DNA of 64,000 nt from an uncultured Candidatus Saccharibacteria bacterium (lineage in GTDB: Bacteria; Patescibacteriota; UBA1384; JAMDBS01; CAYSHH01). Positions within the stretch are counted from its first letter, which is position 1. Each line of letters starts with the position of its first letter. The position numbers and the translations under genes were made by a program. The stretch is taken from positions 4,183 to 68,182 of the forward strand of contig CAYSHH010000003.1 of assembly GCA_964430945.1 (NCBI GenBank), written 5' to 3'. The notes under the pieces were generated by a model, which worked only from the letters and a program-made list of their open reading frames with translations, did not search any database and was not told the origin of the DNA. Positions 1 to 64,000 of this stretch are shown piece by piece.

Positions 1-1660
1 TAATATTATCTGCATACAAAATCACTCGGCCGTCAATATTTCGTGCTGCACGACCGATGGTTTGTACGAGAGATGTTTCTGATCGCAAAAATCCTTCTTT
101 GTCTGCGTCGAGAACTGCCACTAGAGTTACCTCCGGTAGATCAAGCCCTTCACGCAGAAGATTTACTCCCACGAGACAATCAAATTTACCGAGACGCAAA
201 TCTTTTAATATCCTTATGCGATCTAGTGTATCAACCTCGGAGTGTAAATATCTTGATTTAATTTTCTTTTCTTTAAGATATTCATCAAGTTTCTCAGCCA
301 TTTTTTTAGTAAGAGTTGTGATCAATACCTTGTTGCCAAGTTTAGCCTCTTTTTGAATTTCTGTGATTACATCATCTACTTGTCCCTCAATAGGCTTAAG
401 TTCAATCTTTGGATCGAGAAGCCCAGTTGGGCGAATAATTTGTTCTACTATTTGAGATGAATTCTCCTTTTCCAAAATAGCTGGTGTAGCAGAGGTGTAT
501 ATGGTTTGTTTGGTCTTTTTTCTAAATTCATTGTATCTGAGTGGCCTATTATCTTGAGCTGATGGAAGACGAAAACCATACTCAATAAGTGCTTTTTTAC
601 GAGCTTGATCTCCTTCAAACATGCCTTTTATTTGTGGTACTGTTACGTGCGATTCATCAATAATTGTCAAAAACTCTTTGTTAAAATAATCAATCAACGT
701 GTATGGTGCTTGTCCTGGTTTGCGTCCAGTAAGATGTCTCGAATAATTCTCGATTCCTTTGCAATATCCGATTTCCTGCATCATCTCCAAATCGTAGTTT
801 GTTTTTCTTTCAAGTCTTTCAGCTTCAACTATTTTTCCTCGATCTAAAAAATATTTGATTCTTTCGGATAGTTCATGGCGAATACTCTTTATCGCTTGTT
901 TAAGTTTATTATCTCCAACAACGAAATGTTTAGCAGGAAAAATCAATGCATCATGATTTTTTTCCAATATGTTTCTAGTAAGCCTATCAATTATCGTGAT
1001 ATGAGATATTTTATTGTTTTCGATTTCTACCCTTGTGATTATCTCTTTGTCTGGCGCACAAATATTTAGTACTGAGCCTTTGGCATCAAAACTGCCTCGT
1101 TCCAGAGTTTGATTACGTGAATAATAAAGATTTATAAGATTATCTATCATCGCACTACGTGATATTTTCTGCCCCAAGCTTATATGAATAACTCTCTTTT
1201 TGTAATCTTCTGGAGAACCAAGCCCATAGATGCATGATACAGAAGCAACAATGATAACATCTTTTCGCGACAAAAGCTGTGTTGTCGCCCAGTGACGAAG
1301 TCGGTCTATTTCTTCGTTCACATCTGCATCTTTTTCTATGTAGACATCTTGATTTGGTAGATAAGCCTCTGGTTGATAATAGTCATAATATGATACAAAA
1401 TATCCAACTGCATTTTCCGGAAAGAAATCACGAAATTCTTGGCAAAGTTGTGCTGCAAGCGTCTTGTTGTGTGCGATAACGAGTGTAGGTCTTTGTATTT
1501 TCTGAATAACATTCGCCATCGTAAAAGTCTTTCCCGACCCAGTTACACCCAAAAGAGTCTGGTCTCGATAACCTTTATTTAATCCTGAGATCAATTTATT
1601 TATTGCTTGTGGTTGGTCTCCAGATGGTTTAAATTTACTACTTAACTTAAAATTATTCAT
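1..1660 (-). CDS. uvrB: Excinuclease ABC subunit B (UvrB); C-terminal end runs off the left window edge
   Basis: Minus-strand translation from ATG (rc of 1658-1660) gives [53 protein letters not shown]..., with the Walker A motif and UvrB helicase motifs ([36 protein letters not shown]). There is no stop before position 1, so it is absent from the ORF track. Confidence 0.95.
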
Positions 1661-1759
1661 AAAAAATTTATATTTTTAGTTTTCTACATTGATTTGTAAA
1701 ACCAATCAAATTATAAACTCAAAGCTAGGCAACACCGATAGTTTATATTATACCATATC

Positions 1760-2278
1760 TTGTTCGTAAAATGTACGGTATCATTTGATAATTATTTTAC
1801 AATCTGCAAAGATGTATATATATTACTAAATCAATTACTTATGAGAAATATTATGGAATTGCCAGACCCGATATTACAAGAAAATCTAGAGGGTGAAGAA
1901 AAAACAAATTCGATCATGCATTACTTGGGAAACGATCTTAATGTTATTATTACGTCATCAGGATTAATCGATACGTATCAACATAGATTAGATGATGGCT
2001 CATGTCCCAATTCCGATGTCTTACATGAGAAAATACTAAAGCATGAGAAAAGTGTTGAAAAACACAAGAAACAAGTTCTTGAGAAAATTGATAAATATTT
2101 GACTGAGGATTCTCAGGAGACCGATGTTATTGATAGAAACAAAGTAACTATAATAAGAAACATGTTAACTAAATCAGTTACATTCGAAGATTACCGGGAG
2201 TTAATAAAATATTACGAAGATAATATTGTCCAAAAGTATAAACAGCATGAACACCATAAAGACAATAAACAACAGTAG
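1760..2278 (+). CDS. Hypothetical protein (start uncertain; internal Met candidates)
   Basis: 172-aa ORF, divergent from uvrB, with no recognisable motifs. Confidence 0.4.
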   Translation: MFVKCTVSFDNYFTICKDVYILLNQLLMRNIMELPDPILQENLEGEEKTNSIMHYLGNDLNVIITSSGLIDTYQHRLDDGSCPNSDVLHEKILKHEKSVEKHKKQVLEKIDKYLTEDSQETDVIDRNKVTIIRNMLTKSVTFEDYRELIKYYEDNIVQKYKQHEHHKDNKQQ

Positions 2279-2517
2279 ACGCATCAAATCATAAGAGTAA
2301 AATATAATGTCTTAAAGATACTCGCGAAATACTTTTGACCACAATTCTATTATACTGTTTAAAAATTATTTTTTATAAAAAATAAAAAAATCATATGCCA
2401 ATGCTGATTACTATATTGGTGTGTTTTGATATAATATAAATAAATTTGTTCAATAGTTCACGTTTACACATTATTAACAAGTGCTTTTTATAAATAAAAA
2501 TAAAGAGAGGATCTAAA

Positions 2518-3423
2518 ATGGAAATAAATCAAAACCTTCGTGAGTCAAGGGAAAAAAATAATGCCATGGTTGTAATCATTGTTATATTAGTTGTTGTCAT
2601 ATGTATTGCAGGTTATTTTGCCTATAAATATTATACTCAGAGAAACAATGACCAGACCAGTTCATCTATTCCTACAAGCTTAGAGACGCCAACAAAATTA
2701 GATACCGGAAATGTTATTAATTTATTGAGATATCCTCAAGCCGAAACACTTACCAATGGTAAAAAAGTTTCAGATACTCAGGTCAATGATTTTACAATGC
2801 AAACCCATGATAGTGTTGCAGTGGTATACAATTACTATATGGGTCTGTTCGAGGAGAATCATTGGTCGCTAGGGTCCTACAATATTGGAGCTGATGAAAA
2901 AACAGCTTATGTTTCCATCAAAGAAGTCAATTTTCAAGCTGAAATTGCCATTGAGTCAATGTTACCAGAAAATATTACAAGTATAGTTATAGATATAAAA
3001 ACTGGCAATTTTACAGCTAGTGATAATTTCGATTACAAAACTGCTACGCCTACAGCTTCATCAACAGCTTTATTATCTAGCCCAGAAGCTAAAAAAAATG
3101 ATAATACTTCAGAAGAAAAAGTATCGATTACTAGTGATTATGTGATTTCTGATTCTAACACCCGAGTCATCGAGACAACAGAACTTGAATCATTATCGCC
3201 ATGGGAATTAAAAGTTGCCAGAAATGAAATATATGCCAGACATGGTCGTGAATTTGTTCACCAAGATTTACAATGTTATTTTGATAACAAGAGTTGGTAT
3301 TCAAAAAATAATAATTTCTCAGATGGCGATCTTACATCTACAGAAATAAAAAACATTTCAATTATCTTAGATTATGAAAAGAGTATTGATAGTCCTGTCA
3401 TGAATAAAGACTTGGGCTGTTAA
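2518..3423 (+). CDS. Membrane-anchored YARHG-domain protein
   Basis: N-terminal TM helix (MVVIIVILVVVICIAGYFAY). The C-terminus carries the YARHG signature (ARNEIYARHGREF). RBS aagagagga lies upstream. Confidence 0.7.
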   Translation: MEINQNLRESREKNNAMVVIIVILVVVICIAGYFAYKYYTQRNNDQTSSSIPTSLETPTKLDTGNVINLLRYPQAETLTNGKKVSDTQVNDFTMQTHDSVAVVYNYYMGLFEENHWSLGSYNIGADEKTAYVSIKEVNFQAEIAIESMLPENITSIVIDIKTGNFTASDNFDYKTATPTASSTALLSSPEAKKNDNTSEEKVSITSDYVISDSNTRVIETTELESLSPWELKVARNEIYARHGREFVHQDLQCYFDNKSWYSKNNNFSDGDLTSTEIKNISIILDYEKSIDSPVMNKDLGC

Positions 3424-3526
3424 ACTTTTATAATACAATAATTATCTAGATACGATATCTCAAGAACAATTTGAACCGAAGGTAGAATTATTATAAGCTT
3501 ATAGAATAAATAAGTATTTTAGACAT

Positions 3527-4480
3527 ATGCGAAAAATCACATATCCACTCATGGGCCCGTATACCGAAGTGTTTGAATACCTGGTTCGACAATTAGGGGC
3601 CAAATCAATAACTCCTCCCAAAATTACTCAAAAAACTATAAAACTTGGAGTAAGGCATAGTTCAGACATGGTGTGCTTCCCATTTAAAGTGACTTTGGGA
3701 AATATTATCCAAGGACTTGAGATGGGCGCTAATACTGTGCTCGCAGTAGGCACAACACCAGATCAGGAAGCAGCCAAATGCCGTTTTACATATTATTATC
3801 ATATTCAAGAACAAATATTAAAACGTATAGGTTATAAATTTGACATGCTCTACATAAGAGGTGGTCTAAAAGGTATAAATCAAACATTTCGAGATATCAA
3901 AAAAATAAACTCTACATTTGGATATTTGAAGACCCTGAGGCTTGTAAAAAACACTTACAGTAAAGTCAAACAGATAGAAGCACGCGAATATACATTCAAA
4001 CCAAAAAATATTAATATCGGGATCGTCGGCGAAGTCTACACTCTTTGGGAACCAAGTGTAAATTACAATATCATCAATAAACTCAGAAATTTAAATGTAG
4101 GAGTAGATCTGAGTTTTAAACTCACTGATTTTCTCGACGTTCAGCTTATGATGAATAAGGAAAATAAACAATATTACAATGAGGTAAAAAAATATTTTCC
4201 AAAGCGTATCGGTGGTCATGGATACGAATCGATGCAAAACACGATCCGATATGCGCATGAAGGGTTTGATGGAGTTATTCATCTAATGCCACTTAGCTGT
4301 ATGCCCGAAACCACCGTGGAAATGTCTATGAATATGATCAGTGAAGATTACAGAATACCAGTCTATCGTTTTCCGATAGATGAGAATTTTTTTGAGGCAG
4401 GTTTTGATACTCGGCTAGAAACATTTATCAAGCTTTTAAAAAGGAATAAGCAAAAAAAGACGGTATATGAAAAAAAATAA
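3527..4480 (+). CDS. Acyl-CoA dehydratase activase-associated protein (DUF2229-like)
   Basis: 317 aa, with an end that overlaps the HgdC-like ATPase gene start. The resemblance is to the uncharacterised domain fused to BadF/HgdC ATPases in 'CoA-substrate-specific enzyme activase' proteins. The domain call is from memory and is not certain. Confidence 0.45.
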   Translation: MRKITYPLMGPYTEVFEYLVRQLGAKSITPPKITQKTIKLGVRHSSDMVCFPFKVTLGNIIQGLEMGANTVLAVGTTPDQEAAKCRFTYYYHIQEQILKRIGYKFDMLYIRGGLKGINQTFRDIKKINSTFGYLKTLRLVKNTYSKVKQIEAREYTFKPKNINIGIVGEVYTLWEPSVNYNIINKLRNLNVGVDLSFKLTDFLDVQLMMNKENKQYYNEVKKYFPKRIGGHGYESMQNTIRYAHEGFDGVIHLMPLSCMPETTVEMSMNMISEDYRIPVYRFPIDENFFEAGFDTRLETFIKLLKRNKQKKTVYEKK

Positions 4481-5441
4481 TTCTAACAAAAGATATTATA
4501 TTGGTATCGACTGCGGGAGTGTATCGATGAAGGCAGTTGTCATTGATAACAAAAATACTATCGTAAAATCATATTACACAAAAAATAATGGGTTGACGGA
4601 AACGATAAAAAAGGTGATTTGCAATATTAAGGTTAATAAATATATTTCTGGTGTCGGAGTAACTGGAAGCGGTAGAGAATTTTTATCAATGCTTATCGGT
4701 GGTGATATTATAGAAAGTGAAATTATCGCTCATTATATTGCTACGACTACACTTTATCCGACCGTTAGTACAATATTTGATATTGGTGGGGAGGACAGTA
4801 AGCTCATGATGATCCGAGATGGTCAGTTGACGTCATTCGCGATGAACAGGGACTGTGGTGGTGGTACCGGGGCCATGATTGAGAGTATCGCCTACCGAAT
4901 GGGCATACCGCTAGAAAAAATTGGAGATACGGCCATGAAGAGTAAAACAGATGTCCAAATTCCGAGTAAATGCGGAATATTTGCTCAAAGTGCGGTCGTG
5001 AGTAAAATCAATAAAGGTGTTTCCAATGAAGACATACTCATGGGAGTTTGCCGTGGTTTAGTGGGAAATTTCTTTACAATGCTTGCAAAGGGTAAAAAAA
5101 TACAACCACCGTATGTTTTTCAAGGTGCAACAGCAAAAAATATCGCTTTGGTTAAATGTTTCGAAGATGAACTTGGCGAAAAAATTATTATTCCTACGAA
5201 CCCAGAACTTATGGGAGCTTTAGGAGTAGCAATGCTCACTAAGGAAGATTATTCTGGTGTTAGTAAATTCAAGGGATTTAATATTAAAAACAAACATTTT
5301 AAAACAGAAACCTATTATGGAGATAAATGTTCTAATTCTTGCGAAATCACAAAAATATTTGAGCACGAGAAGTTGATTGGTTATATTGGCAATAGATGTC
5401 GCCATTGTATAAAAAGGGGAGGCGATAATTTTGACAAATAA
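4467..5441 (+). CDS. HgdC/BcrAD-family ATPase ([4Fe-4S] 2-hydroxyacyl-CoA dehydratase / benzoyl-CoA reductase type activase)
   Basis: It aligns with A. fermentans HgdC in its Gly-rich ATP-binding loops. Both cluster-ligand cysteines are conserved in context: NRDCGGGTG matches NDKCAAGTG, and PSKCGIFAQS matches SSTCTVFAES. The extra C-terminal Cys-rich tail reads CSNSC...CRHC. Confidence 0.8.
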   Translation: MKKNNSNKRYYIGIDCGSVSMKAVVIDNKNTIVKSYYTKNNGLTETIKKVICNIKVNKYISGVGVTGSGREFLSMLIGGDIIESEIIAHYIATTTLYPTVSTIFDIGGEDSKLMMIRDGQLTSFAMNRDCGGGTGAMIESIAYRMGIPLEKIGDTAMKSKTDVQIPSKCGIFAQSAVVSKINKGVSNEDILMGVCRGLVGNFFTMLAKGKKIQPPYVFQGATAKNIALVKCFEDELGEKIIIPTNPELMGALGVAMLTKEDYSGVSKFKGFNIKNKHFKTETYYGDKCSNSCEITKIFEHEKLIGYIGNRCRHCIKRGGDNFDK

Positions 5442-6120
5442 AAGCTCAACAAAACTACACGATAGATATGAACTTTTCTGGTCAAGACTCATAAAAAAAG
5501 GTTTTTTATTTTCTAAAGATCCTTGGCATTATTCATCAAAAATCCCCTATCGATCAGTAGGGGATTTCTCAAAATATATAAGCAATAAAATAAGCGGTAA
5601 AAAACTTTTGGATGTTGGAGTTGGTAACGGTAAGCATGCAATTTATTTTACTAAAAAAAATTTTTCTGTATGGGGGATTGATATTTCCGAGTCTGCAATA
5701 AAATTTGCTAAAAATTATTGTGATATTATGCACGCTCAGGTTAATCTTAGGGTTGGAAATGTCATGAGACTTCCCTATCCACACGAATTTTTTGATGTAG
5801 TTCTAGATTCTGGTTGTTTACATCACTTAAAGGTTAGCGAATGGAAATGTTATATAAACAATATAAAAAAAGTACTCAAACGTGGTGGTTATTTATTCGT
5901 ACTAGCTTTTAGTGATAAAACAAAAATCGTTAGGAAGCTTGGCAAGCGTCAGGGTAAAAAAAGAAACTGGTCTATAAGAAATGAACATTATTACCATTAT
6001 TTCTCTAAAAAAGAAATTTTAAAAATGTTTGGCGATGATTTTCAGTTGGTAAAATGTTATGATATTAGAAGAAGCGACTCCCCTATACATTTTAGAATCT
6101 CATATCTATTGAAAAAATGA
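5431..6120 (+). CDS. Class I SAM-dependent methyltransferase
   Basis: Motif I reads LLDVGVGNGKHAIYF; VVLDSGCLHHL and RGGYLFVLAF are also present. The gene overlaps the activase gene by 11 nt. Confidence 0.7.
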   Translation: MTNKSSTKLHDRYELFWSRLIKKGFLFSKDPWHYSSKIPYRSVGDFSKYISNKISGKKLLDVGVGNGKHAIYFTKKNFSVWGIDISESAIKFAKNYCDIMHAQVNLRVGNVMRLPYPHEFFDVVLDSGCLHHLKVSEWKCYINNIKKVLKRGGYLFVLAFSDKTKIVRKLGKRQGKKRNWSIRNEHYYHYFSKKEILKMFGDDFQLVKCYDIRRSDSPIHFRISYLLKK

Positions 6121-6935
6121 ATCAAATCAGAATATATATAAATTCACATAGCAAATTATTTACGTTAATATCTTTAGGGATAATTTTTTGTGCCGTGTTC
6201 ATAGTATTTCTTTTCTATAATAATTATTTCAACAATAAGTCAGATAAATTTCTGGTAGATGCAGATACTCTTGAGAATAATACTGACTTTCCTACTCTAC
6301 CTACTCCAAAAGATACAGCAAATGACTCAGCGTCAAACGAGATTAAGAGCCAAGTAGCCATTAATGATCAGACTGATCAGTCAATCATTGCTCAAGAAAG
6401 CGATTCATCTAGCGATAATGATACTTCTGACAATGTTGATATTGACCAAGACAATAGTAGTAATAATAGTAATGATAATACAGATACTTTATCTGATAGC
6501 ACAAGTCAAAGTAGCGGAATTGAAATTAGAGGCAATGATACATGTAATACTGAAACTACAGCAGCATTGAATCTACTCTCGAGTAGTGCAGTAAGTTATT
6601 TTAGTAATGTTCAGGTCAATATTGGTGTAATAGAATGTGTTGATAGTGGATCGGGCATGTATGTTTGGGAAAATCCTCCTAGATTTGCTGCTGGTGCAGA
6701 TACCAGAAATGCCGGAACGATGTGGTATGCAGGTTCTATCGCGCATGATTCTTGCCATTCACGACAATATAAAGATGGTCGAGATTATTCTGGTCGTGAT
6801 GCCGAAGCCGAATGTCTCAATTTTCAGTATGGTACGCTTGAGGCGATGGGAGCCGATCAGTCAACACTTGACTATGTAAAAAACATTATCGATTCTGAAT
6901 ATTGGGAAATACCAGTCGATGAAAGATGGTGGTAA
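6117..6935 (+). CDS. Membrane-anchored secreted protein with a D/S/N-rich low-complexity linker and a Cys-containing C-terminal domain
   Basis: N-terminal TM (LFTLISLGIIFCAVFIVFLFY), a long acidic Ser/Asn/Asp-rich stretch and a C-terminal globular region with several Cys. Confidence 0.5.
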   Translation: MNQIRIYINSHSKLFTLISLGIIFCAVFIVFLFYNNYFNNKSDKFLVDADTLENNTDFPTLPTPKDTANDSASNEIKSQVAINDQTDQSIIAQESDSSSDNDTSDNVDIDQDNSSNNSNDNTDTLSDSTSQSSGIEIRGNDTCNTETTAALNLLSSSAVSYFSNVQVNIGVIECVDSGSGMYVWENPPRFAAGADTRNAGTMWYAGSIAHDSCHSRQYKDGRDYSGRDAEAECLNFQYGTLEAMGADQSTLDYVKNIIDSEYWEIPVDERWW

Positions 6936-6980
6936 TATATAAACAAAGAAATAATATAAATTAAATCCTTAGGAGGGATT

Positions 6981-7364
6981 ATGCAAATTTTAGGAATGAC
7001 CATGTGGGTATTTATCTTAATGGTGATTGTTTCTATCTTGGTTTCTGGTCTTACAATGTGGCTTGGCGCTGGATGGGCCGGTGTCAAAAAAGTTACTTAT
7101 GGTAAGGGTTTGTGGGTAGCAATTGTTGTAGGTATTTTTACTTGGTTGGTGTCAGCAGTTTTTGCTGGTGCAACTGGCGGATGGATGGCAATAATCGGAT
7201 TTATTGTCGGAGTTTTGATCTCACTTTGGATCATAAAAGCTATGTTCAAAATTGAATTTGGTCAAGCGTTCTTGGTCTGGATTATGAATATAGTTGCACA
7301 GGTCTTCGTATACTTTATCATTTCGATTATTCTAGTCGGAACAACGTTTGCTTTTTGGGTATAA
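6981..7364 (+). CDS. Small polytopic membrane protein (about 4 TM)
   Basis: Hydrophobic throughout; strong RBS aggaggg upstream. Confidence 0.55.
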   Translation: MQILGMTMWVFILMVIVSILVSGLTMWLGAGWAGVKKVTYGKGLWVAIVVGIFTWLVSAVFAGATGGWMAIIGFIVGVLISLWIIKAMFKIEFGQAFLVWIMNIVAQVFVYFIISIILVGTTFAFWV

Positions 7365-7495
7365 ACTATTTATTAAAACCAGTATAAGCAATAATTCTAA
7401 TGGTTTATTATCTACCACAAGTCGTGGTAGATATTTTTTGACTATTTATCGAATATTTAAGATAATAAATACAATATCATATAATTAAACTTACT

Positions 7496-8734
7496 ATGAT
7501 CTATAAATTTTCAAATTATGAAAAAGTATTTATAAATATGACTAAAAACTATGTGTCAGTTTACCCTGAGTATAGTTTTCAGTATTATTTTGATGATCAT
7601 AAGGAAAAACTAATCGGTAGCGGAAAAAAGATAATCATTGTGAAAATTAAAAATGCTAAAAAAGTATTTAAGAGAATATTTGAAGAGGGTTCCATTGGAT
7701 TGGGTGAGGTGTATTGTGACGGTCTAGTAAGGATCGCTGACAAAGATTATCGATACTTTCTTCTTATGATTGTTCGCACAGTATACGACAAAAGCCTTCA
7801 ATCAAAACTTTCTTTAAAAGATAAACTTCAGGTAATAAAAGCAAAAGCTGTCAGTAAATTTTTTACTAACAAAGATCAATATAAAGATATAAATAGTCAT
7901 TATAGTTTAAATGACTGGTTTTCTTCGGATGAAGATTCAAATCAATTTTATTTTTATTGGCTAGCATCTCCTTATATTCAATACACTTGCGCAAAATGGG
8001 ATCATGATACGAAAGAGCTGGAGGAGGCACAGATTAACAAATTTAATTTCTATGCCAAGCGTTTAGGTATTTCTAAAAAATCAAAAGGTAAAACTGTGCT
8101 TGATCTCGGATGTGGTTGGGGTGGACTAATGTTTTATCTGGCTGAGAATTTTCAGGTAAATTGCACTGGCATTACACTTTCTACGGCTCAGGCTTCATAC
8201 ATTAAAAAAGAAGCAAAAAAAAGAAAACTTGAACATCTAGTTAGAGTAAGAAATATCAACGTTCACAATATGGACGGTATTTATGATTACATCGTCTCGG
8301 TAGGGCTTTTGGAGCATATCGATGATTATGATGATTTATATAAAAAAACTTCTCTGCATCTCAAGCCAGGTGGACGAGCACTTTTTCACGCAATGTTTCA
8401 CGAAGACGCACACGATGATCCAGATCCATTTTTGTCAAAATATATTTTTCCAGGAGGATGTGTAACAAATATTAATAAAAGTATTAAAATTTTTAAAAAA
8501 TACTTTAAAAAAGTTGATAGGAATGATTTACCGGATTTGTCTTATCCCAAAACTCTTGTTTGTTGGTTCGATAAATTTTGCAAAAATGAGCCAAAGATCA
8601 GGAAACTTTTACGTGACAAAGGAAAATGCAAGGATATCGACTTTGCTATCCGCATGTTCAAACACTACCTAATGTTATCTTATTGTGGACTAACAGTTAA
8701 CGGACACGTATGCAACATACTGGCCGAAAAATAA
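7496..8734 (+). CDS. Cyclopropane-fatty-acyl-phospholipid synthase family methyltransferase (CMAS/CFA-synthase-like)
   Basis: VLDLGCGWGGLMFYLAENF (the DxGCGWG motif of CFA synthases), GITLSTAQASY, a conserved acidic region and the N-terminal CFA-synthase-type region IFEEGSIGLGEVYCDG. Confidence 0.8.
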   Translation: MIYKFSNYEKVFINMTKNYVSVYPEYSFQYYFDDHKEKLIGSGKKIIIVKIKNAKKVFKRIFEEGSIGLGEVYCDGLVRIADKDYRYFLLMIVRTVYDKSLQSKLSLKDKLQVIKAKAVSKFFTNKDQYKDINSHYSLNDWFSSDEDSNQFYFYWLASPYIQYTCAKWDHDTKELEEAQINKFNFYAKRLGISKKSKGKTVLDLGCGWGGLMFYLAENFQVNCTGITLSTAQASYIKKEAKKRKLEHLVRVRNINVHNMDGIYDYIVSVGLLEHIDDYDDLYKKTSLHLKPGGRALFHAMFHEDAHDDPDPFLSKYIFPGGCVTNINKSIKIFKKYFKKVDRNDLPDLSYPKTLVCWFDKFCKNEPKIRKLLRDKGKCKDIDFAIRMFKHYLMLSYCGLTVNGHVCNILAEK

Positions 8735-10095
8735 TTGAAGTTAACTCGGAAGATATTTATAAACAAAAAAGAAATTCTCTTCGTGATGCTTTTTTATTTA
8801 ACATAAAACACAAAACTAAAGTTCGTTTTAGCAAAAAAACCTCCAATTTATTTCGTGATCAGACTGGCATAAAAGCAAAAAAGATTGACGTTCATAATTT
8901 CAATCAAGTCTTATTGATTAATATGCAGAATAAAACTGCAACAGTGGAGGCAATGATAAGATTCGAAGATCTTGTAAAAGTAACTTTGAAATATAATTTG
9001 TTGCCTCCAGTTGCTCCCCAGCTAAAAACTATAACACTTGGTGGTGCAGTATCTGGAGTTGGTATAGAAGCAAGTTCGTTTCAATACGGTCTTGTACATG
9101 AAACAGTTCTGGAGATGGAAGTTATGCTCACTAACGGAAAAATTATCACTTGTACTTCAACGAATCAATATAAAGATCTATTTTTTTCTCTTCCAAATTC
9201 ATATGGGACACTTGGATATATTTTAAAAATTAAAATAGCGCTTGTTGATGCTAAAAAATACGTTAAAATCTCTCATCATAAGTATGCTGACGCAAATCAT
9301 TATTTTGCAGAGCTTGATAAAATCTGCATTGATAAAAAATTTGACTTTGTGGATGGGGTTGTATTTGACGAACGCAATATGTATATTTCAACTGCTCAAT
9401 TTGTTGACAGTGTGCCAAGAGTGAGTGATTACAAATATATGCAGATTTACTACAAATCAATTCTTAAAAAGAAAGAAGATTATCTTACGACGAGCGATTA
9501 TATTTGGCGCTGGGATACTGATTGGTTTTGGTGCTCCAAAATATTTGGTATGCAAAATACATTCTTGCGACTAGTACTTGGTAAATTTATGTTGGGCTCT
9601 AAGTCGTATTGGTCAATCGCACGATTTGAAGAAAAACATAAGATTAGGTCTAGAACGGAAAAAATTATTACTGGAAAAGTTAAACCTACCGAATCAGTTG
9701 TTCAGGACGTGTGTATCCCGATTGAAAATTGCGAGAAATTTTTAGAATTTTTTAATAAACAAATTGACATCAAGCCAATTTGGATTTGCCCTTTTCGAGC
9801 GTATGATAAAAATGAAACTTTTCCATTATTCAAATTAGATACTAAAAAATTGTATGTTGACTTTGGGTTTTGGGATGTAGTACCAACCGATAAATCAAAG
9901 GGATATTATAATAAACTAATAGAAAAAAAAGTTGAGGAATTAGGTGGCAAGAAATCACTTTACTCTGAATCATATTACGAACGTGATGAATTCTGGAAAA
10001 TATTTAATGGTAAAAATTATTTCAAACTAAAACACAAGTACGATCCAGAAAATTATTTTCCAGACCTATATACTCGTTGTGTTAAAAATAAATAA
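8710..10095 (+). CDS. FAD-binding PCMH-type (FAD_binding_4) oxidoreductase, DHCR24/BfaA(TmsA)-like
   Basis: ITLGGAVSGVGIEASSFQYGLVHETVLEMEVMLTNGKIITCT matches the FAD-binding-domain-4 core (GG..G.......G...d.v..levVl.dG.iv). It overlaps the upstream methyltransferase gene by 25 nt. Confidence 0.7.
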   Translation: MQHTGRKIIEVNSEDIYKQKRNSLRDAFLFNIKHKTKVRFSKKTSNLFRDQTGIKAKKIDVHNFNQVLLINMQNKTATVEAMIRFEDLVKVTLKYNLLPPVAPQLKTITLGGAVSGVGIEASSFQYGLVHETVLEMEVMLTNGKIITCTSTNQYKDLFFSLPNSYGTLGYILKIKIALVDAKKYVKISHHKYADANHYFAELDKICIDKKFDFVDGVVFDERNMYISTAQFVDSVPRVSDYKYMQIYYKSILKKKEDYLTTSDYIWRWDTDWFWCSKIFGMQNTFLRLVLGKFMLGSKSYWSIARFEEKHKIRSRTEKIITGKVKPTESVVQDVCIPIENCEKFLEFFNKQIDIKPIWICPFRAYDKNETFPLFKLDTKKLYVDFGFWDVVPTDKSKGYYNKLIEKKVEELGGKKSLYSESYYERDEFWKIFNGKNYFKLKHKYDPENYFPDLYTRCVKNK

Positions 10096-10148
10096 CAAAG
10101 TATAACTATAAATCAAAGCATTATTAAATAAAATTTTAAAGTTACATT

Positions 10149-10535
10149 ATGAAAGAAAAACTCTTGGCTCCATGTGGGATAAATTGTGCAATTTGCAAAG
10201 GATATTTGCGCGAAAAAAATACCTGTCCCGGGTGCAGATTTTTAGATCCCAAAACCAATACATTTAAATCTTGTACAAAATGCATTATTAAAAATTGTCC
10301 AGAACTCAAAAAAACTAAATCTAAGTTTTGCTATGAGTGTGACAAATATCCATGTAAACGAATGAAAGATTTAAATAAAAGATATGTTACTAGGTATGAC
10401 TATAATACTTTTAAAACTTTAGAATCAATTAAAAAAGATGGCACTAAAAAGACATTCGAAAAAATCATGAAAAAATATTCTTGTCCTAAGGGCACAATTT
10501 GCGTGCATGATAAAGAATGTTATTCATTGAATTAA
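10149..10535 (+). CDS. Cys-rich DUF3795-like protein
   Basis: CGINCAICKGY...CPGC...CTKC...C...CYEC...C pattern in 128 aa. Confidence 0.55.
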   Translation: MKEKLLAPCGINCAICKGYLREKNTCPGCRFLDPKTNTFKSCTKCIIKNCPELKKTKSKFCYECDKYPCKRMKDLNKRYVTRYDYNTFKTLESIKKDGTKKTFEKIMKKYSCPKGTICVHDKECYSLN

Positions 10536-10997
10536 ATGTTTCCAAATAGGAATTTTATGAAAAAAAGATATCGAATTATACCAGAAGTTCATATCATAGT
10601 GAAAAAAGATGACAAAGTATTGCTCTGTCGCAGATATAATACTGGTTATGAAGATGGTAAATTTCATTTTCCTGCAGGACATGTTGAAAACAATGAGTCA
10701 CCGCAAGAAACGGCCATAAGAGAAATTAAAGAAGAAGCAAATCTCACAGTTAATAAAAAAGACCTTCAATGTGTGCATGTTATGTATAGAAACTTTGAAA
10801 AAGAGATAGATAGAATAGCAATTTATTTTCAAACAGATCATTTTACAGGAATTCCGAAAATAGTTGAACAAAATAAATGTGATAAAGTAGATTGGTTTCC
10901 TGTAGATAATTTCCCCAAAAACACAATTTTCTATGTTAAGAAGGCATATGATTTTATAAATAAAAAGCAAATGTATAGCGAAGTAAGGGAAATGTGA
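10536..10997 (+). CDS. NUDIX hydrolase
   Basis: Nudix box FPAGHVENNESPQETAIREIKEEANL. Confidence 0.85.
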   Translation: MFPNRNFMKKRYRIIPEVHIIVKKDDKVLLCRRYNTGYEDGKFHFPAGHVENNESPQETAIREIKEEANLTVNKKDLQCVHVMYRNFEKEIDRIAIYFQTDHFTGIPKIVEQNKCDKVDWFPVDNFPKNTIFYVKKAYDFINKKQMYSEVREM

Positions 10998-11359
10998 TGG
11001 GTATTCAAATCGAATTCAATCCAGATTTGGCTCTCAGAAATATTTCTGAGTACACAAAAGGCAATCGAAAAAGGCAGGAGTGTATTCCGGCAAATCTTGA
11101 AGTTGGAAAAGTTTACGATTTTCTTAAAAAAGGTCAACGTATATTTTGGTTTGATGAAAGTGAATTTTGGTCTCACGGACAAATACCACTATATGAAACC
11201 AATGGTCACCAGCAACTTTCCCGACCAATTGCCAGTATTAAAATATTAGAAGTCACTCACTTTCTTGTTGATAAAGAAGTTTATACAAAAGGAAAATACA
11301 AAATTATGCAAATATTTAACGACCAAAAAATTCATTTTGAAGGGATGAAGAAAATATGA
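10994..11359 (+). CDS. Hypothetical 121-aa protein, copy 1 of a duplicated gene
   Basis: About 95% identical in aa and nt to 13680..14042. No family recognised; a PUA/ASCH-like fold would be a guess only. Confidence 0.7.
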   Translation: MMGIQIEFNPDLALRNISEYTKGNRKRQECIPANLEVGKVYDFLKKGQRIFWFDESEFWSHGQIPLYETNGHQQLSRPIASIKILEVTHFLVDKEVYTKGKYKIMQIFNDQKIHFEGMKKI

Positions 11360-12030
11360 GCAAACCTCAAAATACTAAACTTATAATTTTTGACTGGGAT
11401 GATGTTTTTATCATTGGATCAAAACATGCTTACATAGCTTGTTATTTACAGGTGCTAAAAGATCTTGGTGTCAAAATGTCTCAAAAAGATGCGCAAAAAA
11501 TCATCATTGATATGTGGGGAAAATCATATCAGGCTGTTATCGAAAGTCTGCTTTTTAAAAGGCCAGAACTTACGGGTGCGGGAATTAAGCTTTATGAGAA
11601 ATATTGTTTTAGCGATACTTTTTATAATAAACTAAAATTTATCGATGGAGGCAATAAGGCCATTGAAACACTGTCACAAAAATATACACTTGCACTTGCA
11701 ACAGGACAAGATCCAAAAATATTTGAGCATGTTGTTCGTAAATTTGAAATTAAAAACAAATTTGCGAAGATTGTTTTCTCTTGTGAGATTAAAGATGCGA
11801 ATAAACAAAAACCTCATCCATACGCCTTAAAAAAAATTATGAAAGATCTGGGTTTTAAGCCACATGAAACTGTATTTGTCGGTGATGCTGAAAATGATAT
11901 GTCGATGGCCAAAAATGCACACGTTACTCCAATCGCTGTTTTAACTGGACATTTGACCAAACCCCAAGCTCAGAAGTTAGGTATAAAATATATTATTGAT
12001 AATGTAACGCAAATAAATAGTTTATTGTAG
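11356..12030 (+). CDS. HAD-superfamily phosphatase
   Basis: Motif I IIFDWDDV, ATGQD, and a motif IV that includes ENDM. Confidence 0.8.
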   Translation: MSKPQNTKLIIFDWDDVFIIGSKHAYIACYLQVLKDLGVKMSQKDAQKIIIDMWGKSYQAVIESLLFKRPELTGAGIKLYEKYCFSDTFYNKLKFIDGGNKAIETLSQKYTLALATGQDPKIFEHVVRKFEIKNKFAKIVFSCEIKDANKQKPHPYALKKIMKDLGFKPHETVFVGDAENDMSMAKNAHVTPIAVLTGHLTKPQAQKLGIKYIIDNVTQINSLL

Positions 12031-12032
12031 AT

Positions 12033-12563
12033 ATGAAAATATATCTTATTGGTTCTGGTGGTGTTGGTAAATCGACAGTTGGTTTGATACTTTCCGAAAG
12101 ACTAAAATATAAATTTATTGATCTCGATGCAGAATTTGTGAAAAGATATTGCTCACCTGGTAAATATATTGATCAATATGGATATGATGACTATTGCACT
12201 AAAAACTCAGAACTATTCTTTGATATTCAAAAACAAAACGAGGATAATATTGTTGTGGCCCTTTCTTCTGGATTTTTAGTTTATAATAATCTACCTTTGA
12301 TCTTACACAAAAATATTCAAGTCCTAAAAGATGGCATTTCAATTTTACTAATGCCTTCAAGAGACTATAAAACCAGCGAAAAAGTGATTATCTCTCGTCA
12401 GCTAAAAAGAGGTTTTGGACTCAATTCCAAAAGAGAAAAAGAAAAAATCCGTGCAAGATTTGAAAAATATATTCGCTTTGATGACATTCAGATATTTTCC
12501 ACAAAATCACCTCCACGGATAGCAAGTCAAATTATTAAGAAATTAAAAAAATATGAAAAATAA
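12033..12563 (+). CDS. P-loop kinase, shikimate kinase (AroK)-like
   Basis: IYLIGSGGVGKSTVGLILSERLKYKFIDLDAEF parallels the AroK N-terminus (Walker A then xFxDxD). Confidence 0.55.
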   Translation: MKIYLIGSGGVGKSTVGLILSERLKYKFIDLDAEFVKRYCSPGKYIDQYGYDDYCTKNSELFFDIQKQNEDNIVVALSSGFLVYNNLPLILHKNIQVLKDGISILLMPSRDYKTSEKVIISRQLKRGFGLNSKREKEKIRARFEKYIRFDDIQIFSTKSPPRIASQIIKKLKKYEK

Positions 12564-13149
12564 TATTGCCCAAATTTTTGATTTTTTGCATCAAATACAA
12601 AAACTGAAAAAAACTAGGAGATTCAAAGACAGTCCAAAAATGCCTACCGAATCAGTTCCAGATCACACATGGCGACTAGTACTTATGGTTATCTTATTTA
12701 TTGATGAACTCAACCTTGAGATTGATGAGCTGAAAGCAATAAAAATTGCAATTGTTCATGACATTACCGAAAGCATAACAGATGATATTGATTTTTCACT
12801 CGTACATCAGGGAAAAGTTACCAAAGAAGAAAAACACAAAGAAGAGGTGGAAGCTATCAAAAAGATTCGCTCTATGCTGCCCAAAAAGATTGGCAAAGAA
12901 GTTTATGGTTTATGGCTCGAATATGAAACTGCTGAAACTAACGAAGCAAGATTTATAAAAGCACTAGACAAGATGGAGACACTCACTACTATTTTGGAAG
13001 CAGGCCATAAGTGTTATAGTAATCCTAGAGCAACTACACTTTATGCAACGAAACATATTGACAATTACCCAGAACTTAAGCCAGCATATACTGAGCTTAA
13101 AAAACGTCTAACAAAAGAAATGGCAAAAATGGGATATATATGGAAATAA
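12553..13149 (+). CDS. HD-domain phosphohydrolase (YfbR-like 5'-deoxynucleotidase family)
   Basis: The H...HD metal motifs are present (one as IAIVHDITES), and the length is similar to YfbR. Confidence 0.65.
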   Translation: MKNNIAQIFDFLHQIQKLKKTRRFKDSPKMPTESVPDHTWRLVLMVILFIDELNLEIDELKAIKIAIVHDITESITDDIDFSLVHQGKVTKEEKHKEEVEAIKKIRSMLPKKIGKEVYGLWLEYETAETNEARFIKALDKMETLTTILEAGHKCYSNPRATTLYATKHIDNYPELKPAYTELKKRLTKEMAKMGYIWK

Positions 13150-13162
13150 TTATGAAAAAACA

Positions 13163-13213
13163 AATTCAGCTGGTGGAATGATTTGTGTACATGACAAAAA
13201 GTGTTATAAGTAA
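13163..13213 (+). pseudogene. Remnant of the 3' end of a DUF3795-like gene (paralogue of 10149..10535)
   Basis: The frame encodes ..SAGGMICVHDKKCYK*, against CPKGTICVHDKECYSLN* at the end of 10149..10535. About 22 of 27 nt are identical over the core. Confidence 0.45.
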
Positions 13214-13230
13214 GTTATCGAAAGGAAAAA

Positions 13231-13656
13231 ATGAACATAAATTTATGGCAGACAATTTTGGCTGGGGTAGTAGCATCAATCGCATGGTTTGTAATTGGTG
13301 GTGGATTGTATATGAATCCATTGATTGCAAAGATTTATAAAAACGCTGAAAGTTCCCCTGGTTTAAAAAAATGGTCAAATACTCCAAAATACATTGGTTT
13401 CCAATTTTTGGGAATGTTAATTCAAGCTTTACTTTGGGCTTTTGTTTTTGCATATTTAAAATCAGTTTTACCGGAAGCAAAATTATCAGCAGGTTTAGTT
13501 TTTGGTTTAATTCTAGTTGCAATAAAGATCATTCCTCGAGCTTATGATATGTGGATTCAAACAACTTATCCAAATAAGTTATTACTAATAGAATTTATTA
13601 ATGGTACAATTGGAAGTTTTGTAATGGCACTAATCTTTGCATACATAATTTTGTAG
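13231..13656 (+). CDS. Small polytopic membrane protein
   Basis: 141 aa with 4 predicted TM segments; RBS aaaggaaaaa. Confidence 0.55.
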   Translation: MNINLWQTILAGVVASIAWFVIGGGLYMNPLIAKIYKNAESSPGLKKWSNTPKYIGFQFLGMLIQALLWAFVFAYLKSVLPEAKLSAGLVFGLILVAIKIIPRAYDMWIQTTYPNKLLLIEFINGTIGSFVMALIFAYIIL

Positions 13657-13675
13657 AAGTAATATCAACGAGGAA

Positions 13676-14044
13676 TTTTATGGGTATTCAAATAGAATTC
13701 AATCCAGATTTGGCTCTCAGAAATATTTCTGAGTACAAAAAAGGCAATCGAAAAAGGCAGGAGTGTATTCCAACAAATCTTGAAGTTGGTAAAATATACA
13801 ATTTTCTTAAAAAAGGCCAACGTATATTTTGGTTTGATGAAAGTGAGTTTTGGTCTCACGGACAAATACCACTCTATGAAACCAATGGTCACCAGCAACT
13901 TTCCCGACCGATTGCTAGTATTAAAATATTAGAAGTCGCTCACTTTCTAGTTGATAAAGAAGTTTATACAAAAGGAAAATACAAAATTATGCAAATATTT
14001 AACGACCAAAAAATTCATTTTGAAGGGATGAAAAAGATATGAAC
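13676..14044 (+). repeat. Segmental direct duplication of 10990..11361 (about 370 bp, about 95% nt identity)
   Basis: Direct nucleotide comparison of the two copies, including the ATGA junction with the next gene. Confidence 0.85.
13680..14042 (+). CDS. Hypothetical 120-aa protein, copy 2 of the duplicated gene
   Basis: MGIQIEFNPDLALRNISEY... is nearly identical to 10994..11359. As with copy 1, it overlaps the downstream gene through the ATGA context. Confidence 0.7.
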   Translation: MGIQIEFNPDLALRNISEYKKGNRKRQECIPTNLEVGKIYNFLKKGQRIFWFDESEFWSHGQIPLYETNGHQQLSRPIASIKILEVAHFLVDKEVYTKGKYKIMQIFNDQKIHFEGMKKI

Positions 14045-14491
14045 TATGTTAAGTTTATTCAAGTCAATAATCCAAGAGAACTTAGTGTACTTAGGAATAA
14101 AAAAGCTAATTGCAAAGATTTAAATTTTTCTTTTAATACTAATTATATTCAAAAATTGTCTAATCATTTAAAAAGTAAAAATGCTATTCAAATTATTGCA
14201 AAAATAAATGATAAGTTTGCTGGTTATATTGCCTCAGCAGAGATATTAGAACAATATCCAAATTATTTAGTAATATTTGAGCTTTTTGTTGATCCTGTAT
14301 CGCAAGGCTGTGGTTTGGGTACAAAATTAGTACAAAAAATAATTAACCAGGCAAAGAATAAAAACATGAAAGGTGTAATTGTTCAGACAGAAAAAGAAAA
14401 CATTCCCGCTCAGAAACTTTATGAAAAGATAGGATTTACTAAAATTGAAAACTCAGATTGGGAAGAAGGAATAACCTACACATATGAATAA
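14039..14491 (+). CDS. GNAT family N-acetyltransferase
   Basis: Acetyl-CoA motif A (QGCGLGTKLVQKII) followed by ...IPAQKLYEKIGF. Confidence 0.8.
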   Translation: MNYVKFIQVNNPRELSVLRNKKANCKDLNFSFNTNYIQKLSNHLKSKNAIQIIAKINDKFAGYIASAEILEQYPNYLVIFELFVDPVSQGCGLGTKLVQKIINQAKNKNMKGVIVQTEKENIPAQKLYEKIGFTKIENSDWEEGITYTYE

Positions 14492-14565
14492 GCTAAAAAA
14501 TATTAAATCTTGCCGACTATATCATTCACGAACATGAAAAAATGTTTAAAGTTAAGAAATAAATT

Positions 14566-15099
14566 ATGAAATTATTAAAAACAATTTATGAAACTGATAT
14601 TGGGTTAAAAAATAAAAAGCTCGATATCAAATACAATACAAGAGAAGCTACTAGGGTAGTGGTCTTCAACGATAAAGATGAAATCGCATTGATCTATCTG
14701 GCAAAAGAAGATTTTTATAAACTTCCAGGCGGTGGAATTGATGATGGAGAAAATGTCATAGATGCTCTTAAAAGAGAAGTTTTAGAAGAGTTAGGTATTA
14801 CTGTAGATCATATCAAAGAGATTGGACAAATATTTTCTTACAGAAACCAGATCCAAACAGTCCAAACTGATTTTTGTTTTACTGCCAAATTTTCAAAACA
14901 AGTTCAAGACCCCAAATACACTGACTTCGAAAAACAATTTGATTTTCAGACTCAATGGGTAAAAATTGATGAAGCTCTTAAACTATTCCAAACCCACAAA
15001 GCCAAAGACTATTTTGGAAAGTTTTTTAATGTTCGAGATCAAACTTTGATAAAAGAAGTAAAAAAGATTTGGAGAGGGAATGAAAAGAAACAATATTAA
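14566..15099 (+). CDS. NUDIX hydrolase
   Basis: Nudix box LPGGGIDDGENVIDALKREVLEELGI. Confidence 0.8.
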   Translation: MKLLKTIYETDIGLKNKKLDIKYNTREATRVVVFNDKDEIALIYLAKEDFYKLPGGGIDDGENVIDALKREVLEELGITVDHIKEIGQIFSYRNQIQTVQTDFCFTAKFSKQVQDPKYTDFEKQFDFQTQWVKIDEALKLFQTHKAKDYFGKFFNVRDQTLIKEVKKIWRGNEKKQY

Positions 15100-15856
15100 T
15101 AGATTAAAACAACTTAAAATAAAAGTTCAAGATTATCAAGAATTATTAAAAAATAATAAAGCTATTAGTTTAAATAAACAAAGACTTGATTTGGTGAAAA
15201 GATATACAGAATTAGAGCCTTTATTAAAAGAAGCAAATAAAGGTAAATCATATATTCAATTAAGTCCTGGAAATGTTTGGCCCATTTTAGATTCAATATC
15301 GTCAATAAATGATACTGCTTTACATAATCTTTTACCCGAAATCCTAAATGCTATAGAAAGAACAATAGCTTTTTATGGAGGTAAGAGAGTAGAAATCATT
15401 CCTGAAAATAGAACTATTTTAAAAATTATCAAGAATAATATTGATAATTTAGGAATTCCAAGAAATTTGAATAAAATTAATCAGGAATTATCTTCAATTA
15501 ATAAATTAATTGCAAGTAGCGAAGAAGTTGATTGGCAAAAGGCTGCAGAAGGATGCAGGTCTATAATAATTTATTTAAATGATCAATTATGCAAATTTTC
15601 GGAAGGTAAATATCATCACCTAGATTGTATGAAAAATAATGAGAAAAATCGGTTGATAGTATATTTAATTGAAAACAGAATGAAAGCCGATAGAGCGAAG
15701 ATTTTAGTAAATTCTATATATGATATCGGAGCAAAAGGTAAGCGAGAAACAAAAATTGAAGAATTATGTTTTTGTCTTGTTTTGGTTTATATTTTATTAT
15801 TTGATATTCAACAATTATCAAGTTATCAAATTTTAGAAAATGTTAATAATGAATAA
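15080..15856 (+). CDS. Hypothetical cytoplasmic protein
   Basis: 258-aa ORF with no recognised domain. It overlaps the next small membrane ORF by 17 nt. Confidence 0.45.
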   Translation: MKRNNINRLKQLKIKVQDYQELLKNNKAISLNKQRLDLVKRYTELEPLLKEANKGKSYIQLSPGNVWPILDSISSINDTALHNLLPEILNAIERTIAFYGGKRVEIIPENRTILKIIKNNIDNLGIPRNLNKINQELSSINKLIASSEEVDWQKAAEGCRSIIIYLNDQLCKFSEGKYHHLDCMKNNEKNRLIVYLIENRMKADRAKILVNSIYDIGAKGKRETKIEELCFCLVLVYILLFDIQQLSSYQILENVNNE

Positions 15857-16088
15857 TTATTTAAGTATTGTAGGATTATTTTTAAATATTATTGGTACAC
15901 TAATTATTATCAAATATGGTGTACCCAATGATCTTAAAAAAAATGGTGAAGGTTTTTTATTATTAGAACAAGAGGACAAAAAAGAAAAAAATAAGTATCA
16001 AGAATATAAAAAATTACAGAACATAGGATTGATATATTTGTTAATTGGATTTATTTTACAATTATTTAGTCAATTAAATAATTACTAA
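15840..16088 (+). CDS. Small 2-TM membrane protein
   Basis: Two hydrophobic helices flank a K/E-rich loop. Confidence 0.45.
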   Translation: MLIMNNYLSIVGLFLNIIGTLIIIKYGVPNDLKKNGEGFLLLEQEDKKEKNKYQEYKKLQNIGLIYLLIGFILQLFSQLNNY

Positions 16089-16091
16089 ATC

Positions 16092-16190
16092 ATGCCAACT
16101 GAATTTGAGAATAAGACATATAAAGCAGAAGATTTTACACTCAGGGATTTGTCGGGAATATTATTCTTATTTTTCTTAACTTTTAAATAA
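16092..16190 (+). pseudogene. 5' fragment of a pentapeptide-repeat protein gene (paralogue of 17859..18368)
   Basis: It encodes MPTEFENKTYKAEDFTLRDLSGILFLFFLTFK*, against MTTEFENKTFKSEDFTDKDLSGFLYS... at 17859; about 19 of the first 24 residues are identical before it diverges to a stop. Confidence 0.6.
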
Positions 16191-16207
16191 ATTTAATATA
16201 AAATTGT

Positions 16208-16684
16208 ATGAAAAATCAAACTATTAGACAATATCAGAAACAGGATAAAGATGATGTTTGGAAATTACATGTAGATGGACTTAATCAAACAACCGGTTTT
16301 AAATATGACTCTAAGCTTGATGATGATTTTAATAATATTAAAAGTATCTATCTTGATAACAATGGTGAATTTTATATTGCAGAAATTGATGATAAAGTGA
16401 TTGGTATGGGTGCATTGAGAAAAGTTGATAAAACTACAGCTGAGATTAAAAGGATGAGAGTTAATAAAAAATTTCAAGGCCAAGGAATTGGATCTAAGAT
16501 ACTTGAAAAACTTATTAACAGAGCCAAAGAGCTCGGATATCACAAATTAGTTCTTGATACTTCGGTCAAACAAATCCCCGCTCAAAAACTATATGAAAAA
16601 TTTGGATTTAAAAAATATAAGCAAGAAGGCAATACAATATATTATAAATTAGATATAAATAAGGAATTAAATGAACAGAAATAA
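16208..16684 (+). CDS. GNAT family N-acetyltransferase
   Basis: FQGQGIGSKILEKLINRAKELGYHKLVLDTSVKQIPAQKLYEKFGF; paralogous to 14039..14491. Confidence 0.8.
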   Translation: MKNQTIRQYQKQDKDDVWKLHVDGLNQTTGFKYDSKLDDDFNNIKSIYLDNNGEFYIAEIDDKVIGMGALRKVDKTTAEIKRMRVNKKFQGQGIGSKILEKLINRAKELGYHKLVLDTSVKQIPAQKLYEKFGFKKYKQEGNTIYYKLDINKELNEQK

Positions 16685-17837
16685 ATCAGAAAAATATTTG
16701 GGAATATATGATTTTGGAAACGTTGAGATTGTTGATGCAAAGGATCATTATCTAATTTCAAAAGACGGAAAAAGATATCTTGATTTTGTATCTGGCTGGT
16801 GCGTGGGCAACATTGGCTGGAATGTTCCAGAAGTAAATAATGCAATTAAGAATTTCAAAGGCCCAAATTATGTTAAACCGGGATATTTTTATAAACCATG
16901 GCTTGAACTTGCCGAACTTCTTGCAAAAATTACCCCAGGAAAATTAACAAAAAGTTATGCAGCAACCGGTGGGACAGAAGCAATTGAGCTTGCTATGCAA
17001 ATAGCAATGTATACAACTAGAAGAAATGAATTTATATCGATTGAAGGAAGTTATCACGGGCATTCAATTGGAGCGATGAGTATAGGATCATCTGATTATC
17101 GAAAGACGTATAAAAATTTGCTTCCAAATTGTCATAAAATTAATATCCCGCTTGATGAAAAAGCAGCTCAAAAAGTTGTAGAGCTTTTAAAAACAAAGAA
17201 AATTGCAGCATATATTTCTGAGCCGATTATCTGCAATTTGGGTGTTGAAATTCCAGCCAAAGAATATTATCAAATAGTTGAAAAAGCTTGTAAAAAATAT
17301 GGTACTTTATTTATTATGGATGAGGTAGCAACAGGATTTGGCAGAACTGGAAAAATGTTTGCTTTAGAGCATTACAATCTAAAACCAGATGTCATGTGTT
17401 TGGCAAAAGGAATCACTGGTGGTTATGGAGTATTGGGTGCAACAATTGTTACAGACGAAGTTGCTAAAAGACTTGAAGATTTTGATTTTTATTCAACATT
17501 TGGTTGGCATCCGCTAAATGTTTGTGCTGCGATTGCCAACATCAAATATCTGCTAAAACACAAGCTCTGGGAAAGTTCAAATGAAACTGGTGAATATTTT
17601 GAAAAAGAACTCGCTAAGATTTCATTTAAATATCCTGCCAAAATCAGAATCAAAGGGCTAGCAGTTGGTATCAAATTTGAAAAGCAGGGATATTCACAAG
17701 AAATTGTCAAACGAGCTAAAAAACTTGGATGTTTGCTCTACAATTTAGAGAACCAATATATTTTATTGTTCCCAGCATTAAATATATCTAAAAAAGAAAT
17801 TGATAAATGCGTAAAAATAATTAAAAAATCAGTTTAA
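16671..17837 (+). CDS. Class III PLP-dependent aminotransferase
   Basis: ATGGTEAIELAMQIA, DEVATGFGRTGKMFALEHY and the lysine region CLAKGITGG. Confidence 0.8.
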   Translation: MNRNKSEKYLGIYDFGNVEIVDAKDHYLISKDGKRYLDFVSGWCVGNIGWNVPEVNNAIKNFKGPNYVKPGYFYKPWLELAELLAKITPGKLTKSYAATGGTEAIELAMQIAMYTTRRNEFISIEGSYHGHSIGAMSIGSSDYRKTYKNLLPNCHKINIPLDEKAAQKVVELLKTKKIAAYISEPIICNLGVEIPAKEYYQIVEKACKKYGTLFIMDEVATGFGRTGKMFALEHYNLKPDVMCLAKGITGGYGVLGATIVTDEVAKRLEDFDFYSTFGWHPLNVCAAIANIKYLLKHKLWESSNETGEYFEKELAKISFKYPAKIRIKGLAVGIKFEKQGYSQEIVKRAKKLGCLLYNLENQYILLFPALNISKKEIDKCVKIIKKSV

Positions 17838-17858
17838 GTTTAATTGTAAAAAAACAAT

Positions 17859-18368
17859 ATGACCACTGAATTCGAAAATAAAACATTTAAGTCAGAAGAT
17901 TTTACTGACAAGGATTTATCAGGATTTTTGTATTCTGACTGTAAATTTGAAAATTGTAATTTTTCAAATACCAAAATCAACAATACCAAATTCCAAAATG
18001 TTAAATTTGTAAACTGCAAACTTGTCGGACTCAATTTTTCCAACACTCACAAGCTGACTTTAAGTCCAAGTTTTGAAAACTGTCTTATCTCAAATTGTGT
18101 GTTTTCAAATATTGAAATACCTGAAACTAATTTTTCGTCCTCAAAAATCGTTGAATCTGATTTTTATGACTCTGATCTTATTCGATCTGACTTTTCAAAA
18201 GTAGAGTTTAAGGATACTGTTTTTGACAAATGTGATCTTAGAGAGACTGATTTTAGAAATGCTTTTAACTACCGCATTAATCCAAATAAAAACAAACTTA
18301 AAAATGCACGATTCTCAATCCCAGAAGTCTTACACTTACTTGAAAATATTGAGATAATATTAGAATAA
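17859..18368 (+). CDS. Pentapeptide-repeat protein (Qnr/MfpA-like size, 169 aa)
   Basis: Tandem A(D/N)LxX-type pentapeptides (CKFENCNFSNTKINNTKFQNVKFVNCKLVGLNFSN...). Confidence 0.8.
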   Translation: MTTEFENKTFKSEDFTDKDLSGFLYSDCKFENCNFSNTKINNTKFQNVKFVNCKLVGLNFSNTHKLTLSPSFENCLISNCVFSNIEIPETNFSSSKIVESDFYDSDLIRSDFSKVEFKDTVFDKCDLRETDFRNAFNYRINPNKNKLKNARFSIPEVLHLLENIEIILE

Positions 18369-18369
18369 T

Positions 18370-18828
18370 ATGAAGAAAATAATTGTTATCTATGTCATCA
18401 TTGCTTTAGTTTTTGGCTTTGTGCTAGGTGGGTTTATGATGAGAAAGACACAAACTAGATCTTTATTTGCCCTAGATAGTTGCGAGGGTACTTGTCTAGA
18501 ATCAAAGGACGTTTTAGGAATTTTGGCATCAATTGGCATGCAAAATCTGGATTCGGTTATTCCAAACAAGATTGCAGAAACTGATAAAACTATTGTTATC
18601 GAAAATCCATTTCCTGAAGCAGACATTCACTATCTAATCTTACCCAAAAAAGATATCAAAGATATCGGCCAATTAGATGAAGAAAATATCGCTTACATTA
18701 ATGACGCATATAAATTGATGAATGATATAATTGTAAAAGACAATCTCAAAGACTACAAAATTGTCACATACGGGCCAGGATACCAGCACGCAACTTATCT
18801 GCATTTTCATCTGATGGCTGATAAATAA
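18370..18828 (+). CDS. HIT (histidine triad) family protein with N-terminal TM anchor
   Basis: N-terminal helix IIVIYVIIALVFGFVLGGFMM. HIT motif HFHLMAD (HxHxHxx) at the C-terminus. Confidence 0.65.
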   Translation: MKKIIVIYVIIALVFGFVLGGFMMRKTQTRSLFALDSCEGTCLESKDVLGILASIGMQNLDSVIPNKIAETDKTIVIENPFPEADIHYLILPKKDIKDIGQLDEENIAYINDAYKLMNDIIVKDNLKDYKIVTYGPGYQHATYLHFHLMADK

Positions 18829-18855
18829 AAAAATAAAGCCCCATTTTACTGGGGC
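18826..18855. terminator. Hairpin terminator between convergent genes
   Basis: gcccca-ttttac-tggggc stem-loop. The T-tract lies on the minus-strand side, serving 18878..19249. Confidence 0.55.
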
Positions 18856-18877
18856 ATTGTGCTGATTATAAGAAATA

Positions 18878-19249
18878 TTATTCGAACAAGTCTGGGAATA
18901 TATTTTTTAATTTTGACGATACGAAAATTATATTCTTCCCATCGTCATAGATTTTTTCTAATTCTTCTTGCTGAACGGCATTCTGTACGACGGTCAAATC
19001 GTAGGGACAATAAGAAATAGGATATTTGGCCAATTCTAAGTATGTGAAATCCATAAGACGCAAATCGCCACACACCATATTAAAGAGAGTGTTGGCACCT
19101 TCGGTGCCTAAAACTTCAGCGACAATATGTGACATTAGCATCCCTTCTTGGTGCTCGAGTTCAAGTTTTTTAATTGCTGCCCGAATTTCATCCGTATCAA
19201 ATCCAGGATTATCGAAGACGAATTTTTTTAACATAGATATTGTCATCAT
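18878..19249 (-). CDS. Hypothetical protein
   Basis: 123-aa ORF, no motifs. Confidence 0.4.
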   Translation of the reverse strand: MMTISMLKKFVFDNPGFDTDEIRAAIKKLELEHQEGMLMSHIVAEVLGTEGANTLFNMVCGDLRLMDFTYLELAKYPISYCPYDLTVVQNAVQQEELEKIYDDGKNIIFVSSKLKNIFPDLFE

Positions 19250-19375
19250 TAAAAAGTACCTCCAAAGTATTTTGTTTGTTAAGGAATTGACTTAGTAGTA
19301 TAGACTTTTTTATTCAACAAATCAATACAAAATACCCGGATAGACATTTAGTTAATAATTGAGATAATAGTATAT

Positions 19376-20452
19376 ATGAACACTGATTTGTTTGTACAAG
19401 GTGTCAAAAAGGGAGCTGAGAAAAAAGAGCTTCATAAGGCAATTGAAAATGTGCTAATAAAAAGCACTGATAATTTAAGTTGGCTTAAAAAAGGTGATAA
19501 AGTATTACTCAAACCTGCACTCAATTCTCCTGATCCATACCCAGCAACCACAAGCCCAGATAGTGTCAAAGTTGTTCATGATATTTTAGTTGAACATGGC
19601 GCAAAAGTAATCGTCGGAGATCAGTCTGGCATAGAGCACGTTCAACATTCACCAAATAAAATTATTGGTTCGAGTAAAAAATGTTTTATTAGCTCTGGTA
19701 TGGGAAAAGGATTGGAAAAAGATTTTGTTAGTTTTGAAACTCGCGATTGGGAAAAAGGATTTAAGCATTTTGAAAATGCCAAAACAAGTTCCTGGAAAAA
19801 TGGATTTAATGTCACAAACATCATTGACGAAGTAGATCATGTAATTAGTTTGCCAAGAGTGAGTACTCATGCCCAAGCTGGAGTAACTCTTGGATTCAAA
19901 AATCTAGTTGGAATTTTAAGACAAGATAGTCGTGCCGAATTTCATGCTGATGGCCCATTTTTTCAAGCATTTAAAATGTATACTCGAAAAACTTCTAATG
20001 CTAAAAATGTTAAAAACTGCAATAAGTTTTTTGAAAAAATAGTTGAAATTTCTGAATCAGTTCGCGATAAATTGCGTTTAACTCTATTTGTCGGTACATG
20101 TGCGCAAGTTACTTTCGGACCAGACAAAAAAGTAATGCGTAGTTTTTCATCAAAAATTGTTGTGCCGAAAACTGGTCTAGTATTCGCATCAGCAAATCAA
20201 GTTTCTGCCGAAGCATTTGCTATTGCATATATTAAACATCTTTACGAAAAATATGCAGGAAGTGCAAAGCTTTTACAGAAAGCTTTGGTTTGCGCCAACG
20301 GTCAAATAAGAGAATTGGATAAAGAAAAAGTCTGGGACAATCCATTTTTAGTTCATGCTCTAAAACTTAATTATGGTGATAAAAATATCAATATTGTTAA
20401 CATAGATCAAAATAAAATCATAAATATTTTAACAGGTGAATTATTTAAATAA
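19376..20452 (+). CDS. DUF362-family protein
   Basis: GDKVLLKPALNSPDPYPATTSPDSVKVVHDILVEHGAKVIVGDQSG resembles the DUF362 N-terminal signature (GDKVLIKPNlv...). Confidence 0.5.
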   Translation: MNTDLFVQGVKKGAEKKELHKAIENVLIKSTDNLSWLKKGDKVLLKPALNSPDPYPATTSPDSVKVVHDILVEHGAKVIVGDQSGIEHVQHSPNKIIGSSKKCFISSGMGKGLEKDFVSFETRDWEKGFKHFENAKTSSWKNGFNVTNIIDEVDHVISLPRVSTHAQAGVTLGFKNLVGILRQDSRAEFHADGPFFQAFKMYTRKTSNAKNVKNCNKFFEKIVEISESVRDKLRLTLFVGTCAQVTFGPDKKVMRSFSSKIVVPKTGLVFASANQVSAEAFAIAYIKHLYEKYAGSAKLLQKALVCANGQIRELDKEKVWDNPFLVHALKLNYGDKNINIVNIDQNKIINILTGELFK

Positions 20453-20591
20453 ACATAATAAAAATAATTCATCTAAATTTGTAAGATTGGTTAAATAATT
20501 ATTGACGTATTAAATATAATATGTTAATATTTACGCTCAAACAAATGTTAGACCTTTTCCAAATAAATAATAAACGGGAGGTGAAAACTCA

Positions 20592-20870
20592 ATGAGTCAA
20601 AATGTAAAAACAGTTTTGATTGTGGTAATAATCGCGATTTATCTTACTGTTGCAGCTGGTTCACTTATTGAAAAGATTGCTGATGTGACTACTGGCAGTG
20701 AACTGGCCATCAAGCAGATGGAAAACAGCGATGTCGCCTATGCCCAATTGGAAATTTATCAAAGATTTCAATGGGCATGGAATTACATTGGATTTGTGAT
20801 CGCAACCACTTTAGTATTCCTGGTTGTGAAATCAACATCGAAGAAAACTGACAATCGGTATTACGAATAA
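20592..20870 (+). CDS. Small membrane protein
   Basis: Strong SD gggaggtg and two hydrophobic segments; lies in the compositionally distinct segment. Confidence 0.45.
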   Translation: MSQNVKTVLIVVIIAIYLTVAAGSLIEKIADVTTGSELAIKQMENSDVAYAQLEIYQRFQWAWNYIGFVIATTLVFLVVKSTSKKTDNRYYE

Positions 20871-20882
20871 GGAGGATGTATC

Positions 20883-21857
20883 ATGGAAAAAATCAAAATT
20901 ATTATCGTGATGGTTATCGCATCAATTTTGCTTTCTGCTCTGGTGGGATGTGGCCCACCCCAGGTTGAGAAATACGAAGAAATAGGTCCATCAGAAACTG
21001 CTTTCATGATCAAGCTCGAGGGCGATACGCAAAAGGGTCAGGCAAAATTCATGTCTGAAGAGTTCCTCGAAAAAAATAAAGTTTCGACCAAGAGGATTAA
21101 GTACACACAGAGGAAAAGAGTTACCGGGAGATATCCCGCTGATTATGAGTGGATCCTTAACGAAAAAATTATAAAGGTAGATCGTAAGCCAGTAACCAGG
21201 GAATGGACTGGTTCCACAGATACCGGGACTTCAGAAAAGAACGAAGGTGTAAGGGCAGAGTCCAAGGAGTCAATTACCTTCGTTGCAGGAATGTCGGCGG
21301 CTGCACAGATCGAAGAATCTGACGCTGCGAAATTTCTTTATTTCTTCAATAACGAACCTCTTTCAACGATCATGGATTCTCAAATTCGTCCATACGTCGA
21401 ATCCAGGTTCATCGAGGAGTGCGGAAAAAGAACCCTTGATCAAATCATCACAGAAAAGGACAAAATTATGACTGCCATCCGCGAAGATGCAAAAAAGCAC
21501 TTCAAGGATAAAGGGATCACGATTACAGTTCTGGGATACAAGGGAGACTTCGGTTATCCTGATGAAAACATCCAAAAGGCAATCAACGAAAAGTTTATTG
21601 CTAATCGTGACAACGAGGCTCAAAAAAAGAAAAACCAGACAAGGATTGAATCGGCCCAGGCCGAAGCTCAAGCTGCAAAAATTCTTCAAGAATCAGCTGG
21701 AGGAGTTGCCTATCAGCTACGAATGAAAGAACTCCAACTTCGTGAAAAAGAGCTGACAATTCAATCCAAAGCTGTTGAGAAATGGAATGGTCAACTTCCT
21801 CAAGTTTCCGGAAATAATTCATCAATCATCAGCCTTCCGTTAAATACAAACAAGTAA
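20883..21857 (+). CDS. SPFH/band-7-like lipoprotein
   Basis: Lipobox-like LSALVGC signal. The central and C-terminal region has an SPFH-like pattern: ...TLDQIITEKDKIMTAIREDAKKHF..., then an alanine/glutamine-rich coiled region RIESAQAEAQAAKIL. SD aaggagga. Confidence 0.55.
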   Translation: MEKIKIIIVMVIASILLSALVGCGPPQVEKYEEIGPSETAFMIKLEGDTQKGQAKFMSEEFLEKNKVSTKRIKYTQRKRVTGRYPADYEWILNEKIIKVDRKPVTREWTGSTDTGTSEKNEGVRAESKESITFVAGMSAAAQIEESDAAKFLYFFNNEPLSTIMDSQIRPYVESRFIEECGKRTLDQIITEKDKIMTAIREDAKKHFKDKGITITVLGYKGDFGYPDENIQKAINEKFIANRDNEAQKKKNQTRIESAQAEAQAAKILQESAGGVAYQLRMKELQLREKELTIQSKAVEKWNGQLPQVSGNNSSIISLPLNTNK

Positions 21858-21875
21858 CATATATTTACTTCCCAA

Positions 21876-21901
21876 AAAGGTGTCTATTAGACACCTTTTA
21901 T
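21876..21901 (+). terminator. Rho-independent terminator
   Basis: aggtgtct-att-agacacct followed by tttta. Confidence 0.7.
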
Positions 21902-21917
21902 AATTCCTTACTGGAAA

Positions 21918-21954
21918 CCCCGCACGGTTTTCCGGCAGGAAAATGAGTGCGGGG
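21918..21954. other. GC-rich imperfect hairpin (ccccgcac...gtgcgggg), unusual for this AT-rich sequence
   Basis: 8-bp GC-rich arms with an about 21-nt interior. Confidence 0.4.
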
Positions 21955-21983
21955 AGGATGTTATTTAATTCATTTAAATAAAA

Positions 21984-22003
21984 GAAGCCCGTGCGCGGGC
22001 TTC
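21984..22003 (-). terminator. Terminator for minus-strand gene 22026..22409
   Basis: gaagcccg-tgcg-cgggcttc, with the T-tract on the minus strand. Confidence 0.6.
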
Positions 22004-22025
22004 GTGAAAAATTGAAATATATCGA

Positions 22026-22409
22026 CTAGATATTTGTTGTTTTTTTAAAGAAATCGTTACAACACCCAATCATTATCGATCGAGTGTCAATTATTTGAAA
22101 TGCTACATTTTCGTTGTACTTATAAATTGTACCGTCTACACATTTTACATAATTGAAGTACAACTTTTCGCCGTTCGTTTTCGGTTTGAGAAAAAAGTAA
22201 TGTTTTCCTGCGTAGTCTTTAAAAACCATTGTTGGAACCGATTCCAGTAATTTATTTAAAGTGACCACGAGTACTCCGCAATGAATGTCTGTTATGGTTT
22301 TTCTCTGAAGACTTCTAATTACTGAACGGATATTGTGTCCTAACTTCACGTAATCTGGTTTTCTTTTTCCAGTAGACTTAGGACAAAAACGTAAATTATT
22401 CATGAACAA
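22026..22409 (-). CDS. Hypothetical protein (127 aa), strong SD
   Basis: aaggagga lies 7 nt before the ATG on the minus strand. No motif recognised. Confidence 0.45.
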   Translation of the reverse strand: MFMNNLRFCPKSTGKRKPDYVKLGHNIRSVIRSLQRKTITDIHCGVLVVTLNKLLESVPTMVFKDYAGKHYFFLKPKTNGEKLYFNYVKCVDGTIYKYNENVAFQIIDTRSIMIGCCNDFFKKTTNI

Positions 22410-22500
22410 ATCCTCCTTTTATTTTTAGACCTCAAATTATGTCATAAAAATACCATATAGTCAATAATTTGGTATAATATATTTAAATATAGGAGGGAAT

Positions 22501-24726
22501 ATGAATGTACTAAAAAAAATAATTATTACTTTTGTGATTGGGATGTTTTTGATCCCAGTTTTTGTATTTGCCGAAGACAAGCCAACAAATGATGCACCAG
22601 GTACACAAATACCAAAATTAGACGCATCTGAGACACAAGACGCGCCGATACTTCAAAATAACGAAGTTTATCCGTTTTGGGGACCGGTGTGTCAACGTTA
22701 TACCTACTCGGTTACGTATTTAGATCAAAAAGGACGTGCACCGGAATACATGCAGATATATTTCAATGGCAAGATGATTGATATGGAGAAAGAAGATCCA
22801 AATAACAATGATTATAAAAACGGGGTTAAATATATTTATAAATATGTTCCCACAAAAATCGGCTCAAATTTTTATTATTTTGAAGCGTCAAATGGTGTAG
22901 GCAAAGCTCGTGCCGCAATTATCGACTCACCCGACAATGGTCCTGTGCTTTTCGATAGTGATTTTAAAAATAATGAAATAGTTTTGTACGACAAAGAAAA
23001 TGATAAAGTCACATGGAACTACCCGACTCACGAAGAATGGGTTGGGGGTGTAGCTTTATCAGATGATGGTAAATACCTGGCCGCAAAAACATCCTACCAT
23101 GTATATCTATTTGATACATCCAAATCTGAACCACTCTGGGTATATGATTCTAGTGTAGACAATATGATTGGTGGTGATGTAAAAGGTGGTATAGATATAT
23201 CAGCCGACGGAAGTAAAATTTTTGCAGCAATAGGATCTAAAGCTTTACTTTTTGATAAAAATTCCAAAATACCTGCTTGGGAATATTCAAATAATGGTCA
23301 AGTTTCGGGTAGTGCGTACAATGTTTCAATTTCTGCCGACGGAAACTATGCTGCAAGTGCAATGGCTGGAGGTGGAGAATGCGACGCTGGAGAGGGACAA
23401 TGTAAGGAAAAAGACGCATTAATATTTTGGAATACCAATTCTAAAGATCCACTTTGGAGATACCAAACCGAAGGAAATTTTCATGATGTTTCAATATCTG
23501 CCGATGGCTCATATCTAGCTTCTTCGACTGGTTGTCCTGATAGAAGTGCTTATATATTTTCTCGCGATTCAAATGAGCCGATTGTTCAATCCGAAATGTT
23601 GACCAAAGACTCGCCAGTTGATGAAGCGTCAATTTCAGCAGATGGAATGTATAGTGTCTTTGGGGCAGAATCTTCTGACGGTGGAGTATTCCTATTTGAC
23701 CGCAATTCAAATAACCCAATTTGGAAATTTCCAACACCCAATGGCATTTCCGTTAGGGCACTTAGCATGACACCCGATTCTAAATATATTGGTGCAGCTA
23801 CTATGGCCAAAGGATACGCATATATATTTTCACGTGATTCCAATGAACCCACTGATACCTGGGATGTTGACGCTAGCCTAGGAGTAGAGGATATTGCCGA
23901 TGATGGATCCTATATAGCTGTTGGTGGAACAGATAAAAAAGTTCACATTTTCGAGCGAGGAAAAAGTGAACAACAATCACAATTTGATCTCACTGAATTT
24001 GTTGGAGAGTTAGATGTTTCAGGAAATGGTAAATATGTTGCTGCAGGCACGTCAGGATCAGTATATTTTTTTGAATCGCTTGATATTGACAATAATAGTG
24101 TTTCTGAGTGTGCACAAATTATTGAGCCGTCTCCTAAACCAACAAACTATAGCGCAGATATCGCAAAACCAACAAACAACAAAACAGGATTTGACATGCC
24201 CTTAAAAATATCGGGAATTATTTTCATACTTTCGCTTATCATCTCGGCAGTTTATTTGTATCTGATCAAAAAAGATAAGATTACTAGAAATAAAATGATT
24301 GCTTCGTTATTATTAATCATAATACTAGTAAGCTTTGGCGCAGCATTGTATTTTATTCTAGTAGATAATTCCAATACACACAACGTCGATAGTCCAAATG
24401 TTGTCAAAAGTCAAGACATTCAAACGGACGATAGTGCAAATACAGATGATGTAAATAAAAATGTTGAGGTTGCAAATCCAGAAGGAGAGAGTACATCAGT
24501 TATAAATGATAGTAGTAGCGAAGGGTCAAGCACAACAAACGATAACGTCTCTGGGGATAGTAGCTCTCAAAATGTAATACAACAAGATCCATCAGGTGAT
24601 AATAATAGTTCGGAAAACGTAATAATTCAAGACGAAACGAATGGTGATTCGGGAAACGTGATTAATAATACCGAATCCAATGATGGCACAAGTAGTGACG
24701 GTGGGGCAGGTATCGTGGTAGACTAA
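22501..24726 (+). CDS. Large surface protein with about 8 beta-propeller-type repeats, 2 TM helices and an S/N/D-rich tail
   Basis: Signal peptide. Repeated blade-like units about 45 aa long (VSISADGNYAAS, VSISADGSYLAS, ASISADGMYSVFG, MTPDSKYIGAA, IADDGSYIAVGG, VSGNGKYVAAG). TM helices follow (IIFILSLIISAVYLYLI, LLLIIILVSFGAALYFILV), then a low-complexity tail. Confidence 0.7.
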   Translation: MNVLKKIIITFVIGMFLIPVFVFAEDKPTNDAPGTQIPKLDASETQDAPILQNNEVYPFWGPVCQRYTYSVTYLDQKGRAPEYMQIYFNGKMIDMEKEDPNNNDYKNGVKYIYKYVPTKIGSNFYYFEASNGVGKARAAIIDSPDNGPVLFDSDFKNNEIVLYDKENDKVTWNYPTHEEWVGGVALSDDGKYLAAKTSYHVYLFDTSKSEPLWVYDSSVDNMIGGDVKGGIDISADGSKIFAAIGSKALLFDKNSKIPAWEYSNNGQVSGSAYNVSISADGNYAASAMAGGGECDAGEGQCKEKDALIFWNTNSKDPLWRYQTEGNFHDVSISADGSYLASSTGCPDRSAYIFSRDSNEPIVQSEMLTKDSPVDEASISADGMYSVFGAESSDGGVFLFDRNSNNPIWKFPTPNGISVRALSMTPDSKYIGAATMAKGYAYIFSRDSNEPTDTWDVDASLGVEDIADDGSYIAVGGTDKKVHIFERGKSEQQSQFDLTEFVGELDVSGNGKYVAAGTSGSVYFFESLDIDNNSVSECAQIIEPSPKPTNYSADIAKPTNNKTGFDMPLKISGIIFILSLIISAVYLYLIKKDKITRNKMIASLLLIIILVSFGAALYFILVDNSNTHNVDSPNVVKSQDIQTDDSANTDDVNKNVEVANPEGESTSVINDSSSEGSSTTNDNVSGDSSSQNVIQQDPSGDNNSSENVIIQDETNGDSGNVINNTESNDGTSSDGGAGIVVD

Positions 24727-24762
24727 AGACATAAATTATATATAAAAATATAGAAAGGAAAT

Positions 24763-25395
24763 TTGATGAGTTTTCTTCACATCTTTGCACTTCTATTTGC
24801 GGTCGGAAATCCGATTGATGATCTCCCGATATTTATTGAGATGACTAGAAACAAAAAAATGTCCAATGTGCACATTATGATTTTGGTGGCATGCTTATTT
24901 TCTTTCGGTTTATCAGTTTTATTTTTATATACTGGTATGGCAATATTAGATGCTTTTGATATTGGGATAGAAGCATTTCGTATCGCTGGGGGCCTAGTCA
25001 TATTGCTTATTGGACTGAAACTTCTTGTTGGGTTTAATGTTAAAAAAGATGAAAAGGAAGAAGCAAAAGAAGTCAAGGTTCAGACAGAAAAAGAAAGTCT
25101 TATCTCCCAGGCTATTGTGCCGTTAGCAGTTCCTCTCTTGGCTGGACCAGCAGTGATTAGTACCGTAGTTCTTTTGGCAAGCAATGATAATGTTCCTGAT
25201 GTAAAGATACTTATTGCTTTAGTGGCGCTTACGTTAATAGACTATATAATTTTTATTACAGCTGGCAGATTGGCAAAATTCTTAGGTGATATAGGTATCG
25301 AAGTGATTGCTAAACTCTTGAGTATCATCATGATTGCAATGGGTATACAATATACATTGCTAGGTCTAGCAAATACATTTCCAGGGTTGATGTAA
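24763..25395 (+). CDS. MarC-family (UPF0056) integral membrane protein
   Basis: N-terminus FALLFAVGNPIDDLPIFIEMT resembles the MarC N-terminus. Polytopic. Confidence 0.6.
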   Translation: MMSFLHIFALLFAVGNPIDDLPIFIEMTRNKKMSNVHIMILVACLFSFGLSVLFLYTGMAILDAFDIGIEAFRIAGGLVILLIGLKLLVGFNVKKDEKEEAKEVKVQTEKESLISQAIVPLAVPLLAGPAVISTVVLLASNDNVPDVKILIALVALTLIDYIIFITAGRLAKFLGDIGIEVIAKLLSIIMIAMGIQYTLLGLANTFPGLM

Positions 25396-25420
25396 TCTAA
25401 TTAATAGAAAATAGAAAAAA

Positions 25421-25732
25421 ATGAAAACAAAAAACATTATTATAACAAGCTTATTAAATGCAATTTGTGTTTTAATTTATGTCGGGATTGTGGCTGTACT
25501 CATGACAAATGCCCCACACATTTTCGGCAAGATGGAAGGTATTGCAGGGCCATTTGGTTTTTTGATGCTCTTTGTGGTAAGTGCCACAATTTGTGGATAT
25601 CTTGTTTTCGGCCAGCCAATATTGTACTACCTTGGTGGGCAAAAAAAAGAAGCAATAAATCTTCTTGGTTATATAGTTCTTTGGCTCATACTTTCAACTG
25701 GAGTAACGCTAATATTTTTGGCAATCAAATAG
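25421..25732 (+). CDS. Small 3-TM membrane protein
   Basis: Hydrophobic 103-aa ORF. Confidence 0.45.
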   Translation: MKTKNIIITSLLNAICVLIYVGIVAVLMTNAPHIFGKMEGIAGPFGFLMLFVVSATICGYLVFGQPILYYLGGQKKEAINLLGYIVLWLILSTGVTLIFLAIK

Positions 25733-25733
25733 T

Positions 25734-26840
25734 TTATTTACTACCGAAAGGATTAATCTTTTCGGCCATTTTTTTAGCTTTCTTTATTGCGGCTTCACTT
25801 TCTTTTTGATGAGACTGCCCATTGTATCTCATAATTTGAGCAATCCATTTTGTGTTTTCGATATTTTCTAAAATCATAATGATTATTAGGGTCAATGGTA
25901 TACAAAGCAATACGCCTATTCCACCCAAAAGATATCCCCAAAAAAATACTGAAATAAATACAACAACCGGGGAAATATTCAGTCTATCACCCATCAGTTT
26001 AGGTTGAATAATATTTTGTACCCCACCGTTTATAATTATATATCCAACTATTATAATAATCGCAGTCACAGGCCCACCTATTAGATATCCTAATATTGCA
26101 GGGGGAATTAAAGCAATTATGAAACCAACGGCAGGTATGTACCCCATTAACCAAGACAAGACACCAAGCAAAAAAGCGTGAGGTATACCGAGGATTAGTA
26201 GTAAAATCATATTTCCAATAGCTACAAGTAAATTTACAAAAGTAAGGGTATTTACGTATTTTCTAATATCTTTTGTAATATCGGATACCCTCATCATAAT
26301 TGAATTACTGATATTTAGATCCTTTTTGCCTCTTGAGTGGAAAGAAATTGCAGCTACAATCATAAAAACAAATATCAAAAGCGTAATTCCAAACTGAGAA
26401 ATAGATGACAAAATAATACCGATTAGCCTCTCGATATAGGGAATAATATTTATAATAGAGTTTGCATTTATGCCTAATGAATTGACAATATTTGAAGACC
26501 AATCATCACCTAGCCGTACTGATAGTTGAGTAACATAGATTGGAACCTCGATTGATAACTTAGTTATTGAAACAAACACGATACCGACGACTGTACCCAG
26601 GACCCCAATAACCATTAATATGGTAACTAATATTGATAGCCAGTTAGCAAACCCATGTTTTTTAAGATAAGTATGTATTGGTATAACACAGATCGTAATC
26701 ACAGCAGCCAATATGATAGGATTAATAATTATAGACATTTCTCTGATGCCATACAGTATTATAAAAATGCTAGCCATTCCTAACAAGTAAATTATTAGCT
26801 TATAAATCCCATCACTATTTTTAATCTTTTCTTCGTTCAT
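25734..26840 (-). CDS. AI-2E family transporter (PerM/UPF0118)
   Basis: IPAVGFIIALIPPAILGYL...NIIQPKLMGDRLNISPVVVFISVFFWGYLLGGIGVLLCIPLT. Confidence 0.8.
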   Translation of the reverse strand: MNEEKIKNSDGIYKLIIYLLGMASIFIILYGIREMSIIINPIILAAVITICVIPIHTYLKKHGFANWLSILVTILMVIGVLGTVVGIVFVSITKLSIEVPIYVTQLSVRLGDDWSSNIVNSLGINANSIINIIPYIERLIGIILSSISQFGITLLIFVFMIVAAISFHSRGKKDLNISNSIMMRVSDITKDIRKYVNTLTFVNLLVAIGNMILLLILGIPHAFLLGVLSWLMGYIPAVGFIIALIPPAILGYLIGGPVTAIIIIVGYIIINGGVQNIIQPKLMGDRLNISPVVVFISVFFWGYLLGGIGVLLCIPLTLIIIMILENIENTKWIAQIMRYNGQSHQKESEAAIKKAKKMAEKINPFGSK

Positions 26841-26874
26841 ATATTATATTATATCATTTTCTAATATCGGAAGA

Positions 26875-27351
26875 TCAAAGCTTTCCTTTCTTTATAAACT
26901 CTTTGATTACCAACATATTTTTTTCTGGATCTTCAATATCTTTTAATTCAAGGTCACTATCTTGAGTAGAAATTTTAATCATAATATCACCAAAATTCAA
27001 TTTCTTTCCAATAATATTTTGTCGATATCTGATTGTTTCAAATTGACTATATGTGAATGAATCGTATTTGGGTATTATCCCGGTTCGTTTAATTATTTCA
27101 TCAGATTTAAGAATTAAATATTCATAATTATAATTTAAATATATTAATATTGAATAAAACATCACAAAACCAACAAATGCGACAAAAAGAATGTCAAGCG
27201 AAACGCCTTCCAATAATGGCGTTGTAACAAATAGTCTTACATCTAAGAAGTGCAGAATCAGATATAATATCAAAAACATTACAAAAACGGCCAACATTTT
27301 ATAATAAGTACATTTTTTACTTTTTCGTATGATTTGTTCTTTATTGTCCAT
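26875..27351 (-). CDS. Membrane protein with bacterial PH (bPH_2/YdbS-like) domain
   Basis: Two N-terminal TM helices, then ...EFIKKGKL typical of bPH_2. Confidence 0.55.
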   Translation of the reverse strand: MDNKEQIIRKSKKCTYYKMLAVFVMFLILYLILHFLDVRLFVTTPLLEGVSLDILFVAFVGFVMFYSILIYLNYNYEYLILKSDEIIKRTGIIPKYDSFTYSQFETIRYRQNIIGKKLNFGDIMIKISTQDSDLELKDIEDPEKNMLVIKEFIKKGKL

Positions 27352-27396
27352 AAAGTAAATATACCATACTTTAATTTTATATGGTAGAATTGAAAT

Positions 27397-27735
27397 ATGA
27401 AATATTTAAATAAAGAAGTTCCAGAAGAAATAAAAATAAAAGTACAAATTGTAATATATAGCGTAATAGCTCTTATGGTAAGTGGTACAATATTGTTTCA
27501 TTTTCTTGAAGGATGGTCATATATTGACTCGTTTTATTTTCTTAGTGTAACAATTACAACTATTGGTTATGGAGATTTATGTCCTACGACAGATTTGACC
27601 AAAATTTTAACGGTTATATATTCATTTGCAGGTATTGGAATAATTCTGCTCGTTGCTCAGACTTTTACGAAAGCATATATTGAAAAAAGATATAATCATC
27701 TACAATCTAAGAGGAACCACGATAATCATAAATAA
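27397..27735 (+). CDS. Minimal 2-TM potassium channel (KcsA-like pore only)
   Basis: M1-P-M2 layout with the selectivity filter TITTIGYGD. 112 aa, no RCK domain. Confidence 0.75.
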   Translation: MKYLNKEVPEEIKIKVQIVIYSVIALMVSGTILFHFLEGWSYIDSFYFLSVTITTIGYGDLCPTTDLTKILTVIYSFAGIGIILLVAQTFTKAYIEKRYNHLQSKRNHDNHK

Positions 27736-27791
27736 AGCCTGCTAATTAAATATTTACATAGGGCTGTAAAAAACAAATATAGTGGATTTAT

Positions 27792-28025
27792 ATGGAAATC
27801 AATCAAGAAAATGTTGAACAGTATCTAGAGCAAAAAAAGAAAGTGTCGATCTCTGATATTAGAGATTACTTTGATATTGACATATACGAAGAGAAGCAGG
27901 AATTGGACGCTCTACTTTTTGATCTTGAAGACGGAAACTATCTTATCATCGAGCATCCGAAAGGGCAAAAAGAAAAAGATGAAATATTACAAGCCGATAC
28001 TATGATATATCTGGCTGGCAACTAA
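27792..28025 (+). CDS. Small acidic hypothetical protein
   Basis: 77-aa ORF. Confidence 0.4.
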   Translation: MEINQENVEQYLEQKKKVSISDIRDYFDIDIYEEKQELDALLFDLEDGNYLIIEHPKGQKEKDEILQADTMIYLAGN

Positions 28026-28036
28026 TTAAAATAATT

Positions 28037-28360
28037 ATGATAAATTTTGAAGATTGGACAAAACTCGATATTAAAATAGGAGAAATTAAGGATGTCGAAA
28101 AGATTGAAAAGTCTGATAAATTGCTAAAATTGACGGTTGATTTTGGTGATGAAACAAAAATCATTGTTTCTGGAATTGCTGATAAATATTCACCAGAAGA
28201 TGTTATTGGCAAGCAAACGCCTTTTATTACTAATCTTGAACCAAGAGAAATATTTGGCGTCGAATCACAGGGCATGATATTGGCGTGTCATGATGAGGAA
28301 GGTAATCCTGTCTTATTATATCCTGATAGGAAAGTTCAGGCTGGTAGCAAAATTTCATAG
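28037..28360 (+). CDS. tRNA-binding domain protein (Trbp111/CsaA/MetRS C-terminal domain family)
   Basis: DIKIGEIKDVEKIEKSDKLLKLTVDFGDETKIIVSGIADKY...GVESQGMILA, an OB-fold tRNA-binding signature. Confidence 0.8.
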   Translation: MINFEDWTKLDIKIGEIKDVEKIEKSDKLLKLTVDFGDETKIIVSGIADKYSPEDVIGKQTPFITNLEPREIFGVESQGMILACHDEEGNPVLLYPDRKVQAGSKIS

Positions 28361-28496
28361 ATTTACTAAACATTTCTAATAATATGACGACAGAAGAGCT
28401 CGTATTAGACAGTCATCTATTGAAATAAGTTCTAAAATGTTATAAAATACTGACCTAATAATTTTTTAGGTGTTTTAGTTTTATTAACATGAAGGG

Positions 28497-29957
28497 GTGA
28501 TTTTTTTGTTTAACAAAAAACTACTTGATTTGTATGTGAATAGTAGAAGAGAAGGCGGTAGCGATTATAATGATAGTGATTTAATGTTGGAATATGACGA
28601 GAGATTATATAGACCAGTCGAGGACTTAGTCAAAAAAAATAGACCTTCAAAATGGGGTTTTAGGCTTGCCAGAAGATTTAGGCGTTTGCAAAATAGCAAA
28701 AATTTAAGCCCTATGATCAAAGAATTTATGCAAGATTATTGGTCCTTGTTATGGGATGCACTTCGGACACCCATTGAGGAAGGATCAATCCCGAGAACTA
28801 CGATAAGCGCAATTTCGGATCTGAATAAGAGGCTCCCGGTTAGAAATTTAGATAAACCCGATTTACTATTTATACCGATTGAAGAATTTTCTATAGTGAA
28901 TCCGAAATTCACATATAGAAAAGTAAAAAAGGTTACTTATCTCGGATATCAGTGCGGTTGTGATAGATTTGTTGAAATACCGCTCATGGACCAAGTTTGG
29001 TTAAAGGGTGGTGACGTTCGTGTAGTACTCAAAGGGTTATTTAACGATGAGTATATCGATAAAGAAATTCCCTTAAACGACCACGATATTTGCGTAAGGG
29101 ATTATAATATCGGAAAAAATTACCTACAGATAGTCGGAGAAGATGATCTTTCAGGCATTGAAATTTTTGATGATATTGTAGACGTCATAGCATCTAGAGA
29201 CGTCGATATGAATCAAGGATTATTAAGTGCTGACGGGATATATTATACACAGTCAGCAAAAGATGCAATAATATCTGGCTTTATCCATCCTATCGGTGCC
29301 GATCAAGGTGTATTTGGCAAAGGCACATTCACTGTAAATAAGCGCGATACTAGCGGAAAAATTGAAAAGATTAAAATTTTCAAGCCGAGAATTGCCTATG
29401 AAAGGACAATTAAATTTGTAGTAGAAGGTAAAACACGAGGTTTAATAATAGATGACAATAATCTCCAACTTTTCATGGGAATATATCTAATGGTTTCCTT
29501 TTGTAGGTTGGTCAAAAAAGAAGATCGTAGCAGTAGGATAGAAAAAATATATTATCTACTAAAAGAAATGGGTATATTAGATCATTACAAATACGTATTT
29601 AAGCAATTATTTAATATAATTTGCGATAACGTTTTTGATCTGTTCGAGTATTCTCATATCCTGTATCCATTTTTTGAGCTCGAAGCCAAAGGAAGGGATG
29701 ACCAAGTGGCTCAGTGGCTAATAATGAAATTAAATAAGTGGCTTAGAAATGAATTCCGAGCCACATATAAACTCTATTCGAAAGAGTTTTATGATAGTTT
29801 AGTAATTGATAGTGGATGTGAAAAGAAAATTTTCACCTTGGATAATTTTCAAAGTGATCCAATATTGAAGCAAAAAATAGACATCTGGATACCCGGATTT
29901 TTGGAAAGATCCAGGGCAAGAAATATTGTGGCCGGATCAATGCTAGCCACCTGTTAA
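28497..29957 (+). CDS. Large hypothetical protein (486 aa); start may be TTG at 28506
   Basis: Long ORF with its own terminator. No recognised family. Confidence 0.5.
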   Translation: MIFLFNKKLLDLYVNSRREGGSDYNDSDLMLEYDERLYRPVEDLVKKNRPSKWGFRLARRFRRLQNSKNLSPMIKEFMQDYWSLLWDALRTPIEEGSIPRTTISAISDLNKRLPVRNLDKPDLLFIPIEEFSIVNPKFTYRKVKKVTYLGYQCGCDRFVEIPLMDQVWLKGGDVRVVLKGLFNDEYIDKEIPLNDHDICVRDYNIGKNYLQIVGEDDLSGIEIFDDIVDVIASRDVDMNQGLLSADGIYYTQSAKDAIISGFIHPIGADQGVFGKGTFTVNKRDTSGKIEKIKIFKPRIAYERTIKFVVEGKTRGLIIDDNNLQLFMGIYLMVSFCRLVKKEDRSSRIEKIYYLLKEMGILDHYKYVFKQLFNIICDNVFDLFEYSHILYPFFELEAKGRDDQVAQWLIMKLNKWLRNEFRATYKLYSKEFYDSLVIDSGCEKKIFTLDNFQSDPILKQKIDIWIPGFLERSRARNIVAGSMLATC

Positions 29958-29971
29958 ATAATTTTTATAAG

Positions 29972-29996
29972 TCGGAGTAAAAACTCCGGCTTTTTA
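29972..29996 (+). terminator. Rho-independent terminator
   Basis: tcggagt-aaaa-actccgg followed by cttttt. Confidence 0.7.
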
Positions 29997-30016
29997 TTTT
30001 CTGATATAATATAATT

Positions 30017-30493
30017 ATGCAAAATTCAATAAAAAAAGGTCTAAGTTTTGGTCTTGCTTCGGGTGTTATAACAACCCTTGGCCTAATGGTAGGAATGTAT
30101 TCCGGTACGCATTTACAATCAGTAGTAATCGGATCAATTATCACAATAGCCATCGCGGACTCTCTATCTGACGGTTTGGGAATGCATCTTTCTGAAGAAT
30201 CTCAAACAACATCTACCGTAAAAACCATTTGGCAAGCTACTTTTTCGGCGGTAATTACCAAGTTTATAATTGCAATAACTTTTATAATACCAGTTCTTCT
30301 GTTTGATCTTAACACTGCAATTATCATAAGTATAATTTGGGGAATTACGCTTATAACCATATTTAGTTACTACATGGCTCTCAATAAAAAGGACCGACCG
30401 TTAAATGTTATATCTGAACATATCGGCATCACAATTATAGTCATCGTTCTTACATATTATATTGGTAATTGGATATCAAATTTATATAAGTAG
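30017..30493 (+). CDS. VIT1/CCC1-family-like small membrane protein (DUF125-type)
   Basis: GLSFGLASGVITTLGLMVGM...AIADSLSDGLGMHLSEESQ resembles the VIT-family TM core. Confidence 0.5.
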   Translation: MQNSIKKGLSFGLASGVITTLGLMVGMYSGTHLQSVVIGSIITIAIADSLSDGLGMHLSEESQTTSTVKTIWQATFSAVITKFIIAITFIIPVLLFDLNTAIIISIIWGITLITIFSYYMALNKKDRPLNVISEHIGITIIVIVLTYYIGNWISNLYK

Positions 30494-30503
30494 GAGGTTT
30501 CAA

Positions 30504-30698
30504 ATGCTTACAAATTGCGAATACGATAAAATCAAGCTTTTACACGATATTAGTAAGATTGAGTGGTTTTTAGCACATCATGCCAAAGCAGATGCTGAAA
30601 CAGAAGATCAGGAATTTCTACATACATGCGAAGCCCTTCAACAAGACCTTTCTAGACACGCAGAAGTTATCAGGAATAAAGTCAAAATCACTAAATAA
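30504..30698 (+). CDS. Small hypothetical protein (64 aa) with strong SD
   Basis: taggaggt 7 nt upstream of ATG at 30504. The track ORF starts earlier, at 30462. Confidence 0.4.
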   Translation: MLTNCEYDKIKLLHDISKIEWFLAHHAKADAETEDQEFLHTCEALQQDLSRHAEVIRNKVKITK

Positions 30699-32040
30699 TT
30701 TTACGAGTTCTTAATATCTTTTTGCTGTCACGCCACATTTTTCTTAGCTCTCCGACCAAAAAGAAAGAACCAACTATAAGTATGCAATCCTTTGAATTGG
30801 ACTTCTTTTGAGTAGATTTTAGTGCTTTATAAGGATCAAGGCATATTTTAGCTTTAATATTCTTATTTGATCTCACCCAAATACTCATTATTGTCTTAGG
30901 ATCGGCGCATTTCCTTAGTGAAAAAAAGAATTTTGTGACATATAGATAATCTACAAATGGTGCTAGTATCTTACCTATCCTTATGGTATCTTTATCGGCT
31001 GCTGAAGCATATATTACATGTAGTTTTCGATAATTCAGCAGCCCAAGATTATCAAGAGTAGTTTTTATTTTGTCGGGATTGTGTGCTACATCCAATATAA
31101 CATACGGTCGTTTACTAATTATTTCAAACCTGCCAGGCAATTCGGTATTCGCAATGCCTTTTTTGATATGTTTTTCACTAATACCTAGTTTTTTGGTTGC
31201 TTCAATTGCTAAAGTTGCATTGCTGATCTGATGTTGTCCCCACACCGACATTGTATAAACCACATTTTTATATTCGAAAATAAATTTTCCGGATTTATGC
31301 TTGGGGTTTTTGATATTTACCTTTACAAAGAAAAACTGAGCATTTTTGTTTTTGCACTCGGTAGCAAAAATATTTCTAATATGATTTCTTTTTTCAGAGG
31401 TTAAAAAAATAGTTTTTGATTTAATTATCTTTGATTTAGTTTTGGCAATTTTAGTCAACGTATTTCCGAGAATCTCTGTATGATCATAATCAATGTGAGT
31501 TATTATCGTTAGCCTTGATTTTTTGATGATATTTGTAGCATCGAACTCTCCACCGAGTCCAACTTCAGAAACAACATACTGACAATTGTTTTTTACAAAA
31601 TAAATAATTGCGATTGCAAAACACACCTCAAAATATGAAGGTATACCGTACTTTGATTTCTCAGCACAAATATCTATTGCTGGCTTGATCGAATTTACAA
31701 TGCTGATAAATTCTCTCGGACTTATAAGATTATAATCAATTTTATATTTCTCAATTGTCTCGGTTGTAAACGGTGAGGTAAATAGGCCAGTTTTTTTACC
31801 GGAACTTACTAGTATGCTATGTATAAAATTGGCAACGGATCCTTTGCCAGAAGTTCCACCGATATGAATATAGTTTTTAATCTTGTTTTGAGGGTTACCA
31901 AGAAGTTTCAAGAAATAAACTAACCTTTTTAAATATATTTCGGGATTGCTTTGATCTTTTGTATATTGCTTTTGCTTTTCGATGTTCCCTAGAGATTCGA
32001 TATATGCTATTTCCTTATAATATTGTTCGTATAATTTCAT
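30691..32040 (-). CDS. folC: Folylpolyglutamate synthase / dihydrofolate synthase (Mur ligase family)
   Basis: P-loop IHIGGTSGKGSVANF, Mur-ligase central domain and typical length. Confidence 0.85.
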   Translation of the reverse strand: MKLYEQYYKEIAYIESLGNIEKQKQYTKDQSNPEIYLKRLVYFLKLLGNPQNKIKNYIHIGGTSGKGSVANFIHSILVSSGKKTGLFTSPFTTETIEKYKIDYNLISPREFISIVNSIKPAIDICAEKSKYGIPSYFEVCFAIAIIYFVKNNCQYVVSEVGLGGEFDATNIIKKSRLTIITHIDYDHTEILGNTLTKIAKTKSKIIKSKTIFLTSEKRNHIRNIFATECKNKNAQFFFVKVNIKNPKHKSGKFIFEYKNVVYTMSVWGQHQISNATLAIEATKKLGISEKHIKKGIANTELPGRFEIISKRPYVILDVAHNPDKIKTTLDNLGLLNYRKLHVIYASAADKDTIRIGKILAPFVDYLYVTKFFFSLRKCADPKTIMSIWVRSNKNIKAKICLDPYKALKSTQKKSNSKDCILIVGSFFLVGELRKMWRDSKKILRTRKII

Positions 32041-32939
32041 ATAATATTTCTAAATATATATTCTAAAATTTTATCCCTCGTGTTTTTTATAGTATTAATC
32101 TTTTTAATATTTTGACCAGTATTCCTGTAATGTGTTAAATCTTTAGCTATTCCAGCGAGTCTTTCAATCAAACAAGCAAAAAATTCATGTTTATTGTCTG
32201 CATATTCTGACATAATATCAATAAATTTGATCCAAAATTTAATATTGTGTTTGTCTGCTTTATCTATAAAATAGCCCCACCAAAGATATGCCCAATCGTA
32301 TTCAGACGGTGCGAAGCGGATATGGCCACCTAGATCAAATATGCCAATTTTGTCTTTATAAATCCTAAAGTGTTGTTGTGAAAAGGCTCCAAAATTTATA
32401 ATTGTTTTTGTGTCAATTTTTTTAAAATACTCAAAGGATCTATTTGTTTGTTCGTTATCAAATCGATATTTTTTATGGGATTGATCATCGGAAAACCAAT
32501 ATTTTAACCTGGTATTTAGCCATATTTCAGACGATTCTTCTAATTTAGAAAATTTATTATGAGAATCTTTTGTATATTGTTTAAAACTGTCAATAGTATT
32601 TAATTCTTTATGTAGAGACTCAATAGAACATCTTATAACTTTTATATTTTTTAATAAATTATTAATTGATGGAGATAAACCAGGTAAATAATCCTCAACA
32701 AGAAATAAACGAGATGATTCATATATTTTTGGTATCAAGATATCTTTTATGTTAATTTGATTTAAAATTTTTAATATCTGAACTTCGTTATCATGATGAT
32801 CTGTTTTAATAACAAAAAATTTATTTTCTTTCTTAGCTTTTAATATGAAATCCTTATTTTTGTCCAACGCACAAACTGGAGTATAGCCTAGTTTCAAAGC
32901 AGTATTGATTGTTTTTTTGTTTATATTTTTCACATTCAT
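32037..32939 (-). CDS. Kinase-like (APH/choline-kinase fold) protein, co-transcribed with folC
   Basis: DLGG.IRFAPSEYDWAYLWW resembles the DFG/E.DW region of APH-like kinases. Overlaps folC by 4 nt. Weak call. Confidence 0.35.
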   Translation of the reverse strand: MNVKNINKKTINTALKLGYTPVCALDKNKDFILKAKKENKFFVIKTDHHDNEVQILKILNQINIKDILIPKIYESSRLFLVEDYLPGLSPSINNLLKNIKVIRCSIESLHKELNTIDSFKQYTKDSHNKFSKLEESSEIWLNTRLKYWFSDDQSHKKYRFDNEQTNRSFEYFKKIDTKTIINFGAFSQQHFRIYKDKIGIFDLGGHIRFAPSEYDWAYLWWGYFIDKADKHNIKFWIKFIDIMSEYADNKHEFFACLIERLAGIAKDLTHYRNTGQNIKKINTIKNTRDKILEYIFRNII

Positions 32940-33020
32940 ATTATACCTATAGATATGGAGTCAATCAATGAGAGTAAGCTTAACAAACAAAAATAAACCA
33001 CGTTGTGATTTATTTTTGTT

Positions 33021-33095
33021 TGGCAGCCTGTAGGGGAATCGAACCCCTGTTTTCAGCTTGAAAAGCTGACGTCCTAACCATTAGACGAACAGGCC
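33021..33095 (-). tRNA. tRNA-Glu (anticodon TTC)
   Basis: The reverse complement folds as a cloverleaf with anticodon loop ttTTCaa, a TpsiC arm ggttcgattcc and a 3' gCCA. Confidence 0.85.
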
Positions 33096-33138
33096 TTATT
33101 ATGATTTTTTAAAAACAATAGTGATTATTATATCAATA

Positions 33139-33705
33139 TTATTGTGGTATCGCAATGTCTTTTATTAAGTTATCGCTTTGATTTAAATTGTATTCGTAAA
33201 GATCAGAATATTTTCGTTGTTCATCGGCATTGGTAGCATTAGTATATTGGATCAATGCGTCTTTTGCTTTTTTTAAAAGCTCAAGAGATTTGACCATTTG
33301 ACTATTTATATCGTTAAATTTTTTATCAATTTTTAAATTATTAAATTTATTCATTCCTTCGTCAATCATCGATTCTAATTCATTGGATGCATTACTGGCC
33401 TCAGTGTCAGTAAAAATAGTTTTATATTTTATTTTATCCAAATAATCGTTAAATTTATCATTAATTGGTTTTCTGATTTTCAATACTTCATCTATATATA
33501 CCTCACCAGAAGTTATCATATCGTTACTTACATCGGCTACACTATTTAAATTATTAGAATCAGATATTATAATCGGTTCAGATGAACTTAAATCAGAAAA
33601 ATTTTTCTTTTGCAAATTCTTTTCCTGGGTATTTTCTTGTGTATAGTAATATATTGCGCCACCGACAAGTACTAATAATATTAGGGGTAAAATAACTTTT
33701 TTCAT
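33139..33705 (-). CDS. Membrane-anchored hypothetical protein
   Basis: N-terminal TM ILPLILLVLVGGAIYYY; the rest is polar. Confidence 0.45.
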   Translation of the reverse strand: MKKVILPLILLVLVGGAIYYYTQENTQEKNLQKKNFSDLSSSEPIIISDSNNLNSVADVSNDMITSGEVYIDEVLKIRKPINDKFNDYLDKIKYKTIFTDTEASNASNELESMIDEGMNKFNNLKIDKKFNDINSQMVKSLELLKKAKDALIQYTNATNADEQRKYSDLYEYNLNQSDNLIKDIAIPQ

Positions 33706-33737
33706 TTTTATTATATTAAGGTTAATTTATTGTAAGA

Positions 33738-33812
33738 TGGAGGGCGCTATGGGGATCGAACCCATGACAAACTGCTTAAGAGGCAGTTGCTCTACCACTG
33801 AGCTAAGCACCC
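33738..33812 (-). tRNA. tRNA-Lys (anticodon CTT)
   Basis: gggtgcttagctcagtggtagagc..., anticodon loop ctCTTaa, ggttcgatccc, CCA. Confidence 0.85.
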
Positions 33813-33919
33813 GCAATTTATTCTTGGGCAGATCTATTACAATGTCACAAATTAGAATTATAAAATACGTAAACAAATATTAATATTTGTAATTTATTCG
33901 AGTATTATACTATGGCATA

Positions 33920-33996
33920 TGGTGCTCTCAAGAGGAGTCGAACCTCTAACCTTCTGGTCCGAAGCCAGACGCTCTATCCAATTGAGCTATGAGAGC
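33920..33996 (-). tRNA. tRNA-Arg (anticodon TCG)
   Basis: gctctcatagctcaattggatagagc (Arg-type D arm), anticodon loop ctTCGga, ggttcgactcc, CCA. Confidence 0.75.
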
Positions 33997-34046
33997 TCAC
34001 ATTATCAAAATACTATCATGCAAATAATTTAGCGGGTTATAAAGGA

Positions 34047-34122
34047 TGGGGTGAACGATGGGATTTGAACCCACAACCACCAGAGCCACAATCTGGTGCT
34101 CTACCGTTGAGCTACGTCCACC
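34047..34122 (-). tRNA. tRNA-His (anticodon GTG) with G-1
   Basis: Extra 5' G pairing with C73, anticodon loop ttGTGgc, ggttcaaatcc, CCA. Confidence 0.85.
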
Positions 34123-34134
34123 ATATCTATAAGA

Positions 34135-34211
34135 TGGTGTCCGCGAGTGGATTCGAACCACTGACCTACAGCTTAGAAGGCTGTCGCTCTATCCAACTGA
34201 GCTACGCGGAC
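34135..34211 (-). tRNA. tRNA-Arg (anticodon TCT)
   Basis: gtccgcgtagctcagttggatagagc, loop ctTCTaa, ggttcgaatcc, CCA. Confidence 0.85.
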
Positions 34212-34273
34212 ATACTTCAAAAATATCGTTTCACGATATTTTCAAATTAAAAAATAATATTTTAAATTATTTT

Positions 34274-34349
34274 TGGAGCGGGTGAGCGGAATCGAACCGC
34301 CATAGCCAGCTTGGAAGGCTGGTACATTAACCGTTATGCTACACCCGCA
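34274..34349 (-). tRNA. tRNA-Gly (anticodon TCC)
   Basis: gcgggtgtagcataacggtta..., loop ctTCCaa, ggttcgattcc, CCA. Confidence 0.85.
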
Positions 34350-34560
34350 TATGATAATTTTTTAAAATCAAATCAAGTGTAAGACTAATTATATATTTTA
34401 AATCAAAATACTCTAATTTAAAACCAATTTATGGTCGGGCACAATCAACGCTCTTACAACTTTTTTCCTTACACAAACTCAGGATATTAATTTAAACTAT
34501 TCACTTAAACTAACCAAATAATATCAAAAAACTTGCGAGAAATAAAGAGTTAGAGATAGA

Positions 34561-34587
34561 AAAATAAAAAGAGACGAAAAGTCTCTT
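34561..34587 (-). terminator. Rho-independent terminator for 34617..35285
   Basis: aagagac-gaaaa-gtctctt with the T-tract on the minus strand. Confidence 0.7.
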
Positions 34588-34616
34588 CTTGAACTAAATA
34601 TGGTGACTGGTGATTT

Positions 34617-35285
34617 TTAATAAAGTTTGAATATTTCTTTTACAGTCTTCCGGGTAGCTTCAAATAATTGCCTATCTATTCTAATTTTTTCTTTTAATGT
34701 TTTTACAAGTAAAACTTTATTATTTTCCGACAGAAATGCTCTTTTATTCTCTTCGTATCTGGAGCGCCAATCCAACGCATCTTTTTTTAGTTTTACAGGT
34801 ACGGGCACTAAACGATCAAAAGAATGGCAGTTATTCATACTGAAGTATAGATTAAATTCCCAAACATAATACTTATCTGGATGTGGTACGGTATCATATT
34901 GTAGTACATCATGTAAATAGTGAAGCTCCTGTAACAATGTTACGCCTGCTGATCTAAAATATATAACTGCACGATCTTTGTCTAAGTCTTTTTTAGGGTA
35001 ACGTTCTCGCCATTTCCAATTTGTAAACACGCTGTCCCAGAAAAATCTCGAATCTAATGATAATTTCATCTTTACACCATGTTCTTTATAAAAATGCAAT
35101 AAACTTTGCTTGAATTGATTCAAATTACCCTTTTCTTCATAAAAATGTTTAAGGGCATGTTTGGCAAAATCGCTTTGATCCAAGATGATTGCTTCTTTTA
35201 TTAATTCTGCAGGGCAATGTTGAATATCTGGATTATTTGTAAGTAAATCAAAAAATGCATCTTCGGGTGTAAGTATTTTTGCCAT
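34617..35285 (-). CDS. Hypothetical protein (222 aa)
   Basis: Long ORF with RBS and terminator; no recognised motif. Confidence 0.5.
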   Translation of the reverse strand: MAKILTPEDAFFDLLTNNPDIQHCPAELIKEAIILDQSDFAKHALKHFYEEKGNLNQFKQSLLHFYKEHGVKMKLSLDSRFFWDSVFTNWKWRERYPKKDLDKDRAVIYFRSAGVTLLQELHYLHDVLQYDTVPHPDKYYVWEFNLYFSMNNCHSFDRLVPVPVKLKKDALDWRSRYEENKRAFLSENNKVLLVKTLKEKIRIDRQLFEATRKTVKEIFKLY

Positions 35286-35561
35286 CGTAATTCACTCCTT
35301 ATTTGCTATATTCGTAAAATTTTAAAATTCACGAAGTAACAAATAAAGAGCAATTATTAAGCAACAAAACTAGACCATAGTATTAAAAGAATATTATACT
35401 GTTAATGTAAAAATTAACTATTTAAAACAAGTTCCAACTTTCAAATACCTGTTGAATAAAAATAACTACTGAGTGGCTACTTTTAGCCAAAAATCACGTT
35501 TTTATTTTCTCTATCTGTAAACTTGACATATGTATCAAGTTTACGGTCGTAATAGATTAAC

Positions 35562-35639
35562 TGGTCGGGGTGCCGAGACTCGAACTCGGGACCTCTTGCT
35601 CCCAAAGCAAGCGCTCTAGCCAACTGAGCCACACCCCGC
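35562..35639 (-). tRNA. tRNA-Pro (anticodon TGG)
   Basis: cggggtgtggctcagttggctagagc, loop ttTGGga, agttcgagtct, CCA. Confidence 0.85.
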
Positions 35640-35718
35640 GATCAATCAAATTCCTTGTAATATTACTTGATTTAACCTAAAAAGTCAATTACAATTTTGT
35701 TGATATTTATATTTTACT

Positions 35719-36522
35719 ATGAAAAAAATAATTTTACTAATTTCTATTATATTTGTCATTGTTCCATTGGCGGGATGTGAAGTCAAGAATGTTTCTGAAG
35801 ATGGAAACGAATATATATCTTCTCAGATAAATTTACCCAAAAACGAGAATAATGCAAAAGAAGAGAGCATTAAAGACACAATTGGCAATAGCTCAAACGA
35901 AGTAAAAACCCAAGTAGTGCTAAATGTGCCTTTCGCTGATCAAGCGCCAAATAAAAATTGGGGCGATCCATATCAAGAGGCTTGTGAAGAAACATCGATT
36001 ATTATGGCAAATGCTTTTATTAAAAATAATGGAACAGAAGATCTTGATAAAAGTTATATAAATGAACAAATTATTGAAATGGTGTCTTGGCAAGAGACAA
36101 ACATGGGCGGACATTTTGATCTAGATGCACAAAGTACTCTTGAACTATTTCAAAAATTTTATAATTATTCGGGCGGGCAAGTAGTCGTTATAAGTTCGGC
36201 AGATGATATCAAACAATACTTATCCGATGGGAAAATTATTATTGCACCGACGTCCGGTAGAAAACTTAAAAATCCATATTTCACACCGCCAGGTCCCGTA
36301 TATCACATGTTGGTGATAAAGGGTTACGATGGGAATAATTTTATCACAAATGACCCAGGCGTTTGGCAGGGAAAAAATTTTCAGTATCCGTCAGATAATC
36401 TATTTTTGTCAATTCAAGATTTGCCACCAGAGGCATTAGGAAAAACTGGATATATAAAATCACACCCAGATATTATGGGCAATAGTTCAAAACGGGTCAT
36501 AGTAATAGCAAAAAATTATTGA
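35719..36522 (+). CDS. Lipoprotein with C39-like (peptidase_C39_2/YvpB-like) cysteine peptidase domain
   Basis: Lipobox PLAGC. VLNVPFADQAPNKNWGDPYQEACEETSIIMANAF matches the C39-like Q...C(E)xTS motif. Downstream His (PGPVYHMLVIKGYDG) and Asp (NDPG) are present. Confidence 0.6.
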   Translation: MKKIILLISIIFVIVPLAGCEVKNVSEDGNEYISSQINLPKNENNAKEESIKDTIGNSSNEVKTQVVLNVPFADQAPNKNWGDPYQEACEETSIIMANAFIKNNGTEDLDKSYINEQIIEMVSWQETNMGGHFDLDAQSTLELFQKFYNYSGGQVVVISSADDIKQYLSDGKIIIAPTSGRKLKNPYFTPPGPVYHMLVIKGYDGNNFITNDPGVWQGKNFQYPSDNLFLSIQDLPPEALGKTGYIKSHPDIMGNSSKRVIVIAKNY

Positions 36523-36771
36523 CTTTAATTGTTATTAATAATATAATATTTTTAGTGCTTAACTGAAAGAAACGAATGTTATGTCAGAGCAAGATAAGCA
36601 CGAAATATTAATATAAAAATTACAAAAAATATCATTCAATGATGACAATAATCATATTTCCCAAATTTGTAGCTCATAATTTGTGTCTGATTATCGTAAA
36701 TCTGTAAAAGCAGATATTTTTTGTAAACTTAAAACCACATTTTAGTACTATGCGTGGTGAGAAAGGACAAC

Positions 36772-38259
36772 ATGGGCATTATATTATACGTGATTGTAGC
36801 TGCAGTTGGAGGTGTTGGAGTTGGTTTTGTAACTCGTAATGTACTTACGAAAAAAAGAATTAAAGATGCCGAAGCAAAACATAGGGATTTAATCTCGAAA
36901 GCAAAAGATGAAGCAATGAAAATTAAGGATGATGCGCGTAGAGAAGAAGAGAAAAAAAGACAATCGCTCGATGATCTTGAATCTCAATTGAGAAGAAAGG
37001 ATAACAATCTAGACAAAAGATTTGATGATTTGGAGTCTCAAAAAAAAGATCTTACTAAAAAAGCTGACGAAATCAATGTGATCAAAAAAGAAATTGAAGA
37101 AATCAAAAAATCACAAGGAGAGAAATTGCAGAAGATTGCCAAAATTAAACCAGAAGAAGCAAAAAAAATTCTACTAGATCAAATTGAAAAGGAATATAAA
37201 GATGATGTTATTGCAAAAATAAAATCAGAAAAACAGAGGCTAAAAGAAGAATCAGATAAAATTGCCAAAGAAATTATCTCTACAGTAGTTAGTCGTTTAG
37301 CCTCAGAGCAAACAGCAGAAAGTACAGTTTATTCAGTAACTCTACCATCCGACGAAATGAAGGGAAGAATTATTGGACGAGAGGGTAGAAATATTCAGAT
37401 ATTTGAAAAAATGACTGGTACAGACGTTCTTATCGATGATACGCCAGATACAGTAACCATTTCTTGTTTTGATCCGGTTAGAAGATACATTGCCAAGCTT
37501 GCACTAGAAAAACTTGTTGCTGATGGTCGTATACAACCCGCAAGAATTGAAGAAGTCATTGAAAAGGTTGGCAAAGATGTTTCTAAAGAGATTAAAGAAG
37601 CTGGAGAACAGGCGGCTTATGAAGTGGGAGTAGCCGGCCTACATCCAGATATTATTAAAATATTGGGAAGACTAAAATTTAGGACTTCTTATGGTCAAAA
37701 TGTATTAAGACACACTATCGAGGTAACACAATTAGCTGGTATGCTTGCTGAAGAAATAGGCGCAGACGTTCAAGTATGTAAGAAAGCAGGGCTTTTACAT
37801 GATCTAGGTAAAGCTGTCGATCACGAGGTTCCTGGGGCACATCACCATATCAGTATGGATATTGCGAAAAAATATGGTATGTCAAATGTTATTGTAAATG
37901 CAATAGGTGCTCACCACGATGATATCGAGCCGGAAACAGTAGAAGCAATACTTGTTCGAGCAGCAGACGCAATATCTGCATCACGGCCAGGTGCAAGAAA
38001 AGAATCATTAGAATCATACATCAAACGACTGACAGAACTAGAAAACCTTGCTAAAGATTTTGAAGGCGTAGAAAAAGCATATGCAATCCAAGCAGGTAGA
38101 GAAATTCGAATTATTGTCAAACCAAAAAATATTGACGACCTCGGTGCCATCAAGCTCTCAAAAGATGTTGCAAGACGCATTGAAAAAACACTTCAGTATC
38201 CAGGAACGATCAGGGTTAATGTTATAAGAGAAACACGAGCTACTGAATACGCTAAGTAA
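36772..38259 (+). CDS. rny: Ribonuclease Y
   Basis: N-terminal TM, a coiled-coil K/E-rich region, a KH domain (GRIIGREGRNIQIFEKMTGTDVLIDD) and an HD domain (LRHTIEV...GLLHDLGKAVDHE). The ATG at 36772 is preferred over the GTG at 36754. Confidence 0.9.
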   Translation: MGIILYVIVAAVGGVGVGFVTRNVLTKKRIKDAEAKHRDLISKAKDEAMKIKDDARREEEKKRQSLDDLESQLRRKDNNLDKRFDDLESQKKDLTKKADEINVIKKEIEEIKKSQGEKLQKIAKIKPEEAKKILLDQIEKEYKDDVIAKIKSEKQRLKEESDKIAKEIISTVVSRLASEQTAESTVYSVTLPSDEMKGRIIGREGRNIQIFEKMTGTDVLIDDTPDTVTISCFDPVRRYIAKLALEKLVADGRIQPARIEEVIEKVGKDVSKEIKEAGEQAAYEVGVAGLHPDIIKILGRLKFRTSYGQNVLRHTIEVTQLAGMLAEEIGADVQVCKKAGLLHDLGKAVDHEVPGAHHHISMDIAKKYGMSNVIVNAIGAHHDDIEPETVEAILVRAADAISASRPGARKESLESYIKRLTELENLAKDFEGVEKAYAIQAGREIRIIVKPKNIDDLGAIKLSKDVARRIEKTLQYPGTIRVNVIRETRATEYAK

Positions 38260-38389
38260 AGATAATTAAAACAGTTGTTAGTTATTAAAAATATTCGCCT
38301 GTAGGCGAATATTTTTAATAAAACTTATCTTGTCAGATCTTTTTATTAATAAATTTACTTTAATGTAACAGTATGCAAAATCAATTCTT

Positions 38390-38466
38390 TGGTACTCTCG
38401 AGGGGACTCGAACCTCTAATCTTTCCCTTAGGACGGGACTGCTTTATCCAATTAAGCTACGAGAGC
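38390..38466 (-). tRNA. tRNA-Arg (anticodon CCT, probable)
   Basis: Arg-type D arm gctctcgtagcttaattggataaagc, anticodon region gtCCTaa, ggttcgagtcc, CCA. The anticodon stem has one mismatch, so the isotype is less certain. Confidence 0.65.
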
Positions 38467-38578
38467 AAAATATTATCTAGTATTTTAGCAGTAACGTTAA
38501 ATTTTATATATCTAATGACAATACAAGATGTTATAATATATTATAATACTATTATATCTTCAATAAGGTGTAAATTCA

Positions 38579-39529
38579 ATGAAAAACCATAGGATTTTCC
38601 TGATTATAATATTAATTATTCTAATTCTCGCAATATTTTACATTTTTTTAATTATAAAAAATGTTAGTACTAATTCGACGACCGAAACTCAAACATCTTT
38701 AAAAATGACGAACCAGCCAGCGATAGACGAAAATATTGCATCTAGTGCACAAAGCAAAAATAGTAAAGAGCAAAACCAAAAAATTACAGAGCATATCAAT
38801 AATATTATCAATACTAATCAATATGGAAAATGTGGAGTTTATGTAAAAAACATAAAAACTGGTGAGGAAATTACTATCAATGAAAATGAGGAATTCTTTC
38901 CAGCAAGTATATATAAATTGCCGTTGGCAGTACTTATATTAAAAGACATCGACGATAAAAAGGTTTCATTTGATGATAATTATATTGTAAATTATTCTCA
39001 TATTGCCTACAGCTATGACGCCTTAGCGTCTAAAATTGGTAGTTCTGTTAGTGTCCGTTATTTACTCGAATCACTGATAAGAAATTCTGATAACACCGCC
39101 CAAAAATTATTGACAACCGAGATTATTGGAGGTTATGAAAATTTTAATAAAAGAATTATCGAAGATTTAAAGATTGATGGTTTTCAAGGAAATTTTGAAA
39201 ATTTATCAGTTACGCCACGTGAGGTAGGTACATTATTGGAAAATATCTATCATAAAAAATATCTTAGTGGTGTGAGTAATGAATATTTACTAGAATTGTT
39301 GTCTAGTACTTCGTCAAGTTTTGATGATCGAATAGTTATAGGAGTACCAGATGACACGCGGGTAGCACATAAGATAGGTCAATTAGATGATATCTATCAA
39401 GATGCTGGAATTGTTTATGGCGATGAAGATTATATTATCGTTTTAATGAATGAAAAAATAATGTCATACGATATGGCATCTAAAAAAATATCAGATATTT
39501 CCAATCTAATATGGAATTATTTTAATTAG
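38579..39529 (+). CDS. Serine beta-lactamase-like / penicillin-binding (class A-like) family protein
   Basis: Signal/TM anchor. SxxK motif FFPASIYKLPLAVL, a downstream SDN-like motif (RNSDNTAQKLL) and KIGQ resembling KTG. Confidence 0.65.
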   Translation: MKNHRIFLIIILIILILAIFYIFLIIKNVSTNSTTETQTSLKMTNQPAIDENIASSAQSKNSKEQNQKITEHINNIINTNQYGKCGVYVKNIKTGEEITINENEEFFPASIYKLPLAVLILKDIDDKKVSFDDNYIVNYSHIAYSYDALASKIGSSVSVRYLLESLIRNSDNTAQKLLTTEIIGGYENFNKRIIEDLKIDGFQGNFENLSVTPREVGTLLENIYHKKYLSGVSNEYLLELLSSTSSSFDDRIVIGVPDDTRVAHKIGQLDDIYQDAGIVYGDEDYIIVLMNEKIMSYDMASKKISDISNLIWNYFN

Positions 39530-39546
39530 TATTATATAGTTTAAAT

Positions 39547-40296
39547 ATGCAAAATATAAATAATAAAAATAAGCACAAAAGTATTATAAAGCATATACGT
39601 TTTACTTATATGTCTTTTGTTCTTTTGGTAATCGGAGTCGCAATAGGTATATTTGTTACTGCTCAGTGGCGCACTCAGCCATCTAGAGCATCTGATCCAG
39701 TAGTATCATATAGTTCTTTGATTCAGACAAAAAATAAGTTAAACGAAGAAAACCAGGCACTGAAAGCACAAATTAAAAATTTAAATTTGGAATCATCTGA
39801 TGCTCAAGATAATTTAAAAAAATATACAGACTTAAAATCTAAAGTTGAAAAAGTAGAACAATATGAGGACGAAGTTGGTCTTACTGAACAAAATGGGGAA
39901 GGAATAATCATTACACTGAATGATTCAATAAACCCAAAAGTTAGTTCTCAATCGATTACACACGCAGCTGACCTTAGAGACATAATTAATTTTTTGTGGG
40001 GCAGTGGAGCCAAGGCAATAGAAGTAAATAACGAACGTGTGGTGTTTAACACATCGATAGATTGCATTGTAAATACAATCTTAATAAATTCTACAAAGAC
40101 TACACCACCATTTTTAATCAAAGCGATAGGCAACTCAGACGAATTAAATTCTAAATTGGCATCCACAGATGTTCTTTCTGATATTAAAAAACGAGTTGTA
40201 ACCGAAGGATTAGTTTTTGAAGTTGAAAAAAAAGACAATGTGAATATAAAACCTTATAGTGGTAGTATGGAGCTTGATTATGCCGATATCAAATAG
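39547..40296 (+). CDS. DUF881 (YlxW/YlxX-like) family protein
   Basis: TM, coiled coil, then GEGIIITLNDS...AADLRDIINFLWGSGAKAIEVNNERVVFNTSIDC...PPFLIKAIGNSDEL. Confidence 0.7.
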   Translation: MQNINNKNKHKSIIKHIRFTYMSFVLLVIGVAIGIFVTAQWRTQPSRASDPVVSYSSLIQTKNKLNEENQALKAQIKNLNLESSDAQDNLKKYTDLKSKVEKVEQYEDEVGLTEQNGEGIIITLNDSINPKVSSQSITHAADLRDIINFLWGSGAKAIEVNNERVVFNTSIDCIVNTILINSTKTTPPFLIKAIGNSDELNSKLASTDVLSDIKKRVVTEGLVFEVEKKDNVNIKPYSGSMELDYADIK

Positions 40297-40882
40297 CAAA
40301 AAAACAATAATTGTTGTACTTGCAATCTCGGTATTATTGGGACTTATTGCATCTAGACAATTTTTATTGAGCGAAAAAATTAAAAAAGAAGTTAGTAGTG
40401 AATCGAATCAATCGCTTGCATTTGAAGTTGCTGAATTATTTAACTCAAACGAGCAACTCAAAAGTGATATCGAAAAATTGAGTAGCGAGCTTGATAAATT
40501 GGAAAAAACATATATTGATTCAAAACAAGCAAACGAAGCACTAGATTCTAAAATAGAAAAATATGAAACAATACTTGGAATTCAGGAGTTACAAGGTGGT
40601 GGCGTAAGGATAGAATTTGACAAGAAGGTTGCTTCTATTCAAATAGTCGATCTAATAAACGCACTAAAAAATATTGGTGTAAATGCAATATCAATCAACG
40701 GAAATAGAATTTTATTAAATAGTTCGATCGCAGAAAGTGTTTTTCCGCCACCGCTTACTATTGAGGCTATTGGTGATAAGAATTTATTATATAATTCCTT
40801 GACAAGATCAGGCGGTATAATTGACCAAATAGGATATGGACAAACAACGATCGTAGATGATATGATATTACCAAGTAAATAA
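40259..40882 (+). CDS. DUF881 family protein (tandem paralogue)
   Basis: Same layout: GGGVRIEFDKK...IVDLINALKNIGVNAISINGNRILLNSSI...PPPLTIEAIGDKNLL. Confidence 0.7.
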   Translation: MVVWSLIMPISNSKKTIIVVLAISVLLGLIASRQFLLSEKIKKEVSSESNQSLAFEVAELFNSNEQLKSDIEKLSSELDKLEKTYIDSKQANEALDSKIEKYETILGIQELQGGGVRIEFDKKVASIQIVDLINALKNIGVNAISINGNRILLNSSIAESVFPPPLTIEAIGDKNLLYNSLTRSGGIIDQIGYGQTTIVDDMILPSK

Positions 40883-40890
40883 AATTATAC

Positions 40891-41910
40891 ATGACAGATA
40901 ATAAAACAACAATAGAAATATCAACCTGGACAATTGCGAAATTTTTTCTATTTATTTTAGGATTATTTTTCTTGTATTATATAAGAAACGTCGTTGCTTT
41001 TATTTTTATTGTTGTGATACTAGTTGCTGGTTTCTCCCCAATAGTAAATTGGATGGTAAGAAATAAAATACCTAGAATAATATCGGTAGTAATATTGTAT
41101 ATCATGATATTGGCATTTTTTGCTTTTGTAGTTTACCTAATTATTCCACCAATTATTGAGCAAACAACAGTTTTATCAACAAATATAAATGCATATTCCG
41201 ACAGCATAAAATCGATAAAAATTAATATTTCAGACTTTTTGTTTCAGGGAAAAGATATCCTAAGTTTTATTGGACAATCCTTGTCGCAAGTAAGAGGTGG
41301 TGTATATAAATCATTTTTGGCTTTATTTGGATCTGCAGCGACAGCAATTACAGTGCTAGTGTTAACTTTTTATATATTAGTCCAAGAAGATAGTATAGAA
41401 AAATTTATCTTAGCAATGTTTCCGCAAAAACAAAAACGTCATGCACTCGCAATTTATAATAAAGTATCAATTAAGCTTGGTAATTGGTTGAGAGGTCAAG
41501 TAGTTTTAGCATTGATAATTGGTTTCACGTCATATATTATATTACGAATTTTAGGTATTCAATACTCATTATCGCTAGCGTTTTTAGCTGGTATTTTGGA
41601 AATTGTACCGATTATCGGTCCTATCATTGCAGGTTTGGTTGCAATTGGATTAGCGTATATTACTGGTGCAGCATGGTGGCAAATTATTTCGATAGCTATA
41701 TCATATGTAATTGTACAGCAACTTGAGGCACAATTTCTCGTACCAAAAGTAATGGGTAAAGCTGTTGGTCTTTCACCAATTATAGTCATAATCGCGTTAA
41801 TGATCGGGGCTCAGATAGGTGGTATTATTGGAGCAGTTTTGGCAATCCCAATTGCCGCTGGTGTTTTAGTGGTAATCAATGAATGGCCAAATTTGAAAAA
41901 GATAAAATAA
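40891..41910 (+). CDS. AI-2E family transporter (second copy)
   Basis: EIVPIIGPIIAGLVAIGLAY...QQLEAQFLVPKVMGKAVGLSPIIVIIALMIGAQIGGIIGAVLAIP. Confidence 0.8.
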   Translation: MTDNKTTIEISTWTIAKFFLFILGLFFLYYIRNVVAFIFIVVILVAGFSPIVNWMVRNKIPRIISVVILYIMILAFFAFVVYLIIPPIIEQTTVLSTNINAYSDSIKSIKINISDFLFQGKDILSFIGQSLSQVRGGVYKSFLALFGSAATAITVLVLTFYILVQEDSIEKFILAMFPQKQKRHALAIYNKVSIKLGNWLRGQVVLALIIGFTSYIILRILGIQYSLSLAFLAGILEIVPIIGPIIAGLVAIGLAYITGAAWWQIISIAISYVIVQQLEAQFLVPKVMGKAVGLSPIIVIIALMIGAQIGGIIGAVLAIPIAAGVLVVINEWPNLKKIK

Positions 41911-42051
41911 TCTTGACTAAAAACGCATAATAGGTTAAATTGTTAAAAATATGTTAAATAAAAGTTAAACCGGCAGTGTCTTGATTTTATTTTTAGGTCG
42001 GACAACCGGATAAACGCAAAACATTGATGTTTTTGTGTATTTGGAGGTTAG

Positions 42052-44019
42052 ATGAATCTAACGATTTACGCACCATTTCTTGGAATTTTTGGACTTATTG
42101 TTGCTTGGTTTCTGTTTATGTATGTAAAAAAACAGCCAACAGGCAATAAGCTAATGACTGAAATTTCTGAGACTATTCACAAAGGGGCAATGGTATTTAT
42201 CAAAAAAGAATATTCTATCCTTGCAATTTTCATTGTAGTTGTCTTTGGACTTCTATTCTGGAAGCTTGGGTCGGGTAGTGCAATAGCATTTCTAGTCGGA
42301 GCAATTTGTTCAATGCTTGCTGGGTATTTTGGTATGAACTCGGCAACGCGTGCAAATGTACGTACTACACAAGCAGCGAAAGATGGTGGAACGGCTAGAG
42401 CATTAAGTGTTTCTTTTTGGGGTGGAGCTGTTATGGGACTCTCAGTTGCTTCACTCGGTCTTTTAGGGTTAGGAATATTTTATTATTTTTATAGCGAAGT
42501 TGATGTCAGTGTACTTACTGGATTTGCGATGGGTGCCTCATCAATCGCACTATTCGCTCGTGTTGGTGGTGGAATATATACCAAATCAGCAGATGTTGGA
42601 GCTGATTTAGTTGGAAAAGTAGAAGCTGGTATACCAGAAGATGACCCAAGAAACCCAGCAGTTATTGCTGATAATGTTGGTGATAATGTTGGTGATACAG
42701 CTGGTATGGGCGCAGATCTTTTTGAATCATATGTCGGATCAGTGATCGCTACTGTCACTATCGGAGCAACTATGGCAGTAAGTCAAACAGCATATATGGC
42801 TTATCCATTGATAGTAATTAGTTTCGGTTTACTTGCGTCAATATTGGGAATTATGTCTATTAAAATTCTTGAAAAAATGAATCCACAATTAGCGCTTAGA
42901 TATGCAACATATATTAGTGCCGTTTTATTGTTAATTTGTTCATATTTTCTACTTGGATATTTGGGTTTACCAAAAGAAATATTCTGGGCAGTACTCGCTG
43001 GAGTAATCGGCGGTATTTCAATTGGACTTATTACAGAGCACTATACATCTGGAAAACCAGTTAAGATGATAGCTAAATCATCAGAAACTGGCGCGGCTAC
43101 AAATATTATAAGTGGTCTTGCAACTGGTATGTATAGTACTATTCTACCAATACTTATCATATCAGTAATCATTTGGATTGCTTATTATTTTGCCGGTCTT
43201 TACGGTATTGGCATTGCGGCTGTAGGTATGCTTTCTACGATCGGTGTAACAATGAGTGTAGACGCATATGGACCAATTGCAGACAATGCTGGTGGAATAG
43301 CCGAAATGGCAGGTCTGCCAAAAGAAGTAAGAAAAGTTACTGACAAATTAGATTCGCTTGGAAATACAACGGCAGCCATTGGCAAAGGATTCGCGATTGG
43401 TTCAGCAGCTCTCACTGCTCTTGCACTATTTTCAGCATATACAACAACAGTCGGTTTAGATGGCATTGATATCTCAAATGCAAAAGTAACAATCGGCATG
43501 TTTATTGGCGGTATGCTTCCATTTTACTTTGGAGCTGCTACTATGACTGCAGTTGGAAAAGCTGCGTTTGATATAGTAAAGGAAGTTAGAAGTCAATTTA
43601 AAAATATAAAAGGTCTTATGGAAGGTAAGGTCAAAGCTGATTCTGAAAAAGTCGTAGCTATATCTACCGCATCAGCTTTAAGAGAAATGATAATCCCAGG
43701 TATCGTTGCAATTGTTGTTCCAGTAATCATTGGTTTTGTACTTGGCGCTGAAGCACTCGGTGGATTTTTGGCTGGTGCCACAGTTGTTGGTGTACTTCTT
43801 GCTCTTATGATGTCAAATGCTGGTGGTGCTTGGGATAATGCTAAAAAATATATTGAAGAAGGTAATCTCGGTGGTAAGGGTTCGGATGCACACAAGGCCG
43901 CAGTTGTAGGTGACACGGTTGGGGACCCCTTTAAAGATACATCAGGTCCATCCATGAATATATTAATTAAGCTTATGACTATCGTCTCTTTAGTTATCGC
44001 CCCACTACTACTTATGTAA
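42052..44019 (+). CDS. hppA: Membrane-bound K+/Na+-type H+-translocating pyrophosphatase (V-PPase)
   Basis: Signature [37 protein letters not shown], and EGN...[24 protein letters not shown]. 655 aa, polytopic. Confidence 0.95.
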
Positions 44020-44046
44020 TTAATCGTAAAAAGTATATATTAAAAA

Positions 44047-44072
44047 ATCACCCATTCTCTGGGTGATTTTTT
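44047..44072. terminator. Bidirectional rho-independent terminator
   Basis: atcaccca-ttctc-tgggtgat flanked by A and T tracts. Confidence 0.75.
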
Positions 44073-44088
44073 AAATTAACAATTTTTG

Positions 44089-44165
44089 TGGTGGACGACA
44101 TAGGACTTGAACCTATAACCCCTTGCATGTCATGCAAGTGCTCTAACCAATTGAGCTAGCCGTCC
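44089..44165 (-). tRNA. tRNA-Val (anticodon GAC)
   Basis: ggacggctagctcaattggttagagc, loop atGACat, ggttcaagtcc, CCA. Confidence 0.85.
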
Positions 44166-44303
44166 GGGATGCAAACCTTAATATATTAATAATCTGCTAT
44201 CTAATATTATTTATTTGTAACTTATGTGATTGAACTTTCCCAATATATCATAAAACTTATTGATTTTCAATGAAAAATATGTTAATATCCTCTCATCAAA
44301 AAT

Positions 44304-44597
44304 TTGAACGAGGTGAAAAAAATGTTTTTTAACATGGACATTGTAGCAATGTTGATTTGTCTTTTCGCAATATGTTATATATACTGCAAAAAGAAAAATG
44401 TTTCAAAAGTCATTGAAAAGAAATTTCAAGGCATGGGGATTGAGTTGACAATCAATTCACGTATGATTGTCGTCTTTGCGATATTTCTCATGCCCATTTT
44501 GTGGCTATCGATAAGATTTTATGCTAGCTGGCTTATCCTACTGATTGTGCTGGCATTTTATCTGTCATCTTTAATTAAACTTTCAAGCCTAGAGTAA
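44304..44597 (+). CDS. Small 3-TM membrane protein
   Basis: 97-aa hydrophobic ORF with RBS gaggtg. Confidence 0.45.
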   Translation: MNEVKKMFFNMDIVAMLICLFAICYIYCKKKNVSKVIEKKFQGMGIELTINSRMIVVFAIFLMPILWLSIRFYASWLILLIVLAFYLSSLIKLSSLE

Positions 44598-44653
44598 TGA
44601 ATTATTCTAGGCTTAATAATACACACAAGCCGAGTATATGTTGCTCGGCTTTT

Positions 44654-45652
44654 TTAGTAGTCACCAAATCCCGACTCAAGTCTTTCAACGGTACCATTTG
44701 AATCAATAGTTCTATAATATCCTGGGTCACCACCTTGAAGACCCGTGTCGGAATAATCGCTAGACGATACGCTATAAGTTTCGCCGGTAGACGATGAGTG
44801 AACTGTCTCTTGACCAAGTATGGCTCTTTCTGACCAACTGTCAGATAAGCTTGCCTTATCTGATGTGTCGGATACTGATGTTGATGTATCAAAACCATCA
44901 TCTGCGCTTGGTGTAATCTGTGCTGTGCATCTTATAGAAAGAGCTACCTCGGATGCTAATCCGCCTTGAGAATCCCACTTATCTGTAGTTGTGGCGCTCT
45001 GATAATAACTCAAAACATACCCAGAATCATCAATCGGATATTTTTTATATAAACCTATGCCCTTGATAGATCTTCCTTGATTGGTTGCACTAAATTCGCG
45101 CATGATAAATCCACCTTCAACTTCTTCACCAGAGTTAGTAAAAGTATATCCGTCGTTTCCAAGTGCTTGCATGATAGTTGTAATTGCTTGATCTGGTTCG
45201 CCGTAAAGATTAAACAATATTGGGGCAATAAACCAGCCAGCACCGACTGTTTGGTCTGAATTGTATATATCTACCCCACGGCCAGATTGATCTGATGAAA
45301 TAGTCCAATCCTGAGGAGCTAACGCACTACAATATCCAGATGATTTAGGAACTAATTTTTGACTACTGTCGTCAATTGTTATGCTCTCTACAGTTGTATT
45401 AGATGTCGGTGATAAACTTGTAGTGGTCTCAGGTTTTTGAATCGGAGTATTACTGCTGTATGATGCAACTTGTTTTTCGTCTGCAACATTAAAGTCAGTG
45501 TCGTTGGTACCGATCCAATAAAAAACACCAAGTGCAATAAAAATTATTACGACCGTTAAAATAACATATTTTATTTTTCTTTTTTTGGCCGGATCATTTT
45601 TGTCTTCCGGCCCGGAATTTTCATAAAAATCACCCAAGTTGTTTGAGTCCAT
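44654..45652 (-). CDS. Membrane-anchored S/T-rich extracellular protein
   Basis: N-terminal TM (YVILTVVIIFIALGVFYWI), a Thr/Ser-rich linker and a C-terminal globular part. Confidence 0.5.
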   Translation of the reverse strand: MDSNNLGDFYENSGPEDKNDPAKKRKIKYVILTVVIIFIALGVFYWIGTNDTDFNVADEKQVASYSSNTPIQKPETTTSLSPTSNTTVESITIDDSSQKLVPKSSGYCSALAPQDWTISSDQSGRGVDIYNSDQTVGAGWFIAPILFNLYGEPDQAITTIMQALGNDGYTFTNSGEEVEGGFIMREFSATNQGRSIKGIGLYKKYPIDDSGYVLSYYQSATTTDKWDSQGGLASEVALSIRCTAQITPSADDGFDTSTSVSDTSDKASLSDSWSERAILGQETVHSSSTGETYSVSSSDYSDTGLQGGDPGYYRTIDSNGTVERLESGFGDY

Positions 45653-45684
45653 TTTCCCTCCTTATTTATAAATTAAAAAATATT

Positions 45685-46359
45685 TTAATTAGAAAGTAAC
45701 TTATCAATCTGTGCAGATAGATTAGAAAACGACGGATTGCTTTGATATTCAGTTCCATTAATATAAAATGTTGGAGTTCCAGCAAGACCCAATTCATCTA
45801 GTAATGTCTTAGAATCATCAATTTTTTTCTTTATTTCATCCGATACTCGATCAGAGTTGAATTTGTCCATATCTAGTCCAATATTCTGAGCAGCAGCAAC
45901 GATACCGTTTTCGTCATATTCACTAGCTTCAAATAATGCATCATGCATCTCCCATCCCTTACCCTGTAAATTAGCAGCTTCAATGGCATATGCGGCCGGT
46001 AGAGCATCTGCATGGTAACTCAATGGATATGGAAGATAACCAAATTGAACCTTATCTTTATATGCCTCGACAGTTTTTGCTATCTCAGGGTGAACCGATC
46101 TGCATGCAGGACACTCTATATCAGAAGCTTCGATAATAGTAACTTTTGAATCGCTTGGTCCGACAGTGATAGCAAGCTTTACCAGTTCATTATTTACATC
46201 ATCATTAGATTTTATGGTTTCTGCTTGAGAGGTGCTAGCGTTTTTTACAGTTCCACTATCTGTACTGGTTGGTTGATTATTTGAACAATTAGCACCAGTA
46301 AAAATCATTAAGCAAAAAAGCAGAGTCGAAGTAATTAAAATAATATTATTTTTTTTCAT
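45685..46359 (-). CDS. DsbA-like thiol:disulfide oxidoreductase (thioredoxin fold), secreted
   Basis: Signal peptide and CPAC active site (IEASDIECPACRSV). Confidence 0.75.
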   Translation of the reverse strand: MKKNNIILITSTLLFCLMIFTGANCSNNQPTSTDSGTVKNASTSQAETIKSNDDVNNELVKLAITVGPSDSKVTIIEASDIECPACRSVHPEIAKTVEAYKDKVQFGYLPYPLSYHADALPAAYAIEAANLQGKGWEMHDALFEASEYDENGIVAAAQNIGLDMDKFNSDRVSDEIKKKIDDSKTLLDELGLAGTPTFYINGTEYQSNPSFSNLSAQIDKLLSN

Positions 46360-46496
46360 AAATTCCTTTGTATTATTTTTTTATAAATTTTAAAAAAATT
46401 AATTTATATGTAATTTTATTAAACCAAATTCTGTCAGTAATTCAAGGTCCATAATGACAAAAGTAATTATTTAATTAACATTCATATATTTAATAA

Positions 46497-46525
46497 TTGA
46501 AAAAACCATTAATTTATGTTATAAT
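46497..46525 (+). promoter_or_regulatory. Sigma-70-like promoter of tmRNA
   Basis: TTGAAA -35 box, 17-nt spacer, TATAAT -10 box, ending 10 nt before the tmRNA 5' GGGGCC. Confidence 0.6.
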
Positions 46526-46535
46526 TGCACGTGTT

Positions 46536-46888
46536 TGGGGCCATATTGGTTTCGACAGAACATTAATAACTATTGTGTCATGCCGAGTGGGATTGAGCAC
46601 TTGTAATAAAATCAATCAAACTTTAAGTGCAAAAAACTTTGTAAACAAAGTAAAGACTGCTTTTGCAGGATTTAACTTTGCACCAGCTTTAGCCTAATAA
46701 CGCTTTAGCCGTCCTTGTACACAGCGGCCCGACCGTGTACTATGGGCGCCAAATTTCGGGCTGGATGCTCTAAAGATAGATTTGGTATAGAGTATCAAGA
46801 GATAACGAAATCATGTTTCTAAGCATGTATAAAAGCACGATAGTTCATTGTGTTTTGGACAGGAGTTCGACTCTCCTTGGCTCCACCA
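46536..46888 (+). ncRNA. ssrA: tmRNA (SsrA)
   Basis: 5' ggggccatattggtttcgacag... tRNA-like start. 3' end ggacaggagttcgactctccttggctccacca carries the T-arm and CCA. The internal tag frame gca aaa aac ... gct tta gcc taa taa encodes AKNFVNKVKTAFAGFNFAPALA plus a double stop. Confidence 0.9.
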
Positions 46889-46892
46889 AAAA
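46874..46892 (+). repeat. attL-like: 19-bp tmRNA 3' end (tccttggctccaccaaaaa), repeated at 49991..50009
   Basis: Perfect 19-bp direct repeat seen in the sequence. Confidence 0.8.
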
Positions 46893-46920
46893 AATTCTGA
46901 TGTATTTTCAGAATTTTTTT
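46892..46920 (+). terminator. tmRNA terminator
   Basis: aaattctga-tgtattt-tcagaattt followed by ttttt. Confidence 0.75.
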
Positions 46921-47237
46921 GTTGCAATTAAATATGTTAATTAAATTTAAAATAATTTCATTTAAAAAAGATTGTTTGCTAAAACTTACTTCTATCATTA
47001 AATTCTAACGTCCACTATTGTTTCTTTTTTTAATAAAGTCACATGAAAAATCAACAAACTCGACAAGGTCTTTGTTAAGTTTGTTTTGTTATATTATTAT
47101 CCACTCCTTTAATAAACATATTGAATCTAATATGTTATTGTGTTGAATTTTTAACTAGATATAGCAAGTATTGAAACAAAATTATTTTTATGCTAAGCTT
47201 GTGCTGATTATTTGTATATTAACAGGAGGCAGAATAA

Positions 47238-48509
47238 ATGCTAACTAAAACTTTCTATTTTCCAAATGGACACTATTTATTCGATGGAAGAAACTTGGAC
47301 ATCTATGAAATCAGAGAAGACGAAAAGATTCCTGAATTTAATTTTTCTGATTCTCATCAAGATACAAATTATTTTCTTAGAACTATAGTTTTGAATTTAA
47401 CATACAGCTGCAATTTAAAATGCAGTTATTGCTATGCAAACCAGGGAGCATATTGTCAACCAGGAATCAGTATGTCGTATGAGACTGCAAGGCAAGCAAT
47501 TGACTTGTTATTCGAGTCTGTTAGAAAGAATAGCGGAAATACAATGAGAATTGTTTTCTTCGGAGGCGAACCGCTTCTTTCTTATCAGCTCATAATAGAT
47601 ATTGTTAAATATGTTACACAAAAAAATATAGATAACTATGAAATTCAATATCTCATGACTACGAACGGGACTTTAATCAAAGAAGCGCAGGCAATTTTTT
47701 TTAAGAAAAACAAGTTTCAGATTATGGTAAGTATTGATGGAGACAAAATAACACATGACTCTTGTAGAATCTACGCAAATGGAGAAGGTTCATACCATGA
47801 TACTGTGTGTGCTGTTGAATTAATGATAAAAAAAGAGATCCCGCTAGAGGGAAGAATAACAATCGCAAACAATAACACGGATATATTAAAATCTGTTAAG
47901 CATCTTCGCAAAATTGGTCTTAAAAGAATAACTTTCGCAACAGACTATAATTTGTCACGTAGTGGCTTTGATAATTTTCTAAAATCTTTATCACTACTTG
48001 CAAGCTATTATTTATATTCAATTCAGAATGCAGACTATTTTGATATTTCCAATTTTACCGCACCCATTTCTTCAATTGTCACCAAAAGTAAAAAAATATT
48101 TCATTGTAGTGCTGGATTGTCATATCTTTCAGTTGGGGCTGACGGTTTAATATATCGTTGTCCTAGATTTACAGATAATAAGTTATTTCAAATTGGCAGA
48201 GTTGGAAAAAATTCTTTTGATATTGTCTCTCGGGAGATAGATAAATTCAGCCAAATTGTTAAGCATGGGGCACATGAAAGAACATTAGAATGTTCTGAAT
48301 GTCCTTATATTTTTCTGTGTGGCGGAAACTGTTACCACCATTCATTTACAAAAACTGGCAAGGAATTCAATGTGATTAGTCCAGAGTGTAAATGTAAACA
48401 TCTGATATATGATAATGCAATTAAAATTCTTTGCTTGCTGAACCCAAAGACAAGTCGCGATTTTCTCAATTTCTTGAGTGGTTCCTGGCAGACTAAAGGA
48501 GGTGAATAA
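47238..48509 (+). CDS. Radical SAM enzyme with C-terminal SPASM domain (anSME/peptide-maturase family)
   Basis: CNLKCSYC (CxxxCxxC). SPASM cysteines CSAGLSYLSVGADGLIYRC...CSECPYIFLCGGNC...CKCKH. SD aggagg. Confidence 0.85.
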   Translation: MLTKTFYFPNGHYLFDGRNLDIYEIREDEKIPEFNFSDSHQDTNYFLRTIVLNLTYSCNLKCSYCYANQGAYCQPGISMSYETARQAIDLLFESVRKNSGNTMRIVFFGGEPLLSYQLIIDIVKYVTQKNIDNYEIQYLMTTNGTLIKEAQAIFFKKNKFQIMVSIDGDKITHDSCRIYANGEGSYHDTVCAVELMIKKEIPLEGRITIANNNTDILKSVKHLRKIGLKRITFATDYNLSRSGFDNFLKSLSLLASYYLYSIQNADYFDISNFTAPISSIVTKSKKIFHCSAGLSYLSVGADGLIYRCPRFTDNKLFQIGRVGKNSFDIVSREIDKFSQIVKHGAHERTLECSECPYIFLCGGNCYHHSFTKTGKEFNVISPECKCKHLIYDNAIKILCLLNPKTSRDFLNFLSGSWQTKGGE

Positions 48510-48513
48510 ATAA

Positions 48514-48624
48514 GTGAAAAAGCTTAATTTTGGTTTAACACCAGAAGATAAAGAAAAACTTAAAGCTAATGCTTTAAAGGCCAATGCTTCGTGTGAAGGC
48601 GGACCCGAAGGAGCAGCTGGCTAA
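48514..48624 (+). CDS. 36-aa peptide, candidate RiPP precursor (MKKLNFGLTPEDKEKLKANALKANASCEGGPEGAAG)
   Basis: GTG start 8 nt after SD aaggaggtg, which lies within the last codons of the rSAM gene. It has its own terminator and a K/E-rich leader-like N-terminus. The C-terminus is Cys/Gly-rich with an internal GG. Confidence 0.55.
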   Translation: MKKLNFGLTPEDKEKLKANALKANASCEGGPEGAAG

Positions 48625-48645
48625 AATTACCGTTACGCTATTAGT

Positions 48646-48673
48646 AGGACCTTGAATAGAGGTCCTTTTTTTT
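48646..48673 (+). terminator. Rho-independent terminator after the peptide gene
   Basis: aggacc-ttgaataga-ggtcct followed by ttttttt. Confidence 0.8.
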
Positions 48674-48687
48674 ATAATATTTATTAT

Positions 48688-49281
48688 ATGAAATATACTT
48701 ACACAAATAAATACTGCGCCTTTTACCAACTTCCATTTTGTTGTGCTCCCGCAACATTACAATGGGTAATGTATCGAAATGGATTAAATATGATAGATCA
48801 AGAATTAATTGGAAAAGAATTAGGATTACGTTTACCCCAAAAAGCCAAACCCTTTTTTAGCAATGAAGATTTAATATTTTTACCAGACAACACCTCTATT
48901 AGTTTTGGAACTCAAATATTTATTAAAAAATTTAAGATTAATAGTTTTTTTAAAAAATATAATATGCCCTTAAAAATTTCGAAACAATATTTTTTCAAAA
49001 CGAAAAAAGGATTAAAAATTTTTTTGATAAATAATCTTAAGAAAAAAAATGATATAGTTTTAAGATTTAATAATAAATTGATTTCTAGTAATAAAAAAGG
49101 CTGTGGTCATTTGGCATTAATTTATAGTTTGAATGCTCACAACGATATAGTCGGAATTGGTGATCCAGATCCACCTTTCTATAAAACTATGACTTTAAAT
49201 GATATTTTGTTTTCAATATCTAATAAAATCGATGGAACTCAACGAGGATTATTTTATATTGAGAAAGTGAAAAAGTCTTAA
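48688..49281 (+). CDS. Peptidase C39-like cysteine protease domain protein (standalone)
   Basis: YQLPFCCAPATLQWVMYRNG matches the C39 Q....C(G)xAxLxMvxxYxG region. The His (GCGHLALIYSL, like gHfvVl) and the downstream Asp (DIVGIGDPD) are present. Start taken at 48688. Confidence 0.55.
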   Translation: MKYTYTNKYCAFYQLPFCCAPATLQWVMYRNGLNMIDQELIGKELGLRLPQKAKPFFSNEDLIFLPDNTSISFGTQIFIKKFKINSFFKKYNMPLKISKQYFFKTKKGLKIFLINNLKKKNDIVLRFNNKLISSNKKGCGHLALIYSLNAHNDIVGIGDPDPPFYKTMTLNDILFSISNKIDGTQRGLFYIEKVKKS

Positions 49282-49707
49282 TAATTATCTAATTTAGCTT
49301 AGTATCGGTTGTAGGCCATGGAGTAGATAGTTTAGCCGTCAGTGGCATGAAAAGAGTAAAAATAGTCGTGCTCTTCTAATAGACGAGTAAAAATAAAGAC
49401 GGGTATTTTCCGTCATTATTTTTTAAATGTACTGCTAAAAAAATCCGATTCATATCTTAAAATAAATGGGCTATAGATAATGATTTATTTTTCGGCGTTT
49501 AACATATCAATAACAGATATAGTGTAGAAATTTTTTTCATTTAATAGATTAACCGTTCTATTTCTATGCTTTTCGGCATCTATTTTCGTTTTTAATTTTT
49601 TGTTGTCTTTTATAAGCAAATAATTGCAATACTATATCCTCTCATTTATTACGAAATTACAACTGGTTATTTAAGTTTAAAACTATCATGATGTGCTTAT
49701 AAAAATA

Positions 49708-49910
49708 ATGATGGAAAAATCTTTAAGGATTTGGGAAAGAAACTGAAAGCTTTCAGAGAGGAAGCTGGGCTTACTCAATCTCAAGTTGCCAAATCAACTA
49801 GTATTTCTGTTAATTATTATGCAAGAATTGAAAGGGGCGAAGAATACCCTACTTACGAAGTTCTCCATCAGATAAAAAAGGCACTAAAAATAAAGTCGAA
49901 TCTAGTTTAG
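49708..49910 (+). pseudogene. XRE-family HTH regulator, frameshifted
   Basis: ATG at 49708 gives MMEKSLRIWERN*. The +1 frame from 49731 encodes (L)GKKLKAFREEAGLTQSQVAKSTSISVNYYARIERGEEYPTYEVLHQIKKALKI (XRE HTH). The shift sits in the run gaaaaatc. Confidence 0.55.
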
Positions 49911-49990
49911 ATCCTCTTTATCCTTATATACTTTCTTTAATTTCAGTGCCCAATCGATTATTATTTCAAAGAAAGTGTTCCAATTTTTTA

Positions 49991-50009
49991 TCCTTGGCTC
50001 CACCAAAAA
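49991..50009 (+). repeat. attR-like copy of the tmRNA 3' end (tccttggctccaccaaaaa)
   Basis: Identical 19-mer, immediately followed by a terminator hairpin. Confidence 0.8.
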
Positions 50010-50037
50010 GAATCAGGATAGTTTCTGATTCTTTTTT
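50010..50037 (+). terminator. Terminator hairpin after attR (probably the original tmRNA terminator)
   Basis: gaatcag-gatagtttct-ctgattc followed by tttttt. Confidence 0.65.
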
Positions 50038-50150
50038 GTCTGAGAGTGATTAGAAGGCACTTTAAAAACGCATTTTATGGTAGCGATGGCGGTATGAAAT
50101 AGGTATTTATTTCATGTTGACTAGCTATCATAAAGAAAGAAGGTAATAAA

Positions 50151-50414
50151 ATGAAAAAGTTTGAAAGAGAAATTCAAATCATCAAAGAAGAACTGCGCAA
50201 TGTTCAAATCGAAAACTTTGGATGGGGGATCGCGACATGATATATATATATTATTGAAGGAAAATACTACAAAAACGGAGGATATCAAACAGTCATATTC
50301 TCTGTTCAAATATCACCCGATAAAACTATCAAGCTAATAGATTTGGGAGCTGATCCTAAAAATAAATGCAAACAAATGGAATATGAATGTATAGGCGAAG
50401 TAAAATATCTTTAA
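50151..50414 (+). pseudogene. Small ORF (about 87 codons) interrupted by an in-frame TGA at 50238
   Basis: MKKFEREIQIIKEELRNVQIENFGWGIAT*YIYIIEGKYYKNGGYQTVIFSVQISPDKTIKLIDLGADPKNKCKQMEYECIGEVKYL*. RBS gaaggtaa upstream. Confidence 0.3.
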
Positions 50415-50474
50415 TTCTTGTAACAATGTATATTTCTTGAACAAAAAAAGAGAAATTAAGGTTAGGTAATTTCA

Positions 50475-50507
50475 AAAAACAAAATCGGCTAAACCGCCGA
50501 TTTTTTA
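50475..50507. terminator. Bidirectional terminator downstream of truB
   Basis: aatcggc-taaacc-gccgatt flanked by A and T tracts. Confidence 0.7.
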
Positions 50508-51167
50508 GTTGGCTTTATCTTTCCAAAACTTCTCAAATCTATCTAAATCGTAAGCATTATTAATATGATAATCACCTACACGAGTGCGTTTAAGATTTGC
50601 GAGATAGCCTCCAGTACCAAGTTTCTCTCCAATATCACGTGCTAAGGACCGGATATATGTACCTGGACCACAAGTCACTTGTATCTCGAGATATGGCCAC
50701 CTATACGAAATTAGTTCAATATTTTTTATTTCGATAATGCGTGCTTTCATTACAACCTTTTGCCCAGCACGAACTCGTCGACATGCAGGTTTCCCATTGA
50801 TTTTAATTGCACTATAAACAGGTGGTACTTGTTTGATAACACCAATAAAACACTTTAAAACACGATTAATTTCCGTACGCGTAATTTTACTATCGTACTC
50901 TATAATTATCTTATCACCTTCTTCGTCGTCAGTTGTACTTGTTTCGCCTAGCTTAATTTTGGCGATATATTCTTTTTCGGTCTTCTCAATTTTTCCCAAC
51001 TCGCGAGTTCCTTCGCGGGTAATTCCCACCACTAAAATTCCACTTGCCAATGGATCAAGGGTGCCAGCATGACCAATTTTTTTAATACCCGTAATTTTTC
51101 TTAGCCTTGCGATCATGTCAAAGCTTGTTGGTCCTTTTGGTTTAATTATCGCGTAGATATGTTTCAT
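50505..51167 (-). CDS. truB: tRNA pseudouridine(55) synthase
   Basis: MKHIYAIIKPKGPTSFDMIARLRKITGIKKIGHAGTLDPLASGILVVG (catalytic Asp in GTLDP). Confidence 0.9.
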   Translation of the reverse strand: MKHIYAIIKPKGPTSFDMIARLRKITGIKKIGHAGTLDPLASGILVVGITREGTRELGKIEKTEKEYIAKIKLGETSTTDDEEGDKIIIEYDSKITRTEINRVLKCFIGVIKQVPPVYSAIKINGKPACRRVRAGQKVVMKARIIEIKNIELISYRWPYLEIQVTCGPGTYIRSLARDIGEKLGTGGYLANLKRTRVGDYHINNAYDLDRFEKFWKDKAN

Positions 51168-51212
51168 ATATTTTCTTTACTAAAGAGTGTATTTTACCTT
51201 ATTATATAAAAT

Positions 51213-51794
51213 ATGAAAAGAAGTGACAAAGAAAAAATACTTATTGATTCAACTTTCGCAGCCAAACGACTATTGGGCGCGTATTTAATTAGACAAATAG
51301 ACAAGCATAGATTAATAGGTAAAATCGTCGAAACAGAAGTGTATCACCAAGACGATCCAGCATCCCACTCGTGTCATGGTCGTACAAAACGCTGTGAGAT
51401 AATGTTTGGTACACCAGGATTTTCTTATATCTATCTAGTCTATGGTATGTACTACTGTTTAAATATTGTAACTGGCAAAGAAGGTGAAGGAGCCGCAGTC
51501 CTGATCCGTGCGCTGGAGCCGATCAAAGGAATTGATACAATGAAGATATATCGAAAGATGGATGATATAAAAAATCTTACCAATGGTCCAGGAAAAGTTT
51601 GTCAGGCTTTAAATATCACAAATAAAGAGAACAAAAAATATTTATTGGACAATAAATCCTCGTTTTATATAAAATTTAATAATCAGATTCAAGATAATAA
51701 AATAATATATACAACACGTATCGGTATTTCCAAAGCAAAAGATATGCTCATGAGATTTTATGTTAAAGATTCAAAATATGTGTCAATCAAATAA
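51213..51794 (+). CDS. mpg: DNA-3-methyladenine glycosylase (Mpg/AAG family)
   Basis: LLGAYLIRQIDKHRLIGKIVETEVYHQDDPASHSCHGRTKRCEIMFGTPGFSYIYLVYGMYYCLNIV...NGPGKVCQALNI. Confidence 0.85.
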   Translation: MKRSDKEKILIDSTFAAKRLLGAYLIRQIDKHRLIGKIVETEVYHQDDPASHSCHGRTKRCEIMFGTPGFSYIYLVYGMYYCLNIVTGKEGEGAAVLIRALEPIKGIDTMKIYRKMDDIKNLTNGPGKVCQALNITNKENKKYLLDNKSSFYIKFNNQIQDNKIIYTTRIGISKAKDMLMRFYVKDSKYVSIK

Positions 51795-51850
51795 GTATCT
51801 AAATTACATGTTATAATATAAAAAATAATCTAAATAATAATCATATACGA

Positions 51851-53305
51851 ATGAACGAAATCCCAAAAATTAATATTGGTCTACAGAAAGCACCATTTCC
51901 CAAGAAAAAGCCAGATGTAGAGCGATCTACAACTACTAAAAAACAATATCATGAATCGGAGCTAGATTTAGAAGATAAAAAGGCTTCGGAGCTAGATATC
52001 GAGACTTTCAATAATCTACGTAGCAAATTATCTCAAATTGATCCAAATAAACTATCTCAAAAGCAAATCAGAGACCTCAATAATATTTTATCTCAACAAA
52101 AAATTTTGCGAGATGAAGCGTCTAATACTAGTAGAACCGACCAAGTAGAATCTTCAAACCAAAATGACAAAGAAAATCAAAAATCTTTATCACTCGATAA
52201 GGAAAGGATGAAACAGGATATGATTGCAGCGATACCAACTTATGACGAGGTGTATAAGTATTATAGAAAAACAAGAAATAACGATATCGAGACAGCAAAA
52301 AGAAATACTGATATAGTTGTCGAAATGTTTAAAGATTACCCAAAAACAATAACTGAGGCTATAGATAAAGCACAAACAAACACCATTGATTTAGAATTTA
52401 TTAAATGCATTGATGAGAAAAAAGAAAAAGTCGAATGGTGTTTTAGACAAATATGGGACATTAACCCGCAAAAAGCTGAGCAATTTGCACGTTCTCTTGG
52501 CATGGAAATTTTTAATACCAATGAGGATGTGAATAGATTAGTAGAAAAAGGAGATGACAGTATCAAATTTGCCGACAAAAGATTTATAAATCCACTGAAT
52601 AGTATCTTAATTGACAGTTCAAGTTTGCCAGAAGACAACCCCTATAAACAAGCACTTATTGCTGAATATATTACTTATCCCGGATTGTTGATGCAATGTA
52701 AAGGTAGACACAATGAAATAACAAAGATACTAATAAATGGGTATAGTGGGATTTTTGTCGGCCCAGAAATACATAGCAAACATTACAATTTATATGAAAC
52801 ATACCCAAGTTTTGAAAAAGCCAAAGAAAAAGGTAAAATTCCACAAGCATACTTAGATCTACGCGAAAAGAGAAAAAGTGAAGAAGAAAAAGAGAAAAAA
52901 ATAAAAAAAGTTGAGCAAGATCTTTCGGATTGGGAAGGTTCATTCAAATGGCCACTTCTGCCTGAAAAGTTAAGAAAGCAACCCTTGAGTAAGGAAAATG
53001 TAATAAAATGGCTCAAAGTACAGCTATATGTTATAGAACATCCGAGTAGCATTAAAATGCTTCGGATAAGAAGGGATAATTATTCAAAAGAAGAATTAAT
53101 GGACAAAGCGACTCAGGAAGAAATCACAAAATATGTTAAAAGAAAACAATTAAGGGCTTTAGAGGCAATTCTCGACTCAAATACCCCAGAGTTAACTTGT
53201 GATTTGGGATACTTTAAAAAAAATGGGATAGACATACAAGCATATATCGATAAAGCTTTGAAAAGCGCACCAGAGGATTTAAAAAAAGAGTTAGAAAGAT
53301 ATTAA
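51851..53305 (+). CDS. Hypothetical K/E-rich cytoplasmic protein (484 aa)
   Basis: Long ORF with no recognised motif. Confidence 0.5.
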   Translation: MNEIPKINIGLQKAPFPKKKPDVERSTTTKKQYHESELDLEDKKASELDIETFNNLRSKLSQIDPNKLSQKQIRDLNNILSQQKILRDEASNTSRTDQVESSNQNDKENQKSLSLDKERMKQDMIAAIPTYDEVYKYYRKTRNNDIETAKRNTDIVVEMFKDYPKTITEAIDKAQTNTIDLEFIKCIDEKKEKVEWCFRQIWDINPQKAEQFARSLGMEIFNTNEDVNRLVEKGDDSIKFADKRFINPLNSILIDSSSLPEDNPYKQALIAEYITYPGLLMQCKGRHNEITKILINGYSGIFVGPEIHSKHYNLYETYPSFEKAKEKGKIPQAYLDLREKRKSEEEKEKKIKKVEQDLSDWEGSFKWPLLPEKLRKQPLSKENVIKWLKVQLYVIEHPSSIKMLRIRRDNYSKEELMDKATQEEITKYVKRKQLRALEAILDSNTPELTCDLGYFKKNGIDIQAYIDKALKSAPEDLKKELERY

Positions 53306-53380
53306 CATCATCATTAATCATTTAAGTCGATAAAGAATATTAGTCTTGTATCTTTTTCATAACAGATTATAATAAATAAC

Positions 53381-53902
53381 ATGTTAATATTTTTAAATAT
53401 AGTTTTTTGGACAATTTTTGTAGTAATGGTCTTAAAACTTGTATCAACCTTTGTTTCAATCTTTTCTGGTTCCCCATCTGGTGAAACATCCAGTAAAATA
53501 ATTAAAAAACTATTCAAACAAATTGATCCAAAAAAAAATAGTGTCATTTACGATCTTGGTTCTGGATTGGGAAATGTTGGCATTGCAATAGTGAAAAATT
53601 TTCCTGTCAAAGTGATCGGCTATGAGATTTCCCCATTACCATATCTTACATCAAAAATTAGATCATTATTTGTCAAAAACTTTACTGTCAAATATGCCAA
53701 TGTCAAAAAAGCTAACATTAGCGATGCGAATGTAGTTTACTGCTATCTTTTACCAGGTCTACTTTCCGAGATTGCACCAAAACTTACCAAAGAATTGCCC
53801 AAAAACACAAAAATTATTTCACTACTTTTTGAAATAAAAGGACTCAAAAAACAAAAAACCATCGAGATAGATGGTAATAAGTTTCATATTTATATTGTAT
53901 GA
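53381..53902 (+). CDS. Small membrane-anchored class I SAM-dependent methyltransferase
   Basis: N-terminal TM. VIYDLGSGLGNVGIAIVKNFPVKVIGYEISP (motif I) and VVYCYLLPG. Confidence 0.6.
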   Translation: MLIFLNIVFWTIFVVMVLKLVSTFVSIFSGSPSGETSSKIIKKLFKQIDPKKNSVIYDLGSGLGNVGIAIVKNFPVKVIGYEISPLPYLTSKIRSLFVKNFTVKYANVKKANISDANVVYCYLLPGLLSEIAPKLTKELPKNTKIISLLFEIKGLKKQKTIEIDGNKFHIYIV

Positions 53903-53906
53903 GCAC

Positions 53907-54377
53907 TTATATGTAGTTTTTCATCGCTCGACGAGTTTCTCGACGCTGGTCTCTTTCTTTGAGTACTTGTCTTTTATCATGTTTTTTACGACCACGAACC
54001 AACCCAACCAAAAGTTTAGCCAGTCTGTTTTTCTTAAGATACAGTTTCAGTGGCACGAGAGTCAATTTTTTTTGCTCGACCTTTTCAACCAAAAAATCTA
54101 TTTCTTTTTTATGCATTAAAAGTTTGCGCGTGCGTGTCGGCTCGGTTGTTTTCGAGATATTGATATTTATTGCAAAAATTTCTGCTACACCGTTAAGGTG
54201 AAGTACCTTAACATAGGCACCTTTAAGTTGGACATTTTTGGCTCTAACTTGTTTTATTTCCTCACCGGTGAGTACAATTCCAGATTCAATCCTTTCCAAA
54301 ATGTCATAATCAAAATACGCTTTTTTATTTTTTGCAATTTCATTATCTTTCATGTTGTTATTATACCTGCCATTCAA
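53907..54377 (-). CDS. smpB: SsrA-binding protein SmpB
   Basis: IAKNKKAYFDYDILERIESGIVLTGEEIKQVRAKNVQLKGAYV...KLLMHKKEIDFL and a basic C-terminal tail. The likely start is the internal Met MKDNEIAKNKK at 54353. Confidence 0.9.
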   Translation of the reverse strand: MNGRYNNNMKDNEIAKNKKAYFDYDILERIESGIVLTGEEIKQVRAKNVQLKGAYVKVLHLNGVAEIFAININISKTTEPTRTRKLLMHKKEIDFLVEKVEQKKLTLVPLKLYLKKNRLAKLLVGLVRGRKKHDKRQVLKERDQRRETRRAMKNYI

Positions 54378-54413
54378 TGTTTTTAAAAGTAATAAAAAAG
54401 GAGCATATGCTCC

Positions 54414-55109
54414 CTATGAAGAGTTTGATGGTTTTTGCGGACAATGGCATTTATTTAGTACAGAATCAAGAATATATCTATACGATCCGGGTTGAAAATC
54501 TGTACCCAGTATAAGTTTATTGATACTGTCCAAAATATTTTTGGCAAAATTTATGTAAAACTGTTCATCGAGTTGTGTGTCCACTCGCGGCAGAATTTCT
54601 CCTAATAAATTTGGAATAACTTTTTTCCAAATTCGTAAAATTTCCCTACTGCAAATCACGTGGTATTTGTTGGACACGTATGTTTGTCCAGACATATTTA
54701 AGCCAAATTTAAAAGTTTTTGATTTATTTTCAACAGTCCTGATGTAATGATGTAACGAAATAGCCACATTCCAGCACATCATTCGTGCCTCGCGTTTAAT
54801 ACCGCAAAAGCAACTTCTCTCATCGTGCTCTGTTTCGAGAATCCCACAGAACCTTAAGGTTCTTTTGACTCTTGAATATTGTCCAAGCAATGCTGTCGCA
54901 TAAGACAGAAGCTCGCTAAACGGACAGACACCCACTGGCCTTCCGCATTGGAGTAAAAAAACATTTCTCATTATCCAAGGAGGGCTAGCATTACTTACAT
55001 GGTGTTGAAATAATTCACTTTGGTTACATTTATCAAGACCGTAACCAAACAAAGTATTTCTTGGAACGAATTCATTTAGTCTATTCCTGTTAGGAAAACA
55101 GCTTTTCAT
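54414..55109 (-). CDS. Cys-rich hypothetical protein, divergent from the tmk-dcd-thyX operon
   Basis: 231 aa with about 12 Cys (CGRPVGVCPFSE...RFCGILETEHDERSCFCG...CHCPQ). A metal or Fe-S ligand role is possible. Family not recognised. Confidence 0.45.
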   Translation of the reverse strand: MKSCFPNRNRLNEFVPRNTLFGYGLDKCNQSELFQHHVSNASPPWIMRNVFLLQCGRPVGVCPFSELLSYATALLGQYSRVKRTLRFCGILETEHDERSCFCGIKREARMMCWNVAISLHHYIRTVENKSKTFKFGLNMSGQTYVSNKYHVICSREILRIWKKVIPNLLGEILPRVDTQLDEQFYINFAKNILDSINKLILGTDFQPGSYRYILDSVLNKCHCPQKPSNSS

Positions 55110-55244
55110 ATTTCATCACTCCACATCTTATTTTTAAGGAATCATCCTTTATCTAAATATATAGTAATTTTTATCTTTGTCCAATTTGGCAAGTAAATAA
55201 AAATAAGATATTGTAAAATTAAACAAAAATTATATTTTATTTAT

Positions 55245-55907
55245 ATGAAAAATGGAAAACTAATTGTTTTGGAAGGAATCGATGGATCTGGAAAGTCCAC
55301 TCAACATGAACTACTAGTCAAATACCTTCGATCCAAAGGAAAAACTGTAAAAACTATCAAATTTCCTCGTCATGGAAAAAAGTTTTTTGGTGTAATGGTG
55401 GATGAATACCTGAATGGTAAATTTGGCAAAGCAAGTCAAGTCGATGGACATCTCGCCTCGATAATATTTGCCCTTGATAGGCTTGAAGTTTCAAATAAAA
55501 TTAAAAATTGGCTGAAACTCGGTTATTATGTGATCCCCGATAGATACACTACTTCAAATCTCGGACATCAACTTGGCAAGATGATCAATAAATCAGACAA
55601 GCAAAAAAACACATTCATAAAATGGGATCGAGAAATGGAATACAAAATTTTAGGTATCCCGAAGCCCGACAAAGTGATATATTTACACGTCGATTTCAAA
55701 ATAGTCAAAAAGTTACTTCATAAAAGAGGTCGCGGTGATCAACATGAAACAGATATTAAATATTTAAAAAATTCGCAACTTGCATATGACTATGTCTGCA
55801 CACATTCTAAAAATTGGTCAAAATTATCATGTATGAACAAAAAACACGATAATATTGATACAATATCAAATATACATATGAAAATAATCAAAAAACTAAG
55901 CCTATAA
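55245..55907 (+). CDS. tmk: Thymidylate kinase
   Basis: LIVLEGIDGSGKSTQHELL (P-loop), then DRY (motif DRYTTS). Confidence 0.9.
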   Translation: MKNGKLIVLEGIDGSGKSTQHELLVKYLRSKGKTVKTIKFPRHGKKFFGVMVDEYLNGKFGKASQVDGHLASIIFALDRLEVSNKIKNWLKLGYYVIPDRYTTSNLGHQLGKMINKSDKQKNTFIKWDREMEYKILGIPKPDKVIYLHVDFKIVKKLLHKRGRGDQHETDIKYLKNSQLAYDYVCTHSKNWSKLSCMNKKHDNIDTISNIHMKIIKKLSL

Positions 55908-55908
55908 T

Positions 55909-57084
55909 ATGAATCAAATTGGAGCATTACCATCACAAGTAATTAGAAAAATATCAAAACTGAGTCATGTGACTTGCGCCGGTAAAACTGTTTTAGAAGA
56001 CAATATTCAACCAGCTAGTTTAGACCTTACGCTTAGCGACAAAGGTTGGTGTGTAAAAAGTACCTTTTTACCACGGACAAATGAAAAAATAGAAGACGCG
56101 ATAAACAGATATAAACTGTATGATATTGATTTGAGTTCGCCAGTAGTTTTAAACACTGGAGTTTCATATATTTTAAAACTGAATGAAGAATTTAATCTCG
56201 ATAAATCAATTTATGGTTATTCAAGCCCGAAAAGTTCATCTGGTAGAATTAATCTTTGGGTTAGAACATTGGCAGACAATGTCCCAAGATTTGATAAGAT
56301 CCCTTATGGTTACAAGGGGCCGTTATATATATTGGTTTCCGCATCTTCATGGCCAGTGCAACTCGAAAAAGATATTTCTCTAAACCAAATGATGTTTTTT
56401 AACGGACATAATACATTGTCAGACTTTGAACTGAAGTTAGTACATCAGGAATCGGGATTGTTGTTTGACGATCAAGAAAATAAAATAACAAGTGATTATC
56501 TAGCAGACAATGGACTTCTACTTACAGCCGATCTTTCAAGTGATATTATCGCTTACAAAGCGAAAAGTACTGTTGGAGTTTTGGATCTTAGTAAAAAATA
56601 TCATTATGATCTGAATGACTTTTTTATGCCCATCTATAAGCAAAAAGATGAGGAGATCGTTTTAGAAAAAAATGGATTTTATCTACTGTCCTCAAACGAA
56701 AGAATTTCAGTTCCACCAGATTATGCAGTAGAAATGGTGGCATATGACATATCGTCTGGTGAATTTAGATCACACTATGCAGGGTTTTTTGACCCAGGGT
56801 TTGGATATAGCAAGAAAAAGGAAATCAGCGGAAGACAGGCAGTTCTTGAAGTATGTCCTCATGAAACATTCATCTTAAGACACAAGCAGCCAGTTTGTAA
56901 GATGATTTATGAATACATGGTTCAAGTCCCGGATAAGATATATGGACAAGACACGAATTCTCATTATTATCTACAACAAGGCCCTCAGCTTGGGAAATAT
57001 TTTAAAAAAATAAAAAATGATAATTTGTATAAAAAAAGTTCTAAGATAAAAAAGAAAGGCAACGATGAAAAGCAACGGTTCTAA
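55909..57084 (+). CDS. dcd: Long-form dCTP deaminase-like (dUTPase-fold) protein
   Basis: PASLDLTLSDKGWCV and FFDPGFGYSKKKEISGRQAVLEV resemble Dcd motifs. The 391-aa length matches the long 2'-deoxycytidine 5'-triphosphate deaminase family. Confidence 0.6.
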   Translation: MNQIGALPSQVIRKISKLSHVTCAGKTVLEDNIQPASLDLTLSDKGWCVKSTFLPRTNEKIEDAINRYKLYDIDLSSPVVLNTGVSYILKLNEEFNLDKSIYGYSSPKSSSGRINLWVRTLADNVPRFDKIPYGYKGPLYILVSASSWPVQLEKDISLNQMMFFNGHNTLSDFELKLVHQESGLLFDDQENKITSDYLADNGLLLTADLSSDIIAYKAKSTVGVLDLSKKYHYDLNDFFMPIYKQKDEEIVLEKNGFYLLSSNERISVPPDYAVEMVAYDISSGEFRSHYAGFFDPGFGYSKKKEISGRQAVLEVCPHETFILRHKQPVCKMIYEYMVQVPDKIYGQDTNSHYYLQQGPQLGKYFKKIKNDNLYKKSSKIKKKGNDEKQRF

Positions 57085-58480
57085 TCAAAAGATTCAGAGA
57101 AGAACATATTTATTGGATGGAAAAAGTGAAGAAAATATTGCGATGGCGATGGCTGTTACTAGTAGATCTCCATTACCATTTGATAAGATATTATCACAAA
57201 TAAACGATCGAAAATCATCTGATTTTTTAGAAAAATTTTATATAACTTATGGTCATGGATCGATTGCTGACACGGCTTTTATTCATATTGCAATTGAAAA
57301 TATTTCACAAATTGCTGTAAAAGAACTAGAGAATACAAGACTCGGTGCTTACCAAGAAAAATCAACTCGCTATCAAATTCTTGATCGTAAACATGTCGTA
57401 TATCCAAAAGAAATTGTCGAGTCTAAATTTGCAAAAGAATATCACGATACCATAAATATGCTATTTGATTTATATGATGATTTTGTTGAGATATTGCTTG
57501 AAAAAGCGCGTATAAAAGATCCTAGGAAAAAGGGAGAAAAAAAAGGTGTTTATGAAAATAGAATAAGAATTCCAGTGATCGATCGATGTCGTCTAATACT
57601 ACCAGTTTCTGTAATGTGCAATGTCGGTCTAACAATGTCGGCTCGCTCAATTGAATATACAATCGCCAAATTGCTATCAAATCCGATTTCTGAAGTTCAA
57701 GATCTAGGAAGGGACATTAAAAAGGTTGCCATTAAAAAACTACCAATTCTAGTAAAATATGCAAACAAAATCGACTATTTCCAAGAAACTCAAGAAAGAA
57801 TATCAACTATTTCCAAAAAAAATATTGGAATCAAAGTGAATCAGCACCCCAAAAACAAACCAGTGGATTTGGTTTCTTATGACAAAAATGCACTCGATAA
57901 AGTAATCACCACAGTTTTTGAAAGATATTCGGGTAAGTCGTATAAAACAATAAAATCGAAAGTAAGAAAAATGTCCCAAAAGCAAAAACAAAAAGTTTTT
58001 GATGATATAATTGGAAAAAGAACAAAGAGACATGATAAACCATTAAGGGAATTAGAATATACTGATTATGTTTTTGATATTGTCTGTGACTACGGTGCTT
58101 TTAAAGATTTGCAAAGGCACAGAATGACAACACAAACATGGCAAAAATTTACAACAGATTTGGGCTATATCGAGCCATTAAATCTAAAGGAAACGGGTAG
58201 AGAAAAAGAGTATCACGAGGTAATGAAAAAAACAGCGAAAGTTTTTAATAAAATATCAAAAGAAATGCCATTATTAGCTCAATACATTATCCCAATGGCG
58301 TATCGCAGAAGATTTATGATGAAAATGAATCTTCGTGAAGCAATATATCTGATCGAATTACGCTCAAGCAAACAAGGACACATATCATATCGTCGAATAG
58401 CAAATCAGATGTGGGATGCGATAAACAAAGTACATCCTTATTTTGCCAAGCATATTAAAGTAGACAAAGAAGGAATTTGA
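57065..58480 (+). CDS. thyX: Flavin-dependent thymidylate synthase ThyX-like (long form, 471 aa)
   Basis: ThyX motifs: ISQIAVKELENTRLGAYQEKSTRY (like vSRa..hqLvRHRlasysqeSqRY), DYGAFKDLQRHRMTTQTWQ (RHR), RCRLILPVSV and LREAIYLIELRSS. Confidence 0.7.
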   Translation: MKSNGSNQKIQRRTYLLDGKSEENIAMAMAVTSRSPLPFDKILSQINDRKSSDFLEKFYITYGHGSIADTAFIHIAIENISQIAVKELENTRLGAYQEKSTRYQILDRKHVVYPKEIVESKFAKEYHDTINMLFDLYDDFVEILLEKARIKDPRKKGEKKGVYENRIRIPVIDRCRLILPVSVMCNVGLTMSARSIEYTIAKLLSNPISEVQDLGRDIKKVAIKKLPILVKYANKIDYFQETQERISTISKKNIGIKVNQHPKNKPVDLVSYDKNALDKVITTVFERYSGKSYKTIKSKVRKMSQKQKQKVFDDIIGKRTKRHDKPLRELEYTDYVFDIVCDYGAFKDLQRHRMTTQTWQKFTTDLGYIEPLNLKETGREKEYHEVMKKTAKVFNKISKEMPLLAQYIIPMAYRRRFMMKMNLREAIYLIELRSSKQGHISYRRIANQMWDAINKVHPYFAKHIKVDKEGI

Positions 58481-58538
58481 GTAAATTTCTCATAAAGCCC
58501 AAAAATATAAAAAATCAATGCTATTATGTACTATTTTG

Positions 58539-58567
58539 ATTGACAAAAACGTATTTCTGTGTTACTA
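58539..58567 (+). promoter_or_regulatory. Sigma-70-like promoter upstream of the thrS leader
   Basis: TTGACA -35 box, 17-nt spacer, TACTAT -10 box. Confidence 0.55.
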
Positions 58568-58579
58568 TTTACTCAGTTA

Positions 58580-58747
58580 GTTCAAAAATGATGACAAAGC
58601 TTAACCAACTTTAGAGTTTTTGACGCAAGCATAAGCGATAATATGTAAAAGTGATCCGTTAAAGATAAATTGGGTGGAACCGTCCTAAAAAGGACCCCAA
58701 TATCCGAAACGGGTTTTTGTTTTATAAATATAAATAAGGGGATTATT
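58580..58747 (+). promoter_or_regulatory. Possible T-box riboswitch leader of thrS
   Basis: aaattgggtggaaccgtcc (58667..58685) resembles the T-box consensus AATTAGGGTGGTACCGCG. An ACC triplet lies in the upstream leader. A short hairpin plus T-tract (atccg-aaa-cgggt ttttt) follows. The structure is not fully resolved. Confidence 0.35.
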
Positions 58748-60511
58748 ATGAAAAAAGAATTAGAAGCACTTAGACACTCAAGCTCTCATGTCATGACAAT
58801 GGCAGTTTTAGAGCTGTTTCCAAAAGCTAAAATGGGTGTGGGTCCTGCTACCGAAGATGGTTTTTATCAAGATTATGACCTTGGTAGACCATTAACACCA
58901 AAAGATATAAAAAAGATTGAAAAGATAATGGGCAAAATTAAATCTCAAAAACTCAAATTTGAACACGAAAATTGGGGTGTACTTAAAGCTAGAAATTACT
59001 TCAAAAAAATCGATCAAAAATACAAAGTTGAGATGATTGACGATCTTGTCAAAGCAGAAGAAGACAAGGGAAAAAAGTTAAAAAAAGTATCAATCTACAA
59101 AATCGGAGATTATGCTGATCTTTGTGTCGGACCTCATGTGAAAACAACAGCCAATATCGGTTTTTACAAACTTCTCTCAATTGCAGGTGCTTACTGGCGT
59201 GGAGACGAAAACAATAAAATGCTCCAAAGAATTTATGGGACTGCATTCGAAACTAAAGATGAACTCAAAAAATACATTATTACTACCGAAGAAGCAAAAC
59301 GATATGACCACAGAATGATCGGTAAGCGTCTCGGCCTTTTTATGTTTGATGAAGAAGTCGGCCCTGGTCTTCCATTGTGGTTACCAAAAGGAGCTCGTCT
59401 TTTAAACACTATAAAAGAATATGCCTTTCATACTTATCTTGAAAACGGATATGAACCAGTTTCAACACCACATATTGCATCTATTAAGCTTTTCAAACAT
59501 TCGGGACATCTAGATTTTTACAAAGAAAATTTATATAGTCCATTCGAGCTTGAAAAGGACAAGTACATGGTAAAACCAATGAATTGTCCTTTTCATGTAG
59601 CGATGTATAACTCCGATATACATTCATATAGAGATTTACCAATTCGTTGGACTGAAATGGGTACAGTATATCGATATGAAAAAAGTGGCGTACTTCATGG
59701 ACTTACACGTGTTCGAGGCTTTACTCAAGACGATGCACATATTATTTGCACCCCAGAACAACTTTCTAGTGAATTAAATAAGGCATTAAAACTTACTAAA
59801 GAAATGTTAAAAACATTTGGCTTTAAGGATTTTGAGCTCAATATCTCGATACGTGATCCTAAAAATACAAAAAAATATATTGGTTTAGACGAAGAATGGA
59901 AAAAGGCAGAAGAATCTCTTGTCGCAGCAATAAAAAAAGCTGGATTCAAAGATTTTATTTATGATATCGGTGGGGCAGTATTCTACGGCCCAAAAATTGA
60001 TATAAAGATCAAAGACGCCCTAGGAAGAGAATGGCAGCTTTCTACTATTCAGGTTGATTTTAACTTGCCAGAGCGTTTTAAAATGACTTATATTGATAAA
60101 GACGGTAAGGAGAAGACACCGTTTATGATTCACCGTGCGCTTCTCGGATCCTTAGAAAGATTTATCGGAGTACTTCTAGAATATCATAAGGGCGAACTTC
60201 CTCTATGGCTTAATCCGATGCAAGTGAAAATATTACCAATTACAGACAAACATATAAAATATGCCGAGAAAATAAAAAAAGAGCTCAATGAAAACAATAT
60301 ACTAGCTCAAATTGATACACGCTCAGAGTCTACTGGTAAAAAAATTCGTGACGCTCAACTAGAAAAGGTTCCCTACATGTTAATTATTGGAGATAGAGAG
60401 GAAAAAGCAGGTAAAGTAGCGGTTCGAACAAGAGCTGGTAAAGATAAGGGTGCGATCGCAATGAGTTCTTTCTTGGAAGAAATTAAACAGGAAATTGCCA
60501 AGAAGAAATAA
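58748..60511 (+). CDS. thrS: Threonyl-tRNA synthetase lacking the N-terminal TGS/editing domains
   Basis: RHSSSHVM, the class II motifs, Zn ligands (CPFHV...HGLTRVRGFTQDDAHIIC) and an anticodon-binding C-terminus. ATG at 58748 with SD aagggga. Confidence 0.9.
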   Translation: MKKELEALRHSSSHVMTMAVLELFPKAKMGVGPATEDGFYQDYDLGRPLTPKDIKKIEKIMGKIKSQKLKFEHENWGVLKARNYFKKIDQKYKVEMIDDLVKAEEDKGKKLKKVSIYKIGDYADLCVGPHVKTTANIGFYKLLSIAGAYWRGDENNKMLQRIYGTAFETKDELKKYIITTEEAKRYDHRMIGKRLGLFMFDEEVGPGLPLWLPKGARLLNTIKEYAFHTYLENGYEPVSTPHIASIKLFKHSGHLDFYKENLYSPFELEKDKYMVKPMNCPFHVAMYNSDIHSYRDLPIRWTEMGTVYRYEKSGVLHGLTRVRGFTQDDAHIICTPEQLSSELNKALKLTKEMLKTFGFKDFELNISIRDPKNTKKYIGLDEEWKKAEESLVAAIKKAGFKDFIYDIGGAVFYGPKIDIKIKDALGREWQLSTIQVDFNLPERFKMTYIDKDGKEKTPFMIHRALLGSLERFIGVLLEYHKGELPLWLNPMQVKILPITDKHIKYAEKIKKELNENNILAQIDTRSESTGKKIRDAQLEKVPYMLIIGDREEKAGKVAVRTRAGKDKGAIAMSSFLEEIKQEIAKKK

Positions 60512-60531
60512 CTGTTAAAAATATCATTCTT

Positions 60532-60568
60532 AAAAAAAGAAAAAATCGGGATTTGACCCGATTTTTTC
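60532..60568. terminator. Bidirectional terminator between thrS and the convergent MiaB-like gene
   Basis: aatcggg-atttga-cccgatt flanked by A and T tracts. Confidence 0.8.
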
Positions 60569-60589
60569 TTTACCGATTAAACACAAAAA

Positions 60590-61654
60590 TTATTTCCTCG
60601 TGTTAATCAGCTTGTTTAAAATACTCCATCTTCTTTTTTTCTCTTCTCGAGAAACATTATCATTAAATTTCATTTGAGCTAGTGTTTGAGGACGTGGAGA
60701 ATATTGGGCGACAAAAGCGCCATTAAAATCAATTTTTTTACATATTTTAACACTGTCTGTAAATTGTTTAGTGGTTTCACCAGGAAAACCTACGATTACG
60801 TCAGTTGTTAGTTTTAGATTGCTAATTTCTGATTTAAGACTCGACACAACGTTACAATATTCTTTTACGCTATACCCACGATTCATCTTTTTTAGTATTT
60901 TATTATTTCCAGACTGCAGTGGTAAATGCAAATGTCGATTCCATTTTTTAGCAGTGATTAAAAATGAAACTAATCGTTTTGTAAAATTTCTAGGATTCGC
61001 ACTTATAAAATTATATTTAAAATCGCCGGGAATGATATCAACCTTCACTAAAAGATTTGTAAAATCGTCAGTATTATTTTTACTTGATTTAAAATTATTA
61101 ACATTTTGTCCCAGAAGAATAATATTTTTTCTACCCATATTTATTTCATATTTAATTTCAGAGATAATATCCGAAATTTTTCTAGATCTTTCTCTTCCAC
61201 GCGTATATGGAACTGCACAATAAGTACAAAAATTATTGCACCCTTGCATAATTGGCACAAAAGCAGTTTCAGGGTCCGTATCGGCTGGAGCGAAGTAATA
61301 TTCGTTAAGAGATTTAACTGACTTAATATTTTTAATATTCGATCCAATATATTTCATAATATCATCGGGGTCTACAAAAATACCGTTTTTATCAGAAATG
61401 CGCTTCTTGTCTTCTTCTAATACACACCCAGTTACGATGGTTTTTATTTTGATATTTTGTTTTCTAAGAGATTCTATTTTTCCAATAATCTTATCAACTG
61501 GTTTCTGTCTTACTGAACAAGAGAGTATAAACACAATATCTGCGTCTCTTGGCGAATTAACATAAATATAACCCATCTTAGTCAAAAGATGGGTTATATT
61601 CTTAGCGTCATAATAATTATATTGACAACCTAATATTTCTACAGCAAATCTCAT
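60590..61654 (-). CDS. MiaB/RimO-family radical SAM methylthiotransferase-like enzyme without TRAM domain
   Basis: N-terminal MTTase domain (ILGCQYN...VFILSCSVRQ) and the rSAM CNNFCTYC. 354 aa, no C-terminal TRAM. Confidence 0.75.
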   Translation of the reverse strand: MRFAVEILGCQYNYYDAKNITHLLTKMGYIYVNSPRDADIVFILSCSVRQKPVDKIIGKIESLRKQNIKIKTIVTGCVLEEDKKRISDKNGIFVDPDDIMKYIGSNIKNIKSVKSLNEYYFAPADTDPETAFVPIMQGCNNFCTYCAVPYTRGRERSRKISDIISEIKYEINMGRKNIILLGQNVNNFKSSKNNTDDFTNLLVKVDIIPGDFKYNFISANPRNFTKRLVSFLITAKKWNRHLHLPLQSGNNKILKKMNRGYSVKEYCNVVSSLKSEISNLKLTTDVIVGFPGETTKQFTDSVKICKKIDFNGAFVAQYSPRPQTLAQMKFNDNVSREEKKRRWSILNKLINTRK

Positions 61655-61664
61655 CTACGCAATT

Positions 61665-62402
61665 TTATTTCTCGTTTTTAGAATCTTTTTTGTCTGCACC
61701 TTCTTTTTTAGTTCCTTCGCCGTCTTTTTCAGCTTTTTCGGCTTCTTTAGCGTCTTTTTCTGCCTGAGCTTCTTCTTCCATCTTTTCTACGGCTTCTTTT
61801 TCTGCATCAGCAGCTGTTCCTTCGAGAGCTTCAAGTTCTTCTTCGCTTCTTGGTGGATTAACAAGTGCGATTACCTCGTCAGCCTCGATCATAGGCTTAA
61901 TTTTTTCTGGAATATTTAAATCACTAGCTTTTATTTGATCGTCAAATGTTTTAAGTCTTGAAATGTCAACAACTATTTCATGAACTAAATCTCCAGGCAA
62001 ACATTCAACTTCGATCTCATCGTAGTTGGCAATAAAGCTACCCTCTTGATCTTTAACGGCAGGAGATACACCAATAAATTTAATAGGAATTTCAGTTGTA
62101 ATCTTCTCATCCATTTTGATAGCGTATAGATCTGCGTGTATGGGCTGACTTGTTATTGGGTGAAATTGAATATCCTGAATAAGTACTTTATCAGCTGCTT
62201 TATCATCAATTTGAATGTCGATAAGCGAACTAGTTCCTGCTTTTTTATAAACATCAGAAAATTTCTTTAGATCAATCTCAAGACTTTCTGATTTTTTTCC
62301 TTTACCATATAAAACTACAGGCAAAATACCATTCTCACGAAGTTCTTTAACTTTTCTGCCAGTAATTTCTCTTTTTTTAGCTTTAAGTGTTATTTTTTCC
62401 AT
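61665..62402 (-). CDS. rplY: Ribosomal protein L25 / general stress protein Ctc
   Basis: MEKITLKAKKREITGRKVKELRENGILPVVLYGKGKKS...; the long form has an acidic/lysine tail. Confidence 0.85.
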   Translation of the reverse strand: MEKITLKAKKREITGRKVKELRENGILPVVLYGKGKKSESLEIDLKKFSDVYKKAGTSSLIDIQIDDKAADKVLIQDIQFHPITSQPIHADLYAIKMDEKITTEIPIKFIGVSPAVKDQEGSFIANYDEIEVECLPGDLVHEIVVDISRLKTFDDQIKASDLNIPEKIKPMIEADEVIALVNPPRSEEELEALEGTAADAEKEAVEKMEEEAQAEKDAKEAEKAEKDGEGTKKEGADKKDSKNEK

Positions 62403-62716
62403 AGCTTTATAAAATCTCCATCAAATTCATTAATTTGTTTATCTATTATTTTTTTATTATCAATCGAAATGTAATTATTGTTTTTATGTATAGCTTTAGG
62501 CTTAGGGTTTTTGTCTAATATCACAACGTGTACACTTTGTACATTTTCATGCCCCTTGTTACAGTTTAGATGCAATATTGCAATCTCATCTAAAATATAT
62601 TTTACTTTAATCTCGTTTATATCAAATTTTCTGTTACAAATTGGACATCTAGTTTGCTTTTGTATTTTTCGAATTAAATTTAAAATATGTTTATACATTA
62701 TTCTCCTTAGATACAC
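62390..62716 (-). CDS. Small Zn-ribbon protein
   Basis: CPICNRK...LNCNKGH Cys/His pattern. Overlaps the L25 start. Confidence 0.4.
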   Translation of the reverse strand: MYLRRIMYKHILNLIRKIQKQTRCPICNRKFDINEIKVKYILDEIAILHLNCNKGHENVQSVHVVILDKNPKPKAIHKNNNYISIDNKKIIDKQINEFDGDFIKLWKK

Positions 62717-62787
62717 CTGGTATTATACAAAAATAACGTAAATTAGTCAACGCACAAAAAATATGGTATATTCTAGTTATTAATTTT

Positions 62788-63825
62788 ATGAAAACAAAAA
62801 TAATTTGCACAATTGGACCAGCTTCGGACAGCGAGGCAATGATTAGAAGTCTTATTAAGAACGACATGCAAATCGCACGGTTTAACTTTTCGCATAATTC
62901 ACACGAGTATCATCGCGAAAAGATTAAATTAGTCAGATCTGTAGCCAAACAACTCAATAAAAATGTTAAAATACTCTGCGATCTACAGGGACCCAAGATT
63001 AGAGTATCAAATTTTCCAAATCCTCCGATAGTTCTTAAATCACGCCAAAGGGTTATACTTACAACGGGAAAATACGATTTAACAAAAAAAAATCATGTTG
63101 TCGAAATTGGTATAGACGATAAATATCTCCATGCAGATGTAAAAAAAGACGACACTATACTTATGGATGACGGAAAGATTGAGCTAAAAGTTGTTGAAGT
63201 TAGACAATTTAAAATCTATTGCCGTGTTTTAAATGGAGGTGATCTGTACCCATTAAAGGGATTAAATCTACCTACCACGTCCACCACGACAAATTCGCTA
63301 ACACCAAAGGACAAAAAAGATTTAAAGTTTATGCTAACTCAAAAACCAGAATATATTGCAATATCATTTGTTCAATGCAAAGAGGATATTGAGCGTTTAA
63401 GAAAACTTATAAATAATCCAAAGATTAAAATTGTATCAAAAATTGAGCGTGCACCAGCTATGGATCATCTAGAAGAAATTTTAGAAGTTTCTGATATGGT
63501 TATGGTTGCGAGAGGTGATCTTGGTGTGGAAATACCTATAGAGCGCTTACCAATATTACAAAAGCAAATTATTAAAAGATCTAATTACCTAGCAAAACCA
63601 GTAATTACCGCGACTCAGCTTTTAGATTCTATGACCGAGAATCCTTATCCAACTCGTGCAGAAGCGACCGATGTGGCCAATGCGATATTTGATGGTACAA
63701 ATGCAGTTATGCTATCCAATGAAACAGCAGTTGGCAAATACCCAATTAAGTCACTTCAAATGCTTGTAAGGATCGTAAATGAGACAGAAAAATTTATTTA
63801 TAGAGATGCATCATCTTCTTGCTGA
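62788..63825 (+). CDS. pyk: Pyruvate kinase, short form without the C-terminal domain
   Basis: [52 protein letters not shown]. 345 aa, against about 470 for the canonical enzyme. Confidence 0.85.
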
Positions 63826-64000
63826 TTATCTCGCCACTCGCTAATAAGAGCATGATTCCCAGACAAAAGAATTTCAGGAACTCTAAGGGCTCCTGTTCTT
63901 TTTGATTTCGGGATAAACTCTTGTGGTCTGGTATACTGAGGATATTGTTTTCTACCTATTTTCGTATGAGTCTCAGATATCAAAGATTCTCTAGTTATTA
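63798..64000 (-). CDS. trmD: tRNA (guanine37-N1)-methyltransferase TrmD, C-terminal part; the gene continues beyond the window
   Basis: ...[10 protein letters not shown]...[17 protein letters not shown] matches the TrmD C-terminus. No start codon lies inside the window. Confidence 0.7.

What the first reader, a model, noticed from the sequence alone, without database searches (positions are those of the whole stretch)
47238..49281. Radical-SAM/SPASM maturase coupled to a 36-aa Cys/Gly-rich peptide, followed by a standalone C39-like peptidase: candidate RiPP/bacteriocin-like module
The rSAM gene carries CxxxCxxC plus the full SPASM cysteine set. It is immediately followed by a 36-aa ORF (MKKLNFGLTPEDKEKLKANALKANASCEGGPEGAAG). 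Its strong SD (aaggaggtg) is embedded in the last codons of the rSAM gene, and the pair has its own rho-independent terminator. That is the classic arrangement of a SPASM peptide-modifying enzyme with its precursor. The next gene shows the Q...C...H...D(P) pattern of bacteriocin leader-processing C39 cysteine peptidases, and the peptide contains an internal GG. This layout is already common in other phyla; what would be new is finding it in a reduced, CPR-like AT-rich genome, and on a tmRNA-targeted insertion. It may represent an undescribed small modified-peptide system.
Basis: partly seen in the sequence, partly recalled or inferred. Interest (0 to 1): 0.9.

Follow-up and report, generated by a model that had tools for sequence, protein, structure and literature searches.

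The report
Conserved radical-SAM modified-peptide cassette
A small mobile gene cassette inserted next to the tmRNA gene encodes a radical-SAM enzyme, the 36-residue peptide it most likely cross-links, and a papain-like enzyme; the enzyme-peptide pair belongs to a widespread peptide family with an invariant CEGGxEGxxG tail that no database or paper I could search describes.

Summary

- **Enzyme.** Window 47238-48509 encodes a radical-SAM/SPASM enzyme with CxxxCxxC and all seven SPASM cysteines. Its best matches are the thioether-forming peptide maturases PapB, QhpD and CteB, but it reaches no curated family cut-off.
- **Peptide.** The 36-aa ORF (48514-48624) is a genuine gene. I collected 26 distinct homologues, all with a leader motif near (L/I)DFGL..E(L/I)..L and an identical C-terminus, CEGGxEGxxG-stop.
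- **Pairing.** Every homologue sits beside this enzyme type wherever the contig reaches far enough. None of 108 chance matches to the core DNA pattern does.
- **Third gene.** Its true start is 48688 (197 aa). It is a papain-fold Cys-His-Asp enzyme, as close to phytochelatin-synthase-like proteins and Peptidase_C39_2 as to true C39 peptidases. It follows the peptide gene in 8 loci. Elsewhere a GNAT acetyltransferase or ABC exporters take its place.
- **Insertion.** The cassette lies in a 3.1-kb segment bounded by an exact 19-nt repeat of the tmRNA 3' end, with no integrase.

Most likely mechanism: a single Cys-to-Glu thioether ring, followed by processing. This is inferred, not shown. I classify it as a new variant of a known kind (ranthipeptide-like RiPP). 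The CPR origin could not be verified.

The parts
46537..46888 (+). tmRNA gene (ssrA). Its 3' end is the left boundary of the inserted segment.
   Evidence: ARAGORN; Rfam RF00023, 133 bits
46874..46892 (+). Left copy of the 19-nt exact direct repeat TCCTTGGCTCCACCAAAAA (att-like). It overlaps the tmRNA 3' end.
   Evidence: 2 matches; 0 expected in shuffles
47072..47100 (+). Promoter-like site upstream of the rSAM gene (TTGTTA-17-TATTAT). Weak evidence only.
   Evidence: consensus scan; fewer sites found than in shuffles, so not significant in itself
47238..48509 (+). Radical-SAM/SPASM peptide maturase, 423 aa. AGGAGG SD lies upstream at about 47224-47229.
   Evidence: NCBIfam best matches: PapB 231.6 bits, QhpD 222.8 bits, both below cut-off. 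Pfam Radical_SAM, Fer4_12, SPASM. AF2 model pLDDT 90.3. Nearest solved structure CteB, TM 0.78.
47409..47432 (+). CxxxCxxC motif (C58, C62, C65) for the SAM-binding [4Fe-4S] cluster.
   Evidence: Read from the sequence; invariant in 28 homologues
48105..48389 (+). SPASM domain with seven Cys (C290, C308, C352, C355, C361, C365, C384) for two auxiliary clusters.
   Evidence: Invariant columns of alignment A1
48497..48505 (+). Shine-Dalgarno AAGGAGGTG for the peptide gene, inside the last codons of the rSAM gene.
   Evidence: Read from the sequence
48514..48624 (+). Precursor peptide gene, 36 aa, GTG start: MKKLNFGLTPEDKEKLKANALKANASCEGGPEGAAG.
   Evidence: 26 distinct homologues; always next to the rSAM
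48592..48621 (+). Invariant core CEGGPEGAAG (family pattern C-E-G-G-x-E-G-x-x-G followed by stop). Predicted site of modification.
   Evidence: synonymous codon variation at invariant residues
48646..48674 (+). Intrinsic-terminator-like hairpin plus T-run between the peptide gene and gene 3. Probable attenuator.
   Evidence: A hairpin occupies the same position in all 11 loci folded, each with a different sequence; most, though not all, are followed directly by a T-run.
48688..49281 (+). Standalone papain-fold Cys-His-Asp enzyme, 197 aa (catalytic C19, H141, D159; Q14).
49398..49414 (.). Bidirectional terminator-like hairpin after gene 3.
49731..49910 (+). 59-aa XRE-type HTH protein inside the inserted segment.
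   Evidence: Pfam HTH_3, E = 8e-13
49991..50009 (+). Right copy of the 19-nt direct repeat. Right boundary of the 3.1-kb inserted segment.

Best explanation
This is a compact RiPP (ribosomally made, post-translationally modified peptide) cassette, carried on a 3.1-kb integrase-less islet inserted at the 3' end of the tmRNA gene.

The rSAM/SPASM enzyme binds the leader of the 36-aa precursor (motif LNFGL...L). It probably uses its short N-terminal three-stranded sheet to do so. It then modifies the invariant C-terminal core CEGGxEGxxG.

By analogy with its nearest characterised relatives (PapB, QhpD, CteB), the most likely reaction is one intramolecular thioether. It would join the sulfur of Cys27 to the carbon next to a carboxylate. 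The best candidate is C-gamma of Glu32 (a CX4E ring). Alternatives are Glu28 or the C-terminal Gly36.

A hairpin/T-run after the peptide gene probably attenuates transcription, so that peptide and enzyme outnumber the downstream partner.

The papain-fold Cys-His-Asp enzyme then acts on the peptide. The most likely action is proteolytic removal of the leader or trimming. Acyl or peptidyl transfer, or self-protection, is also possible.

Shown: the gene pair and its strict co-occurrence, the conserved motifs, the enzyme class, the fold of gene 3, the attenuator architecture and the insertion repeat.

Inferred: the chemistry, the cleavage step, and the biological role (signal, antagonist or cofactor-like molecule).
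For: 1. **Enzyme class.** CxxxCxxC plus seven SPASM Cys are invariant in 28 homologues. The top NCBIfam models are all thioether-forming peptide maturases: PapB 231.6, QhpD 222.8, Nif11-type 192, SCIFF 167 bits. The nearest solved structure is CteB (E = 1.5e-63 by profile; TM 0.78).
2. **Peptide is real.** There are 26 distinct peptides with an (L/I)DFGL-type leader and an invariant CEGGxEGxxG-stop. Codons vary synonymously at invariant residues.
3. **Pairing, tested in both directions.** Starting from rSAM homologues, every fetched neighbourhood has the peptide. Starting from the peptide-core DNA pattern alone, all 15 peptide-like hits have an rSAM homologue adjacent, except two whose contigs end within about 320 nt (13 of 13 testable). 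None of 108 chance pattern hits has one.
5. **Chemistry precedent.** PapB links Cys to Asp C-beta or Glu C-gamma. It accepts CXnD/E with n = 0-6 (PMC9413430) and even C-terminal carboxylate residues (PMC12373016).
6. **Attenuator.** A hairpin lies between the peptide gene and gene 3 in all 11 loci folded, with different sequences; most are followed by a T-run.
Against: - No curated family cut-off is reached, so the reaction type rests on analogy. SPASM enzymes close in sequence can do C-C, C-O or other chemistry.
- The enzyme has only about 45 residues before the rSAM core and no helical RRE, so how it recognises the leader is unclear.
- The only GG lies inside the invariant core, and residues just before Cys are not conserved. 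No obvious protease site exists.
- Gene 3 is separated from the peptide gene by a terminator. In other lineages it is replaced by a GNAT or is absent.
- Members of the wider papain-like family occur without any rSAM.
- No exporter or immunity gene lies in the islet.
Confidence: 0.6

Rival explanations
1. The pathway yields a small cofactor-like or signalling molecule rather than a leader-cleaved antimicrobial peptide. As with PQQ, mycofactocin or SCIFF peptides, the invariant C-terminal residues are the point of the system. The partner enzyme would be an acyl or peptidyl transferase, or an excision enzyme acting on the cross-linked CEGG unit. In this window that partner is the papain fold; elsewhere it is a GNAT.
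For: - The core is identical across very different genomes (GC 22-46%; Marinitoga, MAGs labelled Alphaproteobacteria, gut and groundwater contigs), which is unusual for bacteriocins.
- In the other lineages the GNAT sits in the same slot, and in two loci it is almost translationally coupled to the rSAM.
Against: - Some family members sit next to two ABC exporters and an HTH regulator, the usual layout of an exported peptide.
- The cassette is mobile and sporadic, so it is not a housekeeping trait.
- No enzyme that would use such a cofactor is linked to it.
- The similarity to phytochelatin synthase is at fold and clan level only.
Confidence: 0.15
2. Only the rSAM-peptide pair is a functional unit. 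The papain-like gene is an unrelated passenger or a self-protection gene. It might degrade or neutralise the product, as the GNAT MccE and the peptidase MccF both do for microcin C.
For: - A terminator and a promoter-like site separate it from the peptide gene.
- The third slot is variable: papain-like, large GNAT, small GNAT on the opposite strand, or none.
- A relative from the wider papain-like family sits in a ribosomal-protein operon with no rSAM.
- The GNAT gives weak hits to aminoglycoside N-acetyltransferase resistance models.
Against: - Synteny of the papain-like gene directly after the peptide gene holds in 8 loci whose other neighbours all differ.
- The rSAMs of five of these six loci cluster together in a rough NJ tree.
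- The hairpin between the two genes is itself conserved in position, which suggests regulated read-through rather than independence.
Confidence: 0.15
3. The rSAM installs a different modification, not a thioether. Candidates are epimerisation, a C-C or C-O cross-link, or oxidative decarboxylation of the C-terminus.
For: - Scores to all thioether-maturase models are well below the trusted cut-offs.
- SPASM enzymes of similar sequence are known to differ in chemistry. PMC10288494 notes paraphyletic sactisynthases in clades with C-O, C-C and rearrangement chemistry.
- The invariant C-terminal Gly recalls C-terminal chemistry of the MftC type.
Against: - The single invariant Cys followed by invariant Glu residues is exactly the donor/acceptor pair used by the best-matching enzymes PapB and QhpD.
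- The core has no aromatic residue of the kind used by cyclophane, StrB or MftC-type enzymes.
Confidence: 0.1

Closest known systems
PapB / freyrasin (ranthipeptide maturase, NCBIfam NF047865)
   Same: It is the best-scoring curated model (231.6 bits). Both are rSAM/SPASM enzymes, and both have a Cys donor with an acidic acceptor C-terminal to it. PapB accepts Glu and ring sizes CX0-6 (PMC9413430).
   Different: - The score is below the 340-bit cut-off.
- The precursor has one Cys in CEGGxEG instead of six CX3D repeats.
- The N-terminal domain is only about 45 residues.
- The partner genes differ.
QhpD (quinohemoprotein amine dehydrogenase gamma-subunit maturase, TIGR03906)
   Same: It is the second-best model (222.8 bits). 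It makes Cys-to-Asp/Glu thioethers in a small Cys/acid-rich polypeptide.
   Different: - The score is below the 453-bit cut-off.
- No qhpA, qhpB, qhpC, qhpE or qhpG genes are nearby.
- The substrate here is a 36-aa free peptide, not an enzyme subunit.
CteB / SCIFF peptides (TIGR03974; PDB 5WGG)
   Same: It is the nearest solved structure. SCIFF precursors are also short, highly conserved across species, and encoded next to their maturase.
   Different: - The score is 167 bits against a 425 cut-off.
- SCIFF peptides have six Cys in about 45 residues and Cys-Thr links.
- CteB has a full N-terminal RRE-like domain of about 86 residues, against about 45 here.
Peptidase C39 (double-glycine leader peptidase domains of PCAT/ComA transporters)
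   Different: - The protein here is standalone and is not fused to an ABC transporter.
- The window protein has no PF03412 hit.
- The GG in the substrate lies inside the invariant core, not at the leader end.
Phytochelatin-synthase-like Alr0975 (NsPCS; MEROPS C83) and Pfam Peptidase_C39_2
   Same: - It is the best solved relative by sequence profile (E = 3e-10, with catalytic Cys, His and Asp aligned).
- C39_2 is the Pfam model matched by most family members (43 of 65).
   Different: - Identity is only about 18%.
- The window protein itself hits neither model.
- There is no evidence for a gamma-Glu-Cys substrate.
tmRNA (ssrA)-targeting genomic islands
   Same: The insert abuts the tmRNA 3' end and is flanked by a duplicated copy of that end.
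   Different: It is only 3.1 kb and has no integrase, so it is a remnant or a non-autonomous element.

Membership tests
Radical SAM / SPASM peptide maturases (RiPP rSAM) | CxxxCxxC motif for the SAM cluster | tested here: met
   C58, C62 and C65 are invariant in 28 homologues. Pfam Radical_SAM, E = 7.7e-15.
Radical SAM / SPASM peptide maturases (RiPP rSAM) | Seven-Cys SPASM motif (CX9-15GX4C ... CX2CX5CX3C ... C) | tested here: met
   C290-x12-G303-x4-C308; C352, C355, C361, C365; C384. All are invariant. The Pfam SPASM hit itself is just below gathering (18.9 against 21.5 bits).
Radical SAM / SPASM peptide maturases (RiPP rSAM) | A conserved short precursor peptide encoded next to the enzyme | tested here: met
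   26 distinct peptides. Adjacency holds wherever the contig allows; 0 of 108 controls show it.
Radical SAM / SPASM peptide maturases (RiPP rSAM) | RiPP recognition element (winged-helix RRE) for leader binding | tested here: inconclusive
   In the AF2 model, residues 3-25 form a three-stranded sheet with no helices. There are about 45 residues before the rSAM core, against about 86 in CteB.
PapB-family ranthipeptide maturase (NF047865) | Score at or above the curated cut-off (340 bits) | tested here: not met
   231.6 bits for the window protein; 249 and 240 bits for two relatives.
PapB-family ranthipeptide maturase (NF047865) | Formation of a Cys-S to Asp C-beta or Glu C-gamma thioether | not testable with these tools
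   Needs mass spectrometry or NMR of the modified peptide.
QhpD (TIGR03906) | Score at or above 453 bits, and a qhp operon context | tested here: not met
   222.8 bits. The neighbours are the tmRNA, an HTH gene and truB.
SCIFF maturase ScfB/CteB (TIGR03974) | Score at or above 425 bits, and a six-Cys precursor | tested here: not met
   167.1 bits. The peptide has one Cys, or two in some relatives.
Anaerobic sulfatase maturase (TIGR03942) | Score at or above 349 bits, and a cognate sulfatase | tested here: not met
   127 bits. No sulfatase gene was seen at the window islet or in the called genes and ORFs inspected at the related loci.
Peptidase C39 (bacteriocin leader peptidase) | Papain fold with catalytic Cys and His (plus Asp) and an oxyanion Gln | tested here: met
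   [not shown]
Peptidase C39 (bacteriocin leader peptidase) | Match to Pfam PF03412, and fusion to an ABC exporter | tested here: not met
   No Pfam hit at E <= 1 for the window protein. 15 of 65 relatives hit PF03412 weakly. The gene is standalone, with no ABC gene in the islet.
Peptidase C39 (bacteriocin leader peptidase) | Cleavage after a double-glycine motif at the end of the leader | not testable with these tools
   The sequence shows the only GG inside the invariant core CEGG|xEG, which argues against a classical site. An enzyme assay is needed.
Phytochelatin-synthase-like (C83 / PF05023) and Peptidase_C39_2 (PF13529) | Sequence-profile membership | tested here: inconclusive
   The window protein has no hit. 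Of its 65 relatives, 43 hit C39_2 (best E = 9e-10) and 14 hit Phytochelatin. The family profile against PDB gives Alr0975 at E = 3e-10.
tmRNA-targeting integrative island | Direct repeat of the tmRNA 3' end flanking the insert | tested here: met
   19-nt exact repeat, 3117 nt apart.
tmRNA-targeting integrative island | Integrase or recombinase gene within the island | tested here: not met
   Only the rSAM, the peptide, the papain-like gene and a 59-aa HTH lie between the repeats.

The most novel reading that the evidence does not exclude
The CEGGxEGxxG peptides are precursors of a conserved small thioether-containing molecule with a cofactor-like, redox or signalling role, analogous to mycofactocin or PQQ. 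The papain-fold enzyme in the CPR-like lineage and the GNAT elsewhere would be non-homologous, interchangeable acyl or peptidyl transferases acting on it. That would make this an unrecognised small-molecule pathway that even very reduced genomes acquire by horizontal transfer.
Probability: 0.12. Interest if true: 0.85.

Novelty: new variant of a known kind. Interest (0 to 1): 0.6.

Why it matters
If the prediction holds, this is a new ranthipeptide-like family. It has a minimal single-ring, 10-residue core that is identical across distant lineages, a maturase with a stripped-down leader-binding module, and two unrelated partner enzymes (papain-fold or GNAT) that replace each other.

That would give a very small, tractable system for three questions:
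- how SPASM enzymes recognise leaders without a full RRE;
- what standalone C39_2 / phytochelatin-synthase-like proteins do, given that 374 cluster representatives (50% identity) currently have no assigned function;
- what modified peptides are for in organisms with reduced genomes.

The product would also be a compact thioether macrocycle scaffold.

Tried and rejected
1. **Sulfatase maturase or another non-peptide rSAM.** Rejected on scores and context.
2. **Spurious 36-aa ORF.** Rejected by the conservation found.
3. **TTG start at 48652 for gene 3.** Rejected. It overlaps the terminator, and homologues and the database protein start at 48688.
4. **Genome-contig scan with the rSAM alignment.** The tool chose generic rSAM patterns, so 79 of the 80 loci were distant SCIFF/PapB-like genes and only L003 was useful. 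The window's own genome and its taxon were not recovered.
5. **Source look-ups.** An exact look-up of the window's rSAM found nothing. The look-up of gene 3 gave only an anonymous Logan contig. Cluster look-ups carried no names. The CPR claim therefore could not be tested.
6. **Literature.** 'CEGGSEG' gave 0 papers. Marinitoga plus radical SAM plus precursor peptide gave 0. Papers mentioning both Patescibacteria and ranthipeptide do not describe this family.
8. **Plasmids and viral contigs.** The best plasmid match is 31.6% identical (SCIFF-type), and no genuine peptide was found on viral contigs.
9. **Fourth gene.** The HExxH-containing ORFs after gene 3 in L002 and L090 are not detectably related to each other.
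10. **tRNA/tmRNA near the cassette elsewhere.** None found in 18 other loci.
Full report
**1. Observation**

- ORF 47238-48509 encodes a 423-aa protein with C58-x3-C62-x2-C65. It also has a complete seven-cysteine SPASM motif: C290-x12-G303-x4-C308, C352-x2-C355-x5-C361-x3-C365, and C384. All of these residues are invariant in an alignment of 28 homologues.
- The sequence AAGGAGGTG (48497-48505) lies in the last codons of this gene. It sits 8 nt upstream of a GTG that opens a 36-codon ORF (48514-48624): MKKLNFGLTPEDKEKLKANALKANASCEGGPEGAAG.
- A terminator-like hairpin with a T-run follows at 48646-48674.
- The third gene was given as 48652-49281 (TTG, 209 aa), a start that overlaps the hairpin. 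Homologues, and an identical 197-aa protein in the public collection, show that it starts at ATG 48688.

**2. The radical-SAM enzyme**

- Against NCBIfam the best models are all peptide maturases, led by the thioether-forming ones: PapB 231.6 bits (cut-off 340), QhpD 222.8 (453), Nif11-type 192.4, and SCIFF/ScfB 167.1 (425). The anaerobic sulfatase maturase model scores 127 (349). No cut-off is reached. Two relatives behave the same way.
- By sequence profile the nearest solved structure is CteB (5WGG, E = 1.5e-63).
- An AlphaFold model built on 28 sequences is confident (pLDDT 90.3) and superposes best on CteB (TM 0.78), then on anSME.
- The part before the rSAM core is only about 45 residues. 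The model shows a three-stranded sheet (residues 3-25) with no helices. CteB has about 86 residues there. The usual winged-helix leader-recognition element is therefore truncated.

**3. The peptide is a real, conserved gene that always travels with this enzyme**

A search of 5.8 billion proteins found about 30 rSAM homologues at 37-50% identity, then a drop to about 31% or below. Every neighbourhood of this clade that I fetched contains a short ORF next to the rSAM gene that ends in CEGGxEGxxG:
- L001 and L002
- L003
- Marinitoga piezophila, L083
- gut contigs L085-087
- L088, L090 and L091

A profile search with six such peptides found ten database peptides with the same tail.

- Fifteen new hits have a recognisable leader.
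- All fifteen have an rSAM homologue adjacent, except two whose contigs end within about 320 nt.
- None of the 108 remaining (chance) pattern matches has an rSAM, papain-like or GNAT homologue.

In total there are 26 distinct peptides.
- The leader consensus is (L/I)-D-F-G-L-(S/T)-x-x-E-(L/I)-x-x-L. A variable stretch of 8-10 residues follows, then C-E-G-G-(S)-E-G-x-x-G and the stop codon.
- The invariant residues are written with all synonymous codons: Cys TGT 13 / TGC 9, Glu GAA/GAG, Gly with four codons. The constraint is therefore on the protein, not the DNA.
- Neither Pfam nor NCBIfam has a model for the peptide.
- The string CEGGSEG occurs in no paper of the library.

**4. The third gene**

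- The 197-aa protein has only three close relatives in the word-indexed search. An exhaustive profile search found 374 cluster representatives, nearly all standalone proteins of about 190 residues.
- Across 65 of them, C19 and H141 are invariant, and Q14, D159 and P160 nearly so.
- The window protein hits no Pfam model. Members of the family hit Peptidase_C39_2 (43 of 65), Peptidase_C39 (15), Phytochelatin (14) and other clan-CA families.
- The family profile matches the phytochelatin-synthase-like Alr0975 at E = 3e-10, with the catalytic Cys, His and Asp aligned.
- The protein is therefore a papain-fold Cys-His-Asp enzyme. 'C39-like' is right at fold and clan level. It is at least as close to phytochelatin-synthase-like and BtrH-like enzymes, several of which are transferases rather than proteases.

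Linkage to the cassette:
- It follows the peptide gene in the same orientation in 8 loci (window, L001, L002, L090, L091, L147, L152, L189) whose other neighbours all differ.
- One database protein is a fusion remnant: the N-terminus of this rSAM family joined to the papain-like domain.
- A more distant family member lies in a ribosomal-protein operon with no rSAM. The wider family is therefore not dedicated to this pathway.

**5. The third slot is interchangeable**

| Partner | Loci |
|---|---|
| Papain-fold enzyme (about 197 aa) | window, L001, L002, L090, L091, L147, L152, L189 |
| GNAT of about 243 aa (PF12746) | L003, L083, L085, L088, L095, L099, L104 |
| Small GNAT of about 137 aa, opposite strand | L134, L213 |
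| Two ABC exporters, no papain-like or GNAT gene | L151, L187, L208 |

- In L083 and L088 the gene order is peptide-GNAT-rSAM, with only 6-11 nt between the GNAT and the rSAM gene.
- L187 also has a 604-aa HTH protein upstream of the cassette.
- In a rough neighbour-joining tree of the rSAMs, five of the six papain-associated enzymes form one cluster nested among GNAT-associated ones (no support values).
- A hairpin lies between the peptide gene and the next gene in all 11 loci examined. The sequences differ but the position is the same, and most are followed directly by a T-run. This is the architecture expected for an attenuator that keeps the precursor transcript in excess.

**6. The insertion**

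- The tmRNA gene is at 46537-46888.
- Its last 15 nt plus 4 nt of flank (TCCTTGGCTCCACCAAAAA, 46874-46892) recur exactly at 49991-50009. There are two matches in 64 kb and none in 100 shuffles.
- Between the repeats lie only the three cassette genes and a 59-aa XRE-type HTH gene. There is no integrase.
- Outside the repeats are ordinary chromosomal genes: DsbA-like, H+-PPase, truB, MPG glycosylase, RNase Y, ThrRS, ThyX.
- None of 18 other loci has a tRNA or tmRNA gene near the cassette, and each has different neighbours. The cassette moves horizontally, and here it sits in a remnant or non-autonomous tmRNA-site islet.

**7. Mechanism (inferred)**

The best-matching characterised enzymes all join a Cys sulfur to a carbon of another residue. 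[quoted passage not shown] PapB accepts Glu, spacings CX0-6, and even the C-terminal carboxylate residue (PMC9413430; PMC12373016).

The core here offers one invariant Cys followed by invariant Glu at +1 and +5, and an invariant C-terminal Gly at +9. I therefore predict a single thioether ring. Cys27-Glu32 (C-gamma) is most likely. The papain-fold enzyme would then act on the peptide.

A classical double-glycine cleavage is unlikely, for two reasons. The GG is part of the invariant core, and the residues before Cys are not conserved.

The invariance of the core across lineages, and the replacement of the papain-like enzyme by GNATs, leave room for a transferase, a self-protection role, or a cofactor- or signal-like product. 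I rate these as rivals.

**8. What could not be established**

- **Taxon of the window.** The genome scan did not recover it, and the database entries carry no names. Circumstantial points fit a small-genome organism but prove nothing: GC is 33%, and the closest cassette relatives come from, for example, a 0.1-um groundwater fraction (L091).
- **Chemistry, cleavage site and biological role.** These need experiments.

**9. Verdict**

It is a new variant of a known kind: a ranthipeptide-like rSAM RiPP. The precursor family is undescribed in the libraries I could search. It has an unusually invariant minimal core and interchangeable partner enzymes. Interest is moderate to high for RiPP and rSAM specialists. 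It is not categorically new.

Noticed in passing
L088 6568-8784 (JGI 3300076002, 472-kb contig): A second RiPP-like set lies directly beside the CEGG cassette. Its 73-aa peptide shares the same long N-terminal leader (MSLIKKEVKMT...SIGGI) but has a different core (...CSCDSDDDNPW). It is followed by a second rSAM, a 96-aa PqqD/RRE-like ORF and a methyltransferase. One leader type appears to be shared by two maturation systems.
   Followed up: partly
L083 6881-11249 (Marinitoga piezophila CP003257): Two further rSAM genes, a Cys-rich 53-aa peptide and an ABC-2 transporter lie just downstream of the CEGG peptide-GNAT-rSAM cassette.
   Followed up: no
L208 81-1985: The ABC-type CEGG cassette in this contig lies next to a dUTPase-like ORF (1572-1985) and three other ORFs I did not identify. 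By eye these look phage-like, which might mean a prophage, but no domain search was run on them.
   Followed up: no
L187 1787-3601: A 604-aa protein with an internal HTH_3 domain sits upstream of the rSAM-peptide-ABC-ABC set. It could be a peptide-responsive regulator.
   Followed up: partly
P0219 (403 aa), from the exhaustive search: A member of the wider papain-like family is fused to a Peptidase_S51 (dipeptidase E / cyanophycinase) domain. Another (P0172) carries a cupin domain. These hint at small-peptide metabolism for the wider family.
   Followed up: partly
L093 4001-4600: A relative of the papain-like protein (E = 3.6e-39 to the family profile) sits just upstream of an archaeal-style S13-S4-S11-RpoD-L18e-L13-S9 operon, with no rSAM nearby.
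   Followed up: partly
[not shown]
   Followed up: partly
window 33021-35638 (- strand): A cluster of seven tRNA genes (Glu, Lys, Arg, His, Arg, Gly, Pro) lies within 2.6 kb. tRNA-Arg(cct) at 38390-38466 and tRNA-Val at 44089-44165 lie further on.
   Followed up: no
window 22501-24726: A 741-aa WD40 / beta-propeller repeat protein, unusual in a small AT-rich bacterial genome.
   Followed up: no
L002 8213-9004 and L090 3674-4438: In two papain-type loci the next gene encodes a protein of about 255-263 aa with an HExxH motif. The two are not detectably related to each other and have no Pfam hit.
   Followed up: yes
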